Part shown: positions 1-64,000 of the stretch, piece by piece | How the letters are laid out: each line of letters starts with the position of its first letter | Position numbering within the stretch: position 1 is the first letter of the stretch | Origin: Selaginella moellendorffii | Lineage: Eukaryota > Plantae > Lycopodiophyta | Reading direction: 5' to 3' | DNA: 64,000 nt | Assembly (NCBI RefSeq): GCF_000143415.4 | Contig: NW_003314290.1 | Coordinates: 1,602,454-1,666,453 of the forward strand | Made by a program: the position numbers and the translations under genes | Notes under the pieces: model-generated | Database searches by the model: none | Told to the model about the DNA's origin: nothing | Seen by the model: only the letters and a program-made list of their open reading frames with translations

Positions 1-185
1 TCGCTCCTGCCCTAAAACCCTACCCGTTGGAAGGGGGGAATATCCTCGCAAGGATTTTTAAAAATTTCCACCGGACACGTGGCAGCTTGAGATGAAAGCT
101 CTTGGGATCTCGAATGCTTCAAGCTTCTTCCAATTCGCGCGGAAGAGAGAAGAGAAGGAATCAAAGGATGGCTCTGTAGGTGAAA

Positions 186-1334
186 ATGCGGTGGATCAAG
201 CTCATGGCGCTGGATTCCCGATTCCTTCCAGCTCCAGCAGCGATCGCGTTCGCAATCGGCAGCGCCAGATCGAGAGGTCAATCGTCATTTCTCTGTTCTA
301 GCCCTAGAAACAGGGGCCCTGCGCGATCGTCTTCCCTCCCAGTTACCAGGAGCTTCAAATCTATCGAATTCCACCGCAAACATCCAATTCAGCATGATCG
401 GATCCCCAGTGCCATCCGGAGAAATCACGAGATTAAGATTGAGCCGGTTTCTATCCCAATTGGGCTTGGATTTCCACTCGAGAGCAGCAGCAGCAAGGAC
501 CCAAATCCATCGATCAAAACGAGATTGCTCCACCGCACGCTCGAATCACAGCAAGAGGACACCATCGCCAAGATCCAGGAGATGGAGGACAAGATCCAGC
601 GACTGGCCACGAAGCTGGAAGCAATCTCTCATGTCACAGAGGTCCAGATGAAGATCAATCGCGTCAATCTCTCCTATGGATCGGGCNNNNNNNNNNNNNN
701 NNNNNNNNNNNNNNNNNNNNNNNNNNNNNNNNNNNNNNNNNNNNNNNNNNNNNNNNNNNNNNNNNNNNNNNNNNNNNNNNNNNNNNNNNNNNNNNNNNNN
801 NNNNNNNNNNNNNNNNNNNNNNNNNNNNNNNNNGCCGCCCATCTCTTCAAGCACGAGTAGGCGCGCGTTGCCCAGGCAGTGATGGGATTGGAGGACATCG
901 ACGATCCAGCCAATGGCCTGATGCTGTTCTCGCCGATCGAGTACTGCTTCGATCGCCTCCAGCTGTGTTTCCTGGTTGATCCGGAGAGCAGCGATGGCGG
1001 CCGCGATCAAATCGTGTGCCGCGTGCTGGATCCATCGATCCGGGACAGGCTGCTCGTCTCGGTGGCGGAGTCGAGAGGGAATTGGAGCGGCAGCGACGAT
1101 CCAGAGCTCGCCGCGCTCACTTTCGCGGCAATCGATGGGGCGAGGCTCAAATTCATCACGAATCACCGGCCACTGCGCGAGGCGCTCAATTTTCACGCGC
1201 GCCAGGCGAGGCTGCACGCAATCTCCAGGGGATGGATCGATGAGTCGTGGGATTTCCGGGACTTCTACACCGATCGCGAGAGGTGGGAGAAGATGAGAAT
1301 CTGGATTGACCAGAAATTGACCGACGTTGACTAG
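186..1334 (+). pseudogene. HNH endonuclease (HNH_2/Crinkler-type) gene with an in-frame stop, spanning an assembly gap
   Basis: One frame runs from 180/186 across the N gap to AAHLFKHE, then TAG (858-860), then continues in frame as ARVAQAVMGLEDIDDPANGLMLFSPIEYCFDRLQLCF...HRPLREALNFHARQA to 1334. AAH..., IDDxxNGLML...FD and RP...L.FHA are typical of HNH_2 nucleases. The N-terminus is S/R-rich and followed by a coiled coil. Confidence 0.65.
687..833. other. Assembly gap (147 N)
   Basis: Run of n characters. Confidence 1.
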
Positions 1335-1387
1335 AGCTGACCACATTCCAAGTTCCGCGGGGGTTTAGGGTTCTAGCGAGGAAGACA

Positions 1388-1684
1388 ATGGTCCAGTTCA
1401 CGAATGTGCTGCAGATCGTCAAGAAGATCACTGGCGGGCTGGTGTGGAAGAAATGGAAGATGAATGATACGAGGAAAGCCAACAGGAGGAGGCGATTAAT
1501 CCGCATTCACCAGGTATCGCGAGACAGAAATCTTCGTCTCTTCTTCACTAGATGAAATTGGGGCTTTCTTCTCTCCTAGGTCGAAGCGATTATCAAGGCT
1601 TGCAAAGGCCCTCCTCCTCCAAAATACCTGGGAATTCCAGCGCCATCGCCAGCATCCTCGCAAGCAGCAGCGCCACCATCGTGA
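1388..1684 (+). CDS. Mitochondrial ribosomal protein mL60 (yeast L31 family), 2 exons, about 76 aa; absent from the ORF track
   Basis: Exons 1388-1513 and 1580-1684 joined by a GT..AG intron give MVQFTNVLQIVKKITGGLVWKKWKMNDTRKANRRRRLIRIHQVEAIIKACKGPPPP. This matches the GGL.WK.PW+M...+K...R.RL signature of mL60. Telo-box upstream (about 1365). Confidence 0.75.
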
Positions 1685-1749
1685 TCAAAATGTAAGAACA
1701 TTCCTGCGTAGCAAAGAGCCTCTCCGGAATTTAGGGTTTGTGATCTTCC

Positions 1750-2037
1750 ATGGCCATGGCGTTGCGTCGTCGTTGGGCCGGCCTGGCGATCAGTCAATCG
1801 AGGCTCTGGTCGTCTGGCGCAGCGCGGATCGAGCAGCCGGCGCCCAAGAACCAAGAGAATGCGCGCGATTCCAAGGAAGATCCAAAGGAAGAACTGAGTA
1901 GCACTAGGGCTGAGAGTAATAAGAACGAGAATGAGAATGGCAAAGGAGTAGAGCATGAGGAGGTGGGAGGACCCCAAGGCCTCGAGCCAACGCGCTATGG
2001 CGACTGGGAGAAAGCTGGAAGATGCTATGATTTCTAG
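1750..2037 (+). CDS. SDHAF4: Succinate dehydrogenase assembly factor 4 (DUF1674)
   Basis: C-terminal EVGGPQGLEPTRYGDWEKAGRCYDF motif and an Arg-rich mitochondrial presequence. Confidence 0.93.
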   Translation: MAMALRRRWAGLAISQSRLWSSGAARIEQPAPKNQENARDSKEDPKEELSSTRAESNKNENENGKGVEHEEVGGPQGLEPTRYGDWEKAGRCYDF

Positions 2038-2098
2038 CTAGCAACCATCTCTCAAAACCTTTACATCTCTCTAGATCATATCAAACTATACAATACGA

Positions 2099-5000
2099 CT
2101 ATACCATATCAAAATAGATAGCGTAGTGCTCGTCCCTGTAAGCCAGCTGCGGGAAGAGCAAGAAATTCCTCAAGCCTTGGCTCGTCGCGACGAAGCTCAA
2201 CGGATGATAGCTCCTCAATCCCTGGCTCACCTTGAAGCTCGCCTTGGCATCAAATCCATCGTTCTCTTTGCTTCTACACTTGAGCTGCGCCGGAACTCTC
2301 CAATCGTCGACGTAGATGTAGCAGCCTGGGAGATCTTGCGACTCAAACGACACCAATCTATCGCTCGCCAGCCCTGGAACCACCTTGAATCCCAAGTTCG
2401 CCTGAGACAAGTAGTTCGTGCTGTCCGCGAACTGGGAAGTGTCCACCACCACCAAGTTCTTGTTGATCCCGGAGTGGGCGATGATCCTTCCTGGCTGATC
2501 CATGAGTTCCAGAGAGACCACTCTTCCCACCAGTCCGGAATGCTTGCTAGCAGCGAGCGATGGAGACGAAGAAGATATCACCTTGAAAGTGGCCTGGAAG
2601 TCCCAGTCTGTGCCGTTGGTGCTGGCCGAGTCGATCGTCACGGTGCGGTGCTTGTGTCCCAGCTGGTAGTCTCCCATCCGGAAAGTGTACAAGAGATCGT
2701 TGTCGCTGGGATTCACCGGAGTGATCCAGTCGCTTGGAGACGAGGTGTCGACGGGGCCCAAGTCGAATTCACCGTGGCTTAAACCGGCCAGCACGAATGG
2801 TCCAAACATGATCCCGTTCAAGCTCTGGTGTTCCTCCCGATCATCTGGAAGAAAAGAAAAGCACACCACCACCACCACGAAAGTTAGAAGATTTGCAGAT
2901 TTGCAAAGAGAGTATTTTTCATACCTTGGATGTGTTCTAGTCTCACTTCTGCTGGGAACTTGAATGTCAGTCTGTCGCCGGCCTTCCACTCTCTCTGGAT
3001 CGCCAAGAACGATCCCGGCGTGATATCTTGTGGCTCGTCGTTGAAATACGCTTCGTAGCCGCTTGCCACCCACGACGGAATTCTAACGTACAAGGTGTTG
3101 ATCAGCTTGTGGTACGGGCTTGTTTCTTCAATAGTTGCTTTTGGATTCTGACCAAAGTTGTGTATGAGTTAGTAACTTCGAAAGTAGAGGAAGTAAATAA
3201 ACGAGAAAGAATTACCTCGTGCAGATGAATGGTGACCTCCATGACCGGATCAAACGAGGTCAGTGGTTTTACGGTCTGCTTAAGTATGAGACCGGCCGAG
3301 TCCCATTCCAGTGTGCTTGGAACGAATTGCGCGACGTAAAGTGCTGGGATTGGCCGCTGTGCTCCTGGATTCTCGTCCCTCACACCATAGTCCTCAAAGT
3401 AAATCGAGTCTCCAAACTTTGAGAACGACTCAATGCCTGAAATGAAAGAAAATTTTCTCCAAGTTAGTGAACGAAAAGCTTGCAAGAAAATACGCACCAG
3501 TTCCATAGCAGCACCAGAACGAATCAAACGGATCTCCCCATCCCATAGTGCTGGAAGTTTTAGCCATTCCAGGGCCCATAGGAAGCATGTAAATCATCAC
3601 TCCGGGTTCTCCTCTCTGGATGGTGAGAACACCGTTGAGTATAAGCCGCTCATAGTAATCCATGTAGCTAGCCTCCTTCGTCCACCTGAACAAGTTTCTG
3701 GCGATCTTGAGCATGTTGTAGCTCGAGCACGACTCCTCCACATCTTTCCCAAGCGAGGAAGCCATCCTGTTGGGATCCTTCCAAAACTCATTATCGCTGG
3801 TTCCTCCGGTGACGAAGCGGTGCGACGAGTTGACAGCATCCATGAAAAATGTGACCAGCTCCTACACGACAGTGTGAGCTTGAAAGTCAATTAATTCTGG
3901 TAGTTACCTTGGAAACTTGGTCTCCGGTTAGCTCGTATCGCTTTTGTGCACCTATCAGTATTGGGATATGAGTGTTGGCATGGAAACCCGACAGTGTGTC
4001 TTGCTGCAGAGCCAATGGACCAAGGAAGCATGGCTTGTCAAAGAGATGAGCAAGCTTCAAGTGTTGTGGATCACCCTGCGAGGCAAGACGAAGCATTGTA
4101 AGAAATCTGGTAACGACCATGCCAACTTAAAACAAGGTACCGTGATCTTATAGAGGTCATAGAGAACATCATTCATGCCACCAGTTTCTTCATTTAGCGC
4201 TTGGAAGTGAGCTTGAATGCTGTACTTCTCGATGTAGTTTTCCACACGTTTTGAGAAATACTGTGCCATCCAAATGACCATTCGGAGAGCCTTCATATTG
4301 CCTGCCTCGGTGTACTGATCCAAAAGTCCAGCCATTATCTAAAAAGGAAAGGTTTAATCAGTAAACACACGGCTTTCATGACACACTCACTCACCTTGTG
4401 GATGGTGTAATACGGAGCCCATACTGGACGATACGTCTCGAAACGAGTGAACAAGTTGAGAGGAAACGCTGACAAGTAACCAGTCCCAATCTTTTGCTGG
4501 CACTCATCTAGTATATCCACGAGATGATCCATCCTCCGTTTCAGCTCCTCATTGTGTGTACTTGCCCACATCTTTGCAGTGGCACTCAAGTAGTGCCCTG
4601 GATCACAAAAACAATACTGTAACTAAGCACGTAGAAAACTCCAATGTAGTTTAGCTTACCAACGAAGTGTCCTCTGAGCTCTTGGTCTGGAGCCTCCCAT
4701 CCTCCGTAAGGAACACCCTTTGTCGGCAATCCCGAATTGTTGCGGAAGCTATAGGCCAGACTATCCACGTCCAGCATGAGAAGGTACTCGAGATTCGTCT
4801 GCTGGCCCTTGCCTTGTAGCGAGTCGGCGTCGATCCGGACTTTGTGGAGCGAAGATCCTTCCAGCAGGTGAATCTTGCTAGCCGCTGCAGCAAAGCTGGC
4901 TGGAACAATAGCTGGAGGAGGATCCGACATCGGCGCTGTGTAGTCCTCCGTGTAGTTGTAAGTGTCGAGCCGAGGATCGATGCTGTGCGTGTAGCGGAGA

Positions 5001-5116
5001 TAGTTCGAGATGTTCACCGTCACGTCGTTGATACATATCTGAACCGGCGGATCCCCACTGATCGCGGAGCATGCAACGAACAGAGTGGAGACGAGGAGCA
5101 AACTCGCAAGCCTCAT
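2099..5116 (-). CDS. Secreted GH127 beta-L-arabinofuranosidase-like protein with C-terminal AbfB-like domain, multi-exon
   Basis: Signal peptide MRLASLLLVS; motifs YGGWE..ELRGHFVG, WAPYYTIHK, LNEETGGMNDVLY, GFHANTHIP, EESCSSYNMLK, FWCCYGTG, VSFESQDLPGCYI. Confidence 0.92.
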
Positions 5117-5286
5117 CCTTTCTCCTTCCTTGAGATTTTCTCGAGAGCTTGGGGTCATTTTATAACAGCTGGGACTCCAAAAATAACTTCAGATGATCTT
5201 CGTTTTTTGGAAAAGGGAATTAAAGGTGATCAAACTGCGAGAAAAGAATAAGTCAGAGGTAAGATCACAAAGTTCCTTTTTCTTCT

Positions 5287-7377
5287 CTACTCTATCCCTT
5301 GCAAAATAAACGTACCTTTTAGAAACTTGCGTTGGACGATCTCCGCTTTCTCGGTCCACATATTTCTGCTCGCATAAATGTTTCCCATCAACATATACGC
5401 TGCCGTGTCCGCTTCATTCATAGCTAGCAGTGATTCAAACGCGAGCCGTCCGACTACCACATCCTTCCACTTGCGACAAGCCCCGAGAACAATCGTCCAT
5501 GTCACAGCAGTCGGTCTGAATGGCATGCTTCTCACGGTCTCCAAAGCATCACCCAGCCGATTGGCACGACCAAAGATATCCACCATGCAGTGGTAGTGCT
5601 CTATCTCGGCCTGAATCCTAAAGTTTGAAACCATTGCCTTGAAGAACCTCTTGCCTCTCTCGACCAGGCCGCAGTGACCACACGCGCTGAGAACGGCCAT
5701 AAAAGTGATGGAGTCCGGTTCCAAGCCTTCACCCCGCATTCTCTCGAACAGTTCCAAGACCCTTTCATGGTCTCCATGACGACTGTATCCCGTTAGCAGC
5801 GCGTTCCAGGCTATCAAGTCCTCCGAGACCAGAGCATCAACTACGTGCTGAGCAGCGACCATTCTTCCGCATCGGCAGCAAGCGTCCACCAAACAAGTGA
5901 CCAGAACTCCGTCCTTCTCAAGGCCCCGTCGAAGAATATCAGCGTGGATCACCGCAGAGATCTCCATAGAGACAACACTGCCACACGCCTTGAGCGCCGC
6001 TGCGAACGTTCGAGCGTCCGGAGCACACCTCTCAGGGTCGTCGGCTCGCAAGCGAAGGAAAATCTCGAGAGCCAGCTCTGGTTCGCCGCTGTCCACATAA
6101 CTCAGTATCAGCGTGTTCCACAGCACTCGATGCCGACGAGAACTCCTGTGAAACACCCTCATCGCATCTGTGAAACTTCCACACTTGAAATACAAGTCGG
6201 CCAACGTACCTAACACATTGGTCTCGGAGTCGTAGCCCAACTTTGCAGCTCGAGTATGGATAGCCATGCCTCGTTCGAGAGAAACCCGGCCAGCGTCTCC
6301 ATCAGTAGTAGCCAGGAGAATGCATGCTTTCAGAGCAGCAACAAAACTGAGAGCATCCGGACTTTGCATAGAAGAGAACAGCTCCAACGCCACCTCCGCT
6401 TCCCTGTTCTCAACGCAGCCTAGCAGCAATGCATTCCACGCTACCACGCTTCTGTGCGGCATGCTTTCGAAAACTTTCCTCGCGTCACCCAAGCTCCCAC
6501 ACTTGGCATACATATCCACCAAGCTGCTCGTCACATATCCGTCTAAGTCATGCTTCCTTCTCGCCGCTTCGGCGTGAATAGCCATCCCTCGTTTCAAGCT
6601 CTCCAGCTTCAGCAACATCCCGTCAACCAGCCGGGCTTCTTCCTTCACCGCCTGGATCGAGCAGTTCTTCAGCGCGGCCACAAAAGTTCTCGCATCCGGT
6701 TCGCAGCTTCCATCACTTTGCATGCTTTCGAACAGCCCCATCCCCTCCTCGGCCTCGCCATTGTCCGCACAGCCCAGCAGCATCGCGTTCCAAGAGACAA
6801 CGCTCCGGCGAGGCATGCTAGCAAAAGCTCGCCGGGCATCCACCAGGCTTCCACACTTCGCGTACATATCCACCAGAGTGTTGGCAAGGAAAACGTTGGA
6901 TTCGTAGCCACTTATTCGAGCTTGCGAGTGAAGAATTCTCCCTTGCTTGAGACACTCCTCTTTGACGAGCTTGCCTTCTATCTCTCGCCCTTCTTCCGCG
7001 GCTGCCAAGCTCGCCAAGGCTTTGAGCGCAGCAACAAAGCTTCGAGCATCTGGCTTGTATCCCTCTCGTTGCATGGAGGAAAAAACTTCCAGTCCCAGCC
7101 TTTCATCCCCATTCTCGGCATAGCCTGCGATCAAAGCGTTCCATGAGACCACATCTCGAGAAGGCATTGCATCAAAAACCTGTTGGGCGTCCACCATGGA
7201 ACCGCATTTTCCATACATGCTGAGAAGACCGTTGCCAAAATACTGGTTCGATTCATCCCCGTCTTGGATCGCATCACTGTGAAGCCTCTGGCCTTTCTCG
7301 AGATTGCGCGACTTGTGGCATGATTTCAACGCGGATAGCAGGGCGTGGATCTGCTCGCATCGATCCGCAAGGGCCAT
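5287..7377 (-). CDS. PLS-class pentatricopeptide repeat protein with E domain and no DYW domain
   Basis: Single-exon 696 aa ORF with repeated LVDMYAKCGSL.DA..VF..M..R.VVSWNA motifs, then EHYHCMVDIFGRA, W..VLGAC and AYMLMGNIYA E motifs. Confidence 0.93.
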   Translation of the reverse strand: MALADRCEQIHALLSALKSCHKSRNLEKGQRLHSDAIQDGDESNQYFGNGLLSMYGKCGSMVDAQQVFDAMPSRDVVSWNALIAGYAENGDERLGLEVFSSMQREGYKPDARSFVAALKALASLAAAEEGREIEGKLVKEECLKQGRILHSQARISGYESNVFLANTLVDMYAKCGSLVDARRAFASMPRRSVVSWNAMLLGCADNGEAEEGMGLFESMQSDGSCEPDARTFVAALKNCSIQAVKEEARLVDGMLLKLESLKRGMAIHAEAARRKHDLDGYVTSSLVDMYAKCGSLGDARKVFESMPHRSVVAWNALLLGCVENREAEVALELFSSMQSPDALSFVAALKACILLATTDGDAGRVSLERGMAIHTRAAKLGYDSETNVLGTLADLYFKCGSFTDAMRVFHRSSRRHRVLWNTLILSYVDSGEPELALEIFLRLRADDPERCAPDARTFAAALKACGSVVSMEISAVIHADILRRGLEKDGVLVTCLVDACCRCGRMVAAQHVVDALVSEDLIAWNALLTGYSRHGDHERVLELFERMRGEGLEPDSITFMAVLSACGHCGLVERGKRFFKAMVSNFRIQAEIEHYHCMVDIFGRANRLGDALETVRSMPFRPTAVTWTIVLGACRKWKDVVVGRLAFESLLAMNEADTAAYMLMGNIYASRNMWTEKAEIVQRKFLKGTFILQGIE

Positions 7378-7655
7378 TCATGCCCGAGATTTCGCTGGAA
7401 AACAAGGAAATTTCAACACGCATTCTATCAGATTGCCAGAGAAGCAGCAATGGCCAGTGAAGCATCACATTTTCTCACTGCATCCATTCGCAATCCATGG
7501 AGAACACGCTCCTAGCGTGAATTTGGAGAGAGGCGAGCAAGATAATAAACCCTAAAGTTAAGAGATCCTGGATCAAGCCATGTGATATTGACGGTAGCGA
7601 TTTTCCGAGCCATGTGGCGGGCTGTGATCCGTCCGATCTAACGGTCGCGATTTGG

Positions 7656-9445
7656 CTAGCTTTCAAGCGCAAAATGAGAGTTCAGGCCACTCCAGCACTG
7701 GTGATACTCAGCGTCTCGCTGCTGTGAGTTATACGCCGAGATCGCTACTTGGGGAGTGAGCGACGATTCAAACATGAAAGCTAGAGCGTTGGTCGACACC
7801 TTGACAGGTTCCTGTGATGTTGCGCTGATCGTGCTCTAGAAGAACATGGAAATAGCGTGAGAACTAGACAAAGGATCGAGAATACCTCGTAAGTTGTAGC
7901 ATCCACGCCATGGGGTGTCATGCAGCAATGCAAGCTCGCACCTCCCGGAAGGAATCCGCCCGCCTTGGCCTAAGAACCACAAGGATGAACCATTTTGGAG
8001 AGAAAACAGGAATTGTCTACCTCGTAAGAGCCGGAGATAAGCCCCATGAACTCGCTCATGCAGTTTCTGTGGAAGTATGGCGGTCGGAATGTGTGCTCCG
8101 CCACTGACCATCGAGGTGGAAATACCACAAAGTCGACCACCGCCATGCCGGGCTTCTCCGAAGGGACTGTGAGAACTGCACAGGTTACACGAAACCCGGG
8201 TGAAGCACACACAAAATCTGAAAAGGTCTGCTGGTACCTGTGTTTATAGACGGGTCCGCGTGATCAAACAACACCGTGTTAACTGGACAAAATTTCCTGA
8301 GGTCATACTGTATGAAATAGAGAAGACAGAAGAAAGAACTTTAGAGACCTCCTGCTAAGTTTCAAATGTTTACCTTGTATGGTGCATAGTTGCCGTGCCA
8401 AGCTACGACATTAAACGGGGAATGTTCTTGTTTTGCTGAAAACATCTGGCCTCCAAATTTGTGGAAAATGGTGAAACCAGCCTCGCAGTGCTTATTCTCA
8501 AACCACGCTACAGGAGTTTCAAACTCTCCGACTTCAGCAAGACCATTAGCACCTGTGGCGAACTAACAATAACGTCAGAACCTCTTTATCTTGAAACTAA
8601 CCAATAAGGCCAAGGTCCGGAAGCTGAAAATGCCCGCTGAAAACCTCTAGAATGTAGCCACGAGAGGTTGCGTCTGGTAGTTCGATAGCAAAACGCATTC
8701 CTAGCTGAAGAACAACGATTTCACCAGGGCAAACTTGCAGTTTCCCGAATTCAGTTTTAATCCAAAGACCTGTTATTGAAAGCAAAATGCAGATAAAAAC
8801 GAGAAGAGTTGAGCAAAATTAGTTCTTACGTCCTTGCTGTGGAACAATCAAAAAGTCCCCGTCAGCGTTAGCCAACGCACAGTCTTCCATGGATTTGTTT
8901 GCCACGTAGCTGCAACACGAGAAATTTCCTTAGAGAGAACAAAAATACAAGATCTGATTGCTTACATATGGATCATGTAACCGTGTCGAAGAAAGGGGCT
9001 TCCGGCTCCACACACTGTAAAGAGGCCATGAACAAAGTCTCTTGGATGTTCTGGACACTCCAGAGGCTTCCACCGCAACTGCGTTGGCGTTGTGAGGAAA
9101 CGATCCTTATCAATAACGCCAGCGAAGTTCAGAGATGGAGAAGAATAAAGCTGGAATGGTTCGTGTCCAACAGATGGCTTGATCCGATACAGCCAGCTGA
9201 ATCAAAATGATTACAGAGTAAATTGGCAAAATCCACTGCTAGAATTGCGAGTACCTTCTGAAATTCTGTTTCCTTGGAGTAGTGAAGGCCGTTCCCGAAA
9301 GTTGTTCGGCATACAAACCATATGGGCAGTGGAGAGGGCTGTTCTGTCCATTTGGTAGAGCACCTTGCAGAGCCTCGCTTCGAAAGTGATTGCCAAATCC
9401 CCTTTGATACTCCAAATTTTCAAACTCACACTCTCTTTTCTCCAT
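7656..9445 (-). CDS. HGO: Homogentisate 1,2-dioxygenase, multi-exon
   Basis: Motifs [97 protein letters not shown]. Confidence 0.95.
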
Positions 9446-9568
9446 TGCAAACAAAATGTTCTAGGATGAGGGTAGCCATTTTGTGACTTCTCCTATATAC
9501 AAATTGAATACAGTTAGAGACGTACAAAATTAGTACCTATACAGTCTTCGCTCTCTCTCACTCTCTCT

Positions 9569-10987
9569 TTACTCGATGTCCTTTATAGAATCCTGGCAAA
9601 AGAGAAGAAAAATGAGTAAAGTTAGAACCACGATAGCCGAATGATGTGAAAACCTTAACCTTGGCTAGTCTCGTAACATATCCTGCAGCAACTACTGTCG
9701 CCAGCAATCCTAATCCAAGCGTAGCGAGCTGCTGGGGACCTCCCGGCAATTTCGATTCTGATTCTTGCTGTAAAATTATGGAAGGGAAAAAAAACAAGCA
9801 TTTTTAGAGGAAAAACGAAAGCAAACATACGATTAAAGCTCGACCAAATGCTCCTGCGCTCACATAAGCCCAAGTTCCTGGTAGCATGCCAACCCAGCTG
9901 AAAAAACAAGTAAAATTTGCAACGGTTTTGCCAAGGAAAAGAATCAAGTACCTCCCCAATACATAAGGAACAAGCTTTACGGACGTCAAACCGTAAAGAT
10001 AATTCCCCAGGGAGAAGGGAAGAAGGGGACTGAGCCGAAGAAGAGCAACAACTCGAAAACCATTCTCACCGATTGCCTTGTCAATGGCCATATACTTTTT
10101 GTTGCCTTCGGCTAGCTTCAAAATCTTGTCACGAGCAACATATCTAGCGATAAGAAACGAGAGCGTTGCTGCAATCTAGAAAACAATCCGAGAAAAAGCC
10201 AAACAAAAAAAAATCAGTTCGAACGATCGACGAAAAGAAAGAAATTGCTCCATGCATGACCACTTACCGTGCCAGAAACCGATACAATCACTGTTCCTGT
10301 CAGCGTACCAAAAAGCAATCCAGCTGACATTGTGAGTGGAATGGCCGGAATCGCTAGAACCTGAACGATCAAGAGTAGGCTAGTGAGAAGATCTCTAGTT
10401 TTCTTATGAAAAAAGCAAGACATACCTCTAAACCGGCATACACAGCGATGAAGATAGCATAACCAGCAGGTCCATATGCTAAAAAATTCCCAAAAAAAAA
10501 AGTTCTCAGATAAAAGCAAGAGAATCGAATAGAACAGTTCCATACCTTCGATGACATCCGCGAACTGGAGCAAAAATTCGTTTATTTGATCCCGGTAGTA
10601 GTATCCAGCCCCGGCAAATCCTCCCACCGTGCCGATAAGCAGCAATCCCGCAAGAACAGTCCCTTTGACAGCCGCATCGCCAGACACGGCCTCCTCATCC
10701 TCCCTGATTTCCTCGGATCTCACCACATTCTCGCCGCTCGACTGGCTCGCATTGCGATCGTCCGCTGGAGTAGCCGCCGTGGACCTCTCCCCGTCCTTGA
10801 GCGACGATGACGCCTTGACAAGCAGCGCGACTCTGGCCTGGCGATGACGAACCCTATCGTTGATTGGATTGGCGCTCCTCGCGGCCAAGAATCCAGCGCT
10901 GCCTTGGCCGCCGGTAGCCCGCATTTGGATGTCGCATTGCTGTGGCGAGCTGGAGAAGGCATGCTGGACGCACACCGGCGCCGCCAT
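9569..10987 (-). CDS. TVP38/TMEM64 (SNARE-associated, VTT domain) membrane protein, probably plastid-targeted
   Basis: Motifs LAIPAIPLTMSAGLLFG, AIDKAIGENGFRVVALLRLSPLLPFSLGNYLYGLT and MLPGTWAYV; transit-peptide-like N-terminus. Confidence 0.9.
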
Positions 10988-11165
10988 AGCAAAAACCTCA
11001 CTCAAAGGGGAAATTTTGAAACAAAGAGGCTTACGTGGCGGGATTTTTAGGGTTAGGAGTTTTGGAAACAGAGGCTTAGGGCTTTTGGCAAAGGGGAACA
11101 AAAATGCTTACGTGGCAGGATATTGGGCTCCTAGGGTTAGGGTTTTGAGCAGGAGGAAGGAGACG
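10988..11165. promoter_or_regulatory. About 180 bp bidirectional promoter with duplicated ACGTGGC plus telo-box modules
   Basis: GCTTACGTGGC at about 11029 and 11106, each followed by TAGGGTT, between head-to-head ATGs at 10987 and 11166. Confidence 0.6.
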
Positions 11166-13233
11166 ATGTCGGCCACGCTGCTGGAGCAAGCTCGATCTGC
11201 GCATGACGACATCGAGCGTTTGGAGCGAATGGTGGTCAAGGAGCTCCAGAAGGAGGTCAAGTCACACAAGGATCGATTGTACCAGAGTCATCGCGTCAAG
11301 ATGATGCTGGAAGCGATGACGCTGGCGACTTCTAAGCTGGTAAGCGTGAGCTCCATTTCTTCGGTTTCTTCATGGGTGGATTTTGATCGTAGGTGGATAT
11401 CTACGAAGACGCTGATGGTGCCAGGAGTGATGAGATTGCTGCGCTTGGAGGCCAAACCGCTCCCGGCCAGAATAATGTCTTTAGCGCTTTCTACGATCGG
11501 CTCAAGGAGGTGAGTAGTGCGTAGGAAAGATAAATGGATTGTTTTCTTTGAGCTCATCTTTCGCGATTGTGTTCTTTCTATTTAGATTCGCGAGTACCAT
11601 CGACGACACCCATCACTCCAAGCCATGGAAGTCGATGATCTGGAACAAGTTTTCCAGGAAGAACCTTACATCGAGTTCAGTGGAGAGGTAAAGTTTTATT
11701 TTCTTTGTTTTCTCGCGGTGAATCCTCTCTACCTTTTCTGCAGGAAGGGTATGGGCGGTTTCTCGACCTGCACGAGTTGCATCAACGCTACGTGAATTTG
11801 AGCTTCGTGAAGAAGAAGGATAAAGAGCAGCAGCTGGAGTACTCGGCTTACATCGAGACCTTCTTTCAACTGCACAAAATTCCTCAGATGCACAAGCTCT
11901 CAAGGCAAGTTTTTTTTCTTTTATTCTGTGCATCTTACACTTTTAGCGATCATGCAGACAGTACACTGAATACGTGGAGGATCTGATGCATTATCTTGTG
12001 TCTTTTTACCAGAGAACTCAGCCCCTACAGGACATTGAGAAAAAACTCACAAAGGTACAACATCATTGATTGCGTTGTCTGTTCATCCTTTGATTTCGCG
12101 TTTTTTCAGGTCGAGGCAGAGTTTGAGGAGCGATGGCTCGCCGGGAAGGTAGAAGGCTGGGAAAACAAAGGAGTGAAGAATTTGAATCCGATCAATATTG
12201 ATAACTATCACTCTCCTGAAGAGCTTGTGCAGCTTGGGGGAGAGAGGCTAAAACAGGTATGTAAGTTTCTTCTTCTCTGTGACTTGACCAAGCATCAACT
12301 CTTTGCAGTCACTGGCATTTTTGGGCCTGAAAAGCGGAGGAACTGTCCAGCAACGCGCGGAGCGGCTCTGGCTTACAAAGCTACAACCACTGGACCAACT
12401 TGACAGTAAGCACTTCGCTAAAGGAATGAAACCGAAAAAGAATGGTGACGAGTCTCTTCCAAATATCAAGGACATTGCATTGAACGAATGTCGGATACGT
12501 CGCTTGACTGAGCTACTTCATGAGGTATGAGTTTATTACCCTTATTCTTTCGTTGACGCTTTGGTACAGGCCATCGAGGAGACGAAGGGCCACGTGGAGA
12601 AGAAGCAGGCATTCACCTACGAGGAAATGGAAGAAGAGCGGGAAGAAGTAAGTTTGTGTTCTTTGCGTTTGAGCCTTTGGCTAACATTATCTTTCACAGC
12701 AAGTGGAAGTACAACCGGAAAGTGAGAGCGAGGAAGAGGAGCAGCAGTTTTACAATCCGTTGAAGCTGCCGATGGGGTGGGACGGGAAGCCGATTCCATA
12801 TTGGTTGTACAAGCTTCACGGCTTGGGCCAGGTAAAAAGTTATGCTCCTTCTTTTGCAAGCCTTCATCTCCTCTCCTTTGTTTTGCAGGAGTTCAAATGC
12901 GAGATATGTGGAAACTCCAGCTACTGGGGGCGAAGGGCCTTCGAACGACACTTCAAAGAATGGAGGCATCAGCACGGCATGCGCTGCTTAGGAATACCAA
13001 ACACGAAAAACTTTCATGAGATTACTTCCATCAAGGTACTTACTTTCATTTTTTTATGCTTACAGACAATGACAATCTTGTACCAGGACGCAAAGGCGCT
13101 GTACGAGATCATCCAGGAGCGGTCGGGCATGAACAAGTGGCGCCCGGACCTGGAAGAGGAGTACGAGGACAGGGACGGGAACGTTTACAACAAGAAAACT
13201 TACACCGACTTACAACGACAGGGGCTCATCTAA
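11166..13233 (+). CDS. SF3A3: Splicing factor 3A subunit 3 (SF3a60/PRP9), multi-exon
   Basis: [106 protein letters not shown]. Confidence 0.96.
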
Positions 13234-13336
13234 GGCACCATTGTCTCTGTATGTATACTACTAACATCTTCTATTCGCTGTCCACATTTTTGGATCACAA
13301 TCAAAAACTATGAGCAGCAGCTATGCTGTGGAACTC

Positions 13337-13621
13337 TCAACTCTTCGTTCCAGATTTCTTGGCAGGATCATCCGCGTTCTCGTGCACCACCACAGTCGGG
13401 ATCGCATCCTTTTGCTGGTGCTGGCCTGGACCGGATCGACGATCCACTGACGGTACTACCTCCGCGCTCTCCTTTTTCTCATTCTCGGCTGATAGATTCT
13501 TGGCGTGCTCCTCGGCCAACTTGGTGGTACCAGTGGAAGAAGGATTCTAGAAAACCAAAGAGAAACAATGAATCGATCGGGATTGAAGAACACGGAGTGA
13601 TCATACCTGTGCTGATGCCAT
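13337..13621 (-). CDS. Small hydrophilic protein (about 74 aa, 2 exons), possibly LEA-like
   Basis: ATG GCA TCA GCA CAG, then a GTATGA...TTTTCTAG intron, joins in frame to NPSSTGTTKLAEEHAKNLSAENEKKESAEVV...KS*. An ACGTGGC motif lies about 80 bp upstream. Confidence 0.5.
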
Positions 13622-13879
13622 GACTCGGTGATAAAATGGAAGAAATCGATCATGTGTTATCAACAAAGAGTGAGCCAATCAAATACTGACATTTCGCTCC
13701 AGACGTGGCAGCTCGTCATAGAGCCACTTCTTATTTTACTTTCTTTTTACTAGAAAGTAGAAAGTAGTTTTTACTTTCTACACAAAAATCGGTGTTTTTT
13801 TCAATGTAACACCCTCTTATCTGTTTTGCCTGCCAGTCAGCGCCAGTCTACGGGTCAGCGTGTTGACTATAGAGCAAAC

Positions 13880-14554
13880 CTACCAATCCTCGCGAGAGCT
13901 GCTCTTCTTGACCTTTCTTCTCGGCCTCTCTTCCACCTCGCGGAACAAAGATTCATCGACAGTCTGGTAGCACGGGCTCTTTCCAAAAATCTCCTCAAAC
14001 GTGTAGCCCTCGGATAGCCACTCGTCTTCCATGGATCCAGCGCTTCTAGCTTTGGAGTTTGGATCCACTCTCGAGTTTTCCTGGAGCTTTTGCTGGCTTT
14101 GAGATTCGCTCATCAAGCACTGCAACAAGGAAACAAAAGAGCTAAGCACAAAGAAACAAAACCACCAAAGAAGTTAAACTGCTAACCTCGTAGGCAAGAT
14201 TGATCTGAGTGAAAACGTGCTCGTTCCCAGTCCCCTTGCAAACATCCGGATGGTACTGGAAACAACGCAAGGAATAACGAGATCAGAACACCAGCAAACA
14301 TAATTGACAAAGATCCTACACACCTGGAGCGCAAGGTTCCTGTAAGCCCGCTTGATCTCTTGCTTGGAGGCACTGTAATCCAATCCCAAAACGAAGTGGC
14401 TATCAATCGCAGCCGACTGTGCAGCGACCACCATCCTCCTCCCAGAATTCCGCCTGCTCGAGGAACCAGAAGAGGAAGCTTGAAGCTTGTCACCCATGAT
14501 GAAGCTGGAGCGGCTATACTCAATCCCTGCTAGAGCTGGCGATGAGATTCCCAT
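13880..14554 (-). CDS. Small plastid-type DnaJ protein (J8-like), 3 coding exons
   Basis: Ser/Arg-rich transit peptide, then VLGLDYSASKQEIKRAYRNLALQ|YHPDVCKG...FTQINLAYE (J domain with HPD). Confidence 0.85.
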
Positions 14555-15211
14555 ATCAGAGAGTCGAGTCGTCCTTCCGAAAGATTTGCAGCTTTGGCTG
14601 CTGGGGAAGAAAAGGGGGCTCCGCTGCCTTTTGTAGCACCCGTTGCCTGTTCAAAAACGTGGGCAGTACGACCGAGACCCACCAGCACTGACCCGGCCAC
14701 CAGAAGTTTCGTCCTTTTCTTCTCCTGGAAAAGCACGCGGAAAACATGCTTCAGTTAGAAAAACCGATCAAAACCATGGTACAATGATATACAAAACCTG
14801 CTGCTGGGCTTTCGCTATCGCGTAGCATGGCGCGCCTGCAACAACACGACAGTCGAAGCATACAAAGCCGACACTAAAGAACAGAGAGGAGAGAAAGAGA
14901 GAAGGAAGCGCAAGAACAGACTTTAAAGTATTCCACGATGGAAGTAAAAATGAAATAAGAGAACACACGACTTGAGACCGCATCACTCACGAGGCCAAGC
15001 TGGCCGGACCACGAGCCATCTGTAAACGAATCACAGTCAGTACCGACAGACTGGCTTGCAAGAGTAACACAAAGGAACAGTCCTCTTGAATTAAAAAAAA
15101 AACTGGAAACACTCGAGACGTTTAATCTACAGTGTACGAAGAACTAAAAAAAAAAACTTTTAGTCTGCAGTGTAACTAACTCTGAGTAAACAAAGATAGA
15201 GAGGAAAGCCA

Positions 15212-15365
15212 CACTTCCAACCAAAGATCAAGTCCTCGCAAACCTTGAGAAAATCTCTAGGGAAAACGTGGAAGGAACTCTCACTTCTAACCGAAGATCA
15301 AGTCCTTGCAACCTCGAGAAACTCTCAAGGCAAAACTTGGAAGCAAATCTCACTTCTAAACAAGA
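15212..15365. repeat. Imperfect tandem repeat, about 70 bp unit x 2.2, downstream of TIM17
   Basis: CACTTC(C/T)AACC(A/G)AAGATCAAGTCCT..CAA(A)CCT.GAGAAA units start at about 15212, 15282 and 15351. Confidence 0.7.
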
Positions 15366-15426
15366 ACAAAAGAGAAGTACCTCGCGAAGTCCTTGCATGT
15401 ACACGTCCACGCCAGACCTCCCTCGC

Positions 15427-16140
15427 TCACTTCACCTCGAAGCCGGGCATCGGCGGGGGTGGATTCGCCTCAAAACTGTCCAGCTTCTCGTTGTAAGGCT
15501 TGGGCTCCTCCTTCGTCCCTCCAAACCATCCCGAGTACCAAGAACTAGAGCCCGAGGAAGACGAAGAAGAACCATCGCTGGCGCCACCACCACCACCGCT
15601 ACCACCACCTGGAGAAGAAGGAAACTGGCCACCCATCCCCGCAGTGTTTGGAGCTGGAAATGGGAAGATACCAGAGGAGGGCGGCCCGGTCTGTGGAATT
15701 GGCTCCTCCATGGGTGGCGGCGGCGGCGTCATCATCCGGTTGAGCATCAGCCCCGCGCCCTCGATGAGCGCGAGCAGCACGCCGCCAAAGATCGCCGACC
15801 TGGTGGCGCTCTTCATCCCGGCTCGCAGCTGGAGGAAGCCGCCGGTGGCGGCACCCGCGGCGATGGAGTTCCAGGGGTCCTCCTTCTGGCGCAAGTAGAC
15901 CATGGTGCAATCGAAGGTGGAGAAGAGGCCGCCCCAGACGGCGAAGCTACCGCCGACGCGCGGCGCGTTCATGCGCACGCCCTGCGCGCCGCCCAGCAGG
16001 CGCTCACCTCGCGGGGAGTTGTAGACGCCGCGGATGAAGTGGTAGACCGAGCCGCCGATGGCGCCCATGCTGAATGCGCCGCCAATGTCGTCGAGGATGC
16101 GGTCCGGGCACGGCTCGCGCGCGTGATCCGGCGTCGCCAT
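15427..16140 (-). CDS. TIM17: Mitochondrial inner membrane translocase subunit TIM17
   Basis: DHAREPCPDRILDDIGGAFSMGAIGG, GGSFAVWGGLFSTFDC, RQKEDPWNSIAAGAATGG, with the plant Pro/Gly-rich C-terminal extension. Confidence 0.96.
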   Translation of the reverse strand: MATPDHAREPCPDRILDDIGGAFSMGAIGGSVYHFIRGVYNSPRGERLLGGAQGVRMNAPRVGGSFAVWGGLFSTFDCTMVYLRQKEDPWNSIAAGAATGGFLQLRAGMKSATRSAIFGGVLLALIEGAGLMLNRMMTPPPPPMEEPIPQTGPPSSGIFPFPAPNTAGMGGQFPSSPGGGSGGGGGASDGSSSSSSGSSSWYSGWFGGTKEEPKPYNEKLDSFEANPPPPMPGFEVK

Positions 16141-16329
16141 GGCTGTCTCTCTCTCGCCGCTCGCCCCTCGCCCTCTCGAGCCCTAGAAATCGCGGCACAA
16201 AACCCTCAACCCTAGACCTAACTAACTGTAGCCGAATATGGTAGATTTAACATAGCCTTAACAGAATATGCAAGAGAATAATAAGAGGACCATTGACATT
16301 CATTGACCATAAGATTAGCAATCAAAGAT

Positions 16330-18410
16330 TTTTCTTTGACTGTCATTGACATTTTGCTTCTTCCAAGTTTGGTAGCCAATACTTCCCGATAAAGTTCCGA
16401 CGAGGTAGCTATACTTGTGTGCTCCATCACTTTCAAACATTCCGCTACACTTGAGCCCGTCTTTCACAGCTTTGGCTCGCTTGATCTTTAGCTCTTTCCG
16501 GAAAATGTGGCACTTGCATCCATGGTCTTGAAGCTCTGGAACGTACTCAGCTCCCTAGACTCGTTGAGTTTCTTCGCCGCTGCATCGACGAGGTATGGAG
16601 ACGCGAACATGCACTCGTAGCCACCGAATCCTGGTCTGACCCTCTGGTGTACCATCTTGTGAGACGGGTGATCACCGACTATGATCCGCTTCCCTATTGC
16701 CTCTACTGTCTGCTGGACAGAATTCAAGCCAGCGACCAAGGAATCCAGGTCAGTGTGCGGCCTCTCCAACACAAACCGGGCCGAGCCCTCCCCCATTTCT
16801 GGTGCCTTTCCTTCACCACCTCGAGTGTCAAACTCTGTTATTGCTTCAAACTCGAGCTTTCCGACTTCATCCTGGGAGTGGGATGACTCAGACATGAAAT
16901 GGACAGGATCAAATACTTCCTGCCAAGCCAGAGCAATCTCGGCAGCAGACCAAACCGGTAGAAACACGTGCTGAGTGCGGCCATCCTTATCAAACTCCTG
17001 AAAGTCCGTCAACTTTGGGCTGGCTGCCAATAGAACCTTGCATTTGAATGCTGGAGGATCGACCAGCTCGCCGTCCACAAGCCAGTGAAGTTCCGGGTCA
17101 AAGAGGACGCCCTTGCTGCTCAAGGGCGAAACATCTGTAGCCCTCGCGCCAATACATGCCATCTTCTCAGTGTGCTGCGGTTCGAAGAGATAGAGATGAC
17201 CACTCTTATTCTGAAACGCTACCGCCTTCCTGACCTTCATCAGCTGGAGGTAGATCTAGAGTTGTAATGAGAAAGGCGCTCTTGCCAATCTCAGGCACCC
17301 CCAACAGCAAAACCAATCTGTGCTTACTTCTCCACATCGCCATGAGATCCTCTTACGAAGATCAGTGTAGCACGCCCGCTCCAAAATCCGAGTGCACACC
17401 AAAGAGCTAGAGCAATCTGATTATCTGAGACTCCTCAGTTTGGAAGTTGAACAATGTCTAGTCAGTTTGAAAAGAGTGCTGGCAAATGAATGCTTAGCAA
17501 CAATGCATATGTACCATTCCACGGTTAACTCCTCTTCCTCGTCATCTGGGAACATGGGACTGAACAAATCAGGCAGTTCGCTTCTCGCACTCGAGTTTCA
17601 TTTCCTCGATCACTGCACTAGTAAAATAGAAGAAAGAAAGGAGCTGAAAATACCCATGTCAAGAGAGCTATGCGGAGCAGCGGAGCAGAGGCGCGACATA
17701 TAATTGCGATATGCGACTGTAGCGAACTTTGCATAGTTCGTCCAGGTTTGTGAATCTACACGCTCCTTCAGCTTCTCGACATCTCCCGCAAGGCGTGGAT
17801 GGGAAGGATACCTTGATCTCAGAAATTCCTCCATAGTCTCCCTCTCGCGCTTCATCTGATCTTCGTTCTCTGCCTTGTCCTTTTAAAATGAAAAACTTAA
17901 CAACAGGAGTTGAAAGTGTGCTGTTGGTGAATGAATGCAGAGAAACAATGCATACCAGGTAGAGCAGGAGCCGAAAAAGAACTGACAATCTCCCTGACTA
18001 AGTTCATCTCATCGTCCTGCTCACAAGTCTTCATGAATGAGAAGACACTAGAAACAAAACACGCTCCTCCAGAGTTTGATTTGCATCAGTTCAAGACTCT
18101 TCCTCGTCATCTGGAAAGATGGGACTGATCGCATCAGGCAGTTCCGGAATCTCATTCTCTGGTTTCAGACTGACGGTTCGCTGCTTGGTCAAAGCTCTTC
18201 TTGTTAGCGGGAAAACCATCCGATTGCACCAATACGATACGACAATCGTGTACGTTCGAGATTCATTTCTGAGGTGAGCTCCTCGGTCCCTGCATCGAAT
18301 TACTAGAAAAATAGAAGAAAGAAAGAACTTCAAAGTAGTTACCGGGGCTTTATCCATGTCGACTCGGAGCAATTGCGATCTGCGACTAGTATAGCTAAGT
18401 TTGCTTTGTG
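16330..18410 (-). pseudogene. Crinkler/RHS-type P-loop NTPase pseudogene
   Basis: RILERACYTDL, then Walker A LLLGVPEIGKSAFL (about 17270-17320), a frameshift/stop, then WLVDG, VLLAASP, FLPVWSAAEI, GSARFVL, HPSHKMVH and FASPYL. This is the motif order of CR-NTPase domains. Boundaries approximate. Confidence 0.7.
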
Positions 18411-18415
18411 AATCT
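17530..18415. repeat. Diverged direct duplication (about 17530-17760 vs about 18097-18415) at the 5' end of the Crinkler-like locus
   Basis: Shared blocks CTCTTCCTCGTCATCTGG.A..ATGGGACTGA...ATCAGGCAGTTC, AAAATAGAAGAAAGAAAG, AATTGCGAT.TGCGACT and TTTGTGAATCTA. Both copies encode ELPD..SP.FPDDEEE. Confidence 0.75.
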
Positions 18416-18646
18416 AAATAATAAAACTTAACAGAATATCTTCAGACATTGTTAGTTTGACCAAAGCATATACAATGTATAATTTTTCTATGATTGCTTC
18501 TGATTGGCAATCAGAAGTTTCTTTTTGTCAATCAACTTGGAGATGTTAGCTTCACCAATGTAAAGGATTTTATTTTCTTCCCACACTAATATATAAACAT
18601 TGTTTACCATCTCAAGTAAAGTTTAAAGGTTGCTTTTTCAGTTGTA

Positions 18647-19167
18647 ATGGCATCCCAGGCTGCGCTTGTTTTGGCCCTCGCTGTTGCTCTCTTTTCTTCT
18701 TATGTATCTGCAAACTTGGTAAGTATTGTAAAGTCCAATTGCAATAGATTCTAAATCTTCTATTCCAGTGCAAGAGCTACACCATCCAAGGTTCCGCCCA
18801 GTTTGTTTTTGGCCAAAACTTGTTCCAAGTTGTTCCAACCGATGGTGTTCCAACCACTGGTGCCATGGATCGTGATGGCTCCGTCCAAACATTTGCTGCT
18901 CCTCTTAGTGGAAACCCCGGATGCATCTACCAAGGTGTGATCGCCGACACTGGAGCTCTGGAATTCCTGTTTTCCCAGATCAAGTGTGGGAACAACCGGG
19001 TGGAGTTCATGGGAGATGCCGGAGGTTCTGCACCAGGTTCTTCCACCACATATGCGATTCTTGGCGGCACTGGGATTTATGTTGGAGCAACTGGAACCGT
19101 GACTGAGGCTTCACTGGGTGGCATGAACTATCAGGTCACTGCAAATATTAAGGTTTGCGACCGGTAA
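18647..19167 (+). CDS. Secreted dirigent/allene-oxide-cyclase-fold-like protein, 2 exons
   Basis: Signal peptide MASQAALVLALAVALFSSYVSA, GTAAGT..CCAG intron 18719-18768, and C-terminal YAILGGTGIYVGATGTV matching the dirigent (I/V)GGTG.F..A.G motif. Confidence 0.7.
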
Positions 19168-19898
19168 ATTACCTTCAAAATGATTACAAGATCTAACAAC
19201 AATTACAATATAGTAGAAAAATTTACTTTGCTCATGTCTATGATTCTTAAGAAAAATGTGGCTCGACATGAAGTGAGTCCAATATTTTAAAAATATAGTG
19301 TAAATTATTCCTTGATTTCTGGCCAGTTAAACTTTGCTAAGTTCCAATAGTTTGCTTGGTCCTTTCAAAGCATGGTTTAGGATCCAGCTAATTCCACTAT
19401 ATATATATTTTTATTTTATTTTATCTTTTTTCGTTTTTGTTTGTAACGTTACAAACAGAATATTTGGAAGTGCTACAAAGTGTAAACGTTGTCCACGTTT
19501 TCCTCTGTTGATCGAGTCTTTAATCCGTGTGGTCTAAACACACGGCAGCGTGAGAACCCAGTCTTTCATATACGTGGATTTTTTGTCCCCATCCCAAGGG
19601 ATAACTTAAACCAAAAGAGAAAAAGAAAGATAGCGACCTTTCAATCAATCAAAGAGTTCTCGTCATTCAATCAAAGTGTGTTCTAGACAGATAACCTCAT
19701 AAGAGAAAGAAATCTCTTTCTTGGTTTCCTTCCTTCGATTCCAAGTCTTTTTGGTGTGTTTCTATACAAGCAAAGTTGTTCTTCCTGGCTGCCTAAAAAA
19801 TTCCGATAGCCCCCCACTGTACAGAGATCTTCCCGTCCCTCCCTATTTACACGAGACGATCGATCGAGGAGAAGAATAAAGGGGAAAAGTCGCCGGGA

Positions 19899-20351
19899 TC
19901 AAAACACCCACGCGCCCTCCCACCCCGACTTGTACTCCTCCAAATCCTCCTCGTCGTCGCTGTAGTAGTAGCGATCGTCCACCGGGGCGGCCACGGCGCT
20001 CCCGTCCATGATCTTCTGGAGGAGCTCGTACGCCGCGTTGATCTCCTGGAACTTGGGCGCGCAGTGATCGCCCTTGCAAACATCCGGATGATACTGGAGC
20101 GCGAGCCTCCGGTAGGCGCGCTTGAGATCCTGCTTGGAATCGCCCGGCCGGATGCCCAGCATCGAGTAGGACTCGCAGGGCGCCACCGGCGATGATCCAT
20201 ACCTCGCGCTCGCCGCCGCCGACGCGCGCAGCCGCAAATTCGACCGCCCATTCCTCCATCCCTGCCGGGGCTGCTGCTGCTGCGGGGTTTGGATCGTCCG
20301 AGAGACATCCATCCCCGAGAATTGGGAAGAACCCACCGCCGCCGTCGCCAT
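19899..20351 (-). CDS. Chloroplast DnaJ protein, J8-like
   Basis: Transit peptide, YSMLGI...DLKRAYRRLALQYHPDVCKGDHC..KFQEINAAYE, acidic tail ending GWEGA. Confidence 0.9.
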   Translation of the reverse strand: MATAAVGSSQFSGMDVSRTIQTPQQQQPRQGWRNGRSNLRLRASAAASARYGSSPVAPCESYSMLGIRPGDSKQDLKRAYRRLALQYHPDVCKGDHCAPKFQEINAAYELLQKIMDGSAVAAPVDDRYYYSDDEEDLEEYKSGWEGAWVF

Positions 20352-20449
20352 TCGCCTTGCCCTCTTCCTTCTCACGAATTCGCTCCCTTCGCTTTCCCTC
20401 TCTCGATCAACACAACGCAAGGAAATCGTTGCCCTAGAAAGGCATCACT

Positions 20450-20790
20450 CCTCTCGTGCTTATATACTCTGCCAAGAAAAAGGGGCGAAAAGGGTTTGAG
20501 TTTACCCAAACGCCCACAAATTGGGGTAAAACTGGATAAGCTCAAAGGCATATTCCTGTGGATAAGCCGATGCCGCTAAAATTAGGGGGATTCTCGTAAC
20601 GCGGGCCAACGTTTATTAGTTAAAGATAGCAGAGAAATGAATTCCGGCCATATATGTGGCGACACGTGCGCGTACTGTAGCGTAGTCTCGACACGTTAGT
20701 GACGTAGCTATTTGTATCGTACGCTGGCGGCACGCTACGTGGAAATGGTCCCGCCTTGCGTGGATGTTACTCTTATCCAGTGACCACCAA
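20450..20790. promoter_or_regulatory. Putative light-responsive promoter of the J8-like gene
   Basis: TATA-like TTATATA at about 20460, I-box GGATAAG at about 20534 and 20560, G-box CACGTG at about 20663 and further ACGT cores. Confidence 0.45.
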
Positions 20791-21003
20791 TCAATCGTTT
20801 GAGTTAATATTAGTCTTGATCAAACTTAACTATATAATCCATGAGCTTAAAGATACCTTTAGAAGGTTAAAAAATCTTGAGTTCTTCCTGAGCTAACGTT
20901 TACCTTTAGAAGATTCGAAAATCTCATCAAAACTTTGCGTGATAATCACGTCAAGTGTCATCTTCCATTTGTTTAGCATGACAAACTTCTCTATAGAAGA
21001 TAC

Positions 21004-22910
21004 CTAGTATATCCTGCAAATGCCGGGCTTCGTCGTCTTCGTGATCGTAGCCTGCCCGTTAGTCGTCAACTTCGAAAGCTTGGATTTCTTCCTCCTCGAT
21101 GAAATCCATCCCGACGCAAGCTTGTCGAAATCCAGCACCAGCTGCGCGATTGCCAGGAGCAGCGCCAGGAGCATCGACTGCCCGACGCTGCTGCTCTCGG
21201 AGGACATGAGCGTCGCGGTGGAAGACGCCGAGGACGAGGCGAGCGGATTGAGCTGGACTGGAAACTCGCATCCCCCGGTGGATGGATTCGCGGTGGTGAT
21301 CATCCCCAGGCCGTCAAAGACGCAGCTCTCCTCCTCCTGGTTGTTGATCTGGTAGTAGCTGTTGAAAGCGTACGACGCGTTGCCTTGATCGCCAATGTGG
21401 TTGCAAGAGCCGCCATAGACGAGCGCTGTGCAGTCACCGTGCGAGCAAGCGTAGTCGACGCTCTTGGCGAGCTTGGTCATGTCGCCCTCGGGATTGAGCA
21501 CGCACCACCGCCACGGCAAGTACTGGACGTCGCTGGAAAAGTTGGCGAGGCCTGTTCCCAGCACGTCCAGCCCGTACTTTGCTCGGCCGTCGTAAGTGTA
21601 GATCCCCCAGTGCCGCTCAAAGTTGCCGGGAAGGATGCTCTTTTGATCTTCGTCGATGAGCGCGAAGAGGTAAACGTCGAGCTCCTGGTTGGGCCGGAGC
21701 GGCGTCCCCCTGCCGCTGGTGATGTGCGCGAGAAGCCCCTGATTGAAGCGCTGCGCGTTGGCTGGATTCGCGTTCACGTCCCCGTCCGTCGGCCACCCGA
21801 CCTCTCCAACGATGATCTTCATGTCCGGGAAGCCGTTCCTGTTGAGCGCTGCGACCAGGAGATCGTAGCTCGCGTCGAAGACGTTTGTGTAGGTGTTGCC
21901 GTTGAAGTCGTGGATGGCGGCGGCGCCGGTGGTGCTGCCGTCGAAGAACGCGAACTCTTGCGGGAAGTGTGGATCCTGGTGGAGGCTGAGGAACGGGTAT
22001 ATGTTGACGACGAAGGGAGCTTGGTGCTTGGCGAGAGTTGAGACGAGCGTGTCCATGAGCGGCTGGATGTCGGGCCGGAACAGTCCCGCCGATGGTAATG
22101 GGGAGCCGCCATCGCTGAGAACGTCGGCGTTAAGAGGAACCACCGCCTTGATCGGCTCCGCTGAGTTGAGCTTGTCCAGCGCTCCTTGGATGTTTCTCAG
22201 CGCTGGGAGGGTGACGGATTCGTAAGTTGCGTTGTATGCCTTGAGAAAGGGCTCGTTCCCGACTGCCACATATCTGGAACGAAAGAAAAAAAAGAGCAAC
22301 GAAGTTAGCAAGTTTTCAATCGATCCATCGATCGGTGAAGAGAGAAAAAAAAAACTAAAATTTCACATCCATCACTCGTGTCTACGATCAAACCGCGACC
22401 ATGCAGTAAGGAAACATCAAAACCACGAAAAAATATAGAAACAAACCCCAGCATGCAACGAAGAAGGAAAAAAAAGAAGAAAAATAACCGCTACTTTGAT
22501 CTTGGAAGAAAAGACTACCTGATTTTCACCTCGGGGAGATGCTGGGTCACATTCTCCTTGACCCAATCCAGCGCCGCCCGGGGGCTGTTCGCGATCTTGT
22601 CCAGCATTTCGTTTGGAATCCCGACCATGAGCTCCACATCGCTGTTGGCAAACATACCGACGATCTTCGAGTCGGCATCGAAGAGCTTGAGCTTGGTGAT
22701 ATTGCTGGAGCTGAGCATTCGCAGCACAACCTCGGCGGGGAGCCTGTGCGATGCCATATTTCCCCAGTTCACCCCAAATCCCACCGCCGACGACGATCCA
22801 AGTCTCATCGCCGTGACAAGCGTGAGCGCGATCGAGAGCACCAGAGGAGAAAAAGGGGGGTACAAAGAGCAGCAAGCTCTTCTTGGCGCTGACCTCGATC
22901 TCCCCGGCAT
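21004..22910 (-). CDS. GH17 beta-1,3-glucanase with X8 (CBM43) domain, 2 exons
   Basis: FGVNWG, KLKLFDAD, YVAVGNEPFL, IIVGEVGWPTDG, PGNFERHWGI; X8 domain WCVL...YACSHGDCTAL.YGGSCN...NASYAFNSYYQ...C.F.GLG. Confidence 0.94.
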
Positions 22911-23298
22911 TTGATCGCGCGGCCCCGGCCGGATGATCCTCCTCCTTTCTTGCTCCAAGATCAAGAAGGCCGATCCTCCCTGCCGCATTCGATCGCTCTC
23001 AATCTCTTTCTTTCTTGCCCCAAAAGAACCAGAGCGCCAAAGCCTAAAAACTTTCCTCCAATGTGAGCTCTTGCGCAAAGGAAAGGAAACGAATGGTCCC
23101 TGTTAAGAATGGAATAAAGCAAATTGTTCGTTATTAGACAGGTTCGTTGGTTCCTGTCATGGGACGAGGATCAAAGTGACCTCCCGCGAATCTACATAGT
23201 ATATTCTACGTGGAGCATATCCTCTTACATGTTGACGCATATTCTCCATACGAACAGACGGTCAAAATTCTTCCCAGTTTTTCTTTAGCGCGGACTTC

Positions 23299-24289
23299 CT
23301 AGAGGACAAGGTTGAGGACGAAGACGATCAAGCCTCGAATGGCATAAGCGCGGGCGTGAAACTCGCGAGCCTGGAAGAAACGAAAAATCTTGATGATCTA
23401 TCGATCGATCGCAAAAAACTTTGGAAGCTTACCGAAGACGAGCGGGGCGGAGGACGACGCTTGGTGTTCGTGCCGAAATCCGGGACTCGTCGAGGATTCA
23501 CGGACGCGTCCGGATGGTGGCGAGCGCTCACCGGCGAGAGAAGTGGGGTGTCATCTGGTGGACTGTCCAGCCATGGCGAGCAAGAACTGTCGGAGTCATG
23601 GGACGTGTCGTCGTCGTCATCGTCGCTGGGAGCTGTGGCGCAACCATTGTCAGCTGGACTTGAATCGTCCGAGGGAGATGCCGCGGCAGCTGCTGGGCTT
23701 CCGGCCGGAGGAAGATGGATCAAGGATGACTGCTCCACCACTGTGATCGCGAACTTCTGGCCCAGCTGGCAGTGTGAGTAGTAGTCCTTGCTGCATCCGA
23801 AGTAGTAAGTTCCAGGCGCTGGAGCAGTCCACTATCAACAACGAAAAATCAGTTCCCGATTGATCAATCACGTATACTTAAGTCCTGCGACAAAAAGAAC
23901 TCCAAATCGAAAGAACTTACAGTATACACGCCGGAAAGCCCTTCGTCGAGGAGCGTGCTCTCGGTGAAGTTGCAATTCACGTACTCGCTATGGTTCCGGA
24001 ACATGTGAATGTTGTGGAGCTGTGGAAAAAACAGGAAGACTGCTAGATCTTTTAGAAACTTCGTATCGATGAATCGTTTTGTTGCGAGAGTTAAGTTCCA
24101 CATACCGATGTCATCCCCTGGGACGAGAGTGGTCTTGGATGCCCAGGCAGCGTAGTCGGGAGTCTGGCCGCTAAAGATGTTGAATTGCGTCCAGCCGATC
24201 TCGCCCCCTACCTTGAGCACTTGCTTGCTGGAGCAAGGCGGCAGCAGCGACCACATGAGGATAATCCCCGGGAGGAAGAGCGCGTTCAT
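23299..24289 (-). CDS. Phytocyanin (stellacyanin-type) with Ser/Asp/Pro-rich linker and probable GPI signal, 4 exons
   Basis: Signal peptide; VGGEIGW...DYAAWAS, HNIH, GTYYFGCSKDYYSHCQLGQKFAITV (Cu ligands H, C, H, Q). A spliced last exon gives the hydrophobic tail AYAIRGLIVFVLNLVL*. Confidence 0.85.
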
Positions 24290-24786
24290 TGCGATCGAAC
24301 GACCTGGAAATTCCCAAAGATTAGCTCGATATTTCGATATTTCGCGAGAAAGAGAGGATCTTCATCCGGAGAGACAGAGCGATCGATCCGAGCACAAGGC
24401 GCCGATGCTATGGCGTTTCCCGGCCTCGATCGGCAAGATCGCGAAGAAAAGAGAGGAGAAATCTCGCATGCAAAGAAGATTTCCAGCGCGCGGCGGAAGA
24501 CGATCGCATTCCTATCGCGATCGAGAATCCACACAGAGCTTGGAGAATGCGGTGCGTACCAGGAATCCAAGGAAGCCGCGCCGCTCCGCCAAGAGAAGGA
24601 AGACGAGAGTAATGGAAATGGCCAGAGGCGAGGGTTTTAGAAATAAAAGAAACGGATTACTCTTAATCGACCATCGCTAATCGTTGTTATGTTTGAAATA
24701 ATACACAGTCAGCTTTTGGCGCGCAAGCACGTCAGCGAACAACCTGTGAAAATAGGGTTCTTCCCTTCCAGCTAGGGCGCGCGCCC

Positions 24787-26689
24787 ATGAGCTCACTGGC
24801 GCACGGTCGACCGCCTTCAAAGTGCCTGTAGGTGATGATACTGTAAGCGCCGTTTAGATAACTCTTCTCGATTCTACGATCTTGTCCAGGATTCGACATT
24901 CTTTGATGAGCCTTCGCAGGAAGAGATCGTTATAGGAGGAATGCGAGGACAAACTCCTTCGCCGGCGCGGTTTACACCGTCGCCGGCGCCATCGCCAGTG
25001 CCTGGATCGTCTGGAAGCTCCAATGGGGAGTTCTCAAATCAGCAGCGGGTACTCTTTGAAAAAATTTCGCAATGAATGATTCGTTTGAGTATACGCAGCT
25101 TAAAGACGTCCACAAGAAATATCGGATCATCGAAGGAACTCGTCGCATCTATCATGGCGAGAGCGAGGGGATTCTCAGACGGCAAGAGGCCACGCTTGCG
25201 AATATCAGGACTGATAATCAGTCGTTGCGAGAGAATGTCGATAGTTACTTCATACCAGTAAGTATGCTTTCCTCGTTGGTTTATCAATCGTATTTGCTCG
25301 TCTTTGCAGAACTATGAGCTTCAAATGGCTCAGCTCCACGAGGACGCAGCTAAGTTTGGCGAACTCGTTGAGCACGAAGCAAAGAGGCTCGAGGAGCTGG
25401 AACTTGCGGTTGAAAAATCCAAAGCCGACAAACTGGATTACAAAAAAACACAAGGAGGAGTACATGCAGCTCGTGACAGGCATCGCAATGCTTTGATCCA
25501 TATACAGATAACGGAGAACCGGATTCACAAGGTATCTAGTGACACCATGGTAGTCTTACATTATTTTGGTTTCAGGTACTCGTTGATCTGAATATTGTGG
25601 AAAGGCAAAATAGGAATCTGAAGAGAAAGATGAAGGAAATCAGGGAGGAGCGCGAACTTTTCGACGACATTCGTTTGAAGCTCGAAAAGGAGCTTCAGTG
25701 GAAGGAGAAGGAGATGGAGAAATGCATCGAGCTTAGCAGCTTGTTATACGACGAGAGAAATGACATTGAGGAGCGTTTCACAGGTTTATAACCCCGTTGA
25801 GTATTTCACTTATGTTGCAACTTCAGCCATTGTCAAGTTTCTAAACTCACGCTCCTAACGTTTTGACCTTTCCAGATGTCTTGGAGATGCACGGAGACAT
25901 GGAGGCTTACAAAATGTGGGAAGCTTCGAAGGGTTGGGCTGTCATGGAACCAGAGCCTGTAGAAAACTTCTTGCACGTTCAACCGAGATCGGTATGGGAT
26001 TCATGACTTATGACTTGAAACTTATGCATTTCTGTCATGTTCTACAGACGGAGGAACGTAAAGAGCCTATGGATTGCAGCGAGTATTTTAGGCAGTGGAT
26101 TGATGTGAAGTCGATCTCAAACATTCAAGACATCTTGGGGATTGATAGTGTTTACGGGATGGTACAAGCAGTCAAGGAGTTGCAGCAAAAGAATGTTGCA
26201 ATTATTGCCAGGATGAACGAGCTTGTCAATGTAAGTTGTCTTACAGTTCCTTTTGGGCAGATTTGGGACAATTCACATTTTCAGGAAATGGACACCATCA
26301 AAGCCTTGCCTAAGCCTTTTGACTTAAATATCGAAAGTGCTCCAATCGATCCAGACGCAAAAAAGAAAGTTGACATGGAGGCAATAATGGACAAGATATC
26401 TAGCCTTTTGAAAGAGCTAGATTTTGAAGATGAAGAGTACATACTTATTATAAACGAGATGAAAAAACGAGTTGGCAAAGTCTTCAGTGAAGCAGGTATG
26501 TTTATTCTTTCACTAGCAACGACTGACTTTACTTCCGCAATTCCAGGTTGCGCTGTTGACGGAAACGCGCTGACAAATGAGAAGGGTAAGGCCCGATTAG
26601 AGGAGGCCTTGGGTCAGTGGTACAATACTATAGACAGTTTTGTCGACCAACTCATAAAACAAGCGAAGGAGTCTGTACAGAAGAAGTAA
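24787..26689 (+). CDS. Outer dynein arm docking complex subunit DC2 (ODA1/CCDC114/CCDC63)-like coiled-coil protein; start uncertain
   Basis: Spliced translation LKDVHKKYRIIEGTRRIYHGESEGILRRQEATLANIRTDNQSLRE...QGGVHAA...IQITENRIHK|VLVDLNIVERQNRNLKRKMKEIREERELFDDIRLKLEKEL..KEKEMEKCIELSSLLYDERN follows the DC2 consensus order. Confidence 0.75.
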
Positions 26690-26785
26690 ACATTCGAGGT
26701 AATCTTATGATTCAAGAATTAAAATGAATTGCTAGCAGATTGTGTACAGTTTGAGAATGCAAGAGGAGTTTCCAGCAGAGCTCAG

Positions 26786-28184
26786 TTACAAACGAGCTAG
26801 CTGCCGAACGTTTATGGGCTCAACTACAGACTGATCCCCTTCCAGGATTCCTTTTCCAAGCACGTAATTTGCGGCCTCCGAAGTATGGTATGGATCCCAG
26901 AAAAAATGTTCCGTCCTGTTGGAGCAAACAGAGACGGAAGGGATGCATGAGATCAGACCTCTGTACGGGCCACCAGCGCCACAGCAGGCCGTGTCGCTGT
27001 TTGCAAATCCTGCAAGGGGGAGGAACATTCAGCTCAGAAGCTTCAAAACTTCACAAGCATGGCGAAGCTCCTACCGTATTTCCCCGGGTTTTTTATGACG
27101 GTGGTGACGGTGTCATAAGTGTTGACATAGACGAACTTGGCATCCGGAAACTGCCCGTTGAGATCGAAAACAGTCTGCCTCAGCGCCTTGTTGAAGTTGA
27201 GAACCAGCTCGTTGGGTTGGGGAGCACAGGTACTGTTTCTTTGGAAGTTGACCGTGAGCTGATATGGAATGCAGCCTATTGGACCCGCTCCTGCGATGAT
27301 GAACTTGCGGGCGTCCAGCTTGTACGCATCCTGGCAAAGAAGCGGTGAGACCGAGATGAGCGAGAACTCTCGAAAAATCCAACAAGGAGGCAGAAGCTTC
27401 TTACAGTCAGGAGCTTTTTGTACGTGGAGACTAGGCGGACTTGGAACTGCTGGGGGGTGTACATAAGAGGCGTGGCAGTGACAGGCGCAACGTAATTGTT
27501 GAGGTAGTCATTGGAGCCGATGACAAAGCAGAAAATAGACTTGGAGAGCATCTGGTACGCCGCCTTTTGTCCGAGCAGGCCGATGATCTGGGACCGGGTG
27601 TTGCCGTAGTACTCAATCTGCTTTCCAAGGGGCAGTCTCTGCAGCTGCGAAAGCCAGGCAAAGGACCAAACAGGTTGAGCAGCAAGAACGATCGAAGAAA
27701 ACTTACGAAGTAGAGCCCGGTCTCGTCGAGAACACCAGCTCCGCCGGACGCGTAGTTGACACCTTTGAGGATGGCAGTCCCGTTGGTGCTTGGATCCAGA
27801 TACGGCGGTGCTAGTGGAAGTCCAAGCTCCTGGGCTGTTGAGAAAGGAGACAAGGCAGCACAGGGTGGAAGTTAGGAGGATGGTAGCGCTGACGATACTA
27901 TTTAGTGCTACTCGGCGCTTACCAACAACGTCGGTCACGGTGAGGCCATTGCAGAAGCGCCCGGTTGCAACGCTGCCCTGGAAGTCGATGCCGTTGTGGG
28001 AGTGATTGGCCTGGGAGAGCGACTGGAGGAACTTGTTATTGCCAGAGTCGACCAGGGAATCGCCAAAGACGAAGAATGCTGGGACTTGAGGAGCTTCGGC
28101 TGCGCGGATGGTCTCGAGGGACGCGAGAAACAAGAGAAGGAGCGAAGTGGAAAGGGCGGCGAGAGTGATTGTCGCCTCCTCCAT
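26786..28184 (-). CDS. GDSL esterase/lipase, multi-exon
   Basis: Signal peptide, FVFGDSLVDSGNN, TGRFCNG, GVNYASGGAG, IGSNDY, ACCG, FFWDPYHTSEAAN. Confidence 0.95.
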
Positions 28185-28299
28185 GGCAGCGAAGTGGCGG
28201 GGCGGCGAGCTTCCACTCCTCTCCAGCACCGGCGTTTTACTTATATGTACATTTGGAGCGGTGTAGATTAATTAGGTGAAGACTAGCGACTAACCGGAA

Positions 28300-31250
28300 A
28301 CTAAGGGTAAAGATTTATTGATTTATTACCAAGGTATTACTATTTTCTCTAGAGATAGGGCATAATTATAACTTTATATCCTTTTAAATTTGTCATATGA
28401 AAGTAGTGGGATGCTAAATTAATTAATTTGTCAAGTGGTAAAAATTATGAAGAGAGGATTTGCAGTGCATCAGATATATATATATATATACATATATACA
28501 TACATATATATGTTTATATGTTTAATTCAGATTACTATATATTAGTGATATTGTAGTTGAAATCAAGAATAATAATATTATTTCTAAACCATGACCAAAA
28601 TAATTTGATACTTATGGTGCATAATACAAACATGAAATTTCAGTATAAAAACTCTTTTATTGCTTCAAGTATAAATGATAAACCTGATTTATTAAAGTAA
28701 TTACTTTATATATTATATTTAGTTTTATAAATATATTAATATTTTATTCTGTTAAGAAAGGCTATAGTGTTAATCCATAAGGACAATAGATTTCATACAT
28801 AATTAATTATTAATTATTTTTATTTTGTGTTGTAATATTTTATTTCAAATTGGTGTGATATCTCAAGTTGTTATCTACTAATAATATTATTAGTTTCATA
28901 AAATCTAAATTGCTAGATATTGCCAATATTATTAACTCCATTATTTAATTTTACTTATATAAATATGTTAATTCTTCTTTTTTTTTGAGATGAGAAAGGT
29001 TATGATTTTTTTTTTCATAAACACAACTTTAGCACCACTCTATTTATATAAGCTAATTATTTTTTTTAGTTTTCTTAAAAAGTATTTTATTTTTAAAAAA
29101 TAATATTTTTCATTATAAAAAAACAACTCTACCTTCTCATGTTTAAATTGTCATCTAGGTTTTTCCTACAAACAAGTGGAATAAAAGATATTGGGATGAA
29201 TACTTCATAAAACTTTAGCTCTACACTTGCATGATCCATTAGTCAAAGTTTGTAATCCATGATTGTTCATTATCATTTGTGGCATATGTAAAACTTTATT
29301 TAAGTCAAAGAATTGACTTCTTTACTTTTAGTGTTACTCATAGCATTTATATAATAGGGATATAATCATCTTATAGTTAATCACTTGATGGATAATTATA
29401 TTGTGATTATGATTTAAAGAAAAAATTAATCACATAATTACATATTAGTTTTATATGTGCATTAATTGCCAAGTATGATTATAAAAGAAGGCACTCTCAA
29501 GTTTCACACCCATCTATATATTTTCTATAAACATTTATACTTATATAAATAAATAAATGAATAAATAAAAATTATAATGTATCCACTTTTATAGCTCATT
29601 TTAAATAATTAAAGTGAAGAGCTTGAAAGATAGTCTTCTAGATTTTTTTTAATATATATATATATAATCCCATGAATAAATAATGTACCATTTTTATATT
29701 TATTGGTTAAAGGTTTTGAAATACATGAAGTAAACTATTTTTTAGGTTTAAGTAGTGTTAGTCCACAAAGTTTAAATACAACAGTTTACACTCTTTGAAT
29801 TCATGATGATAAAATGTTAGTATTCTGATAATTATCATATTATTCTTTACTTTGGTGATTATCATAATTAATGCACTAAATGTTTTGTGATACTGTAGTC
29901 TATAATTTCTAAATATAATAGTAAAAATCTTAAAATAAAATTTATTATAATACACTTATATTTTGCTATTAATGTTGAAGGGCATAAATATATTAACTTA
30001 AAACCTAACTATATATGTGTGTGTTTTATAATGTATTTAAATTAAATTATTGTATGTTAGTGATTTTGTAGCTCTATGTGATTTAAATTGCTTTAAGTTA
30101 GGGACATTGTCATATTCATTTGCAAAACTTGATACATGATCTATATCAAGGAATGTTTTTTTTTTTATTTTTTTATATATAAATTGATTATTATTTTTCT
30201 TCATTTGAGAAAATCAATAGTTTTTATACATCCATAGTTATTTATTAATCTTAACATTTTTCAAGTATATTTTATTTCTTATTGATATGAATTTCAAGGT
30301 TATAATATACTTTCAGTTAAGATCCATGTTGTTGCATGTTAGTAACATTATTAAACTTATTACCTCTACTTGTTTCATGATTATTTTTAGGTGAATTTTT
30401 TTTTCTTTATTTTACTCTTATAAATATGTTGATTGTTCAGCTAATTTAGCTAAGAAAGACCATAGCTTTTATGCATAAGCTTAAAATTAACATCACTTTA
30501 TCTATATGAGGTAATTGCTAGATTTTTCAGTTTAAGATATTTTATTTTAAAAAACTTCTTCTTTATTCTTAAATTAAAATTTGTTTTTGAATGTTATGTT
30601 ATTAACAATCATGATAAATGTAGCAAGCTGATATGGTTGAATATTGAAGGTATAAAGATTAGTAATAGTGGTAGTGCTGATGGCATTGAAAATATAAATT
30701 CTAAAGTTTATTTTAATTCTTTATTTGTAAGCTTTCACTACTATTGCAAAATATTTATTCAATCATTCATTTATATATTGCTTACAAGGTCTTGCAACAC
30801 CTCTGAAGAAACATGAGATGGATGGGTTCAAATATGCCACAGTGACAATTACTGTGATTGTTTGTCATCCAATAAAGATATGTATAAAGAAATTTAGATG
30901 GGATAAAGGTGCTTTAAATCCCACTTGATAGCAACTTGTGCATTGGGGATACCTTAATTGTGAGATATATACAAATAGATTATGATAAGTAGACAAAGTT
31001 AATCTTATATGTTAATATGATTATATTTTATGTATTAGCTCAGTTACATTACTTTGGAGGTCATTATCAATTCGAGTTTTGAACTTACACATGGCTGCTG
31101 GTTTAAGCTGGACACGACCAGCCCTTTGACCAAACGAATTAGAGAAAGTTTAAACCATAATAAAGGTTAGATTGAGCTATATCCTAGAATATATTTGAAT
31201 ATTCATGATTTAATCTTTATAACGATCAATATTGACAAGGGAAGGGCGAT
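28300..31250. mobile_element. Very AT-rich tract, probably a decayed DNA transposon
   Basis: Abrupt GC drop, (TA)n near 28474-28520 and no long ORF. The minus strand at about 29150-29250 reads LMDHASV..FIPLVC, weakly like a DDE_1 transposase. No TIR or TSD found. Confidence 0.4.
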
Positions 31251-31566
31251 TTAAAACATATACGCCAGAAAGGAGGTCAAGCCGAGCGGCTCGATTAAAA
31301 AATACCAACACTTGGCTCTTCCTTGATCAGCCACGTGGACGTAATTAGGGTTCTTGCGTGATGTTCCCATCTTTTTACCTTATAAGGCCCTAGCGCATCG
31401 CATTTATAACTCTTCAGGATGGTCTTTATGGTGGTATTGATCTTGGCCGTGGGATTGCAGATTCTCTCCGACTGGGAGATATAAATGCTGGCCCTTGGTA
31501 ATTTGTTTTGAATAGGATCCCATAGCTTGGGAGTGAGAGAGAGAGAGAGAGAGGAAATCCAAAGCT

Positions 31567-32711
31567 ATGGTGGAACTAGGATCCCTGCTGTGGTGTGTTG
31601 CTCTGCTGGGCTTGGTTGTATACAAGGGAATTTGCATCCATCTGAGGCGCCAGCGAGCAGAGTTTATAGCATCTCTAGATCCCGTACGAGATGCGCACAA
31701 GATCGTGTGGTATCTCTATGCGGTGGAGTTCCCATTTCTCTCCCAGAAAGCTCTCGAGTTTGGCACCATCCAAACCCTGGGCATTCCCTCCATCACCAAG
31801 CTCCTGTACAAGACCAAGTATGGGCTCAAGGATCCCCAGAAGCGCGCCGCCGAGACCAACATCTTGGTGAGCGAGTTCCTCCACCACCACGTCGATAGCG
31901 ACCGTGGATCCTACGCGCTGAGGAGATTGAATGGCATCCACGCCCAATTCAAGATCCCAAATCACGAGTTTGTCTATGTGCTCTGCTTGAACGTCGTCAA
32001 GCCCATGGATTTTTGCCGCGAGTAAGTGACTAAGTGGTAGTGGTTCTTTCGATGTGTTCTTCCGGTGTTCTTGGAATAGATCTCACACAATGTATGTATA
32101 TGTTGTTTGATCAATGCAGGTTTGGATTCCGGGCGTGGACGCCCCGCGAGGAGCTCGCGTCCTACACGCTCTGGCACGACATTGGGCTCCGGATGGGACT
32201 GAAAGACATCCCGGAGAACATCCAGGCGATGCGCGACTACATCGACGAATTCGAGGAGAAGTACGCCAAATTCGACGAGAAGAACAAGTCCATCGTCCAG
32301 GAGCTCAAGCACCTGGTGCTCGACTCCTTCCCGCGCCGCGTCCAGCCGGTGGTGGAGACGGGCATCTGCGCGCTCATCGGCGAGCGCATCCGGATCGCCA
32401 CCGGGCTGCCAAAGCCACGCGCGATCGTCGAGTGGGCGGTGCTGTCGGCGCTCAAGCTCCTGTCGGGCACGATGGTGTCGATCTTCATGCCGCCCAGGAC
32501 CGTCGCGGGGGCCAAGGGGAGCATCGACGTGGACTGGAGCCCCAACCCGGAAGCTCGCCCGGAGGAGCTCCGCCCGCTCAACGTCAATGTGTATCGCCCG
32601 CCGAGCTTCGAGAAGGGGTACAAGCTCGCGGAGCTGGGAGCGCTCAAGCCGGGGAAGATCGGGCCGCGCTATGGCGATGGAGCTCTGCTGTGCCCATTGT
32701 TTCGCGCCTAG
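31567..32711 (+). CDS. MpaB/DUF2236 (ER-bound oxygenase/rubber oxygenase-like) protein, 2 exons
   Basis: N-terminal TM anchor; EFPF..QKALEF..IQTLGIPSITKLL..T...KRAAETNILVSE...RGSYALRRLNGIHAQFKIPN.EFVYVL; intron 32022-32119; FGFRAWT..E......WHDIGLRMGLKDIP. Confidence 0.8.
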
Positions 32712-33070
32712 AAATTTCACATGGTTTCTTACAATCATAAACTATGTGATGATTTTTCCAGCGATTAAAATTCGTGGAGGGGGGAGTCCCACATGTATCA
32801 CGGTACCATGGATTTGTCTGTACTACATCAGGAAATCCTGCCACCCATGTTCACGTAAATAAATTTGTAAGCTTTCCTCATATGTATTTCTTGCTTGAAT
32901 CAGAGATAATTTAAGCCCGATCTTCCGAGTGGAGGCTTTTTCGACGATTTTTTTTTGTGTGGATCTTATGTGGAGGATCTTCTCTAAGTCGTATGATTCT
33001 AATGTGATCGCCTTCAATGGCCAGGATTTATTTTCATAGCAATGATGTCAAGTATAAGTATTCCATCAGC

Positions 33071-36000
33071 TTATCTTGGAGCCACGAGCTCGATGTTGTT
33101 CGTCGAGAGTACGTCGAGCTCGTCGATCCTGGCGGACGACGACGATCCAGCCACGGCATCACCCTCGGACACATCAAACCCGCCCGACTTGGCTTTGGTC
33201 CCCAGTGGCTGGCTGTGATCGTCGTCGAACGAGTAAGCCCAGCTCGCCATTGCCTTCCATATGTCTTCCAAGTTTCGGACCACCCCCCGGATGGAAGGCC
33301 GCTCGTCTGGATTGTCCGCGCAGCATGTCAGCGCTAGCCTCACGAATGGCTCCATGGCTTCCGACGGATATGGTCCCATGAGCGGATCCACGATTGACAA
33401 GGCTACTCCAGCTTCATAAGCACCTCGAACCTGACGAAAAGAAAAGAAATGCAAGCCGGCTCAATGCAACAAGGAAACCAAAGAGAGATCTTGGCTTACC
33501 TCTCTGACTAAGTTTTTCCCGTGCGAGATTGCTTGCCTTCCCGTGACCAGCTCCAGCATGACAACTCCAAAGCTGTAGATGTCACTCTTGTCGCTCAGTT
33601 TCCGTGTCAGGAAGTATTCAGGATCCAGGTACCCCTGCATGCATGAAACAAAAAGGGAGCTGTCTTTCCTCCTTTCTCACGCGAAGAAGCACAACCTACC
33701 GGAGTTCCCTTCACTACGGTTGAGAGCTGGCCAAAAACGCCATCGCCGTCCTCCTCCGGAGCAAGCTTTGACAAGCCAAAGTCGGCCACTTTCGCATTGT
33801 CCCTGTCTCCGATGAGAATGTTTGTGCCTTTGATGTCCCTGTGAATTATCCGGGGCTCAGCTTCAGTGTGCAAATACATGATGCCCCTCGCAGCTCCCAG
33901 CGCTATGTACACACGCCTTTTGAAGTTCAATGGAGGTTTTTCTGAAAGAAGCAAGAAGAAGTTAATCTCTGCAAACAAACACGTCAAACTTACCAACGAG
34001 GCGAGAAGAAAGATTCCCTCCTCCGATATACTCATACACAAGCATCTGTATACAGAGGAACTAAGTATGAAAAACTACTAGAACGTGACATACGAACCTG
34101 TTCTTGGCCATCGAGACAGAAGCCGACGAGAGAGACGAGGTTTCGATGGTGGATGCGCGATAAAAGCTCGATTTCCGTGAAGAACTCGGTCTCCCCTTGA
34201 TGAGACTCCTCGTCCGCCCGTTTTATAGCAACCACTTGCTTGTCGTCCAAAATTCCCTTGTAAACTTTGCCGTAGCCACCTTTGCCAATTTGTCGTGCTT
34301 CACTGAATGAATCCGTTGCCACTCCCATCTCATGAAAAGTAAAGGCCTTCACATTGTCAATCTTGACAGATGTTGTGCCTCTGCTAACTGTGCCAAATAC
34401 AAAAGAGAGGGAGAAGCACCATCAGTCGAACCTACTCGAGGATTTAAATCGTACTCACGCTTACGAAGGCTTTTCTTCGATGGTGATACCAGGAACCGAC
34501 GCCTCGAAGCACACTTAAAGGCACTGAATCCCACGACTAGTGCAGTGGCTAGGACAGCACCAACCAAAACTCCAGCGAGGACAGCCTTGGAAAAGTGTTT
34601 CTTTTTGCCTCCAGAGCTAGATCCAAAAATGTCTGATCGGAAACAACCCAGGCTTTAGCAGGAGAACACTTTAAAAAATGGTTCGTACCTATGTTGCCAG
34701 GGGCAATGAATGCAATCAGCTCGCGAGGGCCAAAAATCGGACTGTCTCTGATCTTCCACCCGGCGAACCTCTCATAAACTCGTAGAACTTCCGAAGAGTT
34801 TAACTCCCTGTCTCTAGGTGCATCGGTGGTCGCCGGAGGAAATATTTTCACGAGAATGAAGAGCCTCGGGCCGGGTTCCCATAGAGATTGGTCGACGAAC
34901 ACCTGGCTCGGTAGCAAACTTAGATTGCTTGCCAAGTAATCCGAGAAAAGTTGACGGTACAATGAGAAGAAAGTGAAGCCAGGACTCTTCAAGCGGCATT
35001 GCACCTGAATTGGAGCAGCACACCTGCACTTGCCGTCATAAGCCAAGGCCGGAATCATCTCGCTTCCGGTACTACAAGTCTGCGATGTGCAAACGTTCGT
35101 AACATTGTCTCGAACCGTGTCAATCTGCTGCAGAGCAGGAGGTTCTGGGGAACAGAGCGTTGGCAGGCTGTTTCGAGTACAAACTCGCGAGTTTCCGCTC
35201 AGGCTGAGAAAGAAGAAAAGCTAGCATTTTAGATATAAGCGTTTTGTGCGGAGATATTGACCTGATAGACATATTAGCATCGACGTTGCCATCAAAATCC
35301 CCGTCAAACCCAGTAAGCAAGTTGTTCCTGAGATCTCTGCGAAAGAACCGCGCAAGGAAGTGTGAGACGCAAAGATATCTTGTAAGCCCAATACTTACAA
35401 GATAAACTTTTGAGAAGTAACGTTACGATTGACGAAGTCAATAGGAATTAAACCGCTCAGCTGATTGTTTTGCAGCAGCCTAAAGACCGTCAAAAAGTTT
35501 AAGAATTAAAATGTAAGGGACTACTGTGGCTTACAAGGCTTGGAGCTTGGAACCGTGAGCTAGCGACGAAGGAAGCTGTCCGCCAAAATTGTTGTTTGCC
35601 AGGTTTCTAACCAAGGAAAAAAAAAAAGCAATCAAGGATAAGCAAGGAGATTAGAGAACGTACATCGTTGTTACATTCGGAGGTAGAACCGACTGTGAAA
35701 TATTGCCCCCCATGCTGTTACCACTCACGTCACTGCAGAATAAACGAGAAAACATGGTGAGCTCCTTACAGAGATAAAACAGAAACTGACAGATATTCCA
35801 AACTTTCAAATCCACGGATGTCAGGAAGCATTCCTCCAAGGTTGCAATTTCTCATACTCCTGCAAAATGCGTGGCCGGGTAACTGAAGCAATAAAAATCA
35901 CGAGACATACAATTTCAAAAGCTTTTTCATCTGGACATATGATGGAGGAACTGATGCATTGCCAAAGTTGTTGTTGTCAAGCTGACTGAGTCGAGAACAA

Positions 36001-37064
36001 GGCATCAGCTCCGATAAAACATCGAGAAACTCACATGATTTGCATGCTCGCGACGTTTGACAGTTCCGCAGGCAGCGGTCCGCTGAGATTGTTATTGTCT
36101 GCGAGACTGCAGAGAGAACAATATACAAGATGAATACACACACACACAAAAGAAAACAAGAATTACATGTGGAAGAGAGTTGGAAGCCGGCCTAGTTCAG
36201 GAGGAATGATACCGGTCAAAGAGTTATTGTTCATATGCCTGGTAAAGATGATCTTTTCAGAACTTAGAAGCACAAGAGACTCCCTTACAGGTGCTTTATG
36301 GAAACAAGATTGCCAAACGTAGAGGGTATACTCCCTGAGATTTGGTTCTCGTCAATCTGGAACCGGTTCAATTTCATCAGATTGCCAATTTCTTCAGGAA
36401 TTGTCCCGGTTAACTTGTTGCCATTCAACAATCTGTCCAGCAAACATGTTCAAGAGAGAAGAGTAATGATTCAACCGCTAAGCTTACAGCAACTCGAGGT
36501 TTCCAGCATTGCCAAGATTGGCGGGTATGGTTCCAGTTATACCGTTCCACATGAGGTTTCTGCTCGAGAAAACAACCAGATTATAATTAAGAAACGTAAC
36601 AGCAAGCATACAAGATTTGAAGGTTGGCCATGTCGCCGACTTCCGGAGCTATAGTTCCCGTTAGATTACAGTTCATCAAGTGACTGACGCAGAAGAAAAG
36701 AAAAAGAGAAAAAGTTAAAACTATTAACAAGAAAGCAAAGCACTTTTTACATTTCAAGCACCGATCGACTCGTCCTGTTTGAGAGATCCGAATCGCTGCA
36801 TATGATGCCTTCCCAGTAGTCATTGCAAGGGTCTCCATTATTCCAGGACTGCAGCCTTCCAGCGGTGTCTTTAAGACTCTTATGTAACGCGTTTAACGCT
36901 CGGACTTGGACACAGAGAAGCGACAACAGTCAGCAAATTACTATAGCGTCAATCGTAATCTGCTTACCATCTCCTGGATCTGTATTAGCTGCAGCGGCAG
37001 AGGGCATTAATGCCGCAAGAGCAAAGGGCAGCAGGAAAATCTTGAAGAACGTTTCAGCTGCCAT
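33071..37064 (-). CDS. LRR receptor-like kinase (LRR-VIII-1-like), copy 1, multi-exon
   Basis: Signal peptide, SW..GDPC...WEGI.C LRRNT, one LRR per exon, [47 protein letters not shown]. Confidence 0.92.
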
Positions 37065-37547
37065 GACGTCGAACTAGTTCTTGCCGTGCTTGAGCTTCAA
37101 TTGAGGAAGTAGGAGCAAAATCTCAGCTGCCAAGACATAATTTTCTTTGAGAAGAGTAAACTGTGAATTGCAAATTTGATGCTGAAGGCATACCTGTAGG
37201 CGCGTCTTTGAGCTCTTCCATACCGCCTGGCGCCCTTGCGGCCTAGTGCTTGACTTCACCAGTGAATATGCGGGATAAGATCCTGTTAGAAATTGTCAGA
37301 ACAGTCGGTTTCTTTTCTGGGACCTCCCGAGCCCAAAGATTTTCTGTCAAAGAGGCTAAAGGCAGAAAGAAAGAACTGTAGCGAAAACAGTGTTTAGCCA
37401 GAAGATTCTGGACAAATCAGCCATTTTGTCGCATCTTACTTCATGCAGTGCAAAGTACAAAACTTCCGTATGAGAGATTATTCCAATTTATCACCTGAAA
37501 AGCCGTTGGAGCGTGAGCTGAAAGAAGCTATCAACTTGAAAAGCTTA

Positions 37548-40500
37548 CTATCTAGGAAGAACCACTCCGATGCACTGCGAGTCATCGTTCTCCGCCAGCT
37601 TCTCCGACAGCACGATACTGCTGTCCAATCTCCTGAAAGAACTTCCTGGCTCGCTATCAGCTAGGGAGTCAGGCCTGGTTGCAGCGAGACGAAGGGCCTC
37701 TAGATCGCGTACGACGTCGGACATTGAAGGACGAGCCTGTGGCTCGTCGCTCGAGCAGGCCAACGCTAGCCGCACGAACCGTTCTAGCAGCTCGGAAGCG
37801 AGTGGTCCCATGCGGGAATCTACCACGTTCAGAATCATTCCCGCCTCGAATGCCAATCTCACCTGCATTAAACAAAGAAAAGTCAATCTCCCAAACAGAA
37901 ACACGGTCTTTCACCTCTCGGACAATGTTTTTTCCATGAGAGATTGGTGGCATTCCCGTTAGGAGCTCCAGCAGCACCACACCAAAGCTGTAAACGTCGC
38001 TCTTGTCTGTCAGCTTATGGGTCAGAAAGTATTCTGGATCCAGGTACCCCTGCTCAAACCATGGAAATGGCTCGTAAAAGACAGCCTGAGTTTGAAAATT
38101 AATACTTACCGGTGTGCCTCTCACAACTGTTGAAACGTGTCCTGACAGTCCGTCAGCGTCTGAAACAGGTGCAAGCTTGGAAAGGCCAAAATCAGCAACC
38201 TTCGGATTGTTCTTCTCGTCCAAAAGAATGTTGGTCGATTTAATATCGCGATGAAAAATGGGAGGGTTAGCTTCCGTGTGAAGATACAGTATGCCTCTTG
38301 CCGCGCCCAAAGCTATAACCAAGCGAGACCTGACATTCAGCGGTCTTGTAAATGTCGCTGTAAGAGCAGACAATGTCAAAAAAGGATAGAAGTCAAGCCA
38401 ATTGCAGAAAAACGTACGTGATAGATGATCCCGTAAAGTTCCTCCACTCATGAATTCATACACGAGCATCTGTCGCAATGAAGACCCAGTGATCGAGCCG
38501 TCAGTTCTAGATTTCCGGCCTACCTGTTCGTCGTCGTCCACATAGTAGCCAATAAGCGAAACCAGATTTCGATGATGAAGTCTCGACAGCAACTGTATTT
38601 CATTGTGAAACTCATTGGTTCCGTTTCGAGAGGCCTCCTCAGCACGCTTGATAGCAACAACAGTCCCGTCGTCCAGAACTCCTCTGTAAACTTTTCCATA
38701 GCCACCCTGACCAATCTGGTTAGATTCGTGAAAGGATTCTGTGGCTCTATCCATCTCCTCCCATGTGAAGCTTGTGACGCCTTCAACTTTGAAAGATAGG
38801 TTCCTTCTCTTCTTCCACGCTGCAAGCAATGGTACACATCTCAGAGCTAAAACATAGAAGATGCAGAAGACTTACAGTTATTTTGGTCGTCCTTGAGTTT
38901 CTGAACAAAACAGATTAGAACGGTAGCAACGAAGCCTACAACTCCAACAAGAACACCAACAAAGACGGGAATAGCACTGGCGAAAAATTTCTTTCTCGAA
39001 GGTAAAATTCCACTCGTAAAAAGTTCTGTAAGAAAACAAAACAAACAAACTAAGTGTTACAGCAAAGAAAGAAAGAAACAGAACACTTACCAATCCCATA
39101 AGGAGGATCGAAGCTGAGGAGCTCTCTTGGCCCAAATAAGGCATTATCAGGGATTGACCACTCCGTGAAAGCAAGAAAGATTCTTTTCACCTCTGGTTGA
39201 TTGAACCTTCGATCATCACCTAGCATTGAAGGAAATATACTCAGCTTCACGAGGAGTCTCTGCCCGGCCCAGGAATACGAGGTCACCGAAAGATGCGACA
39301 CTCCCAATCCAGCAGCCATGTACTTCTCGTAAGCTCGAAGATGCGGTTCAAAGAAGCGGAAGCCCGGACTCTTCAAACGAACAAGGACCCGAATCGGAGA
39401 AGCACACTTGCAATTACCATCGGCTGCCAAACCGGGGACAAGTTCGTCAATGTCAGGATTACAGATGTCCTTCGCGCAGTTATTGATGTTGCTGCTATCA
39501 GATGGCCCGTGGTCAGGTACATTATCGAGGCTCTGATGCTCGCAAAACTTGAATGCGGCCTGCCAGACGCACACTTGCGCGTTTCCAAAGACCCTGCAAC
39601 AAGTATAAACTGTAGGTAAGTAGATCCGCACGGCCAACATGGCACAGTACCAAAGTTTGATATTGCTGGAGAAACTAAAACTCGGGAACGATGATACAGT
39701 CAGCGAGTTCCCTTGGAGATCCCTGTCGTGATTACAGTAGACGATTAGACGAGTTGGATAGCAAAAACTGAAGTACATACAGCACAAGTAATTTGTCGCT
39801 CGTTCTACCACGGAGGGTGATTAAAAGCTGATCCAGAGAACCATTCAAGAGATTGCTCTGTAAAGACCTGGATTTTCCACGAAGTGTAAGCTACCAAGAG
39901 AACGCAGTGACTCACATCAATTCTAGAGTCTCGATGCCCGCAGCTTCGACTGGAATGTCGCCAGTAAACTGATTATTTGAGAGATCTCTGTCAACCAAAC
40001 TGTTAAAGGGCGGATTTTCCAGTGCATCTTACATCGTTATTAGCGAGGGCAAACTCATGTTCGGAAAGACTCCGTCCATTTGATTTTTGCTCAAATCCCT
40101 GCCGGAAAAAGGACGAATCTGTAAAAAGAACTGCATGCTTAATTCTGCCACTCACAGAGACTGTAGCTTGGTGAGTGCAGAGAGATCGGGCATCGATCCT
40201 CGCAAGTTGCAGTTTTTCATGCTCCTGTAAGGTAAGACTTGAATCGAGCACAACACCATCGTTCATCAACTTACAGCTTGATAAGCTGTACAAGCGACGT
40301 CGTATACGTGCTCGGAATCTCCTGTGCATCAAAAGGATTGTTGTCCAACTGCCTGTAACAGAGGAGGATCAGTTTATGACTATGCATCGAGTCTGTATAC
40401 AGTATCTGGAGTTGCGATATGTTGCCAATGTCGGGTGGAAGCTTCCCAGTTAAATTATTGTTATCTAAAAGTCTTCGCTACCAAAATATCAGTTCGACTT

Positions 40501-41383
40501 AAACAGGAAAATCAGGACACGTACATATGGATTGCGGGTATCCTTCCCAAACCAGATGGAATACTGCCGTCAAAGGCATTGTCGTTCATGTGCCTGAAAA
40601 GTGGAAGGCTTAAAACATTATCCTGGCAGTGTCTGACGCTTACAGGTGCTTTGCATTAACTAGCTTTGTCAAGGTTGATGGAATCGGCCCCGAAAATTTG
40701 TTTTGATCAACTTGAAGCCGATCAAGGTTCACAAGGTTTCCAATTTCATCCGGAAGATGACCAGTGAAAGAATTCCCGTTAAGAAGCCTACGAAGAAAAG
40801 AAATTTATTCGAGGAACAGCGAAAACGAGGACAACTTACAAAAGCTCCAGCGACAACAGATTCCCGATAGATGGAGGAATGCTTCCACTCAGACTGTTCC
40901 ACATAAGGTCCCTAGCGAGAAAACACAAAAGCCAGTGAGTGATGTCCAGCAGCACAAGAGGTTGCTTACAATGCTTTGAGAGAGCTCAGGGATCCAATAT
41001 CAGGAGAAAGAACTCCCGAAAAGTTCGAGTTTAGCAAATGGCTGTTCAAGGAAAAATCAAACAATCAAAGAAAGAACAAACGATCAACGAGCTCTTACAT
41101 CTCCGTTACGTGATTGACTCCCGCAGCATCTGGAGCACAAATAATCCCCTCCCAGCCCTGTCCACAAGGATCATCGCCTTTCCAGCTCTCAAGCTTAGAC
41201 AATGGGTCTTGAACACCCCGTTGGAAGCCCCGGAGTGCTTCAGCTGGAACACAACATGGGCATAAGCTCAACAAAGAAAAGAAAGGAAAAGAAAAAACAC
41301 GAAAACTTACTATCCTTCGCATTCGTGTCAGCTTCCCCGCGATCCAGCAGAAGAAAAACTACACAAATCAACCAGACACTCAT
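37548..41383 (-). CDS. LRR receptor-like kinase (LRR-VIII-1-like), copy 2, tandem paralog
   Basis: [100 protein letters not shown]. Confidence 0.92.
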
Positions 41384-41734
41384 TCTCCTCCGAAGGAAGA
41401 AATCCTAGCGCAAGAAATCCAAAGCCTAGAAATTCCTAGAGAATGCATCGGCCACGCAAGAAGGAATGAGGACAAAATACCAGCGCCTAGGAAATATGGA
41501 TCGCATAGCTGGATAATGAAATGCGATGCAAAGATTACCTCAGCTACATCGCCGCAGCGGTCGCTGCCGAAGCACGCAATCGGACAAGCCAAGCATTGCT
41601 CGCTCTCCATTTCTCGTCCTCTAGCCAGAAACCCTAAAAGGAAGAACAACAATAATCATCAGGTAAATAAAGTTACTTGAAGTAAAAACCATTTTTACAA
41701 CAGTATAAAAGTCCTCTCTCACAGCACACTCTTC

Positions 41735-44700
41735 TCAGTGTAACCTCGTCATCTCCTCTACACGCTTGCAAAGCTCTTCCACGGACACGCTCATGGCCGC
41801 CGAGACTTCGTCCATCTTGGCCCGGTTTAAATCCAGGAACGACTCGATGAGATCGCCGTCGAGGAAGTTCTTGGCGTCGGCGTTCTTCCTCTCGCTGCTA
41901 AACGATCGCCACTGCTCGTGGCTCAGCCCCCCGACGCCTTTGATCACCTTGGCCAGGCAGTGCTGGAGCCGCTGGAGGAAGTTGAACTGTTCTTGCTGGA
42001 GCGAGGCCACCACTCCGATCACTCCGTTGACGGTGCCGAAGATCACAGTCGGGATCTGGCTCGTCTCGTTGTCCGGCAAGCGCATCACCAGCGAGCCATG
42101 CCGGAACCGGTTGACAAACTCGCCAAGGTGGTACTCTCCCACCACTTCCAGCCGGCCTCTCTCCTCGTCCGTCGCAGCGTCGCTGTTCTTCCTCACCGTG
42201 AAGAGGTTGAAGCTGTTCTCGGCTCCGAGGTAGATGTCGTCGTCCAGGATCTCCACAGCAGTCATCCAGTTTGCGTTGTAATCCCGCGCGCGTTCTTCGA
42301 TCGCTCCTTCCTCCGGCTGTGAAGTAGTAAACAGTCCATAAGCAAGAAAACACTCTGTACAAAGAGCATACCTTGTAGAGAAGTAGCGATATGCTCTTCA
42401 TGAGATCGCCCACGACGATGAAATCTCCGCGAGATTGCACGTAGAGTGCTAGGATGTGGCCGTGGTGACCGCACTCCGACTGAAGCTCCCGAGTGCTATC
42501 CCGCTGTGTCCATTTGTAGAGCTGGATTTTCTGGTTGATGCCCGCTAGGAGCTTCCCGTTGAAGGCGTTTAGATTGTACACAGCTCCTTTCGTTTCCTTC
42601 TCAGTAACGAGTTGGAACTTGCCATCTTCTACAGTGAAGATCAATATACGTCCCTAGAGAAGCAAAGAAGAAGCTCAGCAGAGACCTTTAGGAAAAGCAT
42701 TTGCTTCGTACCTTGCTTGGTTCGTTTTCCTCGGGTAGAGCATAGGCTGTTCCAACGCAGTAATACGTAGCCGGGTCATCAGTGAAGCTGCACGTAATGA
42801 TCGTGCAGCCGTTCTCGAATGTGTCCAGGTTATACGAGCCTAAAACTTCGAAGGTCTGGTCGTCCAGCAACTTTACGAAATGGCTTTCGTGATCCTCCCC
42901 GTTTGGGTTGCTATAAAACCTTGCGGTGCAAAGGCCAAACGTCCGAGTCTGCTCCTGGTGACAGATCCTGCGAGGGTGTTCCCCAAGTGCCACCGTGCGT
43001 ATATGTAGCTTCTGGATATCATCAATCGTTCCGATTGTGAGCTCTCCCTCCTTTCCAATTGCCAGGCTGATTACGACAAACAAAAGCTTGTTAATAGAGC
43101 TCACAAAAGAGAACTAGAAACAGACCTGTCGGGAAAAGATGCAGAGTTGAAAGGACACATGTGATTCACCTCCTTCAGATTCACGTTGCTGTAAAGCAGC
43201 TTCTTGTTGCTACTGTAAATGACCGTAGGCCGATCCGACGCCGCAAACACATGAGTTGCATTCTTAGATCTGAAAGTCCGGAGCATGATCGGCTGTGTGC
43301 CCAAGGAAATCTTTTTTCTGTCGGAAAGTTGACCGGTACTGGTGTCGATCAGAAAATTGAAAAGATGGCCGTCTCCTAAAGCGCAAAGCAAATATGAGAC
43401 CTGCCAGAGAGAGTTAGTGTCTGGTTTGCAAGAAAAGTCCTGTGAACTTACTCCTTCAAATGCACATATTAAAACCGAGCGTGGTATAATTTCACCGCCG
43501 AGACTTTCTTTCGCCAAAACCTCAAGGTTGGGTAAAGAAAAAACTTGCACACTGATATCCGTCCACATTCCCACCGCTGCTATATTGCTACGATCGGGAT
43601 CGGTACCAATCGGATTTATATCCAGACACGATATCTCATTCTGGAGTTGTACGTGCTTCACTTCCGTCAGAGACCCGCGACCGATTTCAATATAAACAAG
43701 ATTTCCACCACCAGTCGCGAGAAGAACCTGTTAAACAAAGCTGGTTGTACATACATGGATTAACTGCACAATACCTGCGAAGCATTGGCTGTGGCCACGT
43801 TTATTGCAACTCCAGACGGAGTTCTCCACTCCGTCAATTGCCGTCGAGAAGTGGCATCAACCAGCCTCAAAGAAGTCGAAGTTACCTGCATAAAAAATCC
43901 CAGTAAATTCCATCCAGCGGTGTCTAGAATCTCGTACCTGAATAATCTGGTCGTGAATAGCGTTATGGCAGAAGAGAGTTTGTGCTTCGGAATCAAAACC
44001 TTCAATCTCAGTTTCCTCGAGTTCATCATCCATATTCATGGCCAGGATTCTTGTCTCGCTGATGAAACTGACCACCAGGAATATGTCAAAGACATCCTTG
44101 GACGTGGCTCGTAAAGACCACATGCCTTTAATACCTTGAAGCTCAGCAGAGGCCTATGATATCAGCAAGGTTAGAACAGGGAACCATAGCGGAAAGCATT
44201 ACCTGCTCGTTGATGCCGATACCATTTCTGACAATACGCAAGGATCCATCCTTGTATGCACCAGAGCACGTCACTACTTGCCCTTGACCTTGCCTCTCCA
44301 GGTCCACTACGCAGAGATCGACAATTGGCCCAAGATTGACAAAACTCTCTAGAACCTCCACATAAGAGTTTCTTGAGTCTACTTGCGCGTTCAGTTTTAT
44401 GAGCTGCAGCATCACAACCACTTCAGAATTTTTAAAACGAGAAAAATCCTGTCGACTCACCTGTGAATCCCCGTAGCTGGAGCCAACATAAACAACCCCG
44501 TTGTCAAGGTAGGAAAGACTTGATGCAGCGGAGGTCTCCCCGAGCAGTTCAACTTTCAAACCCAGTACCCTGTATCAAGAAATTTGATACCATAAGAAAA
44601 TCTAGCTCGTCTTCAAACCTGTCCCTCTCGTGAGTGATCACAAGCAAATGTAGCGATCCAGTATGATCACTGAGCAAATACCGTGATCCATCAGCATCCA

Positions 44701-45990
44701 CTTTCCCATATGCTTTCGTGATTGACTGCAACATACAATATCAGTTGCTGTAAACCTTGCTCGCTTTACAACTTACAGGCCGGATGGGAATAGCCTTGAA
44801 TGCTGAACCGCTGTAGTAAACGATGGTTTGCTCACCAATTATTATAACGCCACCAAGGGGTGTTGGCACGGGAATAAGCATACCGGCTCCATTGTCGAGG
44901 TTATTCTGCAACCATGGCCCCTCACCAAAATCCTTCTCTTTCAGTTGTATCTCGTATGTTTTGACGTGACGAGCATCTTTGTTGTCCTGTCAAATGAAGC
45001 AAACATTCGCCAAGTTTTTTCCTAAAAGGATATTGAAGGAAACCGAACCTGGTAAAGGACAGCAATTGTTGGTTTCGAGCAGCCATACAGGAACTTTATG
45101 TCCAGCACTTGCAGTTCTTCCAGCCTAAGATTGACAATCCTAAGCGTTGCACACAGGAAAAACATTCTTACCTGATGTTAAACGCCTCTTTCAGCTGTCC
45201 TTTGTTGTCGATCGGTATTACCTTTATCCAGGCAACCACAATCACGGTCAGCTATCAGAAGTAGCGCTGAAACAAGTTTACTTTGAACAAGCCATCGTAG
45301 AGGTGAAGACCAATCAGCCTACACTCTGGATCAACAATGCCGATCTGAAAGACAAAAAAAAAAAAAAAAAACACGATGCGTCATATAGAACTCAGAGAGT
45401 TACACTGCAACCTGTCCATTATCCGTCGGCCGACCAATTCGATCTGAAACGTCACCCATTGCCCTGTCCAAACAGGAAACAAAAATGAGACTTGCTCTTG
45501 AAAAACTCAAGGTAACCTCGTGACAAGTTCCGTCGTCTCCGAATCCCATTGTAAGACACAAAACTTGTATCTCTCCGTGGAGACGAACAGGACATCCTGG
45601 GTCTCTCCCTGTGGTGCGAGAAAATGAGAAAAGATCCGAGACGAGAAAGATTCATACCGGAGGCCTGAAGAGCTCCAAGGTTGCAATCCGGCCATAGATT
45701 GGCACGTCCAAAAGAGGCTGGAGGAGAACGAGAGACACTTAGAACTAAACGAAAAACAAAGAGCAGGCGTGAAAGAGTACCTGGAGACCTTGAGCTGTGA
45801 GCAAGTGAAATTCAATCCGTGTACATTTTCTGGAGGAAATGATTGAGTGAGAGGAGAAGCGCAAGAGGAGCTAAACAGGGACTTACGCGATGATGAGATT
45901 GAGCTCGTGGGGGCTCGTGAAATTTCCAACGCACGAGTGCGTCACATTGGTTGGCTTGTGCGCAGTGACGACGTAATTCCAGACGCTCAT
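41735..45990 (-). CDS. DDB1: DNA damage-binding protein 1, multi-exon
   Basis: [109 protein letters not shown]. Confidence 0.97.
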
Positions 45991-46519
45991 CGCTGCCCTT
46001 CCACGCCCAGGCGGAGCCTTTGATGCCCTACCTAGCTCCCCAAAAACCCTAGACTCGAAGATTAAAAATAAAAGTTCAATAAAAAAGCGTGAGTAATTGA
46101 GAACTTTTAGGTTATTTTATGTAAAACTAAAAAATTAAAGATTATTAGTTTTATTTGATAGAAATTAAGAATTTGTAAGTATTTTAATGATATAAAAGAG
46201 TTTAAATATTTAAAAATCTATTTCATAATTTAAATATAAAGATGTGTGATAAGGAGATTTGTGATTGCAAAATTAAATGATTAAGTGTGTGAGGACCATT
46301 TGCTTTATATAAGCTAAGGTTTTTAAGTTAATTATATTTCTGTATCTTATGCACTCACATTAATGAAGTACATCTCCATTATTAAATAGCAAAACGCTTA
46401 TAATTGTTACTTCTTCACCAATACTTTCAACTAGGGTTTATATAAGTGAATACATGTTAAAAGAGGAAACATTATAGAATTTTTTTTTTTATAATTCACC
46501 CCATTAGAAAATAACAACA

Positions 46520-47650
46520 ATGCATATGAATAGAAGAAGAAGATTTCAAAAAGGCCATTAAATGATGGGCTAAATAAAAAGGTTACATTTAAAAAATATA
46601 ACATTTTAAAGTCATTGTTATCAGCTTAGAGAGATGGAATTCAAAAGAAAAAATTTAAAAATTTAAAATTATGCTTATACTTGAAAATGCAATCCTTGAA
46701 AAACTCTTTATAATTTGCCAAAAAATTAAGTAACTAATGTGGAAAATCAGTGTTATAAAAGTAATAGTTTTTTTTAGCTCCCACGAAGAACCAAACCCAT
46801 TCTCCCATAGAATACTTGAAAGATTGTGATAAAGTGGATTTTTAAAACACCATCTAAAACTCATATATAAAATTGTAAAATCATTAGGAATTAACTGCAT
46901 AAAGTTTATAAACAAGTCTGTCATAGATGCAACCTACCAAAACTTAAAGAGTATATACACCATTACAAGATACATACTAGAGAGAATATAGAACTATGAT
47001 GAAGTTGTAATATTTATTAGTCAAATTCAAGGTGTGAAGGTGTTAACTCTATAAAGTTTTAAATTGTTTTACATAATCACTCTAAATAATATTGAGTATC
47101 TCACTACACTGACATATTGCAATGCAGGAGATAAATAATTCTAAATATATACATCTTCCAAACAGATTAAAGAATGGCTAACTAGATAATAGGTTGTTAG
47201 TCAAGTGTATTAACTATTAGTGAAAAAGCATGGATCAATAATGTTTTATATCTTAGTTGTTTTGACTACTTTGTAAAATTTATAGACTGTACACTTACAC
47301 ATTTTTATAGTAGATGGTCATAAAAGCTATTGCAACTTTGTGGCTTTGGTGAAAATAGCATCCCTAGGCATTAACATAACACTAATCCCACCTATACATC
47401 ACAAAAACTATATGTTTTTAGATCATTCAAAATTAGTTTTTAAGAATTTTGTTATCGATAAAGATGGATGATGAATATAATACTTACAAAAAAGGATATT
47501 GCTTAATTGGTTTCAAAAGTGTCACTTATTGCACTTAAAGAGTAACATCAAAGCTAGGTTCATACATTATCTATTAAACAACATAAGAATGAATAATGAG
47601 TATAGAGTGAATGCATTATACACAACCACCTTGGAAGAAATTTAATGTAA
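46520..47650 (+). mobile_element. Heavily mutated pogo/Fot1-like (CENP-B HTH + DDE_1) transposase remnant inside an AT-rich tract (about 46060-48900, resuming after 57640)
   Basis: Broken translation PNPFSHRILERL**SGFLKHHLKL (TPF..G.PG..WW.GF..RHP.L), NI*NYDEV (IWN.DET), EYLTTLTYCNAG, EKAWINNVLY, FIVDGHKSY...GINITLIPP (LILDGH.SH...LPP). Confidence 0.75.
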
Positions 47651-49057
47651 GAAATTAAAGAGAATAACTCAAGAGACACTCTATAAGGGTTTAAATATAG
47701 AAGAAAAAGGCTTATGAACAAAAATGCACCCTTTTTTTCAATTAATTAATGATTTTAAAATATTTAGAGTTAAATGTCCTTAAGTTTGAATACTACTAGG
47801 CTAGATGACTTTTTGGGAAGCTTAAATTTATAAGCTTATATTCAAGTAGTAAAGGACTTAATGATGATGACTGAAGACTATAACAATGAAAGAAATAACA
47901 AAAAAACCATAAAGGAAATCAAGATAACAAAGCAAAACTAGCAAAACTAGTATTCAAAACTTGCAATGTTTCATCACCAAGACTTCTAAGCTTGCTTATT
48001 ATAATAGGCATTGCAATTAACTTAAAGAAATTTTATGTTAAGCTTACAAAAAAAATTGAAAAGAAGGCACATATAGACGAAGAGAAAAAGTAAAGAAAGA
48101 ACACTAAGAAACAACAACTCAAACAAAAGGCTCACAAACAAAACAAAGCTAAAAGAAAAAAAAAAAGGGAGAAATACATGTTGGAATTTACAACTTAATT
48201 AAGACACATCTTTTATATACTTGGAAAGAATGAGTAAAGATCACCACCACCTCCAAAAAATGAGTTAAGCAAACTTCAATCTCAAGCTACAAGAAGCTGT
48301 AAGATCTACATGAGGAGGCTAGAGAGAGAATCACAATATAGACAATAATGAAATCTATATTCCTACTCAAACACAAGAACTTGCAAAACCAAACAAAAGA
48401 AATGAATCAATCATCAAGTTAAAGGTAAAAACGCTTAAAACTAATGTTTACTTCTAACTTTTACTATGTTAAACTAAGGCACTTCAAGATCATTCAATCA
48501 TAGGCACTTTGAGCTCAGCCAATCATAGATGTTTCAAAACATTAAACTTCTAAATAAAAGCTAGAAATGAAATAAAATCTTAAAGCTCTTTATAGATTTA
48601 AGAATCTTAGAGACCCTTAAGGATTTCAAACAAGATCTTGGAACTCCACAAACCTAAAGATTTAGAGATTGTTTCAAGATTTAGGAACTTTGAGACTTTA
48701 TTTTTCTAAGATCCTTGCAATGCAAAGATCAAATAAAAAACATGCACAAAAGAAGAAGGAAACAAAAGGTCAAACCATCTCTCACAAAAGTCCCAAATAG
48801 CCCAAAGTCAAAGCATGACCAACATCTTAGCAAAAGAAAAGATTGATAATGATGGCTTGAAGAGGGAGAGATGTAGCCATGCAAGTGGAAAGAAAATGGC
48901 AGCCCAAGTACAAGGAGATGGTGAAAGAAGCAAAAGAGATGGTAGGCCAAGTATAATAAGATTGTGAGGGAAAGGAGATGGCTACAAAGTGTGAAAGAAA
49001 TGGCTATGATTGGGAGAGGAGATGGTTATCCACATGTTGCCCAATGGTGGAAGAAGG

Positions 49058-49268
49058 TGTATCAACCAAAAACCCAAGCTCAAGGGACTCCGACCTTGAA
49101 CCCAAGGTTGCATCGGAGCCATAGATTGGATCATGCACAACATATACCATTTATTAGCATATGCTGGCAGTTAGAACTGCCAGCCTTTCAAAGGGGGGAA
49201 TCCGAATTGTGGATCCCCATCTCCACTCATCATTTTCATATCAATACACAGCATTCATTCACTCGTCT
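49058..49268 (+). repeat. Rearranged 5' LTR
   Basis: 49058-49095 is a direct copy of 57336-57373; 49098-49268 is an inverted copy of 57428-57590. Confidence 0.85.
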
Positions 49269-52200
49269 AACTCTGACAAACTAGTCTCGGACATCCATGA
49301 AGAATATGACAACTACACAACACCACCAGACACACCACCAGCAGGACCCTCAACAGCACCCATTGAAGTGCCCGAGCCTGACCAAACATTTGAGCAGTTG
49401 ACACAAACTACGCTCGAGCAACAAAACATTTTTCAAGCAGCATACAACCACTTCAAAGGTACATTCACCAACCCCATCTACAGTGACAACGAACGACCAA
49501 GTTTCCTGCCCAGCTTTACAGACTTCACCAGACTGGTACCATTTTCACCATACCAACCAATCTTCACAACACCGATATATCCCATATTTGCATCCAACTT
49601 CTACTGAAGCCTGCTATCAGCCAAACCTTTCGAACACGCTTTCAACTTTAACACACTGACAAGACAACAACTTGACTTCACCCACTATAGTCGCACTCCG
49701 ATATACCTAGTCAATAGCGGTAAAGACGAACAACCTGAATCATCCAATAGTCAAGCACTCGACGAAGAAGTCGACCACTCACACTGAGTTGATGAACAAC
49801 TATAATCATCCAACAACAATGAGGTTGACGAACCAATCGTCGACGACAATAATCTTCAACAGCAACCACAATCATCACACAACTATACACTCGAAGAACT
49901 CTTCGACAATCTAGAAGAACCACCACAACCAACACAACATAACTCTGACAAGTACTTTGACAACAAGTTCAACTAGCATCTTCCGAAAATCAACATTGAC
50001 AAGCAACCAAACACTGACGACACACTCGATAAAAGTCCCAAGAAAGAAGAAAAAACAGAGGAGAGTCCACTAAACAACAACAACAATTCACCAGCTCCCT
50101 CCTACACCAACTTTGCTGTCGACCCCGACAACCCCTTGCTCCAAATCACCTTCGGACTCCATGGTGAGAACCCAATAAAACAACCTTGACAATACCGACA
50201 TTACTACCAACAGCAAATGGCAGTCACTACTGCCGTAGCCAACATACCCGTCAGAAGACATGTCTCCTATCCACTATTTCATGGTCTGAAGTTGGAAGAC
50301 ACCAAGAAACATGTTGAACAGTTCTAAGAAGCAATCTGTATCAACGGCCACACAACCGAACTCCCATACTACTTCCGATGTACCCTTCGAAAGTGAGCCA
50401 ACGAATGGGCTCAAATGCTTCCTCAAAATACAAGTTTCGATGACCTCACACTCAAGCTCATTGACCGATTCAAGTCTTCCCTCACTCAAAGCCAACAACT
50501 TCACAAGATCCCAAAACTCAAGTAGAAGTCTGGTCAATCCATTGATGACTACACTCAAACCTTCACTCGACATGCCAGCAAATGCAGCAACAGTGCCACT
50601 GAAACTTTACTTTACCAATGGTACATGCAAGGCCTCCAATAATCCTTCCAAAAAGCTGCAATACACATCAATGTCACCACTTACCTCAAACTCGCAAGAG
50701 CCCTTCAAGATGTTCAAGCTCGACAAATGACAGCACAAGTCGACGACATAGACAACTCAGATTCTGACAGCAGTTCTGACGATGACTCCAATGATGAACT
50801 TGGAGAGAGCGCCAAGTCAAAACTTTGGAAACTCAGGAAAACAATCGACAAGATCAAGGGAAAAGCCAAGGCTGACATCAAAGAATTTCAATCTGGAATT
50901 TGGTGTACTAGCAAGAATGAAGGACATCTGGCAAGTGACTGCAAACTCCAAATCTCCAAATGCCAGATCTGTGCCAAAGGTGGTCATGACGCCAAGACTT
51001 GCAGATTTCAAAATTCTCCGAAAGTTTGATAAATCTTGAACTATCCCTGACAGCAATTTCAACAACCATATCCAAATCAATACTTTGACAACTACTTGAC
51101 ACCACCTTTGATAAATTGGAGAACACCAAGAAACAACTTCCAACAGTAGAGTCAACAATGGAAAGATCAACCTTGCTACAACAACTACAACAACAATTAC
51201 AACAACGACTACAACAACAACTACAATGATTGACAATACCCGCCAAACCGAAACTATGCAGCAAACCAAGACAACTACAACCTAGGATACCAACAATACT
51301 CAAGATACCAGAACCGACAATACCAAGGTCAAGGTTATCAAAACCAAGGCTACCAAGGCAACTACAACAACCGGCCATGGCAACCTCAACTTCAAAACCA
51401 AGGAGGTCCGTCGAGACTTGGTCCACCACCTCCTTGACAACAAGATCAAAACCAGCAGCGACCACCAACAACAAGGATGGTCAAGACTGACAAACTACCT
51501 TATGCTGATAATTACAACTCCGATCCTCAAGTCATGGCAGTACAAACTCGAGAGCAAAAAAACAACAACAACCGAATAGAGATTCTGAAGATAGTGAAGA
51601 GAAGGGCCCACAAAACTCCGGGAATGGAAAAAGAAGTAGAAGATAGCCGCCAAGATACAATGGCAACTCACTCTACAACCATCCAAATTAGTGATTTTAC
51701 ACTCCGACAATGAAGCTCAACCATCACTAGCTAAACAACAATGCCAAGACTCAATATCAGAAAACCGACAGACAAATTGTTTGACATTGACACTAACACC
51801 GACACTGGCACACAATTCAACAAACTTCAAGGAAATACAAGAAGTAGCAGAGACTATCCTTCACCAAAATATTTAGATCACCATTGGCCAACTGCTGAAG
51901 ATTGCACCCTACCTCACTAAACAACTCACCGATCTGACATCTGCATTGAACAACGCTCTAACAGACTCACCCAAACTCAACCCGACATGGACAGTTGTCA
52001 ACACTCGAACCGAGATTCAACCAGGCAATTGCAATAATGATGTTCCGACAATCGACCTACAACTTGATAAACACCTTGTTTCCAGAGCCATAATTGATGG
52101 CGGCTCCAATGTCAATATTATTGAAGAGAGTCTTGTTCACCAACTCAACATCAGCCTAGTCCACCGAACACCTTTCAACATCCGAATGGCCAACCACCAA

Positions 52201-55200
52201 TCTGTTCAACCCAAAGGCATCATCCAAAAAGTCAACACTAGCATTCAAGGCATTGAAATACTAGTTAACTATGTTGTCCTCAAACTACTGGAGCAGAGTG
52301 ATGGATACTCGATTCTCCTTGGTCGACCTTGGCTCTAAAGTGCCCAAGTTTATCAAGACTGGCCCAACAACAATCTTATCCTTCGAGGACCAGACGGACC
52401 GACAACCATGTCGACAAAAGCAACCAAATCACTATCCAATCACAACCGACTTATCAACTTGGAAGAATATAATATCTCAAAGATGGCCTCAACGACTATG
52501 AAGAACAACAAATCCTCAAAGCCTACCCTGATTTTGAACCTTTGGCTAAGATTGACCTTTTCCGAATCGTCACCGACTTCCATCGAGAATGACTACCAAT
52601 TACATTAGCACTGAAAAATCCAGTCACTCAAAAATACAAAACTCAAAGCGCCACCAGCATTCATAGTCGACAACCAAAACAAAGTTGCCTACATTCTGAC
52701 AATTCCAGCCAATCAAAAACTCGAAAAAGTCAGCCTTGCTGATGATGGCAACAAACACTTTGTACTTGCCACTGACATCTCAGCAAGTTTTCGAGACAAA
52801 GGCATCAAACTTCTCCAAAAGAAGAAACACTTGTTCACTTAGAGTTACCAAGACCTTAAGGGAGTTTCACCGAAACTCAACCTTCACACCATTAACCTTC
52901 TTCCGAACTCAAAACTGAGAAGACAAGCAGCCTACCGGATGAATCTGAATCTGATGGAACAAGTCAAGAAAGAACTCAACAAGCTTCTCCAAGTTGAGTA
53001 CATCTACCCAATTCAGAATCCAATTTGGCTTTCACCACTGGTGGTTGTGCCGAAGAAAAACGGCAAACTTCAAATCTATGTCAACTATAAACATCTCAAT
53101 GACGCCACCAAAAAATATGTCTTCCCGATACCATTTACCAACGAAGTTCTTGACGCAGTCACCGGACACGAGATGTACTCCTTCCTCCGGCTACAACCAA
53201 ATCCACATTGCTGAAGAAGATCAGCACAAGACAGCATTTATCAGTCCATGGGGAGCCTATGCTTACCGATGAATGCTTTTTGGACTCTGCAACGCCCCGT
53301 TTACCTTCCAAAGACTCGTCACCAACACGTTCCGAGACTACCTCACCGACTTCATGAGAGTCTTCATGGACGACTTCAGCATCTTCAGTTTAGAAGATTG
53401 ACATCTTGAATGCCTCGAGAAATGTCTCGACAAGTGCAAGGAGCACAACATAGCACTCAACCCCGACAAATGTGCTTTCTTTGTCAAATCTGGAGTACTT
53501 CTCAGCCATGTTGTCTGCAAAGATGGCATTCTCATCGACAAGGACAAAGTTGACGTCATCTCCAAACTCAAACCGCCGAAGAATCAGAAAGAACTTCGAC
53601 GCTTCCTCGGCAAAGTCGGATATCACTGACGCTTCATCCACAAGTATGCTCACTTTGCCAACCACTCACAGACGGACCGAAGCAAGATACCCAATGGACA
53701 TGGACAATTGAACAGCAACAAGCATTCAACAATCTCCGACTCAAACTCACAACAGCACCGATCCTTGCCAAACCCGACTGGACACAAGAGTTCCACATTC
53801 ATGTCGACACTTCCGATGTTGCCACTGGCGCAATTCTTAGCCAAACTCAGCATGACAACCAAGATCAACCAATCTACTACACCAGCCAACTACTCAACCC
53901 AGCTGAACGAAACTACACTACCATCGAGAAAGAAGCTCTCAGCATGGTCTACTCACTCCAGAAGTTCCGACACTACATACTATCAACCAAAGTTGTCCTT
54001 TTTGTCGACCACAAGGCACTCCTTTACCTCATCAACAAGCCGATACTATCTAGTCAAATATCAAGATGGTTCCTTTTACTACAAGAATACAACTTCAAAA
54101 TTGTCCACAAACCCAGAAAAAATCATGAGCAAGCAGACTATCTCAGCCAGATCACCATTGGCAACAAACCCAAAAGACTCACCGATGACTTACTCGACTC
54201 AAACCTATTCCAAATTTCAATACCAACAACCTAGCTCAAAGACGTCTTCAGTTACCTGAACTTAGCAAAAGTTCCAGATCAGTACACCACATCTGACCAA
54301 AAGAAGCTTTTGTCGCTAAGACCCGTCGATACTCAATCATCAGGGGCAGTCTCTACAAACTTGGCATCAACAACATTCTTCGCTGATGCATCCAATTGCC
54401 AAGCACAACTCAAATCATCAAGGAAGCTCACGCTGGACCTTCTGGCGGACACTTCACTGCCGACACCACAACTCGGAAGATTCTTCAAGCCGACCTTTGG
54501 TGGCTGACACTCTGGCACGACACCAAAGAATTCTGCAAACGCTGTGACACATGTCAATGACACTGATTACTGCCGAAAACTCAGACTCAACAACTCAACT
54601 CAACATTCTCGATGGCACCATTTCAGAAATGGGGACCCAACTTTGTCAGACCCCAAGTCAGTACCCGTCAACGAAATCAGTACATCGTTGTTGCCACTAA
54701 TTACACTACCAAGTGGGCTGAAGCAATTCCTCTCCAATACACCATAGCGAAAGCAACAGCAACCTTCATCTACGAAAATATCATCATTCATTTCGGCACA
54801 CCACTCAAACTCGTCACCAATAGAGGTACCCACTTCATCAACAAAACAATTGAACATCTCGCCACCGAGTTCAAAATCCGACACAAAACGTCGACACCAT
54901 ACTATCCTCAAGGTAATGGTCAAGCAGAAGCAACGAACAAAACACTGAAGCATCCTCAAAAAAGTCATCAACGATTCAGACAAAGACTGGGATGAAAAAC
55001 TTCTTAACGTACTTTGGGCCTATCGAACTGTGTATAAAGTCACCACCGACATGATGCCATTCAAACTCACCTTTGGAACAGAAGCCAATTGAATTCATCG
55101 TCCCAAGCATGCGAGTCACCATCAAGTATAATCTCAATACCCAACATGCAATTTGAGAAAGGCTTCAGCAACTCAAATGTCTCAACGAACTTTGACTCAA

Positions 55201-55445
55201 CGCCCTCTAGACACTTCACGCCATCCAAAAACAGAGAAAAGCTCGGCACGAATGACAAGCATCCCGAAACAACATTCCGAAATACAGCGTTGATGATCAT
55301 GTTCTCTGGTACCAGGGACCCATTGGCAAACTTGGCTGAAAACTCCACACCAACTGGCAAGGACCTTTCAAAATCATTACACTCTACCCCAACGGCACTA
55401 CCAAAGTCAGCACACTTGCCAAAGACTTCACTGAGATAGTAAACC

Positions 55446-56593
55446 TGTAGCGCACGTGGTTTTGACCCTTTATCCTATGGTGATTTACCATAGGATAACA
55501 CCACGAAGCGGAACCTAAACCCTCTTTGTGCCACGTGACAGATGCCACGTGTCACATGCCACGTGTCCATGCCACGTGTCCACAGGAACCCAAGGTTCAG
55601 GGCCTTGGGCCACTGAACGAAGGAACGGTGCCAAACTCCCAAGCACGAAGCCAAGGAGTGACGGAACCGAACCACGGAACAACTCCCGAGCATAAAGCCC
55701 AAGGAGCGAAGGGACAGGAGCCCGGAGCAACTTGGAACAGTCTTGGAGCAACCAACATCCCAATGCCAGGACCAGCACACAAAACGGAGCCAAACAGAGT
55801 CTGGCGCTATTTCGGCATACCGGTGGCCTAACGTGAGGACATGGGTACTCCACCAACTAGCATGGAATGGAACTTGGGCTTAGACCCAAGCCGGACGCAG
55901 AACAAGGACAGGCACGCAAGCGGGAGCTAGACTATGCCTCAGGTTGGTCGGCCATGCCCGACCTACCCACTATCCCTACTATACATTTGGAACCCCCCAC
56001 AGCCCCCCCCCCCTTGAGGAACACACGCTTTGGGCTTTCACCCCAAGCCTCCCTTAGTATCAGGAGTTAGTCTCTGGGACAAGCTCGAAACTTACTAAAT
56101 ATGGAATGTCCTTAGATTGCGAATTTGGACACGGGACGAACACCATTGTGTTCAGGCCGATCTCTACATTCCGTAGATATGCCAAATGAGCAAATCTGGA
56201 CACTTTCCATAAATAGCATTTGGGACCGAAATGAGACTAACACAAAGGGCATGATAGCGAGGGTGTTTGGCAGACACGGTAAGCTATCATCCAGCGATAT
56301 TGAGGGACCAATCTCAATACGCGAGGGTTCTTGTCAAGCCAGTGCAAGACAGAGCAAAAGAGAACTAACAAGCCGGGCCAAGTATGCTCAGCTAAATAGA
56401 CACTTAGGAATTCCTTCCTTATGCTCATCCGGCCAAGTACAGATGCAAAGTCCAGTTTACTAACACTTGAACAAGAAGGGCCAATAAAGGGAACCAGCAG
56501 TACCGACCTCCTGCCATCGTGGCAGTAAGGTAAGGGTGTCCGTAAGGACTAGTCGACAGGTAACTTTCGATACCCGAAGTCACATGCGCGACA
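55446..56593. mobile_element. Solo LTR of a second retrotransposon family inserted in the gypsy integrase
   Basis: TGTAGCGCACGTGG...CACATGCGCGACA termini (TG..CA, imperfect inverted repeat), AAACC TSD at 55441-55445 and 56594-56598. Removing it restores the integrase tail EIVNLNKLRPYH. Confidence 0.88.
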
Positions 56594-57335
56594 AAACCTC
56601 AACAAGCTTCGACCATATCACGTCCACATGTTCAGCATCACCACCTCAGCAAGTTTCCAACCCAAACCAACAAACACCCCGAAACCAACAGTAGACAATC
56701 ACCCCAACAGACAAACTTCAACTCAACTCAGTTCAACACACCTCAACTCGACTGAACATGAACTTGCCCACCAACTTCAGCAACAAACCGCAGCAAAAAT
56801 CTCTAAGTCCAAAGCTACCATTGGATCAACGCCACCTCATCAGATCTCAACAGTTGAACTTAAGTTAACTTCATCACCAATCTCCACCATTGATCTTTCA
56901 TTAAGACAAGTCAAACAAGCTCAATTCAATCAACAAATCTAGACCATTCATCACCAGCAATTGAGTGCCACACAATTAGCCAACCAACTTAACAGGGAAA
57001 ACACTTTGATCACAGAAAATGAAGAGAAAGATGCAAGTTTATCCACCTTGCCGTCACAGGACCATGGATTCGAGCTCCTCCACAAGGCCTTTTCGACACA
57101 CTCTGACCAAGAGCTGGCGAGGAAGTTGGCTGCCTCCTTCAACCCCAAGAACAGCACCATAACCGACGGCACCAACAAGATCACCCTCAACCCAGCAAGA
57201 ATCGCTTCTGTTTTCAAAATCTCCAACAAGGGTTTGCTCCAATTCTTAGGAGAAGTTCCACAGCAAATCATCAAGGCGAATCGAGAGACTACATTCACAC
57301 CGAGGACGGTGTCTAGTTCTGTCAGGGGAGTAGAG

Positions 57336-57631
57336 TGTATCAACCAAAAACCCAGGCTCATGGGACTCCAACCCTTAGTGAGAAAAACAAAGGAGAAAAG
57401 GGCCCAATTTCCAAGGGCTGAGAAGAAAGACGAGTGAATGAATGTTGTGTATTGATATGAAAATGATGAATGGAAATGGGGATCCACAATTCAGATTCCC
57501 CCCCTTGGCAGTTCAAACTGCCAGCATATGCTAATGAATAGTATATGCTGTGCATGATCCAATCTATGGCTCCAATGCAGCCTTGGGTTCGCCGTAGATA
57601 TCCAGCGAAGAGGAGTTTTCACACCTCTTCA
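57336..57631 (+). repeat. 3' LTR (296 bp)
   Basis: Starts TGTATCAACC right after the polypurine tract and ends CTCTTCA before the TSD. Confidence 0.85.
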
Positions 57632-58368
57632 GAAGGAGAGGAGATGGCCACAAAGTGCGAGAGAAGTGGTTGTGAGTGGGAGAGGAGTGGCCACAAGTGA
57701 AAGAGGAGATGGTTGCCCATATGCTACACAATAGTGAAAGAGGGAAAGAAGATGGATGTTGAAGTGGGAGAGGAGTGGTTGCAAAAGAGAGAGGAGATGG
57801 CCATTGTAAATGGAGAGGAGTAGTTGTGTTTGGAAGAGGAATGGCTATATGAATGGGAGGAGTGGCTTGCAACACACATACAAAAGGCCAAAAAGGGAAA
57901 TGAAAATGCTAGCAATTAGAACTCAATCAAATAGTCATTCCCAAAACCTTACCCTAAAGCATGTTGGTGTTGTCTTGTGCCTAATTTTGATTAAAAATTC
58001 TAATCACATTATTAATCATTTATTAGTATTGTTATATAAAATTTATATAAATATAAATATATAGTATTTGTACAATGTCACAAAACTTTATATAAAGTAG
58101 TATTCAACCATATTGGAGGTGGAGAATAACATATTTTTCAAGCTTGGTATGCATCACAACATTCATTTCTAGCTAAGTTTCTAAGCTCAAATGTGAACCA
58201 TCACTTAACCAACTTATGTTGTTGGAAAGAAGATGTCTGTGGTGATCACATATCTAGATTGGCTACTAAATTAATTCCCATAGCACATTGTATTCAAAGT
58301 GTTTAAAATTAATCCTCTCTCTCTCTAATATCAATTACAGTATTCTATTCTATTCTTTAACACCTCCT

Positions 58369-59496
58369 TTAAACAAGTGGTATATTCATAAATGTTTTAT
58401 TTGAGCTCAAATCTTCAAACCAAATTTGCTTCCACTGCCTGTTAATCCATTCCATGAGTTTATACCACCTCATTGGCTTTAACAATCCTATGTATAGTTT
58501 GTCATCCCAGGCTTTAATAGAGTACTTCAATTTACTAGCGTTAGTAATATCATCTATTCCTCCCAAGCATGCAATCTCTTCCTCTCCATCCCCCATCACT
58601 TTGTAAAGCCTGAGAAGCCCAGGATCATACCTAGCAACTACAAAGCCATCATGCCAGCTCTCAAGTTTAACATGTTCTGGTGCACAATGGATAATTTCAT
58701 TGCAGACCCTTGAAACGTCCACAAACCTTCCATCATCTTTATACATGACCACTCCTGATCCAGACTTCAATGCATAGCATTCCCCTCCATGGGAAATTGA
58801 ACTGTTAATGTAATATTTTTCAGCAAAATCAACCTCCTCCCATTTGTAAGTACCAGAGTCAAACACAAAAACGGAATTACATATACAAAACCCAGCTGTT
58901 GAAATCATTGGTACAACAATTCTGTAATGCCGTAAGTCATCCCTATCAATCAGTATGGAGATCCCTCCCGGACATTGCTTCCGAGTTTCAAAAGTTGGCA
59001 AGGCCTTTATGTGCTCTACTATGGGATCACATAAGACTACCATCCATTCTGCCTGGGATCCTTCCCATCTTGCAAATATGAAGCAACCCAGATTAATATC
59101 GTGATCGTATGCAGCACAGTTTTCAAAAGTAAAACGATTCTGCTTAAGTATGGTGGAAGTTTGATGTTCTGGGGCAGCGCTTTGTCTTGATGCAAAATCC
59201 ACCACAAACTCTAGTGATATATTCTTTTGAGATAAATTCCCATGATCTGATGTAACAAGACAAAGATGAATGGAATTTTTGAGTTCTTGCTTTGAGATAC
59301 GGAGATCATAATACATTTCAGAGTATGTGAGGCTCCCTTGGATCTGGCACAACCCTTTTTTAAGAGATTCACGCCTTTCTCTTCGAATTACACGTACACA
59401 TGCAGCCCATTCTCTTGAAACTAGATTAGCCGCAGTCAAATCTTGACCTGAAAGCTTTGAAACTATCTGCTTCAGTACATCCCCAAACATATCCAT
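58369..59496 (-). CDS. Single-exon F-box-like protein with beta-rich C-terminal region
   Basis: N-terminal DVLKQIVSKLSGQDLTAANLVSREW fits the F-box consensus; later VVLCDPI.....LP and VFDSGTYKWE resemble F-box-associated domains. Confidence 0.7.
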   Translation of the reverse strand: MDMFGDVLKQIVSKLSGQDLTAANLVSREWAACVRVIRRERRESLKKGLCQIQGSLTYSEMYYDLRISKQELKNSIHLCLVTSDHGNLSQKNISLEFVVDFASRQSAAPEHQTSTILKQNRFTFENCAAYDHDINLGCFIFARWEGSQAEWMVVLCDPIVEHIKALPTFETRKQCPGGISILIDRDDLRHYRIVVPMISTAGFCICNSVFVFDSGTYKWEEVDFAEKYYINSSISHGGECYALKSGSGVVMYKDDGRFVDVSRVCNEIIHCAPEHVKLESWHDGFVVARYDPGLLRLYKVMGDGEEEIACLGGIDDITNASKLKYSIKAWDDKLYIGLLKPMRWYKLMEWINRQWKQIWFEDLSSNKTFMNIPLV

Positions 59497-61013
59497 CGTC
59501 AAGATACCTAGCTCACTAATGTCTATATATAGATGTTTCTAAAGGGCTTTGAGAATATTCAATCTTTTATGCTTTTTTCTTAAAATCGTTGTTCGTTTAC
59601 GCTACATACCAGACAACGATGATCTTTGGAAAGTAGTGGCCTCTTTCCCACAAGAAGCTCCAGCATAATTGCATTAGCATTGTATTTCTGGGTGGTGTTA
59701 TTGTTAGCTAAATACAATTTCCCATCGCTTCTCAGGTTATGCTGATGGGTGATAGCGTGATAGCAAGACGAAATTCTCTAGCCACTGGTTTCTGGCAGTT
59801 GATACCGCATAAAACCGTTATGCACGTATTAGCTTGAGCCAGCCAGGTTTAATCATCACGCCTTTAGGACAACGTGAAACGTAGAGTTCTCCTCGCGCTC
59901 CCTCTCCGCCTCTCGCAAGCCCTCCATTCCTTCTCCATGGCAGCAATTTTTCTCAAGCAAGGCACCAAGAACGACGTGTATGCAGTCCCGGCAATCCATG
60001 TCGCGATCAAGATTCCCACGAACAGCCACGGGAATCTGCAGGAGGAGTTCGAGATCCATACCAGGGTCAGGGTGTAGCACACAAGGCAGCAAGAAAGAGA
60101 GAGGGAGGAGAGCTAGAGGGAGAGGGCCTTCGAGTTGTCAAGCCGAAAGTATTTGTGGCGATCATCGGTGAGCCAGCGGCTGGGCAGAATGAAATCTCGG
60201 CTCCTCTCATCGCCCTCAACCCAGCGCTGGCTGCCAAACCGGCGTTCGTGATCGAGCTTCTCCACCCGCCCAAGTCGTCTCCTTGCCTCATCAAAGTGCG
60301 CATGACGGACAAGGGATTCCGTCGACTCGAAGGCCAGGGACACAACACGCATGCGATCTGTACCGAGATCGGCTTCTTTTACGCCGTCTTGCTGCTCAGC
60401 CTGGGCCTGAACGGTAAAGACTGTGAATTTTTTGTGACAAGCCAGGGGTTGCGAGTGATCGATTTGGATCTCGTTGCTCCTCACGATGGCAAGCATTCTT
60501 GCCATGGTAAATGCGATCACCAATCAGAAAATGGGTTTCGCCGCTCGGAGGGACTTATGGGAGGGTTTCACGTCCGGGTTTCTTCTTACTGGGCGATAGC
60601 CAATTCAGCCATAGAGGCCACCCAGAAGGCCTTTGGGTTTTAACGATCGGGTGTTTTAGAGCTACATTTCAAATGCTTTATACCTTTGAGTAATTCGCTC
60701 TTCTGGTTCTAAATCTTCCAATCTCCGTTGTTTAGACTAGCGCACAAAATGGTGTCGTTGCTTCTCGTAAGTTAGAGGAAATGTACGCCAGGCCTGGAAC
60801 GTAGAGATTCATGCGGGGCTTGCAAGGCTTGAATCGATTGACTTGCGGCACCAAACACTATTAAATCGTGGTCAACAATTGGTTCATCTTTTTCAGAGAT
60901 AACAGTGGGAGAAGAAGAATCGAAACATAGAAAAATTACGATAATAAGTTACTTTTCCAAGTTAACCCTATTTTGAGTAAAGGTGAAAAGAGTTTTAGGG
61001 TTCTTGGCAGCCG

Positions 61014-61816
61014 ATGAAGAAGGTACGACCGGGTCTCTACATTGGCAACCAGTTTGACGCATTCTACTTCCTTACTGGTAAGCACAGGGGCGTCACTCAC
61101 ATCCTTTCGGTGGTGCCCCTATGCCCAGGCCACGAATTCTCCACGCCCCTGGGGCCTCCAAGGGATAACGCCATCCTCTACAAGATCGCCGCTGAGCTTG
61201 ACACCAAGCGCGCCGAGTTTGATGGAGCTATCGTCAGGAAAGTGATCCCAGTGGAGGATAGCCACGACGAAAATCTGCTGGAGCACCTCGAGGACGCGCT
61301 CAAGTTCATCGACGAGGGCGTGAACAAGGGGATCGTGCTGGTACACTGTGGTGGTGGTATCTCCCGCAGGTAACTCCAAACTTCTCTCTCTCTCTCCCTC
61401 TCAGTTTTTTTAATTTTTGCGCTTTCGGTTCTTGCAGTGCATCCGTGGTGATTGCGTACCTTATGTGGAAAGAGAAGCTCTCGGCCAGTGGTTAGTTTTC
61501 GTGAGCCCATACTTAAGTTTTGAGATCTATGCTGTTTGTAGAGGCGTTGGCGTCGCTCAGGAAGTGCAGCCCGACTGTGAAGCCAAACAGTGGATTCATG
61601 AAGCAGGTGAAAAAATATAAAAAATAAAAAATCTCGGCAATGTTTTGCTTACTTGTTATTTATTTTATTTTTTTGCAGTTGCAGGTGTTTGAGTCGTCTG
61701 GTTGCGTGGTCCGGGTGCATGGCAAAAAGGAGCACAAGCGAAGGACAAAGGCGATGAAAACCTGCAGGATATGCAATCGAGTGGCACCAAGTGAAGAGTT
61801 CCTTATATGCCCCTAG
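61014..61816 (+). CDS. Dual-specificity protein phosphatase (YVH1/DUSP12-like, short C-terminus), 4 exons
   Basis: VRPGLYIGN, VTHILSV, EDSHDENLLEHLEDALKFID, catalytic VLVHCGGGISR|SASVVIAYLM, PNSGFMKQL. Confidence 0.88.
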
Positions 61817-62008
61817 TGGTTTTCTCCAGCGTTAGCTTTGGAGTATCAACGCTTTGCAGATAACGTTTGCTCGCTCCAGTTCTCGTAGCTCTAGTAATCG
61901 TTGGCGTGAATGAACAAATACTCTCGAGCGAGCTCCCCTAGACATTTTGAAAAAACTTCAAACTCATTCCAAAACTTCGCACCGCGTCTGTACACTTGCA
62001 AGGACGTG

Positions 62009-64000
62009 CTAAGCAGCAAACAAGAGGTTTCTGCCAAGGCAGTCACCCACGCGGTTAGAAGGCTCTAGAAAAGAAGTGTGCCAAACTCACTTCGAGTAAT
62101 CGAGGTGATAGCTCACCACGCCGCTGAACAGGAACTCCGTCGAATAAATCTTAATCCCTGAAGTACCACCAGGCATAACTACACTCTCAAAACAAATCTT
62201 ACTATATAATCGTACCCTTCTTGATAAGTGGTAAGCAATACTTTCGATCCTCCTCGCAAGAGATCACTAGACAACCCCCAGTGGCTTCGTTCTTCTTGAC
62301 AATCTGCGTAACAGCAGTCAATACTTCCAATTCACACACATACACACACCTTTCCTCCCGCAGCTTTTACAACGGACTCCACCATGTCCAGTGGCTTCGT
62401 ATTTGGAGTTATGTGCACTGGGATTCCCTGTTGATTTTGTCAAGCTTCATCGGTTCTGAGAGAAAAAGACGTGTGACTATACCTCCAACAGTAGCCTTTG
62501 CTGAGCAGAAATATACGTTGAATGCATAGAAAACCCGAGCTCCTTCTCCTTCTTAGAGTCATCCACGATGAATTTCTTCTCGTCCACCGCGCACCCTGCC
62601 ACGCTGCAGCTCTCTATCCACGCCAAATCCACAACGGGCTTTCCCGCAGCCAGGACTTCCAGCATATTGGCTGTTCTCAAGAACCTGTCCGTGATGAAGT
62701 GTGTGCATTCCGCAGCTTTTTCCACGACCTGGAACTTGAGCTTCTTCAGCACCTAGCAGAACGTAACCGGTTACAAAAACTTGACAGGACCAGCTACAAA
62801 CATGCTTACTTTCTTCTGCTCCTCGATCGTATCCTTGCCGAGGGAGTGACTAAACAGAACTTTAACTGGCCGTCGTCTGCTCCTTCTCGGTGTGTCGTCG
62901 GCTATGATCAGCTTCTCCGCCTCACTTTTTCGCTTCCTAGCCGTCGACTTGCTGCCCTTCGTTACAGCTTCAGCAGAAACGGCATCGTTACTCGTGCTTT
63001 TAGGAGTCTGTGGATCTACTTGCGGTGCTGTAAAAACTACCTGATCAGCGCGCCTTGGGGAAGCCTTTCTACGCCTTTTACCTCTAGCGGTACTGCGTGG
63101 AGGCGCGGTTTTCCGTTTGTTCGTGCTCGGCTTACTTCCCGTCGCCACCGAAAGAGGCGTTTTACCCTGTTCTTCAAGCGCCTCAGAGACTTTTTCTTCA
63201 TCCAAAACCTGCGCTGGCTGGTCACCTTCTGCTGCTAGCACCCCGGCTTTCATGAGCGGATCCTCCTGGCTCGTTACGAAATCATATACTGAAGAAGGGT
63301 CGTCCCGCTGGAGCTGTACGATGCGAGAGGCGAGCACGTTCATCTTCTTGTTTTCCACGTCAAAGTCACCGAGTTGAGCCTCTTGAGAGAAATCGCCGTT
63401 TGTGGACACCAACCGTTCCAGCGCCTCAAGAGCAATGGCCTGCGACTCCTCTCCCGGATCCTGAGAATTAAGATAGCTGAGCTCCCTCACGGGAGCTACG
63501 ATCGCACTCAGAGGTTGCGCAGGGTGACGGTGATCTTCGCCTGGAACACTCTTCCCATCGAACAAGACCTTTCGAATTTTGTCCAGAGAATTCTCCTGCT
63601 GAGGACTAGCCGAGTCCGACTTTTTGTCCCGGTTCTCTGTCGACTTCTTGTTGTTCGAGCACAATGCCGGGACAAGGCTGATGTTCTTGAGAGTTTGAGA
63701 GACGGGAGTTGACGCTGAGCAACTGGCTCCACCGTTCGAAGTCACCAGATTCTCTTCCACAAGCGATGGCGCTGGCTTGAAGACGTCGAAAGCAATCGTG
63801 GAAGTCTTGGCCTGCTTAATACCCCATTGCAAGACAAACTTGGCCGAATCGTCCACTTCAACTTTTTCCTGTGGATCCTTCTCTAGCTCTAGCTTGGATA
63901 CCAACCTCTCGTAAGCCGCCATGGCTGATCCACGCAGCGACTGCACACGTATCGACGCCAAGCTCTTTGCTTTTTTCTCTTCCACCGGATTTTCCAGCCC
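62009..64000 (-). CDS. Tandem-BRCT protein (MDC1/PAXIP1-like), 5'-partial at the window edge
   Basis: LSYLNSQDPGEESQAIALEALERL, then VLFSHSL, THFITDRFLRTANMLEVLAAGKPVV...W, DSKKEKELGFSM and IYSTEFLFSGVV. Confidence 0.85.

What the first reader, a model, noticed from the sequence alone, without database searches (positions are those of the whole stretch)
24787..26689. Outer dynein arm docking subunit homolog in a lineage reported to lack outer arms
Seen: an apparently intact multi-exon gene following the DC2/ODA1/CCDC114 motif order (YRI.E..R..Y..ES...+RRQ; GGV.AA; ENR+.K; R.ER..FD....KLEKEL) but visibly diverged. Known: sperm flagella of bryophytes and lycophytes lack outer dynein arms and the genomes lack outer-arm heavy chains. 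Inference: an orphaned docking protein kept or repurposed, for example as an axonemal ruler or a multilayered-structure component.
Basis: partly seen in the sequence, partly recalled or inferred. Interest (0 to 1): 0.7.

Follow-up and report, generated by a model that had tools for sequence, protein, structure and literature searches.

The report
Orphan dynein-docking protein in spikemoss
The spikemoss Selaginella keeps an intact gene for the protein that normally anchors outer dynein arms to flagella, and so do liverworts, ferns and Ginkgo, although land plants have no outer arms; it has probably taken on another sperm-flagellum job.

Summary
Window 24941-26689 (+) carries an intact 8-exon gene with GT-AG introns of 44-92 nt, encoding 449 aa. 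It is Selaginella moellendorffii SELMODRAFT_416187; the allele on the second haplotype is also intact.

It is a true DC2/ODA1/ODAD1 homologue:
- Pfam ODAD1_CC scores 46 bits against a cut-off of 27.
- A profile of the land-plant orthologues hits the cryo-EM chains of Tetrahymena ODA-DC (4e-32) and Chlamydomonas DC2 (2e-30), colinear over about 400 residues.

Orthologues occur in Diphasiastrum, Ceratopteris, Ginkgo, Marchantia, Riccia and Calypogeia, and Selaginella has a second paralogue. No plant without flagellate sperm appeared. These proteins form one clade whose topology follows the species tree. About 1.9 changes per site separate it from a tight star of canonical ODAD1s.

The plant proteins lack the canonical C-terminal block and carry their own motifs. 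In liverworts dN is 0.11 while dS is saturated, so selection is strongly purifying. It is not a pseudogene.

Published work reports no outer-arm heavy chains in any land plant.

Function is inferred, not shown. The most likely role is an outer-arm-independent coiled coil on the doublet surface of sperm axonemes. Databases already label the family automatically, but I found no paper discussing the paradox.

The parts
24787..24831 (+). It is a 14-codon ORF ending in TAG, so 5' leader or uORF and not part of the CDS.
   Evidence: Frame translation MSSLAHGRPPSKCL*.
24941..25048 (+). Exon 1 (36 aa, Pro/Ser-rich N-terminal tail), phase 0 donor. The CDS start used by the other haplotype's annotation.
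   Evidence: P0181 (457 aa) begins at the equivalent ATG. Liverwort orthologues have a similar Pro/Ser-rich N-terminus.
25072..25074 (+). Alternative start ATG (MNDSFEYTQ...) used by the annotated model SELMODRAFT_416187. It lies inside intron 1 of my model.
25099..25257 (+). Exon 2 (53 aa). Carries the YRI.E..R..Y..ES....RRQ motif and starts the region homologous to DC2.
   Evidence: The 53-aa exon size is the same in Marchantia and Calypogeia.
25310..25531 (+). Exon 3 (74 aa). Carries the family-invariant GG and ENR(L/I) motifs.
   Evidence: The 74-aa exon size is the same in liverworts.
25576..25783 (+). Exon 4 (69 aa plus 1 nt). The best-conserved coiled-coil segment (N..N..L...M..(L/I)R.E...F...KLEKEL...Y..R). 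It passes the Pfam ODAD1_CC cut-off on its own.
   Evidence: 38.9 bits against cut-off 27. (best PDB hits are Tetrahymena ODA-DC, CCDC63 and DC2).
25876..25991 (+). Exon 5. Plant-specific Trp-rich linker (AY.(M/L)W...(E/K)GWA...P.P), predicted to be disordered or to break the helix.
   Evidence: pLDDT below 50 at P0001 residues 228-253.
26048..26230 (+). Exon 6 (61 aa). Carries the W(I/V)(D/E).K...N(I/V)QD(I/V)LGID motif, which aligns with the IQD.TGI.D motif of canonical DC2.
26285..26495 (+). Exon 7 (70 aa plus 1 nt). Plant-specific conserved C-terminal motif DEE...I(I/V).EMK(K/R)..G.VF.EAG. An alternative in-frame acceptor at 26261 adds 8 aa (IWDNSHFQ) in the annotated models. No orthologue has those 8 residues.
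26547..26689 (+). Exon 8 (C-terminal helix) and the TAA stop at 26687-26689.

Best explanation
This is an intact, vertically inherited Selaginella moellendorffii gene for a divergent member of the DC2/ODA1/ODAD1 family. [quoted passage not shown]

Shown here:
- It is homologous to DC2, colinear over about 400 residues.
- Orthologues were found only in land plants that make flagellate sperm.
- There was a burst of change on the stem of the plant clade, with loss of the canonical C-terminal block and gain of plant-specific motifs.
- Strong purifying selection followed.

Inferred:
- When the streptophyte lineage leading to land plants lost the outer arms, the docking coiled coil was kept because it binds the A-tubule surface on its own.
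- It now works in sperm flagella without dynein, as a homodimer or, in Selaginella, perhaps as a dimer of the two paralogues.
- It lies along the doublet as a periodic surface filament that stabilises the doublet or positions something other than an outer arm.
For: Identity and integrity:
- The gene model has 8 exons and 449 aa.
- It is identical to SELMODRAFT_416187 apart from two splice/start choices.
- The second-haplotype allele is intact, with 12 differences in 1749 nt.

Family:
- Pfam PF21773 ODAD1_CC scores 46.2 bits against a cut-off of 27.
- phmmer against the PDB: Tetrahymena ODA-DC 7e-12, Chlamydomonas DC2 1.6e-4, kinetoplastid distal DC2 9e-4.
- Profile of the plant orthologues against the PDB: 4e-32, 1.9e-30, 5.8e-15; CCDC63 7e-7; CCDC114 4e-5; Tetrahymena DC1 only 0.045.

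Distribution:
- Orthologues occur in Diphasiastrum, Ginkgo, Calypogeia, Ceratopteris, Marchantia and Riccia, plus a Selaginella paralogue.
- Among the 150 best of 1.84 billion representatives, only these and one 108-aa fragment are plant-type.

Phylogeny:
- The plant clade has 100% support and its topology follows the species tree.
- Exon sizes of 53, 74 and 69 aa are shared with liverworts, and the paralogue has the same exon borders.

Selection:
- Marchantia against Riccia gives dN 0.11 with dS above 3, i.e. saturated.
- Liverwort terminal branches are 0.05-0.08, after a stem of 1.6.

Context:
- No outer-arm heavy chains are found in any land plant (PMC9237703).
- Established knowledge, not tested here: the Chlamydomonas docking complex assembles on doublets without arms, and DC1 and DC2 form a coiled-coil heterodimer (the heterodimer is cited in PMC3842995).
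- A 1985 paper title reports that Tetrahymena dynein binds Marsilea axonemes that lack outer arms (reference list of PMC4947347). I could not read that paper.
Against: - There is no expression or localisation evidence for this gene or any orthologue.
- The two Selaginella alleles differ by 6 non-synonymous and 4 synonymous changes (omega about 0.5). This does not differ significantly from neutrality, so constraint in Selaginella itself is not shown by polymorphism.
- The plant proteins have lost the conserved canonical C-terminal block.
- They carry fixed changes at sites 78-98% conserved in canonical ODAD1, for example K to D, K to I and I to M in all eight plant sequences. Microtubule-binding geometry may therefore have changed.
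- No moss or hornwort orthologue was recovered here. A weak Physcomitrella BLAST hit to DC2 (5e-10) is listed in the PMC4361367 supplement.
- The attachment point of the plant clade within the family is unresolved.
Confidence: 0.55

Rival explanations
1. Repurposed away from the axoneme. The protein is kept for another microtubule structure of plant spermatozoids (the spline or multilayered structure, or the basal-body apparatus) or for a cytoplasmic step of spermiogenesis.
For: - A very long stem branch.
- Loss of the canonical C-terminal block and charge-reversing fixed substitutions.
- New conserved plant-only motifs.

All of these point to new partners. Restriction to flagellate plants fits any sperm-specific structure, not only the axoneme.
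Against: The N-terminal 200 residues, which are the best-conserved part of DC2-type proteins, keep the family signature. There are no data placing any DC2 relative outside the axoneme. This is purely an inference.
Confidence: 0.25
2. It is still a docking complex for an outer-row structure. Land-plant axonemes carry some unrecognised outer-row appendage, non-dynein or built from non-canonical dyneins, that this protein anchors.
For: - A moss preprint describes 'clear outer dynein arms' in TEM of P. patens Reute sperm (10.1101/728691), which conflicts with the general view.
- There is strong constraint in liverworts.
- The title of Hyams 1985 implies that vacant sites on Marsilea axonemes are competent to bind dynein.
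Against: - No alpha, beta or gamma heavy chains are found in any land plant (PMC9237703).
- ODA8, ODA16, C11orf70 and ODA10 orthologues are reported absent from Physcomitrella and/or Selaginella.
- The canonical C-terminal block is missing.
- The TEM labelling in the preprint may simply be a mislabel.
Confidence: 0.1
3. A decaying relic. The gene is a non-functional leftover of the lost outer-arm system, drifting towards pseudogenisation.
For: - The allelic comparison gives 6 non-synonymous to 4 synonymous changes.
- Terminal branches in Selaginella are long (about 1.0).
- There is no expression evidence.
Against: - The reading frame is open and all splice sites are canonical in both haplotypes and in the paralogue.
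- Orthologues are retained with conserved intron positions since the liverwort-vascular plant split.
- dS is saturated while dN is 0.11 in liverworts.
- Conserved plant-specific motifs exist.

A neutral sequence would be unrecognisable after such a time.
Confidence: 0.05
4. An unrelated coiled-coil protein whose resemblance to DC2 is compositional.
For: Coiled coils give spurious low-complexity matches. The Pfam match covers only profile positions 3-86 of 287, and Foldseek is uninformative (best E 0.06).
Against: - Profile E-values of 1e-30 to 1e-32 against DC2-type chains only (apart from DC1 at 0.045 and one chance row at 0.079), colinear from residue about 6 to about 415.
- Non-heptad signature residues are conserved (GG, ENRL, Y..R, IQD..GI.D).
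- 346 family hits below 1e-3, with no other coiled-coil family among the named ones.
Confidence: 0.01

Closest known systems
[quoted passage not shown]
   Same: - Colinear homology: plant profile E 1.9e-30, DC2 residues 30-371.
- The same signature motifs: GG, ENRL.KA, N..N..LR, LR.ER..F, IQD.TGI.D.
- All-helical coiled-coil architecture.
   Different: - 449 aa against 552.
- The canonical C-terminal conserved block is absent.
- Plant-only Trp-rich linker and DEE..PII.EMKK...VF.EAGC motif.
- Fixed replacements at canonical near-invariant sites.
- The host has no outer arms to dock (PMC9237703), and no DC1/ODAD3 partner is known in it.
Tetrahymena thermophila ODA-DC coiled-coil protein (PDB 7moq chain Z)
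   Same: The best single match: phmmer 7.4e-12 over residues 8-204, and profile 4e-32 over chain residues 6-415.
   Different: Same differences as for DC2. In Tetrahymena it is part of a docking complex beneath a three-headed outer arm.
Human/bovine ODAD1 (CCDC114) and CCDC63
   Same: The same Pfam family (PF21773). Profile hits of 7e-7 (CCDC63) and 4e-5 to 3e-3 (CCDC114).
   Different: Much weaker similarity. The animal proteins pair with ODAD3/CCDC151 and cause primary ciliary dyskinesia when lost, whereas the plant protein exists without arms.
Selaginella paralogue XP_024526347 'outer dynein arm protein 1-like' (P0153; locus L001)
   Same: 39% identity, the same exon borders, sister to the window gene in the tree.
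   Different: A separate locus on scaffold GL377571. The annotated model is N-terminally truncated, although the missing exon is present. It lies 4.8 kb upstream of a HAP2/GCS1 gene.
CCDC39/CCDC40 96-nm axonemal ruler (functional analogy only)
   Same: A long coiled coil lying on the doublet surface that sets a periodic address. This is what an arm-less docking filament might amount to.
   Different: There is no sequence relationship. It has a different periodicity and a different site. The analogy is an inference, not tested.

Membership tests
DC2/ODA1/ODAD1 (CCDC114/CCDC63) family | Match to Pfam PF21773 (ODAD1 central coiled coil) above the curated cut-off | tested here: met
   46.2 bits against a cut-off of 27 for P0001. 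Exon 4 alone scores 38.9 bits. Only profile positions 3-86 of 287 are covered.
DC2/ODA1/ODAD1 (CCDC114/CCDC63) family | Colinear full-length similarity to DC2-type chains of solved axoneme structures, ranking above other coiled coils (reciprocal profile test) | tested here: met
   Plant profile against the PDB: 7moq_Z 4e-32, 6u42 DC2 1.9e-30, distal DC2 5.8e-15, CCDC63 6.7e-7, CCDC114 4e-5. DC1 reaches only 0.045, and no other coiled-coil family appears (the one remaining row, 0.079, is a viral RNA polymerase).
DC2/ODA1/ODAD1 (CCDC114/CCDC63) family | Family signature residues (GG, ENRL, N..N..L, LR.E, Y..R, IQD..GI.D) | tested here: met
   Nearly invariant columns are shared by plant and canonical sequences. 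Overall, 47% of highly conserved canonical residues are kept in the plant proteins.
DC2/ODA1/ODAD1 (CCDC114/CCDC63) family | Conserved C-terminal block of canonical members (consensus ...LG.IE.R...GP...RPLT..EL) | tested here: not met
   None of the eight plant proteins aligns to these columns. They end earlier with a plant-specific helix.
DC2/ODA1/ODAD1 (CCDC114/CCDC63) family | Co-occurrence with outer-arm dynein heavy chains, and the function of docking them | not testable with these tools
   Only this window of the genome is readable. The literature reports no outer-arm heavy chains in any land plant, Selaginella included (PMC9237703), so the classical function cannot apply.
DC2/ODA1/ODAD1 (CCDC114/CCDC63) family | Heterodimeric partner (DC1/ODA3 or ODAD3/CCDC151) in the same organism | not tested
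ODA10/CCDC151 is reported absent from Physcomitrella (PMC3842995). The only other Selaginella relative seen is a lineage-specific paralogue.
DC2/ODA1/ODAD1 (CCDC114/CCDC63) family | Binding to the A-tubule with 24-nm periodicity | not testable with these tools
   This needs cryo-EM, cryo-ET or in-vitro binding.
DC1/ODA3 and ODAD3/CCDC151/ODA10 (the other docking coiled coils) | Closer similarity to DC1/ODAD3-type than to DC2-type proteins | tested here: not met
   Tetrahymena DC1 reaches only E 0.045. No ODAD3/CCDC151 chain was reported at E of 1 or less, although to my knowledge bovine and human doublet entries contain it.

The most novel reading that the evidence does not exclude
Land-plant sperm axonemes still carry a 'ghost' docking lattice. 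This would be a remodelled ODAD1 filament without a DC1/ODAD3 partner, laid every 24 nm on the A-tubule where outer arms used to sit. It would be kept for hundreds of millions of years because it stiffens the doublets or addresses a plant-specific non-dynein appendage. That would explain why heterologous dynein could bind arm-less fern axonemes in the 1985 experiment.
Probability: 0.35. Interest if true: 0.75.

Novelty: new variant of a known kind. Interest (0 to 1): 0.6.

Why it matters
Outer-arm loss in land plants is a textbook example of axoneme simplification, and the docking complex is usually treated as a dedicated accessory of the arms. A docking subunit that survives the loss of its cargo, changes fast and then freezes under strong selection says two things. 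The docking coiled coil has, or acquired, a function of its own on the doublet. It also gives a natural separation-of-function variant of a human ciliary-dyskinesia protein (ODAD1). The question can be tested directly in Marchantia with the knock-out, tagging and motility toolkit already used for MpCAFA (10.1101/2025.04.26.650577). The structural components of plant sperm cilia are otherwise largely unknown.

Tried and rejected
- Word-based protein searches found almost nothing beyond the query itself. The coiled-coil words saturated the 8000-candidate limit. Only the exhaustive representative search gave the family.
- Exon-by-exon Pfam and PDB searches were blank except for exon 4.
- Foldseek against the PDB was uninformative for a long-helix model. 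The best hit was a Leishmania distal DC2 chain at E 0.06.
- dN/dS between the two Selaginella haplotypes (10 coding differences) and between the Diphasiastrum tandem copies (3 differences) has no statistical power.
- The AU test of a 'plants + Chlorokybus' clade did not finish in the time allowed. The point where the plant clade attaches stays unresolved.
- Hodges et al. 2012 (New Phytol.) and Hyams 1985 (J Cell Sci) are not held. I could not check whether they already comment on DC2 or on docking sites.
- The colour coding of the DC2 cells in Desai et al. 2015 (Selaginella 2e-4, Physcomitrella 5e-10) is not readable in the held text.
- Rejected readings: ODAD3/CCDC151-type or DC1-type identity; pseudogene; chance coiled-coil similarity.
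Full report
**1. What is in the window**

Reading 24000-28000 on the + strand and translating the three frames gives a clean eight-exon gene. The exons are 24941-25048, 25099-25257, 25310-25531, 25576-25783, 25876-25991, 26048-26230, 26285-26495 and 26547-26689. That is 1350 nt of CDS encoding 449 aa. All seven introns are GT-AG and 44-92 nt long.

On the joined model: it was never typed or sent to any search tool. Searches were made exon by exon by reference, then through the stop-free reference 25859-26686, and after that with the database's own entries. The join was computed only inside scripts from window.fa, to check the frame and for local alignments.

**2. Identity**

The stop-free reference retrieved P0001, which is SELMODRAFT_416187 of Selaginella moellendorffii (430 aa). 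It is identical to my model except for two choices:
- It starts at ATG 25072.
- It uses an acceptor at 26261, which adds 8 residues that no orthologue has.

The 90%-identity cluster also holds P0181 (SELMODRAFT_409385, 457 aa), the allele on the second haplotype. Its CDS starts at the ATG equivalent to 24941. The allele differs at 12 of 1749 positions, giving 6 non-synonymous and 4 synonymous codon changes, and it is equally intact. The neighbouring genes are ordinary: glycosyl hydrolase 17/X8 upstream and a GDSL lipase downstream, the same in both haplotypes.

**3. Family**

- Exon 4 alone passes the Pfam ODAD1_CC cut-off (38.9 bits against 27). Its only meaningful PDB matches are docking-complex chains.
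- Full-length P0001 scores 46.2 bits in Pfam.
- phmmer of P0001 against the PDB gives 7.4e-12 to the Tetrahymena ODA-DC chain 7moq_Z, 1.6e-4 to Chlamydomonas DC2 and 9e-4 to a kinetoplastid distal DC2.
- The exhaustive search of 1.84 billion representatives found 346 relatives below 1e-3. The named ones are ODA1/ODAD1 proteins from across the eukaryotes: Chloropicon, Chlorokybus, Cyanophora, Andalucia, Hammondia, Phytophthora, Heterosigma and a choanoflagellate.
It hit 7moq_Z at 4e-32, DC2 at 1.9e-30, distal DC2 at 5.8e-15, CCDC63 at 6.7e-7 and CCDC114 at 4e-5 to 3e-3. Tetrahymena DC1 reached only 0.045, and the one remaining row (0.079) is a viral RNA polymerase, a chance match. The alignments run from about residue 6 to about residue 415 of the chains.

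So this is a DC2-type protein. It is not a DC1/ODAD3-type protein and not a chance coiled coil.

**4. A land-plant subfamily**

The closest relatives come from these species:

| Species | Group | Note |
|---|---|---|
| Diphasiastrum complanatum | lycophyte | two tandem copies |
| Ginkgo biloba | gymnosperm | |
| Ceratopteris richardii | fern | |
| Calypogeia fissa | liverwort | |
| Marchantia polymorpha | liverwort | |
| Riccia sorocarpa | liverwort | |
| Selaginella moellendorffii | lycophyte | second gene; RefSeq calls it 'outer dynein arm protein 1-like' |

Scoring all 150 best representatives with a plant HMM and a non-plant HMM shows that only these proteins and one 108-aa metagenomic fragment are plant-type. 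No angiosperm or conifer protein appears, although such an orthologue would be expected to rank near Ginkgo. No moss or hornwort member was recovered. The supplement of PMC4361367 lists a weak Physcomitrella BLAST hit to DC2 (5e-10) and a Selaginella hit of 2e-4.

The plant proteins align over their whole length and share motifs that canonical ODAD1s lack: a Trp-rich linker and a C-terminal DEE..PII.EMKK...VF.EAGC block. Intron positions are conserved. Exons of 53, 74 and 69 aa occur in Selaginella, Marchantia and Calypogeia, and the Selaginella paralogue has the same borders. That paralogue also has an N-terminal exon that its annotation missed.

**5. Evolution**

In both trees the plant proteins form one clade with 100% support. 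Its inner topology follows the species tree: liverworts, then lycophytes, then Ginkgo plus fern. The two Selaginella genes are sisters.

Under the site-heterogeneous model the clade is separated by about 1.9 changes per site from the canonical ODAD1s. The canonical proteins from all supergroups form a tight star. Where the plant clade attaches is unresolved, and the AU test did not finish.

Against 95 columns that are at least 70% conserved in 64 canonical proteins, the plant proteins keep 47% of the residues. All eight share replacements at near-invariant sites, for example K to I, K to D and I to M. None has the canonical C-terminal block. It is my inference that charge-reversing changes of this kind reflect a change of coiled-coil partner.

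After this burst the protein froze, at least in liverworts. Terminal branches there are 0.05-0.08. Marchantia against Riccia gives dN 0.11 while dS is saturated above 3. Marchantia against Calypogeia gives dN 0.17. This excludes a decaying relic for the family as a whole. For Selaginella itself the allelic ratio (omega about 0.5 from ten changes) is uninformative.

**6. Structure**

An AlphaFold2 model built with a 61-sequence alignment is all-helical, with mean pLDDT 78.8. Helices span residues 5-59, 64-109 and 113-222. A low-confidence linker follows at 228-253, and then four more helices. Foldseek found only a weak best match, fittingly a Leishmania distal DC2 chain at E 0.06. Fold search adds little for long helices.

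**7. The premise**

- Lucas and Geisler (PMC9237703) found no outer-arm heavy chains in any land plant, while Chara and Klebsormidium keep beta and gamma.
- Hyams and Campbell 1985 is the ultrastructural reference cited by later papers.
- ODA10/CCDC151 is reported absent from Physcomitrella (PMC3842995).
- ODA8 and C11orf70 are reported absent from Selaginella and Physcomitrella.
- One conflicting statement exists. A moss preprint labels 'clear outer dynein arms' in TEM of P. patens Reute sperm (10.1101/728691).
- I could not scan the Selaginella genome itself. Earlier notes of this scan mention inner-arm-related genes only.

**8. Mechanism**

Shown: homology, integrity, a distribution restricted to flagellate plants, and purifying selection.

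Inferred: the protein still lies on the A-tubule as a periodic coiled coil without dynein. This rests on established knowledge that the Chlamydomonas docking complex binds doublets independently of the arms, and that DC1 and DC2 form a coiled-coil heterodimer (the heterodimer is cited in PMC3842995). [quoted passage not shown] I could not read that paper, so I use it only as a lead.

The rivals are relocation to the spline, multilayered structure or basal apparatus; docking of an unrecognised outer-row structure; and a relic. Each is weighed in its own section of this report.

**9. Novelty**

The family label already exists as automatic annotation (UniProt ODAD1_CC; the RefSeq name of the paralogue). 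Desai et al. 2015 tabulated weak DC2 hits in Selaginella and Physcomitrella without discussing them. In seven full-text searches I found no paper that describes or discusses a conserved, remodelled ODAD1 subfamily in arm-less land plants. Hodges et al. 2012, the most likely place for such a remark, is not held.

I therefore rate it a new variant of a known kind and of moderate-to-good interest. The claim can be tested directly in Marchantia.

Noticed in passing
L001:12163-13358 (S. moellendorffii scaffold GL377571), 4.8 kb downstream of the paralogue at L001:5718-7358: The second Selaginella ODAD1-like gene lies close to a HAP2/GCS1 gamete-fusion gene, with an ABC transporter and a SWEET gene between them. 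These are two sperm-related genes within 6 kb, which may be coincidence.
   Followed up: no
L001:5718-5879: The RefSeq/JGI model of the paralogue (P0153, 351 aa) is N-terminally truncated. An exon 56% identical to exon 2 of the window gene lies just upstream of the annotated start.
   Followed up: partly
window 26261-26284: An alternative in-frame acceptor adds 8 residues (IWDNSHFQ). Both annotated Selaginella alleles use it, but no orthologue has these residues. It is either alternative splicing or an annotation choice.
   Followed up: partly
window 28001-32000 and 46001-48000: Two strongly AT-rich stretches (GC 0.27-0.35 against about 0.48 elsewhere). A TA/CA-type microsatellite lies around 28430-28560.
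   Followed up: no
window 5287-7377 (-), 21004-22311 (-), 37669-38829 (-): Ordinary neighbours: an intronless PPR protein with an E motif, a glycosyl hydrolase 17 with an X8 domain, and a protein kinase. A GDSL lipase lies on the minus strand at about 26786-28229.
   Followed up: partly
L006 and L007 (Diphasiastrum complanatum chromosome CM055092, about 265 kb apart): Two near-identical tandem copies of the orthologue (2 aa differences) with very long introns (genes of 26 and 33 kb), against 1.75 kb in Selaginella.
   Followed up: partly
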